Of a DNA stretch of 64,000 nt, positions 1-64,000 are shown in pieces. The stretch lies in the NCBI RefSeq assembly GCF_009914755.1, contig NC_060925.1. One strand, written 5' to 3'. The stretch comes from the human T2T-CHM13v2.0 reference genome, Homo sapiens. Position 1 is the stretch's first letter, and the number at the start of each line of letters is the position of its first letter. Position numbers and translations under genes: made by a program. The notes beneath the pieces are model-generated. The model was not told where the DNA came from. It did not search any database and saw only the letters and a list, made by a program, of their open reading frames with translations.

Positions 1-225
1 GTATTTGTTTTTCTTCTTAATTGTCACTTATTTTGTAAAATACTTATAATTATGTGGGTTAAAAAGTTATTCACTTTGCATCCTAAATGTTTATAACTGT
101 AAGTTTGCCCAATTTACCTAGACACAATGTATTTGAACTTTGAAAGAGGAGCAGGTGTTTGATCTTAGAATGCAAAATCATTACCTTTAAAAAATAATTT
201 TACATTTATTTCAATGTGTTTTCAG

Positions 226-336
226 ATGACAAAGAAATGTTCTCAACTTTTAACTCTTGAGAAACAGCTGGAAGAAAAGATAGTTGCTTATTCCTCTATT
301 GCTGCAAAAAATGCAGAACTAGAACAGGAGCTTATG
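226..336 (+). CDS. CCDC18: CCDC18 internal coding exon (MTKKCSQLL...EQELM)
   Basis: ttcag acceptor, gtaaaa donor; 111 nt, phase 0/0; peptide matches recalled human CCDC18. Confidence 0.93.
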
Positions 337-487
337 GTAAAACTTATCTTTGTTCCTACAAATTTACTGTGATTTTTAGGCACTTAATTTGTGACAGCAC
401 ATTTGTTTTAGCATCATTATTATAAAATATATAGGAAAGTATAAATTCTACTAAACTCTTCTGATCATTTCTTGTTTATATTTTTAA

Positions 488-824
<337 letters not shown>

Positions 825-1044
825 GTTTTCTCATTTTTATCCTAATAGGATTGAAGATAATGGTAGTTCTTTGATATGCTTCTTGATATTTAAAATAGTT
901 TAAATCTTCTCGTCTTGATAAAGTATTTTTAGCCATTTTGTTAAAGTTTGAAGTATAAACTACTGTGGTTCTTTAAAGAATGGAGTATGACATATTTAAT
1001 GGTTGACTAATGTACTTTTATGTAAAACTGCTTTTCAATTATAC

Positions 1045-1292
1045 TTTTTTTTTGAGACAAAGTCTCACTCTGTGGTTCAGGCTGCAGTGCAGTGGCACAA
1101 TCATGGCTCACTACAGCCGTGTCCTCCCAGGCTTCCCCCTGAGCGTCCCCAGAAGCTATGACCACAGGCGCATGCCACCACATCTACTTAGCTAATTTTT
1201 TGTATTTTTCATAGAGACGGGGTCTTGCCGTGTTTCCCAGGCTAGTCTTGAACTCCTGGATTCAAGCGATCTGCCTGCCTTGGCCTCCCAAA
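1045..1292 (-). mobile_element. AluJ-like, 5'-truncated
   Basis: TSD TCAATTATACT. Confidence 0.88.
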
Positions 1293-1328
1293 TCAATTAT
1301 ACTCCTTTAAAGTGTTTTGTGTTTCTAG

Positions 1329-1460
1329 GAAAAGAATGAAAAGATAAGGAGTCTAGAAACCAATATTAATACAGAGCATGAGAAAATTTGTTTAGCCTTT
1401 GAAAAAGCAAAGAAAATTCACTTGGAACAGCATAAAGAAATGGAAAAGCAGATTGAAAGA
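1329..1460 (+). CDS. CCDC18: CCDC18 exon (EKNEKIRS...KQIER)
   Basis: ctag acceptor, gtaagt donor; 132 nt, in frame. Confidence 0.93.
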
Positions 1461-1841
1461 GTAAGTAATACATATTTAGAATATGAGTGCTGAAAAGAAA
1501 CTTAAACATTACTAGCCCCAGCATTTTTTATTTTGTAGACGAGGACACAAAGATACACAAAAGTTAGTGGCAAGAGCTGTAATTAGAATCCCAATCTTTC
1601 TGAATAATTTTTCAGTGCTTTAACAGAATATAGTATGCCTTCTGTTTCAGCTGTAATCATTATTTTTGACATTATTAAAGTAAGAGTAATTCTGTAGACT
1701 CCATTTCCCTAAAAATATCAGTTGCTTGAAGATTGATTGAGAGGAAAAAGCAGAATAAGAGAAGCACTCTTGACCTTGGGTTAAAAGTAGAAAAGAAAAT
1801 TTGAGACCAAAAATGCAAGACACAGTAAAAAAAAATAGATA

Positions 1842-3352
<1,511 letters not shown>

Positions 3353-3354
3353 TA

Positions 3355-4205
3355 ATTTAGATGAGCTTAACAGAAGAATGGAGCAGACAAGAGGAAAAAG
3401 ACAGTGAACTTGAATGTAGATTAATAGATATTATTCAGTCTGAGCAACAGAGAAAAAATTTTTTTTCCAAGAAAAGAAAGATTTATAAAAATATTGAACA
3501 AAGCCTCAGAGATATATGGGGAAGGACCTGGAAGATCTGATATTCTTGTCTTCAGAGTCAAAGGAGAGAATGAGATTAGTGCAGGAAAATATTTGAAGGA
3601 ATAATGTCTGAAAACTTCACAAATTTGATGAAGGAAATAAATTTACAAATTTAAAAAAATCAAAGAGAACTACTTCTAGACACATCAAAATCCTTGCCAA
3701 AAACTAAAACAAAAAACTTTGAAAGCACCCAGAGATAAATGACACTGCATATAAGGGAACAAATGTTAAAATTACTGCAGATTTCTCATCAAAAACTATG
3801 GACATAAGAAGATGGAACAACATTTTTTAAATGCTGAAAGAGAAAAAAACTGTCATTCTATTTTATATCCAACAAAAATACTCTCTAGGAATGAAGGTAA
3901 AATAAAGACATTCTTAGATGAAGGACCGCATAGAGAATTTGTCACCAGCAGACTTGTTCTAAAAGAGAATGCTAAAGAAAGTTCCTCATGGAAAAAAAAT
4001 ACCTGAGAGAAACTTGGGACCTCAGGAATAAAGGAAGAACAACAAAAACAGTAAATATTTGGTAAATATAGGATTTTTATAATATCTATGGCAGTTGAAA
4101 GAAGAAATTATAACATTTACTGATGAGGTATATTGATATAATACATGTGACAACGACAGTGTAAAGGGGGAGGGGTAAAGGGGTCTATATTCTTAGTTTC
4201 TACAT
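3355..4205 (+). mobile_element. Old L1M fragment, ORF1 region
   Basis: ORF 3812..4006 resembles the L1 ORF1 C-terminus (ILYP.K...EGKIKTF.D...REFVTSR). Confidence 0.7.
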
Positions 4206-4210
4206 TTTGC

Positions 4211-5040
4211 CTTTTTTTCTTCAGCCGTTAAGTTCAGGGGTACACGTACAGGAGGTGCAGATTTGTCACATAGGTAAATGTGTGCCATGGTGGTTTGCTG
4301 CACAGATCATCCCATCACTTAGGTATTGAGCCCAGCATCCATTAGCTATTCTTCCTGATGCTCCCTCTCTCCCATCCCACTCCCCTATAGGCCTCAGTAT
4401 GTGTTGTTCCTCCCCATGTCTTCGTGTGTTCTCATCATTCAGCTCCCACTTATAAGTGAGTACGTGCAGTATTTGGTTTTCTGTTCCTGTGTTAGTTTGC
4501 TGAGGATAATGGCTTCCAACTCCATCCGTGTCCCTGTAAAGGAAACGATCTCGTTCCTTTTTATGGCTGCATAGTATTCCATAGTATGTATGTACCACAT
4601 TTTCTTTATCCAGTCTATCACTGATGGGCATTTAGGTTGATTCCATGTCTTTTCTATTGTGAATAGTGCTGCAATGAACATACACATGCATGTATTTTTA
4701 TAATAGAATGACTTACATTCCTTTGGGTATATACCCAGTAATGGGATTGCTGGGTCAAATTGTGTTTCTGCCTCTAGGTCTTTGAGGAAATGCCACACTG
4801 CCTTCCACAATGGTTGAACTAATTTACACTCCCATCAGCAATGTAAAAGTGTTCCTTTTCTCTGCAACCTCTCCAGCATCTGTTTTTTGACTTTTTAATA
4901 ATTGCCATTCTGACTGGCATGAGATGGTATCTCATTGTGGTTTCGATTTGCATTTCTTGAGCGATCAGCAATGTTGAGCTTTTTTTTTGTATGTTTGTTG
5001 TCCACATATATGTCTTCTTTTGAGAAGTGTCTGTTCATGC
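4211..5040 (-). mobile_element. L1PA (older) 3' end
   Basis: ORF2 C-terminus-like peptides ([13 protein letters not shown]) and L1PA 3' UTR. Confidence 0.9.
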
Positions 5041-5199
5041 AAGTGATTTCATTTCTTCCTTAAAAAGAGAGAAGCTGAAGACAATTTGGCAAAATACAAA
5101 AATCTATGTAATTTCAATTATAGTGTCACATGTATTTAATATTTAAAATGTTTCAAAATTTTAAAATATTTAATATGAAAATTCTGTTTTCATGTTTAG

Positions 5200-5334
5200 C
5201 TTGAAGCTCAACTAGAGAAAAAGGACCAACAATTTAAAGAACAAGAAAAGACTATGTCCATGTTGCAACAAGATATAATATGCAAACAACATCATCTTGA
5301 ATCACTAGATAGACTCTTGACGGAAAGCAAAGGG
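5200..5334 (+). CDS. CCDC18: CCDC18 exon (LEAQLEKK...TESKG)
   Basis: ttag acceptor, gtaaaa donor; 135 nt, in frame. Confidence 0.92.
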
Positions 5335-5449
5335 GTAAAATCATCCTTATAAAAGTGCTATTTAGAAGTTGACTAATATTTTATGTCTCTATAACTTGCC
5401 TTTAAATCTAATCAAATCTGCATACTTATACTTTTCTTACTGTTTTTAG

Positions 5450-5527
5450 GAAATGAAAAAGGAAAATATGAAGAAAGATGAAGCTTTAAAAGCATTACAG
5501 AACCAAGTATCTGAAGAAACAATCAAG
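5450..5527 (+). CDS. CCDC18: CCDC18 exon (EMKKENM...EETIK) with GC donor
   Basis: ttag acceptor; 78 nt; the only frame-preserving donor is AAG|gctagt. Confidence 0.85.
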
Positions 5528-5562
5528 GCTAGTATGCTAATACTTTATTTTTCTTTCTTTCC

Positions 5563-5745
5563 TTTTTTTTTTTTTTAACAGACAGAATCTCTCTCATTTG
5601 CCTAGGCTGGAGTGCAGTGGCATGATGATAACTCACTGCAACCTTGAACTCCTGAGCTCAAGTAATCCTCCCACATGAGCCTCCTGAGCAGCTAGGACAA
5701 GCGTGCTTCAACATGCCTGGCTAATTATTTTTTTCTATTTGGAGA
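5563..5745 (-). mobile_element. Partial old Alu
   Basis: poly-T plus one Alu arm. Confidence 0.8.
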
Positions 5746-6149
5746 CATTCTTGTGGCTTTTTTACTTTTCTCTGTAAATTGTAAACATTGTACAGATAAA
5801 AGGCAATTCAGAGCTGACGATTTGATCTGACTCAATGAACTTAGTTCCTTTAAATGTATTTTCTTTAGAGCGAATTATGATCTTAATTATTTGATAGTTA
5901 ATCATCTAGTTTGCAGGTTATCTAGCCTCTTTTTGTCTTAAAACAGTTTTTATAACCCTAAAAATTGTTTTAAATTTTAGCTATAATTGCTACTTATTAA
6001 CATTACCAAAAAAAAAGAAAATTACCAGAGGAAGTGGAGGAAGAGAAAACTAAAAGTGATTCAATTTTGCTTGTTTTTATCAGTTGGCTTGTAAGATTAA
6101 TTGAGATAAAGCCAGAATTTCTAGCTAAAATACGGCTTTCTGGCTAGTA

Positions 6150-6360
6150 TATCTTCATGGTTAAAAACATGGGCTTTGTTGTTAAATTGGGTTTCAGTGT
6201 GGCTTCAAGTGCTTACCCACTCACTGTAACCTTAGCCAGGTTATTTAACTCTTTGAACTTTAATTTCTTCATCCACAAAATAGGAATGACAATACCCTAG
6301 AAGAGCATTAGTGTGAGAATTAAATGAAACAGGGTATATAAAGTGCTTAGCACATACTGA
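6150..6360 (+). mobile_element. MIR
   Basis: tgtaaccttagccaggttatttaac...aaagtgcttagcaca MIR core. Confidence 0.65.
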
Positions 6361-7488
6361 GTTGCCCGAAGTTTTGTAACTAACTGCTATATATTTAGTA
6401 TTTTCTCTTGCATTTTTAGTGTTAAACGTAGGTCCAAATATGCTATGACGTTTATTCTGTCATATGTAGCTTGAATATAAAAGATTTGCTTTAAAGATAC
6501 GATGTTATTTTTTCCCTATTCTGTTTTTAATTCATTTTGTGACTGTGTATGCCCATGTAGACATGTGTTTATTCATAAATATTCCTGTAGTATTCACCAA
6601 AACTCTTAACATTTAATGCAATGTCAGTTCATTTCCCTGTGTAAGAATAGCCCCAAATTTCATTAATATTAAAAAATGATTACTGTACAGAGATTGTAGG
6701 CATGAAATACTTTTATTAGATAAAACTCATGCAGCCACTTAACTCCTGGTTTTCATTAAACTACCTAACGTAACTGGGCAGTCATCTGGTGAGGTATTTC
6801 CGTGTGTTAATAGCCAGATATGAGATGGAAAAGAAATCAGCAAAAGAATGAAGTATGATGTTGGATTTTATTCCTTTAACATCTTTAGCAGGTTTGCTGT
6901 TTGGGGAAAAATCAAAATGAGTAAGAAATATAGAAGCCAAATTCCTATGATTTAAGCTATATTGACTGATTCTACACATAAGTTATTTATAGCAGCAAAA
7001 TAGAAGCCTGAAGTCTACTTCTCTCCTGATTATGTCATTACTACCTTCCTTTCATGACTTTTGTTCATGTCTCTCAACATGCCTCAACTTGTTCTCTGCA
7101 AAAGAAATATGAATTTTTTTATCTATAGGAAAGTTATAAGGGTCAGTTTAAAGTTGTATCACTAAGCTAAAAGGTTGATGATAAAATTCTGAACTGGTAA
7201 CAAGAAATCAGTAAATTAAACCAGTTGTTACCTGCTGTTAAATGGAAAATTGAAAAGGTGCTTATTAGACTTACAGATTTTATTTCTTTTGTTTTGTTTT
7301 CCTCTTATTTTCTACTTTAGATTCCCCAAAACCCCCACAAAAAAGTCTTAAACATAAAAGAAGAGTTTACCTTCTTTTTTTGAAGATGCATAGCCTAGGG
7401 CCCTATCTGGTTGTCTCCAGATTGTGCACCTGAGGAGCTTCTTTGGTTCAGCAGAGTGGTGTTTGTTTTTGTTTTGATTTCATTTATT

Positions 7489-7491
<3 letters not shown>

Positions 7492-7528
<37 letters not shown>
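7492..7528. repeat. (AC)n microsatellite, about 18 units
   Basis: read directly. Confidence 0.95.
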
Positions 7529-7529
<1 letters not shown>

Positions 7530-9080
7530 TTGCAAGTGGTTTGTATACAATGCAAGATGTTTATCTGTATGAGATTCAGACTTTCAAACTCTGTTCAAAT
7601 AAGAAATTCAATAGAGTAGCGGATGTTTTGGGTTTTTAATTAGTTTTTTATTAGCTATAATTGATTTATTTCTAATTTATTTTTTAAAATTTCAAGCCCA
7701 CAAAAAATTGAAAAAATAGTCTACTCCTCACCTAGATTCACTCTCTGTTAAACTCTATTAAACTCTAGGTACACTCACTTTATCTCTCTCTACACATACA
7801 CATGCATGCATGCTTGTGTGTGTCCCTACCAACCCACCTCCCTTTTGCCAAACCGCCTGAGAGAAGGTACGGATGTCATAATACTTTACCCCTTTAATAC
7901 TTAACATGCATCTCCTGTGAACAGAGAATTTCTTCTGTATGGCCACACCACCACTACACTACAGAGAAAGTCAACATTAAGTTAGTAATATCATTCAACA
8001 TTGTCCGTACTAAAATTTCCCCAATTACTTAAAATTGTCCTTTATAGCCTTGCTACTCAAAGCATGGTCTGTGAACTAGCAGCATCAGCATCACCTGGAA
8101 GCTTTGAAGAGTATCTAGCCATGCCCCAGACCTGATTCACCCCAGTGAATCAAGTGTGATGACACAAAATTTAAGGAGACACTCTCAGGATTATATACCT
8201 TATTTAATTTGATGACTGCCAGATCTCATTATTTTAAGGGCATACATTTTCATTGATAATTAGCAAACTAACTTTGGGGTGAGTCTTTGAGGCCATGTGA
8301 ATATCCTGTTCCTCAATAACCTTATAATCAATGGCTTTCATATCTAATGATGAATCTTGCCCAAATGAGTTATTACACTGTTAACTATTAGGTAGTGATA
8401 TTCTGACAGAATCATAGGTTTTATTTATTTTCTCTGTGTGAAGGATGATACAAGTCCCAATGCCCATTCTCTTTCATAAAAAAGAAAATTTCTAAGTATT
8501 TATAATTTTCATAAAACAAATGTTAATTAGTCATTCAGAATTACAGATTTTTTAGCTGTTAATGATTTCATATACAGACTATAAGGGTGGTGTTCAAAAA
8601 CTGTGTATCTTATAAGATTCCCTTTTTAGAAATAAGAGTGGCAAAGATAATTTCATGATGTAGAATAGAATCTGCAAGAGAGAATGTTTTTCTCGTTTTT
8701 TCATCTGCTAAGAAATCTAAGATTTCTTTCACTTTTTCAAGACTGCTTACTAGAACATTATTAGCATTAAGAGGAAGAACACCATTGAGAAGCTCAAATT
8801 TACAATAAAGAAAACAAGGAGCAAGACAAGAATCTTAATAGATGAGATGTGGAGCATGTATGCAATATGTGCGCCTTGAACGAAAAGTACCAAATTTGAG
8901 TTGCTCTTTGGTATTAAGGTAGTAAAGCAGTGGCAACTATATGAACACTTGGACCAAGTTAAATTGCTGCCTTTCTGAAAATATTTTCACTGTTTCAAAG
9001 CAAAGAAGGTTTCACTTCTTTTTTTCTAGCTGACAAATTATTTTCTTAGTAACTTCAGCATTTCAAAATATTCTCACTTA

Positions 9081-9381
<301 letters not shown>

Positions 9382-9919
9382 TCACTTAAGCATCATTAAC
9401 AGTATGCTAGTTTGTACTCACTTTCCTATTTTTCTTATTCAAGGAGGCTTAAGAAGTAGGTTTAAATACCACTTACCTTTTAAAGAAAAGTTTTTAGAGT
9501 GTTTGGCCTACAGGTTCTTGACAGTTGGCCCTAGTTTATCTTGTCAATTGTGGCTCCCAAATAACCATTTCCTACAAATTCATCTTCTTACTACCCTAGG
9601 CTTTTGCCAACTTCTCACCACTCCCTTTCGCAGGGCCTTGCTTCTGAGCATACTCCCTTTTCCTGGAATGCCCTTCTAAACTTGTCCAACTCTTGTTTAT
9701 TCTTCAGGATTCCATACCTTGGTTTTCTCTTTGGTTTCCTCATTTGCAATGAAGAATTAGTTTACTCAATAAATATCTTCTATAATGGCATTTTATATCC
9801 TAAGTAGGACTGTATATTCACTATTTGAAGCAGTCAGGTAACATTAGGAGATAAATCTGTAAAATATTGAGTATATCGTTTTGTGTTTTTTTTTTTTTTT
9901 TGCTTTTTTTCCTGCTTAG

Positions 9920-10036
9920 GTTAGGCAACTAGATTCAGCATTGGAAATTTGTAAGGAAGAACTTGTCTTGCATTTGAATCAATTGGAAGGAAATAAGGAA
10001 AAGTTTGAAAAACAGTTAAAGAAGAAATCTGAAGAG
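9920..10036 (+). CDS. CCDC18: CCDC18 exon (VRQLDSAL...KKSEE)
   Basis: long poly-T tract then ttag acceptor; gtaaat donor; 117 nt. Confidence 0.92.
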
Positions 10037-10079
10037 GTAAATTAACATTTACTTTATATATAGCATATATTTCAAGTGA

Positions 10080-10424
<345 letters not shown>

Positions 10425-10761
10425 TAATATCTTTTATGTATCTGATATAAAAAAGTATTTCCAATAAAATGTAAATTCCAATTTTATTTTCTTTAAAGAG
10501 CAAACATTTCAATGCAAAATAGAATATACCTTAAAATTCTAATTCTTTTATTTTTAGGGAATCAGAAGAATAAATTATTAATATTACAGTCATTCTAATA
10601 TAATATTACATGACACCTTGAACATTGTTTTAGATTTAGAGGTTTAAAATTCTTCAAGAATTTTTCATTTTGTTTTTGTTCTTGTTGTCTGTAGGATTGA
10701 GAATTAACTTTAGAATTTCAACTTTTTTAAGATAAGTTTCTCAGATACTGCATTGGAAACC

Positions 10762-11054
10762 TTTTTTTTTTTTTTTTTTTTTTGAGATGGAGTCTTGCTC
10801 TGTCGCCCAGGCTCGGCTCACTGCAACCTCCACCTCCTGGGTTCAAGCAATTTTCTTGCCTCAGCCCCCTGAGTAGCTGGGACTATAGGCGCATGCTGCC
10901 ACGCCCGGCTAATTTTTTGTATTTTTTTTTTTTTAGTAGAGACGGGGTTTCACCATGTTGCCCAGGCTGGTCACAAACTCCTGAACTCAGGCAATCCTGC
11001 CACCTTGGCCTCCCAAAGTGTTGGGATTACAGGCATGAGCCACTGCACCCAGAC
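10762..11054 (-). mobile_element. AluS
   Basis: TSD TTGGAAAC; small internal deletion. Confidence 0.9.
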
Positions 11055-11258
11055 TTGGAAACTTTTCTTGAACATCTTACTCATCTCTGTATGCTCAATT
11101 TGTAGCACTTTACTTTGGTTAGGCACTCACTAAACATTTGCTCAAATGGATAATCGTAATGAAGAATGTATTTGTTAGAATTTATAATGTATATATTTTA
11201 AGGTTAAAATTTATTTTTAGAAATCGTTCCCAATGAATCTTCATCAAGGTTGACTTTT

Positions 11259-11575
<317 letters not shown>

Positions 11576-12500
11576 TTTATTTATATTTACATATTAGTCA
11601 AGATCGATTTGACTATATCAGAAAGGTCCAATGAGAAAAACAGAAGCCTTTATATCTTTTAAATAGAGCAAATTTATACAGAGAATTAGATACACAGGTG
11701 ATGAAAGGGTAGAGAAGCCAAACAGTATACCACAGTGACTCAGAGATTATTATAAGCAGGGACCCGCTACCATTGTTAAGGTTAGAGGAACATCAGGAAA
11801 AGATGGTGTGATCATAGTCTAGAAGCAGGGCTGCCTATCTGGAGCTGGGGCCAAAGAAAAAAGGTCTGTCCAATAGGAACTGGGGCAATAGAGGAGGAGC
11901 ACTGCAGCTACTGGCCATTCCCATTGGCCAAACCTATTTGTAATCTAGAGGGCAAAGGAGGCCAAGAAATGCAGTTTCCTGCAATACACAGAGCAGAACA
12001 GGGGAAAGCCATAGGTAAATCTAAGAGTAAATAATGTAGTTGACCAGCACTCCAGACTTAGGTGCATCAAGTAATTATATAGCCTTAGAAGTTTAAAAAA
12101 AAAAAAAAAAACTTCAGATTTAATACGGTCATGTCTTCTTCTGTCTACCTTCCCTTATGAAGGTTTTTATAGCATCTTTGACAGGCATATATTTTTCTAC
12201 TCCAATACATAGAAACTAAATCATCTAAACTGTATGTACTTGGATTTTTAAAAATAGGAATGTCCTTTTTTTTTTTTACTATGATCATCTTTAAAGTAGT
12301 ATACAAAATACATTATTTTGGCATTTATTCTACTGCCCATACCCACACTCCGCTTCATAATAAATAGACTTGGCAGAGATGGAATCTACCTGGAGGTAGG
12401 CAGCATTTGTAACAGGAGAATCTGTTGAGCTTTAGACTTTGCATTCATAGAAACAACATCAGAGACTAGGGTGGATAACAGATATTTACACACAAAATAA

Positions 12501-12683
<183 letters not shown>

Positions 12684-13806
12684 TGATTTTTACAACTGGA
12701 AATACATACCTAGGCTCAAACTGAATTAGAAACCAGAAGTGGTAATCAGGTATATTTGACCAGACTAGGGAGTAAGTAAATTAGAAAGATTTGCAAGCTC
12801 ATTTATTGCCGCTCAATCCTTAGCTCAACTGCACATGCATTGGCTTGCTTACTTAAAAGGTCATCTGTCACATGTTCATGTGTATTGATAAAAAACGTGG
12901 AGAAGAATCCAAGTACTAACTGTTGACTTATTTGCCTTTACAGCAAATTATGTCTTACAGAGAAAATTCTTTCTAATGTTGGTTAATATAATTAACACCT
13001 TGTAACAGCAGAGTTGTGAAGTTTTCATCATATATAGCTACATTTTAGAAAATCTGATTTGAGTAATAGTGCATCCATTCCGTTAATAATAGGTGATATT
13101 ATAAAGATGTTCTTATCTTTTAAATCAGGGAATATGCCCCAATCATATAACTCACTGAATAATTAAGTGGCCCTAGGGCATATAGGTAGAAATTTAGCCA
13201 GTTGTAAAAACTACATGTTGATTACCCGTTGCAAAAAGCTAATATATGTTCCTCTGAGCTTTTGCCTCAGCCACATATTCTTTTCCGGATGTTGAAATAA
13301 ATATATTTATGATGAAAATAATACTTTGGGGTTCTGAATTTTTGGAAGATATTTAATTTCATATTAAAATGTTTTTAACAATGCTTTTAAAATAATAAAG
13401 TTATGTGTTCATGCAAAATTACATTGTCAACATGATAAAAGAAACTCAATACAAAGTAGATGCGACTAAGCCTAAATGTTTTCTGCATAAAGATTTTATT
13501 CAATAAAATCAGTCGTTTCATTGATAAATATCTTCATTTAAATGGATGGACTTAGATTTTGAGAAGCTGGCATCATATTTCTGCATTATATTTTATTTTT
13601 AAGCAACAATTATGAGACTTTCTGCTTTGGGTACATAGTGATACTAGATAAAGTTAAGTGTAAGGTAGATTTTATCATCTAAATTCTACTTTCTTATTTA
13701 CTTCAATTATAAAATATTAAGTACTCTGGGAATATAATAATACATTAGTAGAAAATATGATGTAAAAACAATTTGTTCTGTATTTACTTTTAAACTAAAG
13801 CCAACT

Positions 13807-14119
<313 letters not shown>

Positions 14120-15459
14120 TCAGTACAATGAAATGTCAGTGTAAGTTTGATAGATATATGTTCTATTTTGTAAATATTTGTGATAACTAATTTTAGCTAT
14201 TTCAATATATGTAATTGAAATGTCAGTGACTAGATTACTGAAATAAAATTTTGTTGTTATTATGTGGTAAGGCTTTGTGTTTTGGTTAGATCTTATTTTT
14301 TTCTTCTGTTTTGTCTTATTTTAATATTTTGTCCATTTTTTTCTCTGAATAGGTAAGTATGAAACAGGATGTTCCAATAAAGAAAAAAAGAGTATTTAAA
14401 CCTGTCTTGCAGGCAAGTCAGTTCTATCTAAAATAAACCAGTGCAGAAGTGTGATCTGCAGGTTTGGTCAGGAGCTAAGAGAGAAAACAAAACAGGTGAT
14501 ACTGACACATATTTACACTAAATTATTTTCATGCAGACAGAATTAAACAAAACATATTTGCATGAAAAGGGATTATAATTCAGGATTAGAGATCAGTTAG
14601 TTGCCTGTGATATCCAGGGTTACTTCGAGTATACAACATCATCATATAATTAAGAAATCTGAAATCTCAGAGCTTCTCATAATGAGCAAAGAATATTTGG
14701 CCCTGAAGGCCTTAATGTTCACCTGCTGGATAGTTAGAAAAAAGAAGCAAGTCGTGATTCTCTTCCGCTATTTACTATAAGGAGTTTAAATTTCCTTTTG
14801 GAATGATATTTACTGGAAAGATTCTTTGCTTTAAAGGAATGGCTTTATTTTCCTTCACTTAAAAAATTTATTATATAAGCAACAACAAGAAAACTTCTAA
14901 AGAACATTTACCTACAGCCCATTCTCTAATACTTCAGTTTTCATTTTTCTGTTTGCATGTATATTTTTCAAAATTATATTAATGAAATGTGATTTTTTAA
15001 CTTTATAAATTTTTATGTTAGCTGTCTTTTTAATTATTTTAAATGGTTGCACATTTTAAATCACATTGACAATCATCACTTATTAAATCTTCCATTCACT
15101 TTGGTAGGAGATGAAGAATATTATAAAATATATTTTAAATTATGTTTCATTGTTGATAGTATTTTAAAAATAATTTCTGCTGGCATATTTTTAGAATTTG
15201 GATTACTAGGACAAAGGGAATTTATTTTTCTTCTTAATAGGTGCTCTTGGATAAAAGTATCTTAAAGCAATTTTGGAGACCATCATATTCAAGTCCTAAA
15301 TATATAGAGTAATTAGTGAAATTTCTTAGTTGTTATTGTCATTCCTTTATGTGTTTTTTTGTAGCATAAATATTCAGCAGTGCTTTGCTGGGATATTATT
15401 ATATAAACAACAGCAATAATAGCAACAATAACAATAAATAGCACCAAACATCATATAGT

Positions 15460-15830
15460 GCTTTTATGGCTCTAGTTTATTATTAGAAAGGGTGAAAGAA
15501 TCAGGTGAAGTGCAGATAAAACCATGGCTGCCTATGCTGTTCCCTCCTTCTGGGAGAGGTCAGACAGAACATGCTCCTTTTTATAGCAGTAAAATGTGGC
15601 AATATCTGTTTCTGCCTAGGGAAGCCTATTTATGACTCAAAGTTCAGGGTTTTTATTGGGGGCTTGTCACACAGGAACAATGACCAGCCTACAAGTATCA
15701 AAAATTCCAGAATTCTAAAGGAAGGCATGTTTCAGTGCCCCAGCCAGGCAAAACAACCTCATCACTTAGGAACATTTTTAAAGCCACATTTCCAGACACC
15801 AACCAAGAGCAATCCTATAAGCAAGCCCTT
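15460..15830. mobile_element. MER21-like LTR fragment
   Basis: ctgcctagggaagcc...cagggtttttattggggg motif. Confidence 0.5.
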
Positions 15831-16012
15831 CCAGTACATCTCCCCATTAGAAAAATGAATACTGTCCTTCCAATGACAAACTATAGACATGAATGCAATT
15901 GTCCCACATGACAAGTGGATGGTTATCTAATAAGGAGGACAGCTTTGACATTTTATTGCCATTTATTTGAAACATTGCATTGTATTGAGAGATATATATA
16001 TATATTTGCCAG

Positions 16013-16180
16013 GTATATTGTTTACAGAAAGAGCTAAAGATAAAAAATCACAGTCTTCAAGAGACTTCTGAGCAAAACGTTATTCTACAGCATACTCTTC
16101 AGCAACAGCAGCAAATGTTACAACAAGAGACAATTAGAAATGGAGAGCTAGAAGATACTCAAACTAAACTTGAAAAACAG
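16013..16180 (+). CDS. CCDC18: CCDC18 exon (VYCLQKEL...KLEKQ)
   Basis: ccag acceptor, gtatat donor; 168 nt; overlaps ORF 16115..16303. Confidence 0.92.
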
Positions 16181-16256
16181 GTATATATTATTAGCCCAAG
16201 ATTGTTTTATTTGTATGAAATAGAAATTTTTAAAATCATGAATAGATTTTTCGTTA

Positions 16257-16610
<354 letters not shown>

Positions 16611-17038
16611 CTATACTGATATTGTAAAATAAAGTTCTATTCCTATGTAATCTGACCTCCATCTCTTATACCATGATTATATGTTTGCTGTTCCATACAA
16701 TTTATAATTCATGTTTCTTTATTCAATCTCTCTTCTTGTACCTAATCTGAATACCTATAATTTTTCCTTTTTGGATCAGGACATGGTATGTGATATTCCT
16801 TAAAGAAATGGCAAAGCAGTGCACTAAAAGAAAAATCCCAAGGGAAAATACCCCTGAAAGTTCTAAAATTAAAAATTATTACTTACTTGAATGTAAGAAT
16901 TCTAGAGAATTTTATACTAGAATCTAATCTTTTTCCTTTAATTCATTACTGAATTTATCTGAATTCTTTAGATATTTTACATTCTTATTTTGTTTTTTCT
17001 TTGAAAAGAAATCAAATTTACAGTAATGTGTAAATTAG

Positions 17039-17483
<445 letters not shown>

Positions 17484-17742
17484 TCTATTTTTTTTCAAGA
17501 GACATCTTCCTGTGACTCTCCATCCCTTTTGTTAAAATTTAGACCTACTGCTTGCTATGCCTACTATACAGCTTCATCCTGAAGCATTTCTTCTTCTCAT
17601 CTATGTTTGATTCCCACTGCCTACATCCTTTGTCATTGACTCTGGTTCTTGCAGGATTGATTATGATTCTTGTTCCTAACTCACTTCTATAATGGTTGTA
17701 TGGTTTTTTCTGTTTTGTTTTGTTTTTTTTTAACAAGTTCAC

Positions 17743-18046
<304 letters not shown>

Positions 18047-18365
18047 TCATTTGTATTTTTTATTTGGTGATTTTCTTTGTGATCTTGTTTTAAAAGATTT
18101 TGTGTTCTCATTAGCTTCACTGAGGTCTACAGAAGTTTATATCTAAAAATTTCTTCAGTATTTGGAGTAAATTTTTGACTTGGTATTCCTTTTCTGCCTT
18201 TCATTCATATTACACTGTGCATAGGTTCCATTTTGCATCTTCAGATTTCTCTATTTAATTAAGAATTGAGTAGGTGGATTTTCCTTGGTTCCTTTCCCTT
18301 TTTACCTGGGTACTGTTTTAATTTTCTTCTTGAAACTTGAGGTGGAGGGGTGGATATTAATGGGG

Positions 18366-18729
<364 letters not shown>

Positions 18730-18759
18730 TGATCTATATTTAGTTCTTCAGTGAGGGAT

Positions 18760-19560
18760 TTTAGAAGAACGGGGGATATGCAGGTCAGAGTTGAGAGGTT
18801 AACTTTGAGACCACAGTCATATAAATATTCATGAAGACATGGAGTGACTGAAATTACCTAGGGAGAGAATATAGAATGAGAAGCAAGAAGATTGACTTGG
18901 ACAGATCCCTGAGGGATGTGATACATGGAAGCCAAAGTAAGTATTTCATTAAGGAAGGAATGAATGTTGCTGTCATGGGCTACTGGAATCAGTGTCAAGT
19001 AAAATGAAGGTTGGGAAATGTCCATTGGAATTAGCAACTTGGAAGTCACTGGTGTTGTAATCCCTGTTTCTGTGGAATGGCCTCTGGCTATGGGTTGAAG
19101 AATGAGAAGTGAGACAGTGATACAACATGCATAGAAAACTTTGAGAAGTTGGGCTATATATGGGAGGAAATAAAGGGTAGTAGGTAGAGGGAGGTCAAGG
19201 TCTGAAGAAAAGCTTTTTACAGTGGGAAAGTCTTTTAACATGTTTAAATGCTAATATTAAAAAAACAGTAGAGAGACTGAAGATATTGGAAAGAGGAGAT
19301 AGTAGTATGAAGTTCCTGAAAAAATGAATAGGAATTGAATCCACAACACCTATGAAGCAGTTTGATTTATATAAAGGAGGAAGAATACCTCCTTTATTGT
19401 AGTAGAATAGAGGAAGAATGAATAGGAACAGATTCAAGTTAAGATGGGAGCAAATGCAAATTAGCATTTGAGGTCATGTGGAAATCTAGGAATCTATTGA
19501 GTGAGCCAATTCGTGAAGAAAAGAAAGGAGCAGTATGGTAAGAGAAGAAAGGGCATTTCA
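18760..19560 (-). mobile_element. L2 fragment
   Basis: - strand HSTET motif typical of L2/CR1 ORF2; purine-rich + strand. Confidence 0.65.
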
Positions 19561-19836
19561 AATGGGGACAATGAAAAGGGGAATATTTACTATCATTTTG
19601 TTCAATTATTTTAACACTTTAGTGTTATGATGTGGCCACTTCCCTAAATAGTAATATGTATGTGAAGTATCTTTATTATTAGAAAGTAAGCCTTGCTTTT
19701 TATATTTTCCAAACATTACTTCTTGGTCTATATGTTGATTTTTATGATACATCTTGAAACTGATAAGCTAGGTTACATATTTATAAAAGTATTTTTCTTC
19801 TGAATTTAAAATGTTTACTGAAAACTGCTTTACAAG

Positions 19837-19979
19837 GTGTCAAAACTGGAACAAGAACTTCAAAAACAAAGGGAAAGTTCAGCTGAAAAGTTGAGAAAAA
19901 TGGAGGAGAAATGTGAATCAGCTGCACATGAAGCAGATTTGAAAAGGCAAAAAGTGATTGAGCTTACTGGCACTGCCAG
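19837..19979 (+). CDS. CCDC18: CCDC18 exon (VSKLEQEL...TGTAR)
   Basis: caag acceptor, gtaaaa donor; 143 nt, phase 0/2. Confidence 0.9.
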
Positions 19980-20799
19980 GTAAAATGTGAATATGTTTTA
20001 TTTACCTTCCCACTTCAATATCAGTGGTATCTGAGTTTTGAAATCAGATAATGTTCAGTGGAGCATTTGCTTGAGGAATTAATGTCTCCATAGTCTGTGT
20101 TCCTATTGCATTTTGTTTGTATTTCCTTCATATCTCTCATTATGCTTTTTACTGTATTACAGTTTAATGCTTTTAACCTTCCTACTATAAGTTTCTTAAG
20201 GCAAGGATCATACCTGGTTTATTTTAGGGTCTTACACAACAACTGGCACAGTTCCTTATACCTCATAGGCACTCAGCAACTGTTAATTGTGAATAACATT
20301 AAAAGTTGTAGGCAAAAATGTAAATGTACTCACATAGAGGAAACTTTCAGGCAATCCAATTATATAGGGGAAGAATGACAATATAAAAGTGGTTCTCAGC
20401 CTTGAGTGAATATTAAAATCACCTCAAGAGCTTGTAAAAAAACATACTGATGACTGGGTCCCACTTTTAGATTAAATAAAACCTAAAGATTCTGATTTAA
20501 TTTGGCTAGGCTGGTCCCAGGCATCGATACTTAATTGGTCAAGAAAGGAACCCATGAGCTGAAAGCAGTACCCAGCCTCTTCAGATCTCTTCTACTTTGT
20601 TGGGAAGAATTGACATAATTTATAACATAATCAGCCCACCCTTCTACCAACAGGAGTCAAGAGTGAACTTAGGCACTGGCACTAAAACCACATGTCCCCA
20701 GGTTCCCTCTCCTCCATTGACAGGGGTCCTTTGTGCTCAGAGGAGCAACTTGCTTCCTCAGATGTCTGTCACCCTCTCAGCAGGGTTGAGGGCTTCCCA

Positions 20800-21470
20800 A
20801 GTTTAAGACTAAGACCAAAGTATTTCACACCTTCTTTCTTCCATTGACAGATGTTCTACTCACTAACATGGCCTCACCACTGGTGTCCACCTTGAGTCTG
20901 TGAAGACTGACTGCATTATCACTTTATCCTTGTTTATGCCAGATACCACAAGAAACCCTAGATTTCCAGGTCAGCTCTCATATCTCACACTAATTCCCAA
21001 AAAACTCTCCACACATTCTGTTTCTTTCTCCAACCCCATCCCAACTTCTGAAAGACTTCTACTGTGCCTTTTGAACTTCATAATCCATTCTCTGTATTCA
21101 CTACTTTTTCTTTTCTCTTGCTGTAATAGAAACCTGGCCCTCCCCTAAGGACATTGCTTCTTCCCCTGTAGCCTTCTAAAGTAAAAAACTTTTCCCCATA
21201 GCTCTTGTACCACAGGGTCCAGGCAAGGTGTGAAGTATATACTATACTTGGTGAACCTCATGCCATCAGAACCCTTACTGGTGCTGATTTCTTTAGACGG
21301 CCTGACTTACTGTTGCCCTCTCCAGCATCACTTCTGTCATTCTTCTTGGGGATTTCAGTACACCTCTGAAGCTGATCCTTCTGACACCTTGGCTTCTCAT
21401 TTTTAACAATTTCTGTACTCTAGTGATCCTGATCTTTAACATACCTCAGCCACTTACTCCCATGGAATTT
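20800..21470 (+). mobile_element. L2 fragment
   Basis: pyrimidine-rich sequence with cttggggatttca endonuclease-like motif. Confidence 0.5.
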
Positions 21471-22898
21471 ATCTTGTGCTGAAAATTTAAATCAAAACCA
21501 AATAACATTTTTTGGTAGAAATTTTCTAAAATGTATATTTTCTTGGGGTTTTTACTTTCTCTGGGTATCTCAGGGTTATCATTATATACATCATGCTAAA
21601 ATGTAGTGATACCCTAATGAAACTTTGAGGCATATACAGTTCTGTTTTTTATAAAATGTCTGTAGGCTGCTAATGCTTTTTGAGTCCTTGTATATTTTCT
21701 ATAATTTTCCCCTAACTCCTTTGCTGACAAGCCATCTGCTCATGGCTCTATGCCAATCTCTTTTGATTATTCTTTTCTAATTATCTGTTTTATATCTACT
21801 TTAATATTAGAGCTAATTGGTCAAGCTAAAAATTATTTACTTGGGATTTTAGAAATGTAAAAGTGTCATTAGCACTCATCTAATCTAGTACTTAATTGGT
21901 CTATGGACATATTTGAGGATCTGGTAAAAAGCTTTAGCTTGTCTTCTATACATAGATGTATACATGTACATTATACATGTATAATTTTGCATACTGTTTC
22001 AGGGGTTTTATAGTTTTCCTTAAGTTTACTCATGGACTTCCAATTAAAAAACTCTTGAACAAATCCAAATTTGTTGAAGTTTTATCTAGAAAAGAAATGC
22101 TCCTACTTGCAAACTCAATTTAGAAATTTCAAAGATCAAACAACAGAAAGTGTTGACACAAAGGAACATGAACTCTTCCTACCATTGAGGGTAACATTAA
22201 CAATTGTTTAATTAGTAAATATCACTTTAGAATTACCAACAAAGGGACTTAAAACTGGCTCTTAGTATGTTGATTTGTCTGTAGGGGAGCTGCCGTATTA
22301 GAATAAGTTCAGGACTGACAAAGTTAGTAAACCTGGCCCTATCACTATTAACAGCTAGTTGTATTATCTCAGACAACTCACCTAGTCTTCAGTTTCCTCC
22401 TCTGTAAAGCAGGGAAGTTGCACTAGTCTAGGAATCTCTAGTTCCTTTTAAAGCTAAAAAAAGGATAGAACCAATAATAAAACTGAGTAAAAGCAATTGA
22501 CTTGGCTCTCCAGTGAGTAATATGGTTTTTATGGTGAATAATTTGATTGTTTGGCTTATTTATTTTCTTTGTTGCTAATAACAAAAATTCCTAGATGAAT
22601 GAGGTCCTTGGATATTTTCAATACATGCAAAGCTAAAGTTAAATGTGGTTAGAGTGAAAAGAATGCTAGGCTTGTTAAATATTACCAGGTAGTAGTAGTA
22701 AAGTTGTATTTAGTGGTATGTAATGTGTAAAGGAATAGTTTTTAGTTGGAGAATTTTTAAAAATAGGTGATTTAAAATTCCAACTAGATATTTTGCTGAT
22801 ATTTGTCCTTATATAACTTGCAGGCTTTTTTTTTAGTCAGAGACAAGTTAGTTGGTTAAGTTTCTAAATTACCTGTTTTATTATTTGTTTTTAATTAG

Positions 22899-23062
22899 GC
22901 AAGTAAAGATTGAGATGGATCAGTACAAAGAAGAGCTGTCTAAAATGGAAAAGGAAATAATGCACCTAAAACGAGATGGAGAAAATAAAGCAATGCACCT
23001 CTCTCAATTAGATATGATCTTAGATCAGACAAAGACAGAGCTAGAAAAGAAAACAAATGCTG
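22899..23062 (+). CDS. CCDC18: CCDC18 exon (QVKIEMDQ...KKTNA)
   Basis: ttag acceptor, gtaagc donor; 164 nt, phase 2/1; ORF 22852..23082. Confidence 0.92.
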
Positions 23063-23271
23063 GTAAGCAAGTGGTTAGATGAGTATAGCTGCCTATGTAT
23101 TTGTACTTAACGAAGTGAAATAATGTGAGAATTTGAGATGGTGGGGCTGGAAGGGAAAATAAGTGGTATTTTGCCTCTCGTAGATGAATATAATTGAATA
23201 TTCTTAATATATACAAAGTTTGTAATAAATGGTTTACATATAGTTATAAAATTATTCTCTCCTCTTAATAG

Positions 23272-23485
23272 TAAAGGAGTTAGAAAAGTTACAGCACAGT
23301 ACTGAAACTGAACTAACAGAAGCCTTGCAAAAACGGGAAGTACTTGAGACTGAACTACAAAATGCTCATGGAGAATTAAAAAGTACTTTAAGACAACTCC
23401 AGGAATTGAGAGATGTACTACAGAAGGCTCAATTATCATTAGAGGAAAAATACACTACTATAAAGGATCTCACAGCTGAACTTAG
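23272..23485 (+). CDS. CCDC18: CCDC18 exon (VKELEKLQ...TAELR)
   Basis: atag acceptor, gtgagt donor; 214 nt, phase 1/2. Confidence 0.92.
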
Positions 23486-23759
23486 GTGAGTTAAATAATA
23501 AGAAATTATATCACAGTTATAAGTCCTTGGATAATACAATAAAATATGTTGTTGCATTCTAGACGTCTAAATTTCTCAACTGTCTTTGGCTCACTTTGGC
23601 TCATCCCAGCCAGCCTATCCCATGCCTTATCTAACTAATTCAGCTGTCTTTGTTGGCCGCCAAAACTTTCATCCTCAGTCTTTAGACCATTTTATACTAG
23701 CCCTAGTGGTAAAAAATCATTGGGCATGCATACAGCAGTGGCTAACAGCAGGAGGATAT

Positions 23760-24000
23760 TAATAATGATAATATTGTTCTTTGTATTAAGTCCTTATTTT
23801 ATGCTAGGACTACGCCAGGGACTTCACATATGATCTCACTCATTTCCTTACAACACACCTATTAGAAACATATATCACCTTTTTAATAGTTGAGAAACCT
23901 GAGGCCTTGAGAAAAATAAAATGCCCCAAGTCATACAGGTAGTAGAGTCTAGAGAAGGGAGTTAAACACAAGTCTGTCCAACTCTAAAGTCTGGGATCTT
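23760..24000 (-). mobile_element. MIR
   Basis: antisense MIR core (gagaaacctgaggc...ccccaagtcatacag). Confidence 0.6.
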
Positions 24001-24564
24001 AGATTAGCAGTATAACATAAACTGTTATGCTGACACACATGTATAGTGAGTGGAGGTGTACAGCCAGATTAGAGCCAAAGTATGAGAAATAGGTTCAGAA
24101 AAGGAAAATAGAATTACAAATTAGGATGTAAAATGTGAAATAAAAGAACAGGATAAAGAGCAGCAAGATAACCCAGAAACTTAGATACTGTACCACAGAA
24201 TTCAGTGTAGGGCCTCCTTCTCTTCTGTATCCACAAACTCATCCTTAGTAAATTTCATGTAGCTTTAAATACTATGTGTCAGACACTTCCAAACCCATTT
24301 CTCCAGTATTGACCTTTTCCTGTAACTCCAGATTCAATATCCAACTAGTTGTTACCTCCATTCGGATATTTTTAAGAGGCATCTCAGACTTAGCCAAAAT
24401 AGGACTCATATTTTCTCATAACCCTACCCTTCTCCTAACTCAGTATCATGCAGTTGCTCAAACCACAAATATATAAGATTTTTCTTGTTCTCTCTTTCCA
24501 TCCCTTTTTTCATCCAGTGTATTAGCAAGCCATGTCAACTTTATTTCCAAAACATATATATATA

Positions 24565-24843
24565 TTTTTTTTCAGACAGATTCTTGCCCAGGTTGGAGTG
24601 CAGTGGCATGATCTCAGCTCACTGCAGCCTCCACCTCCTGTTCAAGCAATTCTCCTGCCTCAGCCACCAAGTAACTGGGATTACAGGCACCTGCCACCAC
24701 GCCTGGCTAATTTTTGTATTGTTAATAGAGGCGGGGTTTCACCACGTTGGCCAGACTGGTCTTGAACTCCTGACCTCAGGTGATCCATCCACCTGGGCCT
24801 CCCAAGGTGCTGAGATTACAGACATGAGCCACTGCACCCAGCC
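24565..24843 (-). mobile_element. AluS
   Basis: dimer. Confidence 0.88.
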
Positions 24844-25030
24844 CCAAAACACATTCTTAAATCCATTGATTTCGTGGCCTCTTTTCTGTTATCCTTAGCA
24901 CAAAGCATCATCTCTTACCTGGTCTGTTGCTGTGGCTTCCTAGCTGGGCTCTCTGCTTACAATCTTGACCCCCTCCCAACAATCCATTTTCCAAAAATAG
25001 ATTTAAGTTTATTATTTAAAACATAAATTA

Positions 25031-25335
25031 GACCAGGCGCGGTGGCTCACGCCTGTAATCCCAACACTTTGGGAGGCCGAGACAAGCAGATCACAAGGTC
25101 AGGAGTTTGAAACCAGCCTGGCCAATATGGTGAAACCCCATCTCTACTAAAAATGCAAAAATCAGCCAGGTGTGGTGGCAGGTGTGTGTAGTCTTAGCTA
25201 CTCAGGAGGCTGAGGCAGGAGAATTGTTTGAACCTGGGAGGTGGAGGTTGCAATGAGCCAAGAATGAGCCATGATCCATTCCAGCCTGAGTGACAGAGTG
25301 AGACTCCATCTCAAAAAAAAAAAAAAAAAAAAAAA
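25031..25335 (+). mobile_element. AluS
   Basis: dimer with poly(A). Confidence 0.9.
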
Positions 25336-25409
25336 TAGATCATATTGCTTACCTACTTAAACCTTCTAATGGCTTTCTAAAACCTTCAGAATAAAATCCA
25401 AACTCCTTC

Positions 25410-28337
25410 ACAAATGAAAATAAAAACTACATTGATATATCACTTCATACCAAGGATGGTCATTTTTAAAAACCAAAAAATGGAAAAGAACAAGTGTTAG
25501 CAAGTGTAGAAAAAAAATGAAACCCTCATTCATTGCTGGAGGGGATCTAAAATGGTGCAGCCACTGTAGAAAACACTTTAGCCTTCCTCAGTAAGTTGAA
25601 CGTAGAATTACCATATGACTCAGTAATTCCACTCCTAGTTTTGTACTCAAAAGGGTTGAAAACAGATATCTAAGCAAAAATTGTATACAAATGTTTACAA
25701 AGTAAGCCAAAAAGTGAAAACACCCCAAATGTTCATCATCAGATGAATGGATAAACAAAATATAGTGTCTTAGTCCGTTTTCATGCTGCTGATAAAGACA
25801 TACCTGAGACTGGGCAATTCACCAAAGAAAGAAGTTTAATGGACTCACAGTTCCACGTGGCTGGGGAGGCCTCACAATCATGGTGGAAGGTGAAAGACAC
25901 ATCTCATATGGTGGCAGACAAGAGAGCTTGCGCAGGGAAACTCCGCTTTATAAAACCATCAGATCTCTTGAGACTGATTCACTCTCATGAGAACAGCATG
26001 GGAAAGACCTGCCCCCATGATTCAGTTACCTCCCACTGGGTCTCTCTCACAACACATGGGAATTCAAGATGAGATTTGGATGGGGTCACAGCCAAACTGT
26101 ATCATTCTGCCCCGGCCCCTCCCAAATCTCATGTCCTCACATTTCAAAACAAATTGTGCCTTCCCAACAGTCTCTCAAAGTCTTAATTCATTTGAGCAGT
26201 AACTCAAAAGTCCACAGTCCAAAGTCTCATCTGAGACAAGGCAAATCCCTTCTGCCTATCAGCCTGTAAAATCAAAAGCAAGTTAGTTACTTCCTAGATA
26301 CAGTGGGGGTACAGACATTGGGTAAATACACCCATTCCAAATGGTAGAAATTGGCCAAAACAAAGGGGCTACAGGCCCCATGCAAGTCTGAAATTCAGCA
26401 GGGCAGTTAAATCTTAAAGCTCCAAAATGATCTATTTTGACTCCATGTCTCACATCCAGGTCACACTGATGCAAGAGGTGGGTTTCCTTGGTCTTGGCAG
26501 CTCCACCCCTGTGACTTTGTAGGCTATAGCCTTTCTCCTGGCTGCTTCCACCGGCTGGCATTGAGTATCTGTGGCTTTTCCAGGCTCATGGTGCAAGCTG
26601 TCAGTGCATCTGTTATTCTGGGGTTCTGGAGGATGGTGGCCCTCCCTCTTCTCACAGCTCTACCAGGCAGCGCCCCAGTGGGGACTCTGTATGGGGGTGC
26701 CCACCCCACATTTCCCTTCCACACTTTCCTAGCAGAGGTTCTCCATGAAGCCCTGCCTCAGCAGCAAACTTCTGCCTGGAGAACCAGGCCTTTCCATATA
26801 TCCTCTGAAATCTAGGTGGAGGTTCCCAAACCTCAATTCTTGACTTCTGTGTACTCACAGATTCAACATTGGGTAGAAGCTGCCAAGGCATGGGGCTTGC
26901 ACCCTCTGAAGCCACGGCCTGTGCTCTATGTTGTCCTTTTTCCGCCACAGCTACAGTGACTGGGATGCAGGGCACCAAGTCCCTAGGCTGCACACAGCGT
27001 GGTGACCCTGGATCCCACCCATGAAACCATTTTTTCCTCCTAGGCCTCCAGGCCTGTGATGGGAGAGGCTGCTCCAGAGACCTCTGACATGCCCTGGAGA
27101 CATTTTCCCCATTGTCTTGGGGATTAACATTTGGCTTCTCATTACTTATGCAAATTTCTGCAGCCAGCTTGAATTTCTCCTCAGAAAATGGGATTTTCTT
27201 TTCTATCACACTCAAGTCACCTCTGGAGTGCTTTGTTGCTTAGAAATTTCTTCCACCAGATACGCTAAATCATCTCTCCGAAGTTCAAAATTCCACAAAT
27301 CTCTAGGGCAGGGGCAAAATGCCACCAGTCTCTTTGCTAAAACTTAAGAGTCACCTTTGCTCCAGTTCCCAACAAGTTCCTCATTTCTCTCCAAGACCAC
27401 CTCATTCTGGACTTTATTGTCCATATTGCTATCAGAATTTTGGTCAAAGCCATTGAACAAGTCTCTAGGAAGTTCCAAATTTTCCCACATTTTCCTGTAT
27501 TCTTCTGAGCCCTCCAAACTGTTCCAACCCTACCTGTTACCCAGTTCCAAAGTCGCTTCCACATTTTTGGGTATCTACAGTAGTGCCCCACTTTACTGGT
27601 ACCAATTTACTGTATTAGTGAGTTTTCACGCTGTTGATAAAGACATACCTGAGACTGCACAATTTACAAAAGAAAGAGGTTTAATGGACTCACAGTTCCA
27701 CGTGGCTGGGGAGGCCTCACAATCATGGTGGAAGGTGAAAGGCACATCTCACTGGTAGCAGACAAGAGAACTTGTGCAGGGAACCTCCCATTTTTAAAAC
27801 CATCAGATCTCATGAGACTTATTCACTGTCACAAGAATAGCCAAGGAGAGACCTGCCCCCATGATTCAATTACCTCCCACTGGGTTTCTCCTAAACATGT
27901 AGAATTCAAGATCAGATTTGGGTGGGAACACAGCCAAACCATATCATATAGTGTATCCATACAAAGAATATTATTCAGTCATAAAAACGAATGAACTACT
28001 GATACATGGTACAAAGTGCATGAACTTTGAAAACATTATGCTAAGTGAAAGCCAGACACATGTTGCATAATTCCATTTATATGAAATATTCAGAATTGGC
28101 AAATTCATAGAGAAAGAAAGATTAGTGGTTGCCAGGGACTAGGGGAAGGGAAAATGGAAAATAAGTGCTAATGAGTAGGAAGTTCTTTGTGGGGGACTGA
28201 TGGAAAAATACTGGACATAGATAGTGGTGATGGTTACATAACATTATGAATATACTTAATGCTTCTGAACTGTGCACTTTAAAATGGTTAAAATGGTAAA
28301 TTTTATATTATATGAATTTTACCACAGTTAAAAAAAT
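25410..28337 (+). mobile_element. L1MB-like 3' end, split by the THE1 provirus
   Basis: L1 ORF2-end and 3' UTR sequence continuous across the TATAG TSD, ending ttttaccacagttaaaaaaa. Confidence 0.75.
25766..27946 (-). mobile_element. Full-length THE1 (A/B-like) MaLR provirus
   Basis: LTRs 25766-26104 and 27611-27946 with TG...CA ends, about 1.5-kb internal region, 5-bp TSD TATAG. Confidence 0.92.
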
Positions 28338-29693
28338 CCAAGTTCCTTATCTTGAATACAAAGCCTTATGTGGTCTGGTTCCTGTCCTTGTTCCTGACAT
28401 TTTTCTTATACTTTACACTTACCAAGTTTTCTTCTACCATGGAACCTTGGCCATAGCTGTTTCTTTTTACTGGAATAACAGTTACATGGTCAGCTTCTTT
28501 TTGTCCTTCACATTACTTCAGAGAGAAGCCTTCTCTGACTACCCACTCTAAAGTAGCCACCCAGTCACTACCTCATCATGCAGTTAATGCTCTAACATAG
28601 CATTTAATATTATATTTTTCTTACTTAGGTGTCTGTCTTTTCTTCTGGACCTATTACAATGTAAACTCAGATCAGAGACATTTATCTTTTTTACTATTAA
28701 ATCCACAGCACTTAGAACCCTGGCATATAGGAAACATCCAGTAAATATTTGCAAAATAAATAAGTGAATGAAAACATGAAAGATGTAAACAGTGAAATCT
28801 TAAGTTCTAGCTAACAGATGAATTGTGGAAGCTCCGCTATTTGCATAGATAGAAGTTAGAGTTTTCTTTAATTTCATACTATTTTTAGAATATTAGTTTT
28901 AGCCTTGTGTTATATACCTCTTGAGACTTTTAGAAGAATATTAAAAACAACTCATTAAAGAAGTTCAAAATCTTCTTTTAAAAATTAGTACCCTTATCAG
29001 TACTATTTCATATTTCAGACTGGAAAATCATATGAAGATTTTCAAGATCAACATTTTCAACCTTTGTCTTATCAGAACTTAGAGTTTCAAATTATTCTCT
29101 GATCACAGGCTTCACTTTGGTAAAAGCCTTAAAATTGTGTCAGTATTAAGCATTTTATAATATAAGGTTATACATAAATTAGGGTTTAAGAGGGCTTAGA
29201 ATTTGTAATATTTTTATATTAGATTTAAGTGCTTTTTTATATGTAAGGCATCGTTTTGAGTAACATCCTCATGAGAAATACTATGGTTAAATGCCTCATT
29301 CAATTGTAATGAAGTCACAATTGTTACATGTAAAAGACTTTGAAACACTCCTTTGATCTGTGTATGAAAAAATGTGGATATGTATTTTTAAAAATTCTTA
29401 TAATCATTCAATCTTGGAGTCCTGGGAGTGTTTTAGCAATTAGCTTAAATTATCTGTAATACCACAGTGTGAGTTAACTTTTACCCTTTTAGAATACCCT
29501 TTATTAAATTAATTGTATTGATGTCAATCTTTTTCTTTATCTATTATTCCTTAAATTTGACCCTTTCAATCTGACTTGATTGCATATATTATTTTGCTTT
29601 TAATTTATAGAAGAGGTAACCTGGTTGACCTAACTTTTTAAAATTATACTCTTCTACTATCTGCTTTGATCTTTTTCCTTTGATAAATTGTAG

Positions 29694-29793
29694 AGAATGC
29701 AAGATGGAGATTGAAGACAAAAAGCAGGAGCTCCTTGAAATGGATCAGGCACTTAAAGAGAGAAATTGGGAACTAAAGCAAAGAGCAGCTCAG
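29694..29793 (+). CDS. CCDC18: CCDC18 exon (ECKMEIED...QRAAQ)
   Basis: gtag acceptor, gttgat donor; 100 nt, phase 2/0. Confidence 0.9.
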
Positions 29794-30426
29794 GTTGATT
29801 TTTCTTGATTATAATTTAATGGAGTTTTCTGTTATGACACAGTCACACAGGATTTGAGAGGTCACCAATTTTTTGTAAAATGGGCATTTTTATAGCATAT
29901 CTTTTCTCTGCACATAGGGTTTACTAAATTAGAGATATGTCATCTCTCTTTATCTTGATATTTTTCTAGCAAGTAGATTTTGAAAATGAGGATTAGCTTA
30001 GTATCTGAGCCTTTTGATCTCTTATATTACCCCGTATCAGAAGAAGCTAAGTGTTGGAGGAACAAAAATATTTGGAAGGCGTTATTTAGCACTTTTTGTC
30101 CAGCATAAAATGAAGTCTGAATTATTTGTCATTTATGAACACAACTATATTTTATTGTTTCTATAATGTATATGGGATTGAATGTCACTATGTATTGTTA
30201 AAAAAAATGCATATGGGGCTCATGAGCCAGTATTAGTAAACAATGATTATTTTTCCCATTTAAAAAATAATTTGAGTTTATACTAAAGCAAAGAGCATTA
30301 GTATATTAGCTATACTAATGAGTTTATACTTGTTATACTTGCTATAAACAATTACAAAGCCTATTCTAAGCATACAAGTTTTTATATCAGAATAAAATTG
30401 AACAACAGTTTAAGGTTATTTTTTAG

Positions 30427-30543
30427 GTTACACATTTGGATATGACTATTCGTGAGCACAGAGGAGAAATGGAACAAAAAATAATTAAATTAGAAGGTAC
30501 TCTGGAGAAATCAGAATTGGAACTTAAAGAATGTAACAAACAG
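30427..30543 (+). CDS. CCDC18: CCDC18 exon (VTHLDMTI...ECNKQ)
   Basis: ttag acceptor, gtaaat donor; 117 nt. Confidence 0.92.
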
Positions 30544-30629
30544 GTAAATTATTTTAAAATTACGTATTTTAAATTATTTTTTAAAAAATTCAAACTGTAA
30601 CTAAAAACACCCCTTCAAATAGTGGGTGT

Positions 30630-30812
30630 TTTTTGTTATTGTTGTTTTGTTTTTTGTTTTTTTTGGAGACAGAGTCGTTCTCTGTCACCCAGGCTGGAGA
30701 GCAGTGACACGTGATCATACCTCACTGCAGCCTCGAGTTCCTGGGATCAAGCAATCCTCCTGCCTCGGTCTCCCCAAAGCTTTGGGATTACAGGCGTGAG
30801 CGACCACACTCT
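30630..30812 (-). mobile_element. FLAM-like Alu monomer
   Basis: single arm with T-rich tail. Confidence 0.75.
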
Positions 30813-30989
30813 GTGGATCTTTCACTTCTTTGATTAAATTTCTTCCTAGATACTTTATTTTTTTGTAGCTGCTTTAAATAGGATTGCCTTCTTGATTTCT
30901 TTTTCACATTGATTGCTTTTAGTGTATAGAAATGCTACTGATTTTTGTATGTTAATTTTGTATCTTGCAACTTGACTGAATTTATCAGT

Positions 30990-31303
30990 TCTTTTTTAGT
31001 TTTTGTTTTTGTTTGTGTTTTGAGACAAGATCTCACCCTGTCATCTGGGCTGGAGTGCAGTGTCATGATCATAGCTCACTGCCGCCTCAACATCCCAAGC
31101 TCAGGTGATCCCTCCACCTCAAGTCTCTGAAGTAGCTGGGACTACAGGCGTGCACCACCATGATTGGCTAATTTTTTAATTTTTTGTAGAGATGGGGTTT
31201 TGCCATGTTGCCTAGGTAGGTCTCAAACTCCTGGGCTCAAGCGATCTTCCCCCCTCAGCTTCCCAAAGTGCTGGGATTACAGGCATGAGACACCACGCCA
31301 GCC
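30990..31303 (-). mobile_element. AluJ-like inside L1
   Basis: TSD TTTATCAGTTCT. Confidence 0.88.
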
Positions 31304-31595
31304 CTGTTTATCAGTTCTAATAGTTTTTTGGTGGAGTTTTCAGGTTTTTCCAAATACAAGATTATATCCTCTGCAAACAAGGATAATTTAACTTCTCTCT
31401 TTCCAATTTGGATGCCCTTTCTTTCTCTTGTCTAGTTGCTCTAGTCAGGACTCCCAGTATTATACTGAATAATAGTGGTGAAAGTGGGCATACTTGTCTT
31501 GTTCTATATCTTAGTGGAAAGACTTTGAGTTTTTCCCTATTCCTATGATATTAACTATGGGTTTGTTGTAAATGATCTTTACTGTGTTATTTTCC

Positions 31596-31902
31596 TTCTT
31601 TTTTTTTTTTTTTTTTTTTTTTGAGATGGAGTCTTGCTCTGTCACCCGGGCTAGAGTGCAGTGGCTTGATCTCAGCTCACTGCAACCTCCGCCTCCCGGG
31701 TTCAAGCAATTCTCTGCCTCAGCCTCCCCAGTAGCTGGGATTACAGGTGCCCACCACCACGCTCAGCTAATTTTTGTATTTTTAGTAGAGACGGCGTTTC
31801 ACCATCTTGGCCAGGCTGGTCTTGAACTCCTGACCTCATGACTTCACACACCTCAGCCTCCCAAAGTGCTGGGATTACAGGCGTGAGCCACTGCGCCCAG
31901 CC
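31596..31902 (-). mobile_element. AluS inside L1
   Basis: TSD TGTTATTTTCCTTCT. Confidence 0.9.
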
Positions 31903-32282
31903 TGTTATTTTCCTTCTATACCCAATTTGTTGAGAGCTTTTATAATGTGAAGATGTTGAATTTTATCTGATGCTTTTCAATAATGCTTTTAATTTTAATA
32001 TGAAATTATTATATGGTTTTTGTCCTTGATTCTGTTGATGTAATGTATCATGTTTAATGATTTGTGTATGTTGAACCATCTTGGCATCCCTGGGATGAAT
32101 TCCACTTGGTTATGGTGAATGATCTTTTAAAAATGTCTTTGAATTCAGTTGATAGTATTTTGTTGTGGATTCTGCCTCTGTGTTCATCAGGGATATTGGC
32201 CTGTTGTTTTCTGTTTCTGTTATGTCCTTGTCCGGTTTTGGTATCAGGGTAATGCTGGCCTTGTAGAATGAGTTTAGAAGTG

Positions 32283-32583
32283 GGCCAGGCACGGTGGTGC
32301 GTGCCTGTAATCCCAGCACTTTGGGAGGTCGAGGTGGGCAGATTGCCTGAGCTCAGTTCAAGACCAGCCTAGACAACCTGGAGAAACCCCATCTCTATAG
32401 AAAGTAGAAAAATTAGCCAGGTGTAGTGGCATGTGCCTGTAGTCCCAGCTATTAAGGAGGCTGAGGTGGAAGGATTGCTTGAGCCTGGGAAGTAGAGGCT
32501 GCATTGAGCCATGAGTGCACAACTGCACCCCAGCCTGGGCGACAGAGTGAAACCCTGTCTCAAAAAAAAAAAAAAAAAAAAAA
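32283..32583 (+). mobile_element. AluJ-like inside L1
   Basis: dimer with poly(A). Confidence 0.88.
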
Positions 32584-33771
32584 TGTTCCCTCCTCTTCAA
32601 TTTTTTGAAATAGTTTGAGTAGAATTGGTATTAGTTTTTCTTTAAATGTTTGGTAGAATTCAGCAGTGAATGTATCAGGTCCTGGGCTTTTCTTTGATGG
32701 GCGACTTTTTATTACTGCTTTTATCTCATTACTTGTTATTGTTCTATTCAAGTTTTCTGTTTCTTCATGGTTCAATCTCAGTAGGTTGTGTGGGTCCAGG
32801 AATTTATCCATTTCTTCTAGTTTTTCCAATTTGTTGGTATGTAGTTGTTCATAACAGTCTGTAGTGATCCTTTGTATTTCTGTGGTATGAGTTGTAATGT
32901 TTCCTTTTTCATCTCATTTTATTTATTTGGATTCTCTCTCTTCTTAGTCATCTAAAGGTATTTGTTAATTTTGTTCATCTTTTCAAGAAATTAACTCTTT
33001 GTTTCATTTATCCTCTGTATTGTTTTATAGTCTCAATTTCATTTATTTTTGCTCTGATCTTTATTACTGCTTTCCTTCTAATAATATTGGGTTTGGCTGT
33101 TGCTATTCCAGTGTGGGAAAGGCAGTTCAAGACCAACTTGAACTTACCTTTTGTAGAGACAGGGTCCCACTATGTTGCTCAGGCTCACATTCTTATCAGC
33201 ACATGGAATTATCCAGAATACATAAATGTATTATGTATTATCCAGAATATGTAATATGTTAGGCCACAAAATAAGTCTCATCAAATTTTTAAAGGTAGAA
33301 ATCCTATCAAATATATTCTCAATGCAATTCTAAAAGCATCATTTTCAGTAATATGTCCAATAATATTTTCAATAATGCTTTTAACATGCACCTTTAGGTG
33401 CATTGTTTGTTTGAAATTTTTGTATTTTTTTGATGTAAGCAATTATTGCTATAAACTTTCCTCTTGGTACTGCATTCACAGTAGCCCGTAGGTTTTGTTA
33501 TGTTGTATATCCATTTTTATTTGTTTCAAGACATTAAAATTTTTTTTAAAATTTCTTCACTCACCCTTTGTTCATTCAGGTGCATTTGTTTACATTTTAT
33601 GTATTTATATAATTTCTAAAGTTCCTCTTATTATTGATTTCTATTTTTATTCCATAGTGGTTAGATAATATATTTGATAGGATTTCTACCTTTAAAATTT
33701 GATGAGACTTATTTTGTGGCCTAACATATTTATGTATTCTGGATAATATTCCATGTGCAGATAAGAATGTG

Positions 33772-34003
<232 letters not shown>

Positions 34004-35649
34004 AGAATATGTATTCAGTAACAGTGGGTGAAATGTTCTGTAAATGTCAGTCACAAAATGCCTCCTTGGCCTAGTTTGTAGTTGAACTCTGATGTTTCTT
34101 TGTTGATTTTTTTAATCTGGACAATCTGTTCATTACTGAGAGTGGGGTATTGAAGTCCCTGTCGTTTTATTGCAACCACCTATTTGTCCCTTGAGATCTA
34201 TTAATGTTTGCTTTATATACTCGGGAGCTTTATATGCCTGGGTGCATAGATATTTATAATTTTTATATCCTCTTGCTAGCGTGACACATTTATCATTAAA
34301 TACTGGCCTTCTTTGTCTCTTTCTACTGTCTTTGATCTGTAGTCTGTTTTGTCTAAGTATAGCTATTTCTGCTATACTTTTGATTTCCATTTGAATGGAA
34401 CATCTTTTTACATTATTTTACTTTCAGTCTATGTGTGTCTTTATGAAGTGAATTTCTTTTAGGAAGCATATAGTTGGATTTGTTTTTTAATCCATTCACC
34501 CACTCTATGTGTTTTAAATGGAAAATTTAGTCCAGTTACATTCAATGTTATTATTAATAGGTAAGGATCTGTGCCTTTCTGTTACTTGTTTCTTAGTTGT
34601 TTTGTAACTCCTCCCTTTCTTTCCCACTTACTGTCTTTCATTGTGGTTAAATGATTTTTTCTGGTAGTATGATTAATTGGTTGCTGTTTATTTTTAGTGT
34701 ATCTCTCACAGGTTTTTGCTTTGTGGTGAGACTTATAGAAAACATCCTATTGTTATAACAAGCTATCAAAAACTGATATCAACTGTGATAGCAAAAACAA
34801 AAAAAAGTAAAAACTTGTATACTTTAATCTCCTTCTCCTTCCACATTTTGAATTTTTGGTGTTCCAATTAAATTGTTATATTGCCTATCTCTGAATAAAT
34901 TGTTGTAATTATTATTTTTAATAATTTTGCCTTTTAGTCTTACTAAAGATATAAGTGGTTTACACACCATGATTTCAGTGTTGGTGTAACAGTCACATTA
35001 GTGGCGGTTTTTCTTTTAAGTTTGAAGTATTCCCTTTAGCATTTCTTGTAGGACAGGTCTAGTAGCGACAAATTTCCTCAGCTTTTCTTTGGGAAAGTGT
35101 CTCTTCTTCATTTCTGAAGGATAACTCTGCTTGGCACGGTATTCATGATTGACAGGTTTTTTTTGTTCAACACTGAGTATGTCATCTTACTCCCTCCTGG
35201 TCTGTAAATTTCTGCTGAGGTGTCTGCTACCAGGCATACTGGATCTTCCTTATATATTATTTGCTTCTTTTCTCTCACTGCTTTCAGGATCCTGTGTTTG
35301 TCTTTGATCTTTGAGAGTTTCATTATAATATGTCTTAGGGTGTTATTATTTGGGTTTAATCTGGTTAGCGATCTTTGACCTCTTTATACCTGCATACTTA
35401 TATCTTTCCTCAGGTTTGGAAATTTTTCTTTTGTTTCTTTAAAAAAGCTTTCTACCCCTTTGTCTTTCTCAGTTCCCTTTTTAACTCCAATAATTCAAAG
35501 ATTTGCTCTTTTGATGTTGTCCCAAAGATCCCATAAGCTTTGTTTATTCCTTTTTATTCCTTTTTTCCTCCTCTCACTGTGTAGTCTATTTATCTATCTA
35601 TCTGTCTGTCTATCTATCTATCTATCTATCAAACTAATTAACTAACTAA

Positions 35650-35924
35650 CATGGGGTCTTTGTTACCCAGAGGTGGAGTGCAGTGGCACAATCATAGCTC
35701 AATGTAGCCTTGACCACCTGGGCTCAAAGAATCCTCCCACTTCCGCATTGTGAGTAGCTGGGATTACAGGTGCATGCTGCCACACCTGGCTAATTAAAAA
35801 AAAATTTATTTTAAGTGATGGAGTTTCACTATGTGACTCAGTCTGGTCTCAAACTCCTGGGCTCAAGTGATCCTCTCAGCCTACTGAGTATCTGGGATTA
35901 CAGGTGTGAGCCACCATCCTCAGT
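35650..35924 (-). mobile_element. AluJ-like with (TATC)n-derived tail
   Basis: diverged dimer; tetranucleotide repeat at about 35585-35630. Confidence 0.82.
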
Positions 35925-37730
35925 TCTGATTATATATTTTCAAATAGTCCATCTTCAAGCTCACTGATTCTATTTGACCCATTCTGCTGTTGATGCTCTT
36001 TATTTCATTTTTCACTTCATTTATTGTATTTTTCAGCTCCAAAATTTTTGTTTGATTTTTTAAAAATTATTTTATTCTCTGTTAAGTTTTTTTGATAAAT
36101 TTCTCAATTGATTCCCTGCGTCGTCTTAGAGTTTGTTGAACTTCCTTAAAATACCTATTTTCAGTTCTTTGAGAGATCACACATCTCCATCACTTCAGGG
36201 TTACTCTCTGGTGCCTAATATTGTTCATTTGGTAAGGTTGTATTTCTTTCAATGTTCTTGATACTTGTAGATATGCAACGACATCTGCATATTCAGGGAC
36301 TGGGTATTTATTTTAGTCTTTGCAGTCTGGCTTAGTTTGTGCTTGTCCTTTTTGGGAGGCCCTTCCAGGAATTTAAGCAAACTGGCTTTTGTGTTCCCTG
36401 AGGCTGTGATCACTGCAGCTGTTGAACACTAGAGAATAATCTACATCCAGGCTTGCTGCAGGTCTTACAAGGGCTTCAAGGTTGACATGGCTTTCTGGCC
36501 CACATGGACCTGGGAAGGGGTCAAGTTGCGTACTAAGGCTGTGGGAATGCTTGCCAGGGACCCAGGTCCAGAAGGCTGTCCTGGTGGCCCAGATGGGCAT
36601 GTTTCCCAGCAAATCTTTTGACAGGTGAGATGAGTCTCTAGTTGCAATGAGAGGGGCTGGAGTTGAGACTGGCCCTCTTGGGATATATTGTGGAATGGAG
36701 GCTGAAGAGCCCAGTCTCAGCTTAGAGGGGCACACATAGCCCAGCAAGCTCCTTCACAGGATATTTCCCCAACGACAGTGTGAGGAGCTAGAGTTGAGAC
36801 TGGGCCCCCTTGGCATCTGCTGTGGGATGGAGGCTGGAGAACCTATCTTGTTGGCCCAGACAGGGCCAGCAGGTCTCAGCTCAGATGGAATAGTTCCCTG
36901 TCTGCAGTGGGAGGTGCTGGAGCTGAGATTTAACCCCTTTAGCATCTGCTGTGGGACAGAGGCTGGAGAGCCTATCTCATTATTTCAGAGGTGCATGTGT
37001 CTCCCAGCAAGTCCCTGCACAGACAGGATAGTTCCCTGATTGCAGCAGGAGAGTCGGGGCTGAGACTGGGTCCCCTTGGGATCTGCTCTGGGACAGAGGT
37101 TGGCAAGCCTTTCAAGGAGGCTTAGACTCCTAGGCAGCAGGATAAGGACAGGTCTCCCTTTGGGTCTGTGTGTGAGTAGCTCTGAGCTGGGACCTTTGCT
37201 GAGGGGAGTTGGAGCAGAGTCACCAGGCAATTTTCCGGTCCACTGCTGAGACTGATGTCAGCAGGGAGAGAGCCTTTCCACTAAGGCACTAGTATGCATG
37301 ATTCCTTATGGACCCCTTTTCAGATGGTTGTGCTTGTAGGCTCAAGGCCAAATGGGGCTGTAGCCAAGTCCCTTGGGGACGTGGGCTGTTTCCAGGCTTG
37401 AACCCAGAAGCAAGCTTGGCATATCAGCCACCTGGGTTTCTGTCTGTGCTCTCAAAATAACACTCCCACATCTTCGTCTCTACCAGGATTTCACAAACTC
37501 CTACCTGAATCCTGAGGCTCCTGCAAAGAGGCTTTTGACTATAGAAAGGTGCAGGATTCTTTTTTTATTTTATTTTATTTTAAATTAACAGTGTTTATTT
37601 ACCTCTAAGTATTGTTGAGAGACTGGGGTGAAGACACAATTTTCATTTTGTAATTTACAGACTTCTATAAGCTAAAACAAAAACAAAAAAGTCTTCTCTA
37701 TTTAATATAATGGTAGAATACAACTTCTAC

Positions 37731-37824
37731 TTTTATTTATTTTAATTTTTTAAATTTCAATCGCTTTTGGGGTACAAGTAGTTTTGGTTACATAGATACA
37801 TTTTATAGTGGTGAAGTCTGAGAG
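37731..37824 (-). mobile_element. L1PB 3' terminus (part of a transduction insertion)
   Basis: tttcaatcgcttttggggtacaag...tagtggtgaagtctgag matches the recalled L1PB 3' end. Confidence 0.75.
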
Positions 37825-38059
37825 GGTGCAGGATTCCTGTTGTTGTGGGGGAATATGAGTGGGTTACCCTCTATTCTGCCTTTCTGGTAATGTCCAAGAA
37901 CAAGAATTTTTGTGCTTATTTCCAGGATACGATTGCCTTAACCTATTTATATTTTGCTTTTAGATATGAGTGTTTAAAGCTTGACTTACTTGGAACACAG
38001 CATTGATTAAATTACATTTCATTAATTTTACTGATACTGCTTATCTGTTTAAAATTCAG

Positions 38060-38203
38060 ATAGAAAGTCTGAATGACAAATTACAAAATGCTAAAGAACA
38101 GCTTCGAGAAAAAGAGTTTATAATGCTACAAAATGAACAGGAGATAAGTCAACTGAAAAAAGAAATTGAAAGAACACAACAAAGGATGAAAGAAATGGAG
38201 AGT
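38060..38203 (+). CDS. CCDC18: CCDC18 exon (IESLNDKL...KEMES)
   Basis: tcag acceptor, gtaagc donor; 144 nt; ORF 38003..38254. Confidence 0.92.
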
Positions 38204-38379
38204 GTAAGCAAATTATTTCCACCTAAGGAACAAGTGGTAGTCTCTGTTGAGTGAAATGAATCTTTATGTTTTAAACTGGTTGGTTTTAATATACAGAAAC
38301 TGTGCCATAACTGTTTTTAGGCTAGTTTTTTGTGCCAGAAACCTGTTAGTTTCTTTGACCTTTTAAAATATTTTTCTGA

Positions 38380-38841
<462 letters not shown>

Positions 38842-39038
38842 GAAGAGTCAGCTATTAATAAGATACAGTGTTTTGTCTGTTAGGAACTCCATCAAAAGAA
38901 TGGATAAATAAATAATTGTACATTGAGACCAAGTGCACTGAGTTGCCAGATGAAGTTTGATGACTTCATATCATCAGTATGCATGTGTGTTGACTGGTGA
39001 ATTCATTCCTCCACTTGCTCTTTTAAAAAGTGAATTTA

Positions 39039-39424
<386 letters not shown>

Positions 39425-39925
39425 TTATTAGAAATTTAATTGAGTAATATAAAACCATTTCAGTGGGAGTAGCAGCCCCAGTGACAAGTTTTACTTTCAC
39501 AGAGAGTAAGACCTTAACCCAGCTGTGTGGATTAAATGGTGGATTTTAATTATCTATACCAATATATTCTCTGTCTTTGACATAGATAATCAAATGTTAA
39601 CTTCTCTTTTCTCTTTATGTTTTCTGTCATAAATGTTACATTTAAAATGATAAAAGATTATATGGCTTGTGTATGTTACAGTGATGTAATATATATCAAT
39701 AAGAGTCCCAATTATGGTATTTTTGTCATTTTCTCATTAGATTTTTTTCTTGAATATCAGTTTCACAGTGGGTGATACTCATTGTATGTTAAATTTTAAC
39801 ATACTCATTGTATGTTAAAGGATTTAGTTGGAAGGTGGAAATTTACGTATTAAGCAAAATCAGAATAAGAAATAGGTTATCTATATATTTCATTCTGAAA
39901 CCTACAAATACCTTATGCTTTTCAG

Positions 39926-40129
39926 GTTATGAAAGAGCAAGAACAGTACATTGCCACTCAGTACAAGGAGGCCATAGATTTGGGGCAAGAATTGAGGCTG
40001 ACCCGGGAGCAGGTGCAGAACTCTCATACAGAATTGGCAGAGGCTCGTCATCAGCAAGTCCAAGCACAGAGAGAAATAGAAAGGCTCTCTAGTGAACTGG
40101 AGGATATGAAGCAACTCTCTAAAGAGAAA
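39926..40129 (+). CDS. CCDC18: CCDC18 exon (VMKEQEQY...LSKEK)
   Basis: tcag acceptor, gtaatc donor; 204 nt; ORF 39929..40180. Confidence 0.92.
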
Positions 40130-40521
40130 GTAATCCCTATTTTAAATAATCTTATGTATCTGAAATCTTACAAATATTAGCATTTTTTTTGAACTGTAGA
40201 ATATAGTTCTTTCAAAAATGAACTGTATTGCACAACAGTGTGAATGTACTTAATCCCACCGAATTATACACTTAAAAATGGTTAAAATGGTCAATTTTGT
40301 GTGTATTTTACCACAATTTTAGAAAATAATGAACTGTGTTATATATAGATAACTTTGTAATATAACCAGGAAGTCCTTCAGAACTGAGTTTTGGCTAAAC
40401 TAGTTCTCAAATTGAGTTATAAAGCACTTTTAGACTTTTAAGTGAGTTCGAGCTCTTACTTGAAGAAAAAATAAAGCTAATCTTTTTTGAGTAAAAATTT
40501 TTACATTTGTAGTGACTCTTA

Positions 40522-40909
<388 letters not shown>

Positions 40910-42339
40910 TCAAAACCCTTGGTTGATAAAGTAACTTGGAGGTAAAGTGCTTTTAAAAAGCAAAAATACTAATATAAATTTTATTTTTCCAGTATTTGGT
41001 AGGAAGTTAACTACTTGGCTTAAAAATATTTACATTGGTATACTTGGGTTAATTATTTAGACTTTAAGAAAAATGTGTTTATTGATGTTGCAAAAAAAAA
41101 AAATTCAGCTTTCCATTGTGGTTTCCATGGTTTAATTCAATTCCATAGGAACTGAATTAAAATATTTTTACCTTTAATTTTGGTTAAGCCTACCTATGTT
41201 GTTATTCACATTTCTGGATGGTTAGACCAGTAAAGCATACATAGAGAATGTTTATTAGAGATATATTATACATTTGGGGTTCTAGGAAAAGGAAAGCTAT
41301 CTACTTTTATCTCATTTCTGCCTTTATCAATAGTGTCAAAGTATAGTACAATTGGTTTTTATTTGATAAGCTAAGCTCACTTTAAAAAGTGAATTAAAGT
41401 TAGGAATTTTTTAATTGACAGTGTTTTAAATACTTATTTTAACCCAAAACTAAATATATATTGATATGTTTTTCCTTTGATGTAGGGCCAAACCTTGGTT
41501 CTTTTTGTATGAGTCATTTGATTAGAATTCTACCTAGTCTTTCTCACATAACTAGACTCCTACCTGGTCTTTCACCACACTATATTCCATCATCTATAGT
41601 TTCCAATTCTGCTTTCTTTAAAGTGGAGGAAGAATTAATTAAAAGACATTAATTAAAATTAAAATAATTAAATTAATTAAAATTAAATTAATAAAAATTA
41701 ATTAATAATAATTAATTAAAAGACATTTGTAAGTGAACCATGTTATATTTTTATGGGACCTCCTACCATATTTTATAACAATTTTGAGTGTTTCTAATTG
41801 GATAGCAAAATGTTCATGACTTACTTATTAAGCTGGTTCAAAACATATAACTTAGTTTTTGGATAAAAACTTTGCATTTGCTTATTTCATCATGTTCATA
41901 ATCTATAATAAAATTACACAATTAAAATTACAAGCACAGTTAGCTAAATTAGCATAAATAAGTTTGAATAAAAACACAACTGACTCTTGATAAACAGACA
42001 ATATATATAGTGAGCAAAAATATACAGGCATACCTAGCAGTAGACTGTTATCTGCCAGAGTTCAGTGTCCTGAGGTTATTATTAATAGTTCATTTTATAG
42101 AAAGCATTGGTTAGTGAACATCTATTTTATGATGACAGCAAACAATTATATTAATACTCTCCCATTAATAGTCTCTGAAATGTCTAGATTTTAAAGCATA
42201 CTATTTAGTAAGTTAACTTTGTGTCTGTGTTTATATAATATAAAAAATTAAACTACTTCCAATAATGCACTGGATTAGTTTAGCTATAATAACCAAATAA
42301 ACAAGTTTTATAGCTTTTACTCAATATGTCATTTTTAAG

Positions 42340-42477
42340 GATGCTCATGGAAACCATTTAGCTGAAGAACTGGGGGCTTCTAAAGTACGTGAAGCTCATT
42401 TAGAAGCAAGAATGCAAGCAGAAATCAAGAAATTGTCAGCAGAAGTAGAATCTCTCAAAGAAGCTTATCATATGGAG
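42340..42477 (+). CDS. CCDC18: CCDC18 exon (DAHGNHLA...AYHME)
   Basis: taag acceptor, gtaaag donor; 138 nt. Confidence 0.92.
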
Positions 42478-42629
42478 GTAAAGAAAAATTTAATTTGTTT
42501 TGTTAGTGCCCACTAAAGTAGGTTGACCTATCTGGACAAAAGTATGAGTCCAGCTCTTAAGTGTTCATTATTGAATAATACATTGTGGTCTTCATTTCTG
42601 GTAGCCTAAACATACAGCTTTCACTTTAA

Positions 42630-42810
42630 TATACTGTGGGGTTAAGAGCTTGAATTCCTGAGCCAGGCAACCTGGTTCTAAACCCTAGCTCACCACGGAG
42701 CCACCTGTATCACCTTGGGTAAGTTACTTAACCTGTGTCTAAAATGGATATAATAATAGTATCTACCTCATAGAACTGTGGTGAATATTAAATGAATTAA
42801 TATATAATAT
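42630..42810 (+). mobile_element. MIR
   Basis: accttgggtaagttacttaacct...atagtatctacctcatag. Confidence 0.65.
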
Positions 42811-43617
42811 AAAATAGCATTTGTAAAAGATTAACTGGAAATATTTAATAACTGATATAAACCGTTTCATGTGATGTAAATCTATAATGCTTTGCAATTT
42901 TCAGCATTTCTTCTTATAATAACTTAGCTAGAGAGATAATACTAGAGCCTTTTTATCTGTCAGCATGTCTTGAGCCTTCACAGAAATGGGCAGTATTATT
43001 GACTAGAATAGCATTTTTCATCTTTTTAAAAACTACATTTAAAGATATTACCCAAAATCTCTGTATATGATTTAAATAAATTACTTACGTTTAGTGCTAA
43101 TAAAGCGTTTTTTCTAATACGGCAAGGGTTGCAAATATTTATGTTAAACTCCATTCAAGGGAGTTTGGTGACATTTTTGTGAGTGATTGGTAGGGCTTGT
43201 GGGGACCATGTCTTGCTTAAATACATTTAGAATCATATCTCTTTGAAAGCATTGTGCCTGCCAAACAAAACATATTTACAAGCTGAATCTAATCCTAAGG
43301 CTAAGAATTTGCAACCTTTGATCTTTAGCGACAAACCTGAATGAATGCTGTTGGACTCAGCATAATTATATAATTGTTATTAACAGCTCAGCTTAGTAAC
43401 TATCAGTAATAATTAGGCGCTTTCAAGTGTTTGCCCTTAACTACTCATTACACTTTCATTATATGGCCTCTGTTCTGTTTTTAAGTATAATTATCCAATT
43501 GTTTCTTTTAGTTTTATAAGCCACCTGAAATTATAAATAGATTGTACATAAAATAAATTGTAAAATTAGTTCAGTATTGCTATCTTTTTAAAAAAGTGAT
43601 GGGGTCTGTGTTGCTCA

Positions 43618-43986
<369 letters not shown>

Positions 43987-44196
43987 AGTACATGCTGCTG
44001 CATTTTAATATTTAATATTACTATTTAATATTTGATACTAATATTTTGTCTATAATATTGAAGTATATATTTTTACCTGTTTGGAAGTTGATAAAAATTT
44101 ACTTTTAAAATATATATGTTGTTTGAATATAAAAATGAGAGGATATGGTATTAAAGTAATAGAGAGCTAGAAAAGAGGATCAATAATTTTTAACAG

Positions 44197-44769
44197 TTTT
44201 TTTTATTATACTTTCTTTTTTTTTTAATACATTAAGTTCTGGGGTACGTGTGCAGAACATGCAGTTTTGTTACATAGGTATACACATGCCATGGTGGTTT
44301 GCTGTACCCATCAACCTGTCACCTACATTAGGTATTTCTCCTAATGTTATCCCTCCTCTAATCCCCCACCACCCAACAGGCCCCGATGTGTGATGTTCCC
44401 CTCCCTAGGTCTATGTGTTCTCATTGTTTAACTCCCACTTATGAGTGAGAACATGCGGTGTTTGGTTTTCTGTTCTTGTGATAATTTGCTGAGAATGATG
44501 GTTTCCAGCTTCATCCATGTCCCTGCAAAGGACGTGAACTCATCCTTTTTTATGGCTGCATAGTATTCCATGGTGTATATGTGCCACATTTTCTTTATCC
44601 AGTCTATTATTGATGGACATTTGGGTTGGTTCCAAGTCTTTGTTATTGTGAATAGTGCTGCAATAAACATACATGTGCATGTGTCTTTATAGTAGAATGA
44701 TTTATAATCCTTTGGGTATATACCCAGTAATGGGATGGCTGGGTCAAATGGTATTTCCAGTTCGAGATC
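44197..44769 (-). mobile_element. L1PA 5'-truncated 3' end
   Basis: ORF 44428..44799 is the ORF2 C-terminus; TSD core AACAGT. Confidence 0.92.
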
Positions 44770-45177
44770 AACAGTATTTTTTAATATATAGGTTTCCAAA
44801 TTGTCAGAAAATCACTTAATAATAAATGTAAAACTCCTGACTTATTGGAGGAGAATGAGATTGTTTTAACCTTTAATTGTGAAAAATTTAAATATATTTA
44901 AAAATAGAATAGTATAAATAGTATATACATCCTCATATTTATTTTTGAACGTTAATAATTTTCAATGCATAGCCAATTTATTTCATCCATAAATACATTG
45001 ACCATTTTCTTTATCTAAAAGAGAATACTTTTGAGAATGAAAAGGAATGCTATAGTAATTACATGAGGGTACCAGGCATAAAACCTAGACAGTCCTAAGC
45101 ATTCTCGGAAGTGTGTCAACATACCTTTAACCTTTGAAAGCACAGTGCTTTCAAAGAGATATGATTCTAAATGTATT

Positions 45178-45246
45178 TAAGCAAGACATGGTCCCCACAA
45201 GCCCCACCAATCTAAGCAAGACATGGTCCCCCAAGCCACATCAATC
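45178..45246. repeat. About 35-bp tandem duplication
   Basis: taagcaagacatggtcccc...caagcc...caatc occurs twice. Confidence 0.85.
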
Positions 45247-45415
45247 ACCCACAAAAATGTTACCAAACTCCCTTGAATGGAGTTTAACATAAATGTTAAA
45301 CCCATTCCCAACCCATCCCCCATATTCACATATTATTTGAAGCAAATTTTAGACATAATTATTTCATCTGTAAATAATTATGTAGACATAATTATTCTAT
45401 ATTCAATAAGTATCT

Positions 45416-47891
45416 TGTATTAGTCCATTTTCCATTAGTCCATTAGTCCATTTTCACACTGCTATAAAGAAATACCTGAGATTGGGTAATTTATAAAGAA
45501 AAGAGCTTTAATTAACTCACAGTTTCACATGGCTGGGGACACCTCGGGAAACTTACAATCATGGCAGAAGGTTAAGGGAAAGCAAGGCATGTCTTACATG
45601 GCAGCAGGAGAGAAAGAGTGTGTAAATGCCACACTTTTAAACCATCAGATCTCATGAGAATGAACTTACTATCATGAGAACAGCTTGGGGGAACCACCCC
45701 CATGATCCAATCAGCTCCCACCAGGTACCTTCCTCCACATGTGAGGATTACAATTTGAGATGAGATTCGGGTGGGGACACAGAGCCAAGCCATATCATTC
45801 CAACCCTGGCCCCTCCCAGATCTCTTGTCCTTCTCACATTTCAAAACACAATCATGCCTTCCCAACAGAACCCCAAAGTCTTAACTCATTCCAGCATTAA
45901 CCCAAAAGTCCAAGTCCAAAGTCTTATCTGAGACAAGCCTTCCATCTATGAGCCTATAAAATAAAAAACAAGTTAGTTACTTCCAAGATACAATGGGGGT
46001 ACAGGCATTGGGTAAATGCTCCCCTTCCAAATGGGAAAAATTTGCCAAAACAAAGAGGCTGCAAGGCCCATGCAAATCTGAAACCCAGTGGAGCAGTCAT
46101 TAAATGTTAAAGCTCCAAAATAATCTCCTTTGACTCCATGTCTCACATCCAAGCTACACTGATGCAAGGGGTGGACTCCCAAAGTTCTGGGCAGCTCCAC
46201 CCCTGTGGTTCTGCAGGGTACAGCCCCTGTGGCTGTTTTCATGGGCTGGCGTTGAGTGCCTGGGGCTTTTCCAAGTGCACGGTGCAAGCTGTTGGTGGAT
46301 CTACCATTCTGGGGTCTAGAGAATGGTGGCCCTCTTCTTACAGCTCCACTACCCAGTGCCCCGGTGGGGACTCTGTGTGGGGGCTCCAACCTCACATTTC
46401 TCCTCTGTACTGCCTTAGTAGAGGTTCTCCATGAGGGCTCCACCTCCACAGCAGACTTCTGCTTGGACTTCCAGGCATTTCCACACATCCTCTGAAATCT
46501 AGGCAGAGCCTCCCAAAGCTCAACTCTTGTCTTCTGTGCACCTGCAGACTTAACACCACATGGAAGCTGCCAAGGTGTGGGGCTTGCACCCTCTGAAGCA
46601 ATGGTCTGAGCTGTACCTTGACCCCTTTTAGCCATGGGTGGAGCTGAAGCAACAGCAATACAGGTCACCCCGTCTTGAGGCTGCACAGAGCAGTGGGGCT
46701 CTGAGCCTGGCCCACAAAACCATTTTTTCCTCCTAGATATCCAGGCTTGTGATGGGAGAGGCTTCCTTGAAGATCTCTGAAATGGCCTGGAGTCATTTTC
46801 CCCATTGTCTTGGCAATATTTAGCTCCTCATTACTTAAGAAGATTTCTGCAGCGAGCTTGAATTTCTCCCCATAAAATGGGTTTTTCTTTTCTACCACAT
46901 GGCCAAGCTGCAATTTTTTTTTAACTTTTATGCTCTGCTTCCCTTTTAAACATAAGTTCCAATTTCAGATCATCTCTTTGTGAATGCATATGACTGTACA
47001 CTTTCACAAAAGCCAGATCACCTCTTGAATCCTTAAAAATTTCTTCTCTCAGAGACCCTAAATCATCTCTCTCAACTTCAAAGTTCCACAGATCTCTGGG
47101 GTGGGGGCAAAATGCCACTGGTCTCTTTGCTAAAACATACAAGATACTCTAGTTTCCAATAAGTTTCTCATCTCCATCTGAGACCACCTGAGCTTGCACT
47201 TCATTGTCCATATCACTATCAGCATTTTAGTCAAAACCATTTGACAAGTCTGTAGGAAGTTCCAAACTTTCTCACATCTTCCTGTCTTCTGATTCCTCCA
47301 AACTGTTCTAACCTCTGCCCATTACCCAGTTCCAAAGTCACTTCCACATTTTCAGGTTATCTTTATAGTAGTACCCCACTATTCTGATACCAGTTTTCTG
47401 TTATTAGTCCATTTTCACAGTGCTATAAAAACTGTGAGTCAATTAAACCTCTTTTCCTTATAAATTACACAGTCTTAGGGCTGGTGTGAGTGCCTGAGGC
47501 TTTTCCAGGTGAAGGTGCAAGGGCTGTCGCTGGATCTACCATTCTGGGGTCTGGAGAATGGTGACAGTTGCAGGGTAATTTATAAAGAAAAGAGGTTTAA
47601 TTGACTCACAGTTCCACATGGCTTGGGAGGCCTCAGGAAAATTACAATTCTTATGATTATGGCAGAAGGGGAAGCAAGTCATGTCTTACATGGTGGTGGG
47701 AGACAAGAGAGCAAGAGGGGAAGTGTCACACTTTTAAACGATCAGATCTCATGAGAACTCACTATCATGAGAACAGCATGGGTGAAACCATCCCCATGAC
47801 CCAATCACCTCCCACCAGGTTGCTCCTTTGACATACAGGAATTACAATTCAAGATGAAGCCTGGATGGGGATACGGAGCCAAACTGTAACA
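45416..47891 (-). mobile_element. Full-length MST-type MaLR provirus
   Basis: LTRs 45416-45797 and 47399-47891, MaLR internal region, TSD TATCT/TAGCT. Confidence 0.88.
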
Positions 47892-48292
47892 TAGCTCTAA
47901 AAGATAAGGGCTATTTTTTGGAACAGAACCACAATACCATGATCACACCTAAAAATTGACAGTGACTCCTTAATATCATCAAATACCCAATCATTGTTCA
48001 CATTTCCCCAATTGTCTCAAAAATGTCTTTATAGTTTATTTGTTCAAATCAGTACCCAAATAGAGTCCATTGCATTTGGTTAATTAAGTTCTTAAGTAAA
48101 TTGAAGATTATGGATTCCTTTGTTCCCTTTTTCCTCTAGTATTCATTGAGAAATCAGATGTTTGTAACTATAAACAGAATTTACTTTTTTTAAAGAAAAA
48201 GTAAATAAAAGTAGAAAGCATTAGACTGTTGTCGAATCCAGTTTCCTTCCATTTTTTTATTTTTTTTCTTTTCCAATTCTGGGGCTATATAG

Positions 48293-48493
48293 ATGATTTC
48301 ACATCAAGAGAACCATGCAAAGTGGAAGATTTCTGCTGACTCTCAAAAGTCTTCTGTTCAGCAACTAAACGAACAGTTAGAGAAGGCAAAATTGGAATTA
48401 GAAGAAGCTCAGGATACTGTAAGCAATTTGCATCAACAAGTCCAAGATAGGAATGAAGTAATTGAAGCTGCAAATGAAGCATTACTTACTAAA
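48293..48493 (+). CDS. CCDC18: CCDC18 exon (MISHQENH...ALLTK)
   Basis: atag acceptor, gtaagt donor; 201 nt; ORF 48293..48547. Confidence 0.92.
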
Positions 48494-48812
48494 GTAAGTA
48501 AACATATAAAAGTAATAAAGCATATCTATGAAAACATAAATGTCTGACTTATTTACCTGTCTTAGTAGTTTATAGAGGACTATATGACCAAATATTGGCC
48601 TGTTTGAATAAAAACCATTTGATTTAGAAGATGTTGAATTTAGGAAATTATTAAGATGATGTACATCTTATTACCGTAGAAGATATAATTTATAAATGTT
48701 CAAATATAAACTCATCTAATCATAATGTTTAGAGGGTTTTATACTTGATGTACCTAAAAAAAGGTAGAAACATTTTTCAAAATCAGCAAAGTTCTTTTAA
48801 AATCATAAAGTA

Positions 48813-48885
48813 GGCCGGGCGTGGTGGCTCACTCCTGTATTCCCAGCACTTCAGGAGGCCGAGGTGGGCAGATCACTTGAGGTCA
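48813..48885 (+). mobile_element. Alu 5' fragment (73 bp)
   Basis: GGCCGGGCGTGGTGGCTCAC...GAGGTCA, then an abrupt end. Confidence 0.85.
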
Positions 48886-49239
48886 ACAAGGGCAAAGACA
48901 ATTTTTTGAGAGCCATGAAGGCATCATTATATTATGGCTCACTACAATTACGTTCACAACAGTGACCTTCTTTGAGTCTTAAGAAAAAGTTGAATTAATT
49001 TAATGTATTCAGTGTACTATATTTAATTGTAAAAGTTATGTGTTAAACTGTAACTTAAATAAAATCCTACTTATATGAGATACCACATATCAATTATGGC
49101 TAGATAATGCAGAATAGGAAAAAGAAAAAGACTGCAGCTGTGTACAGTCCTATTCTGTGCCAACTCTACAACTGTTTTGTTAATTGTGATTTTAAGAATG
49201 TGAATGTAGGATTTACAACAAAAAATTGGCACTCTAGCC

Positions 49240-53013
<3,774 letters not shown>

Positions 53014-53882
53014 TTTTTAAAAAATCATATAAATCAATTTTAGATGAAGTAGTAAAAAAAAAAAAAAAGGAAAATACCAAAATATGCGTGTTAAACTTTT
53101 ATTTTGTAATGCATTCTGTGGTTATGACAGTTTTAGTTATGAACACAGTATTTTTGAAAGCTACTTTAAGAATAGAAACTATCAGAGTAAAACTGACAGG
53201 ATTTAGAAATATATATCTTATGGATACCTTTAAGAAAAGGCAAATGTATTTGAAGAGGAGACTACTATACTTACATTATTAAGCTTTTGAAATTAAAATA
53301 TCATCTCTTTTTTTAGGCTTTTTGGTTTTTTAGTGTATGTAGTCTCATTCCTAGGATCCCAAAGTTCAGTCAGAGGACCCAAATGAAAGACATGAAAAAA
53401 ATTGAAATGAAAAGTTTATTTAACAAGGATTGATTTATTAAAAATTTATCACTTTAAGTTTTTGAAAAATTTCTAATGCACTAAAGCTTTCTTGTAATGA
53501 GAACACAAAAAGCAGAATAGCTTATCTATTTATTCCCTACTGGAAATTCTGAAAGGGGTCTTTTTGTGTCTATATGTGTTAGATTAACAAAAGATAGCGT
53601 ACCTCTACATCTTTGCAGAGAAATTTTTAGGTGTAAGATTTCAATCTTGAATAGAAATTGATATTGTCATTAACACCAAAAATATATATATAAGGAGAAT
53701 CTAGTTTTAATGGAATTTCTTAGAATAAGCATATTTCAAAGGAATATGTGTAATTTTCCCAAAGTGAACCTATCTTAAGTAAAGGTTTTAAACAGAGCTT
53801 GGAAAACTCTCAAGAATTATAAACAGAATTCCTATAGTGGGACAAAGGTTGACTTTCTAAAAGTCTATGATTTTCTAAGGAG

Positions 53883-53926
53883 TTCATTCATTTAACAAAA
53901 ATGTATTGAGCACCTACTATGTACCA
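53883..53926 (-). mobile_element. L2 3' tail remnant
   Basis: ttcattcatttaacaaaaatgtattgagcacctactatgtacca, the characteristic antisense L2 end. Confidence 0.7.
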
Positions 53927-53938
53927 ATTTATCTGCAG

Positions 53939-54406
53939 GAATCAGAATTAACCAGATTACAGGCCAAAATTTCTGGACATGAAAAGGCAGAAGACATCAA
54001 GTTTCTGCCAGCCCCATTTACATCTCCAACAGAAATTATGCCTGATGTTCAAGATCCAAAATTTGCTAAATGTTTTCACACATCTTTTTCCAAGTGTACA
54101 AAATTACGTCGCTCTATTAGTGCCAGTGATCTTACTTTCAAAATTCATGGTGATGAAGATCTTTCTGAAGAATTACTACAGGACTTAAAGAAAATGCAAT
54201 TAGAACAGCCTTCAACATTAGAAGAAAGCCATAAGAATCTGACTTACACCCAGCCAGACTCATTTAAACCTCTCACATATAACCTAGAAGCTGATAGTTC
54301 TGAGAATAATGACTTTAACACGCTTAGTGGGATGCTAAGATACATAAACAAAGAAGTAAGACTATTAAAAAAGTCTTCTATGCAAACAGGTGCTGGTTTA
54401 AATCAG
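53939..54406 (+). CDS. CCDC18: CCDC18 penultimate exon (ESELTRLQ...AGLNQ), largely non-coiled-coil tail
   Basis: gcag acceptor, gtatgt donor; 468 nt, phase 0/0; ORF 53906..54547. Confidence 0.9.
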
Positions 54407-55145
54407 GTATGTATTTTATACACTGTAAACTGTAATAATTTGTTTCCAAAGAATATCATTTTATTACTTGGAAGAAAATTCATATATTTAAATGAAAAAC
54501 TACTAATATTTGAAGAAGGAAGATTTTACATTTTATACATTAAGTAAAATCAATACCAAAAGACATTTTCTCTATTGCATGGTGTGAGACAATACGGGGA
54601 AAGAGAGAGGCAGAGGGAGACAGAACAGGAAGTAGAACGAAAAATAGGAAGATAGACATGAAAGTGCTTAAAAATAAAAAAATTAAAAAACTGAAAAAAA
54701 GAAAAATGGTAAGAAATATGCAGTGAGAGGAATCCAGAGAAAGTAGGTTCTGAGGTGAATGTTCTCATAACTTCGTCATAATTTACTGTTCATTTGGGCT
54801 CTGTATGTCAAAATAAGTTATTGCTGGCTATCACTGATCCTTGGAAAGTTGATTTACTGAATTAGCCATTATTTAAAAGCATGAATAAGGCCAACTGTCC
54901 TCATCCTTATAATTTTTCACCCTAAAATATTTATATTCATCTTTCCTTCTTTTGTCCCTTTTCTCTTTAAAAGAAAGATATATCCCTCTTCTTTTTTAGA
55001 GAGAAATTCTTGAACATGTACTTTCAAGCCTTTAATATGCTTGCCTGTTTTGCTTCTCTGCTTCCTGATTTAATCTGTATCTTCAGGCTTCTTTATTTCC
55101 CTCTTCCTTTCATTTCCAGACATCTTAAATTCATACCCACTCTAA

Positions 55146-55267
55146 GCTGGGTGCAGTGGCACATGCCTGCAATCCCAGCTATCCAGGAGGCTGAGGCAGG
55201 AGGATTATTTGAGCCCAGGAGTTTGAGACAAGTATGGGCAACATGGAGACCCCATCTCAAAAAAAAT
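55146..55267 (+). mobile_element. FLAM-like Alu monomer
   Basis: single arm with A tail. Confidence 0.8.
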
Positions 55268-56039
55268 TTTTATTCATTCTATTTCTCCATTGTTGCTACC
55301 TCCTTACTACCCTTCCCACTTTGTAACTTACTGTATTTGTCTCTTGAATATTAAATTTACTGTTTTCTTGAAAGTCACAAAAAACTCTTTGTATAATAAA
55401 CAAATTTAGTATCCTCTTTTTCTTCAGCTTTTGTAGATTTAACTGTCCATTCCCCCTTTTGATATTTTCTCTTCTCTTGACTTTTATGATTTAATATTTT
55501 TCTGGTCCTCTTCTTATTTTGAACTAATTACTTTCTCACTTTTCTGCTCCTCGTATTCCTTATGTTCCACAATATAGGATTTAATCTGTAGTTTGAGAAT
55601 GGAAATAATCTCCTTTAGATAATGTCAGCTTTTTAAAAAATGCCTAACATCATTTTCAAACACATCAAGATAGCTTTGGTGGCCTGAACAGTTAAAAACT
55701 ATTTTTTTGGAATAGATCCAAGACAAAGAAAAATTGTTGAGTGAGTTTTTCTTCATAATACTTATTTTTGCTGGCTTAAGTATATGTCTATCTACTTGTT
55801 TATTGATTGTCTCCCCCACTGAAAATGTAAGCTCTGTGTGGAGAGGGTATGGTCATTTCGCTTATTTCTATATTTCTAGTGCCTGGTATATAGTAGATGC
55901 TGAATGAATATTTATGAATGTATCAAGTGGCTAAATAAATTATATACAGTAAACACAACTGTAGTTTTAAATGCTAGATTTCATCAGGCTGTGCTGGCCA
56001 AAATTTCACTTTTAGCATATTACTTTTAGCACCCAAGAA

Positions 56040-57120
<1,081 letters not shown>

Positions 57121-57124
57121 AGAT

Positions 57125-57307
57125 AGTTCTGTCATGTGGAACAACCGTGCAAGATACAGGACATCTGGCATCATTTGTTTCTGCCTGTTGTATATCAGCA
57201 GCAGCATGTCCCTTTCTCCCCTATCACAATGACAAACAAAAAGTACCATCACAAATTTCTAGAATGTTCTGTAGAGGATGGTACTGCACCCTTTAAGAAC
57301 CTCTGCT
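57125..57307. mobile_element. MER20-like hAT-Charlie fragment
   Basis: tgacaaacaaaaag...ttaagaacctctg resembles the MER20 end. Confidence 0.45.
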
Positions 57308-57414
57308 CTACTCCAGTGACCCTTGCAGTCATAGATATGCAAGACTCTCTTTTTGGTAAAAATCGCACCTAATTTATGCAGGATAAATTTGATAAGTACA
57401 GTGACAGACTGTGA

Positions 57415-57612
57415 TCATAACAATACATAGCCTTTACTGTATGTCAAGCAAATCCTTTACATAAATTAACTCATTTAATCCTTATAACAACCCCCTGATA
57501 GGTACTATTATCTGAATAGTACCAAATAATAGTACCTAATAGTTCTACTGTAGTGGGTACTATTATTATCCTTATGATATGAGGAAACTGAGTCCCTGCT
57601 CTTAACCACTAT
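57415..57612 (-). mobile_element. MIR with internal fold-back insertion
   Basis: taactcatttaatccttataacaacc...gaggaaactgag. Confidence 0.65.
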
Positions 57613-57715
57613 ATATAATCTTTACATAATTGTATTGGTATTTTCTTCAGTATGTCTAATTACATAGTTTGGTCTTGCAGTTGCTTAGCCAATTAAGGAT
57701 TAAGAGTAGGAGTTA

Positions 57716-58010
<295 letters not shown>

Positions 58011-58154
58011 AGTAGGAGTTAAAAGTTACTACATAACAGATAGAATAATTTCTTACTCTGTAGGTTTTTGCAATATATATTTGAATTTTTCAAGTCATTT
58101 CACCTATTCAATTATCATTGAAGATCAATGCCAAATTAAAATATTCAAAATACT

Positions 58155-58434
58155 GGCCGGGCAAGGTGCCTCACACCTTTAATCCCAACACTTTGGGAGG
58201 CCAAGCAGGAGGATTACTTGAGACTAGGATTTCAAGGACAGCCTGGGCAACATAGCAAGACCCGATCTCTACAGAAAAATAAAATGAAAAACTAGCTGGG
58301 CATGGTGGCGCACATCTGTAGTCCTAGCTACTTGGAAGCTGAGGTGGGAGGATTGCTTGAGCCCGGTTCGAGGCTGCAGTGAGCTATTATCATGCAATGC
58401 AGCAAGAACCCATCTCTAAACAAAACAAACAAAC
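58155..58434 (+). mobile_element. AluJ-like
   Basis: diverged dimer. Confidence 0.85.
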
Positions 58435-58706
58435 GTAGCCTATTGTTAAACTTAAAGATTGGATTCTTAAAATCCTATCAAAGTTATATTCTGTATAAAC
58501 ATAGTTTTCTTGATTGTCAATGATACTCTACTGAGTTTTAAATGCATTGACCACTGTCAATACTCATAACTTTAAGCTCACATGGAACTCCTACAGCGCA
58601 TGAGCCTCAGTTGCATTACCTGTGGTAGTGACCACCTCATAGTCATTTATATGTATGTTGCATTAATAAATATATACTACTCTGTAAAATTTAATGAAAG
58701 AGATGT

Positions 58707-59000
58707 ATTTTTATTTTTTTGAGGCAGAGTCTTGTGCTGTCACCCAGGCTGGAGTGTAGTGGCACGAGAGCTCACTGCAACCTCCGCTTCCCAGGTTCAA
58801 GCAATTCTCATACCTCAGCCCCCTAAGTAGCTGGGATTACAGGCGTGTGTCACCATGCCTGGCTAATTTTTGCATTTTTTAGTAGAGATGGGGTTTCACC
58901 ATGTTGGCCAAGCTGGTCTCAAACTCCTGGCCCCAAGTGATCTACCCACCTTGGCCTCCCAAAGTGCTGAGATGACAGGCGTGAGCCACCGCACCTGGCC
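58707..59000 (-). mobile_element. AluS
   Basis: TSD TGAAAGAGA. Confidence 0.9.
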
Positions 59001-60373
59001 TGAAAGAGACATTTTAAATTGGGATGTAGAGCCATGATCTGTAGCCTAGTTCAGGTCCTCGGCTTATTTCACCTGCCACTTAAGTATGACATTGCATTGG
59101 TCTCCTATTTAAAAGCAGGATTTTAAAACTCTTTTAAACCAAATAAATTATTATTTAAATAAAGAAATCCAGTATGTCAAATAGATTCAAAGGTAGTTTA
59201 TCTGATTGGGGGTAGGATATGTCTGACCTTTACCCAGTTACTTAAATCTACTCATGGCTGCTCATGCAAAAGCTCCAGAGCAGCCCTGGATTAATCATTA
59301 AGGAAAATAAGCAGGAGCATAGGGGACTAAGGGGAATGCCACAGAGTTGTTTGCCCTAGCTATCATCCTCTTAATTCGTTCACTGCCACACTTGACTTTA
59401 GTAGAATTTTTAGTAACTGTCTTTATCTGCCAGTTCAAATTTAATCTGCACTATTAAAAAATCATTTTCTTTGGTATGATGAGTGACAAAAGTTTAAAAG
59501 TTTGATTTGAAAGTGTCATCAGGTATTACATTTGTTTCTTTACACATGGTGTGAGTTTCAAAACCAGCTACCTGGGTCTGGATAGCATTTGACTCATCAG
59601 CTGATTCGTCTAAAGGACTCTTAAGCAATTTTTTAAAGCAGTGGTAGGGCCAGGAGGCGCCATTGTTGGGCTGTGCAGAGGGTATCAGCTGGCCTAAATC
59701 CAGCTCTGCTTCAGAAAAGTGCAGTTTTAAAGTCCACTGGTACAATGAAAAGAATGTGGAAACCGATACATGAGAAGTGTTTAATAAGTGTTAGCTCCCT
59801 TGTGTTGCAGCCCAAATACTATTTTCCTAATGGTTAAGTACGTTGGCACTTCCATTGAGAGTAAAGCCTCTTAACACTGAAGTATTCTGCTTTCAGACTA
59901 ACAAAAGCTTCAGAACTCAAAAAATTACACCTGTACACAATTTAGAACACAATATCAGCAAGTTCAGAGACTTCATATTAACTCCTATTCTAATCCTGTT
60001 TTGGATTAGAGCAGTGGAAGTGTTGTGAATACTGATTAATTAGCTAATTCACCATTTATTAGGAATTTATAAAAAGTTATTACTTCTATTTCTCTTATTT
60101 GTAAGTAGTTTTCAAGATATGGTACATATATCATGCAGTAAGATGAAAAATAAGAAATTAGGAAATTAGCTATAGGGAAAACAAAGATGAAAAAAAAATG
60201 TTAAACCAGGAGTACAGGTAATACCTAGAGACATGATAATATTTTCAAATTCACACCCTCAGTAAAGATGAAGGTATGACAAGAAAATTTGGCCCATATT
60301 TTTTTAAATCCCCTGGGCCTTTTTCCTCTATTTTTCTACTTTATGTTAAACTGCTTTTATATGCAAATAATTG

Positions 60374-61341
60374 TGTAGGGGTGGGTTGCCCCTACACACC
60401 TGTGGGTGTTTCTCGTAAGGTGGGACAAGAGATTTGGAAAAGAAAAAGACACAGAGACAAAGTATAGAGAAAGAAATAAGGGGACCCGGGGAACCAGGGT
60501 TCAGCATATGGAGGATCCCGCCAGCCTCTGAGTTCCCTTAGTATTTATTGATCATCTGTGGGTGTTTCTCAAAGAGGGGGATGTGTCAGGGTCACAAGAC
60601 AATTGTGGGGAGAGGGTCAGCAGACAAACACGTGAACAAAGGTCTTTGCATCATAGACAATGTAAAGGATTAAGTGCTGTGCTTTTAGATATGCATACAC
60701 ATAAACATCTCAATGCTTTACAAAGCAGTATTGCTGCCCGCAGGTCCCACCTCCAGCCCTAAGGCGGTTTTTCCCTATCTCAGTAGATGGAGCATACAAT
60801 CGGGTTTTATACCGAGACATTCCATTGCCCAGGGACAGGCAGGAGACAGATGCCTTCCTCTTGTCTCAACTGCAAGAGGCATTCCTTCCTCTTTTACTAA
60901 TCCTCCTCAGCACAGACCCTTTACGGGTGTCGGGCTGGGGGACGGTCAGGTCTTTCCCTTCCCACGAGGCCATATTTCAGACTATCACATGGGGAGAAAC
61001 CTTGGACAATACCTGGCTTTCCTAGGCAGAGGTCCCTGCGGCCTTCCGCAGTTTTTGTGTCCCTGGGTACTTGAGATTAGGGAGTGGTGATGACTCTTAA
61101 GGAGCATGCTGCCCTCAAGCATCTGTTTAACAAAGCACATCTTGCACCTCCCTCAATCCATTTAACTCTGAGTTGACACAGCACACGTTTCAGAGAGCAC
61201 GGGGTTGGGGGTAAGGTTATAGATTAACAGAATCTCAAGGCAGAAGAATTTTTCTTAGTACATAACAAAATGGAGTCTCCTATGTCTACTTCTTTCTACA
61301 CAGACACAGTAACAATCTGATCTCTCTTGCTTTTCCCCACA
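60374..61341 (-). mobile_element. HERV-K(HML-2) LTR5_Hs solo LTR
   Basis: 968 bp; minus strand begins TGTGGGGAAAAGCAAGAGAG and ends CCCACCCCTACA; perfect 6-bp TSD TAATTG (60368-60373, 61342-61347). Confidence 0.95.
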
Positions 61342-61557
61342 TAATTGTCTTTTGTCTCTGTCTGCTCTTTTTTTCTTCTTTTAATCTTCCTTTTTCATTG
61401 ATTTTTTCATGTAGCTATTCATCATCCTTGTTTATTGTGCTCTCAAACTATAACATGACACTGATGCCAAAATGTTATATTTATGTTCCTTTTTTCGAGT
61501 TTTAAAATTAGTTTAACCCCATATTCACACCCACCTCATCAAGCCAGAATTATTTGC

Positions 61558-61880
61558 TTTTATTTTTTATTTTATTTATTTTATTTTATTTTTTTGAGAT
61601 GGAGTTACCCTCTTGTCTCCCAGGCTGGAGTGCAGTGGTGCGATCTCGGCTCCCTGCAACCTCCCCCTCCAAGGTTCAAGTGATTCTCCTGCCTTAGCCT
61701 CCTGACTAGCTGGGATTACAGACGCTCGCCACCACACCCAGCTAATTTTTGTATGTTTTAGTAGAGACAGGGTTTCACCATGTTGGCCAGGCTGGTCTCA
61801 AACTCCTGACCTCAGGTGATCCATGCACCTCGGCCTCCCAAAATGCTGGGATTACAGGCAGTGAGCCACTGCACCCGGCC
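61558..61880 (-). mobile_element. AluS
   Basis: dimer with (TTTTA)n tail. Confidence 0.9.
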
Positions 61881-62054
61881 TGCATTTTATATTCATGTGG
61901 TTCATTATTGACTTTTTATGATTCATATTTTTCAGTAGACTAAATATTTCTCACTCTCGCTTTAAATTATACTCCTGTTATTATGGTAGACTTTTAATGC
62001 TAAATCAGTTTAGGAATATTTCAAATATTAATCTATTATTTTGCATTATTCTAG

Positions 62055-62069
62055 GGAGAAAATGTGTAA
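62055..62069 (+). CDS. CCDC18: CCDC18 last coding segment (GENV-stop)
   Basis: ctag|GGA GAA AAT GTG TAA; matches recalled CCDC18 C-terminus. Confidence 0.88.
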   Translation, partial: GENV

Positions 62070-62173
62070 TTCAAAGAAGATACTGATGTGTTGAAAAAAT
62101 GGAATTTTTGGTACTGTGCTGTTTACTTATTATATGTAGCTCATACTTCATAGAAGCTGTTATTTTGCTTTTG

Positions 62174-62179
62174 AATAAA
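62174..62179 (+). terminator. CCDC18: CCDC18 polyadenylation signal AATAAA (short 3' UTR)
   Basis: AATAAA about 105 nt after the stop, with T-rich sequence downstream. Confidence 0.7.
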
Positions 62180-62344
62180 TTTTATATTTCAATATTTTAA
62201 AAGAAAGCCCTTCTAAAACTTAATTATATTTTTAAAGAAAATTTATTATTTTATTTATTGTTTTTTGGCTTAAACTTGCTGCTTTCTTTTGCTTTTTATA
62301 TAAAAATCATTGTTAAAATGCATAAGTACATTGAGGAATGCAAA

Positions 62345-62774
<430 letters not shown>

Positions 62775-62992
62775 GAGGAATGTCAGTTCTTAATCAGACT
62801 ATTATTTGCTAATTTTTCTAGTATTACTTAATTTTTAAAATTAGTATAAATTTATAAGTCATTCTGCCACAGGTTTATAATTGTACTAATAATGGCTGAC
62901 TTTCATTGAGTCAGTTTACTGTTTATCAGTGACTATTCTAGGCAGTTGTATTAGTCTGTTCTCATGCTGCCAATAAAGACATACCCCAGACT

Positions 62993-63628
<636 letters not shown>

Positions 63629-64000
63629 AGAAAAGAGGTTTAATAGACTCACAGTTCCACATGGCTGGGAGGCCTCACAATCAATCATAGCAGAAGGCAA
63701 AGGAGGAGCAAAGTCAAGTTTTGCACAGCAGCAGGTAAGAGAGAGCATATGTGGGGGAACACCCCTTTATAAAACCTCAGATCTCATGAGACTTATTGAC
63801 TATCACAAGAACAGCATGGGAAAGACCCACCCTCATGATTCATATTTTTTGAGGATTTAAAGGAAAAGATGGCCATAATGAGTGAATAGATGGGGAGGAA
63901 TCTTAGACAAATACAAATCAATGAGTGGTACAAGGTAGAAACTTAGGGAGTCCCAATATTTTACAGGCAGGCAGAAAAGAAAATTGAGAATGGATGTTTA

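What the first reader, a model, noticed from the sequence alone, without database searches (positions are those of the whole stretch)
37548..37836. L1PB-mediated 3' transduction carrying about 150 bp of unique DNA
Seen: a 12-bp direct repeat GGTGCAGGATTC (37548-37559 and 37825-37836) brackets an insertion into the 5' region of an older L1. On the - strand it reads: a short L1PB-like 3' end with its A-rich tail (37824-37731), about 150 bp of non-repeat sequence, AATAAA (37599-37594), then a second (TAAAA)n/poly(A) tail (37581-37560). Known: a double tail inside one TSD is the signature of L1 read-through transduction. Inference: the unique segment tags an ancient source L1 elsewhere in the genome.
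Basis: partly seen in the sequence, partly recalled or inferred. Interest (0 to 1): 0.7.

Follow-up and report, generated by a model that had tools for sequence, protein, structure and literature searches.

The report
Old L1 insertion carrying flanking DNA
A 265-base jumping-gene insertion in an intron of human CCDC18 holds the tail end of an old LINE-1 plus 149 bases of single-copy DNA that it likely copied from beside its parent element, a common and well-known kind of event whose parent site was not found.

Summary
37560-37824 is a real insertion: a 12-bp direct repeat brackets it, and paralogues of the host L1's 5' end carry that site once with no insert (16 of 16 testable). Both repeat copies share a C where 22 of 24 paralogues have T, so the duplication was made at this locus. 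On the minus strand it reads: 73-bp L1 3' end, A-rich tail, 149 bp single-copy DNA, AATAAA 12 nt before a second tail. Neither half has its own TSD. The middle is not host L1 and not a repeat family at about 70% identity or more (1 candidate against 55 for a control). This is the textbook anatomy of a partnered L1 3' transduction (about 0.78). The defining test, a source locus, failed: six DNA searches, a 22-mer scan and a peptide search found only the self copy, with incomplete power (control recovered 13 of 24). 'L1PB' is recalled, not tested. About a quarter of L1 insertions carry such flanks; this one is intronic, antisense, non-coding. Low interest.

The parts
37825..37836 (-). Target-site duplication, copy at the element's 5' side (probably 37825-37838 originally)
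37752..37824 (-). 73-bp 3' end of an old L1 (5'-truncated); L1PB-like by recall
   Evidence: 1068 candidates, best 82-91%; aligns to 34 paralogous 3' ends; 7 substitutions in 72 columns from their majority; paralogue L063 has ORF2p upstream on the same strand, E 1e-41
37731..37751 (-). First A-rich tail (inferred: the source element's tail)
   Evidence: 81% A; paralogues have A-rich tails at the same place
37582..37730 (-). 149-bp single-copy segment, inferred transduced 3' flank of the source L1
   Evidence: only self found; no match to host L1 or to flanks of the L1 loci fetched; no Rfam family near its gathering score
37594..37599 (-). AATAAA, 12 nt before the second tail
   Evidence: chance about 0.04 in a 21-nt window
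37560..37581 (-). Second poly(A) tail, now (TAAAA)n-patterned
   Evidence: 86% A
37548..37559 (-). Target-site duplication, copy at the element's 3' side
30820..37894 (-). Host: older, broken L1 (5' UTR, ORF1, part of ORF2; Alu-interrupted); the low end is read by eye
   Evidence: ORF1p Pfam domains at 35019-35383; ORF2p at 32563-32913, E 2e-39; 24 paralogues of its 5' region at 67-76%; 39 of 260 from their majority

Best explanation
This TSD-flanked 265-bp insertion is likely an old partnered L1 3' transduction: an L1 transcript likely ran past its own weak poly(A) signal and tail, was cut at an AATAAA about 130 bp downstream, and was likely copied by L1 target-primed reverse transcription into the 5' end of an older L1, stopping 73 bases into the L1. 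Shown: one insertion, one TSD made at this locus, the order L1 end / tail / single-copy DNA / AATAAA / tail, host more diverged than insert. Inferred: read-through from the L1's own transcript, the nick at a TCTT/G-type site (if the TSD was 14 bp), an early-primate age. No function is expected: it is antisense in a CCDC18 intron, and no listed exon overlaps it.
For: Empty site in 16 of 16 paralogues where both flanks aligned (overlap 12 in 12 of them, 6-19 in four), and in the alignment of all 24. Locus-specific C in both TSD copies, T in 22 of 24 paralogues. No inner TSD: longest shared word 3 and 5 nt. AATAAA 12 nt upstream of the last tail, inside the 10-30 bp window given in PMC13009371 (passages). 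Two A tracts in one insertion is the anatomy given in PMC4859970 (passages). TCTT/GA and TTTT/GT nick sites and TSDs opening with AAGAA occur in that paper's Table 1. Insert 7 of 72 from family majority against host 39 of 260. A recent copy (about 10% from its source) would very likely have been found (simulated word survival 0.82-1.0), which favours an old event.
Against: No source or sibling was found: DNA searches gave only self for the middle; adding it to the L1 piece left the same 1068 candidates and the same 40 scored; the 22-mer scan gave 33 hits against 41 for the reversed control, and all 32 non-self hits scored 32-48 where a true paralogue would score 108-226; a 28-aa frame found only self. 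A perfect 12-bp TSD is somewhat well kept for 10% decay per copy (0.08; 0.22 for 14 bp with one mismatch). The exact 12-bp TSD alone gives a poor endonuclease site. Anatomy alone cannot tell which promoter made the RNA.
Confidence: 0.78

Rival explanations
1. Trans-mobilised 3' end of another Pol II RNA (mRNA or lncRNA) that ran through an already dead L1 end lying 150 bp before its poly(A) site; a truncated retrocopy, possibly younger than the L1 family.
For: Same anatomy and TSD; the TSD and second tail look fairly well kept. The T2T preprint reports truncated elements as transduction sources (passage).
Against: A younger copy should have a close source, which the searches would very likely see, and none was found. 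Such RNAs are far rarer than L1 read-through transcripts (inference).
Confidence: 0.12
2. Template-switch chimera: ORF2p began on the poly(A) end of a cellular RNA, copied 149 bases, then jumped to the tail of an L1 RNA; the two parts were never neighbours in DNA.
For: L1 chimeras with mRNA and lncRNA exist (10.1101/2025.02.02.635956, passages); no L1 locus with this flank was seen among the loci fetched.
Against: The chimeras in the passages read put the foreign RNA 5' of the L1, the reverse order. Only 40 of 1068 L1 candidates were scored, so the lack of an L1 with this flank is weak.
Confidence: 0.06
3. Two independent insertions at one spot, or a middle that is a decayed part of a repeat or tail.
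For: A family older than about 30% divergence would escape these searches; no repeat library was available.
Against: No inner TSD; 1 candidate against 55 for a same-length control from a 70-80% family; the middle is not a simple repeat. An old repeat in the middle would still fit a transduced flank.
Confidence: 0.04

Closest known systems
Partnered L1 3' transduction (as defined in PMC13009371 and PMC4859970; passages)
   Same: 5'-truncated L1 end, two A tracts, unique DNA between, AATAAA 10-30 nt before the last tail, one TSD; size within the range of reported events.
   Different: Source not identified; an old, decayed subfamily, not L1HS/Ta.
T2T-CHM13 transduction catalogue (10.1101/2021.07.12.451456; passages)
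   Same: Same genome and event class; 971,811 L1s screened with a modified TSDfinder, 183 L1 3' events at highest confidence, others in lower bins.
   Different: Whether this locus is in its Table S13 is unknown (supplement not seen); without a source it would not reach the top bin (inference).
Truncated processed pseudogene / trans-mobilised RNA 3' end
   Same: TSD, poly(A) signal and tail.
   Different: No parent gene found; the only recognisable content is an L1 end with its own tail.

Membership tests
L1 3' transduction (partnered) | One TSD around the whole insert, absent from the empty site | tested here: met
   (empty site from paralogues of the host, not from orthologues)
L1 3' transduction (partnered) | L1 3' end with its tail at the 5' side | tested here: met
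L1 3' transduction (partnered) | Non-L1 segment, poly(A) signal 10-30 nt before a second tail | tested here: met
L1 3' transduction (partnered) | No separate TSD for either half | tested here: met
L1 3' transduction (partnered) | Segment maps just 3' of a source L1, or its empty site, elsewhere | tested here: inconclusive
   only self found; control recovered 13 of 24 known paralogues; 22-mer power 0.24-0.41 at 20-15% divergence
L1 3' transduction (partnered) | Endonuclease-type nick site (YYYY/RR) | tested here: inconclusive
   TCTT/GT if the TSD was 14 bp; poor for the exact 12 bp
L1PB subfamilies | Diagnostic 3'-end sequence of L1PB1-4 | not testable with these tools
   no Dfam/Repbase library; label recalled (L1PB3/4-like)
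Processed pseudogene | Matches the 3' end of a parent transcript | tested here: inconclusive
   no second copy found, same power limits

The most novel reading that the evidence does not exclude
The source locus has been deleted from the human lineage, so these 149 bases are the only surviving human copy of a piece of early-primate DNA, a fossil tag of a vanished L1 source that other primates may still hold.
Probability: 0.25. Interest if true: 0.25.

Novelty: new member of a known kind. Interest (0 to 1): 0.13.

Why it matters
Little on its own. About 25% of L1 insertions carry 3' flank (PMC13009371, passage). This is a clean old example, nested in an older L1 so that paralogues supply the empty site. 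If its source were mapped it would mark one element that was active in early primates; a systematic set of such old tags would show where extinct source L1s sat.

Tried and rejected
Source search by DNA reference, 22-mer with 3 mismatches (32 of 32 non-self hits fetched and aligned) and a 28-aa frame: only self. Four of those hits (L071, L072, L076, L077) are one repeat family that looks like an LTR (recalled); their scores against the middle (36-48) lie within background (up to 52 among unrelated loci), so rejected. Middle against the window: best non-self 40 bp at 80%, E 6e-4, not extended. Rfam: one hit at E 0.72, 19.6 bits against a gathering score of 65. Pfam found nothing in 5 of 5 ORF2 C-terminal fragments of paralogues and in 6 of 9 host fragments; PDB sequence search settled ORF2p. 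A profile search of the genome, more than 3 mismatches, a local BLAT-type search and primate orthologues were not available, so the source question stays open. Literature: searches listed no paper on this locus (listings only); Pickeral 2000, Szak 2003, Khan 2006 and the journal version of the T2T repeat paper were not held.

Full report
Observation. The sequence is as described. The 12-mer occurs at 37548-37559 and 37825-37836 and nowhere else in the window with up to one mismatch; shuffles give 0.26 matches on average and 2 of 100 reach two. Between the copies lie 265 bp. On the minus strand: a 73-bp piece (37824-37752), a 21-nt tail of 81% A, 149 bp of 72% AT sequence, AATAAA at 37599-37594, 12 nt, and a 22-nt tail of 86% A.

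The host. The flanks belong to an older, broken L1 on the minus strand: ORF1p domains at 35019-35383 (2 of 9 fragments scanned matched L1 families) and ORF2p at 32563-32913 (E 2e-39). A search with 36400-37930 gave 1210 candidates, 40 scored, 24 non-self loci fetched. They serve as empty sites. In 16 of the 24 both flanks aligned separately; all 16 join without an insert, with an overlap of exactly 12 in 12 of them and 6-19 in four. The alignment of all 24 shows one copy of the site. At 37832/37555 both window copies have C while 22 of 24 paralogues have T: the duplication copied this locus's own allele, so it is a true TSD and not a family feature. At 37837 the window has G, 21 of 23 paralogues with a base have A, and the 3' copy has A, so the TSD was probably 14 bp, which gives a TCTT/GT nick, close to sites in Table 1 of PMC4859970 (passages). 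Paralogue similarity starts near 37894, so the insert lies about 58 bp inside the host's 5' end.

The L1 piece. It drew 1068 candidates, the 39 non-self scored at 82-91%. It aligns to 34 distinct 3' ends, each followed by an A-rich tail and unrelated flank; one of them has ORF2p upstream on the same strand (E 1e-41). It differs from their majority at 7 of 72 columns plus one gap (paralogue median 8%, biased low because they were picked as best matches); the host differs at 39 of 260, so the order host-then-insert fits. L1P families were active 7-80 Mya (10.1101/2025.02.02.635956, passage). The name L1PB, and an age near 50-70 My, are recalled, not tested.

One event or two. The longest word shared across the L1 piece alone is 3 nt and across the middle-plus-tail alone 5 nt: no inner TSD. 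The AATAAA sits where transduction ends are usually found (10-30 bp; PMC13009371, passages); chance in this composition is about 0.04.

Is the middle unique? It does not match the host, the flanks of the L1 loci fetched (best score 52), the rest of the window or Rfam. A 149-bp control from the host family gave 55 candidates at 73-84%, the middle gave 1, so it is not a family of that size and age. A much older repeat is not excluded.

The source. Not found. Queries 37582-37730, 37582-37665, 37575-37772 and 37660-37730 each gave 1 candidate, self. 37575-37790 gave 135 candidates, 40 scored, none aligning beyond query base 74. The whole insert gave the same 1068 and 40 as the L1 part. A 22-mer with 3 mismatches gave 33 hits against 41 for the control; all 32 non-self hits were fetched and scored 32-48, against 108-226 expected at 15-25% divergence. 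A 28-aa frame found only self. Power is incomplete: the control recovered 13 of 24 known paralogues among its 40 scored (biased upward, since those 24 were seed-rich), the search skips common words, 38 bp of the L1 end drew no candidate at all, and the 22-mer has power 0.24-0.41 at the 20-15% divergence expected. So an old source may be present and missed, or lost. A young source near 10% would very likely have been seen, which argues against a late retrocopy.

Mechanism. Best: an old partnered 3' transduction, 0.78. Rivals: truncated retrocopy of another RNA that held a dead L1 end, 0.12; template-switch chimera, 0.06; two events or decayed repeat, 0.04. The failed source search bears on the first three alike, except that it disfavours a recent copy.

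Function. The insert is antisense in the CCDC18 intron between exons 30427-30543 and 38060-38203 of the hub's table; its poly(A) signals are on the other strand, and no listed exon overlaps it. No function is expected (inference).

Known and new. The anatomy is the textbook one (PMC4859970, passages); about 25% of L1 insertions carry 3' flank (PMC13009371, passage); 268 polymorphic high-confidence L1 cases are listed in PMC9311842 (passages); the T2T preprint screened 971,811 L1s and kept 183 L1 3' events at top confidence (passages). Its supplement (Table S13) was not seen and may list this locus in a lower bin. PMC9252281 was seen as passages and a supplement list only. Searches listed no paper on this locus (listings and abstract starts only). 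Verdict: real, ordinary, source unidentified; new member of a known kind; interest 0.13.

Noticed in passing
window 33146-33320 and 33664-33811: An inverted copy of about 150-175 bp at 89-98% identity inside the host L1, spanning what reads as an Alu/L1 junction, with a 19-bp exact copy of 31974-31992 at 33366-33384. It looks like a templated inverted insertion younger than the Alu.
   Followed up: partly
window 36645-37114: The host L1's 5' UTR holds 3-4 tandem units of about 130 bp at 60-80% identity.
   Followed up: no
window 37560-37591 (+): On the CCDC18 sense strand the second tail reads as a T-rich tract followed by AG at 37590-37591, like a cryptic splice acceptor, about 470 bp before exon 38060; no exon in the hub's table uses it.
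   Followed up: no
window 37825-37830: The end of the 5' TSD copy shares a 5-base word with the L1 sequence that lies just upstream of the truncation point in paralogues, offset by 3 bases; possible junction microhomology or chance.
   Followed up: no
window 37644-37656 and 38078-38090: Perfect 13-bp inverted repeat between the middle segment and CCDC18 exon 38060-38203; E 0.30 over the window, taken as chance.
   Followed up: yes
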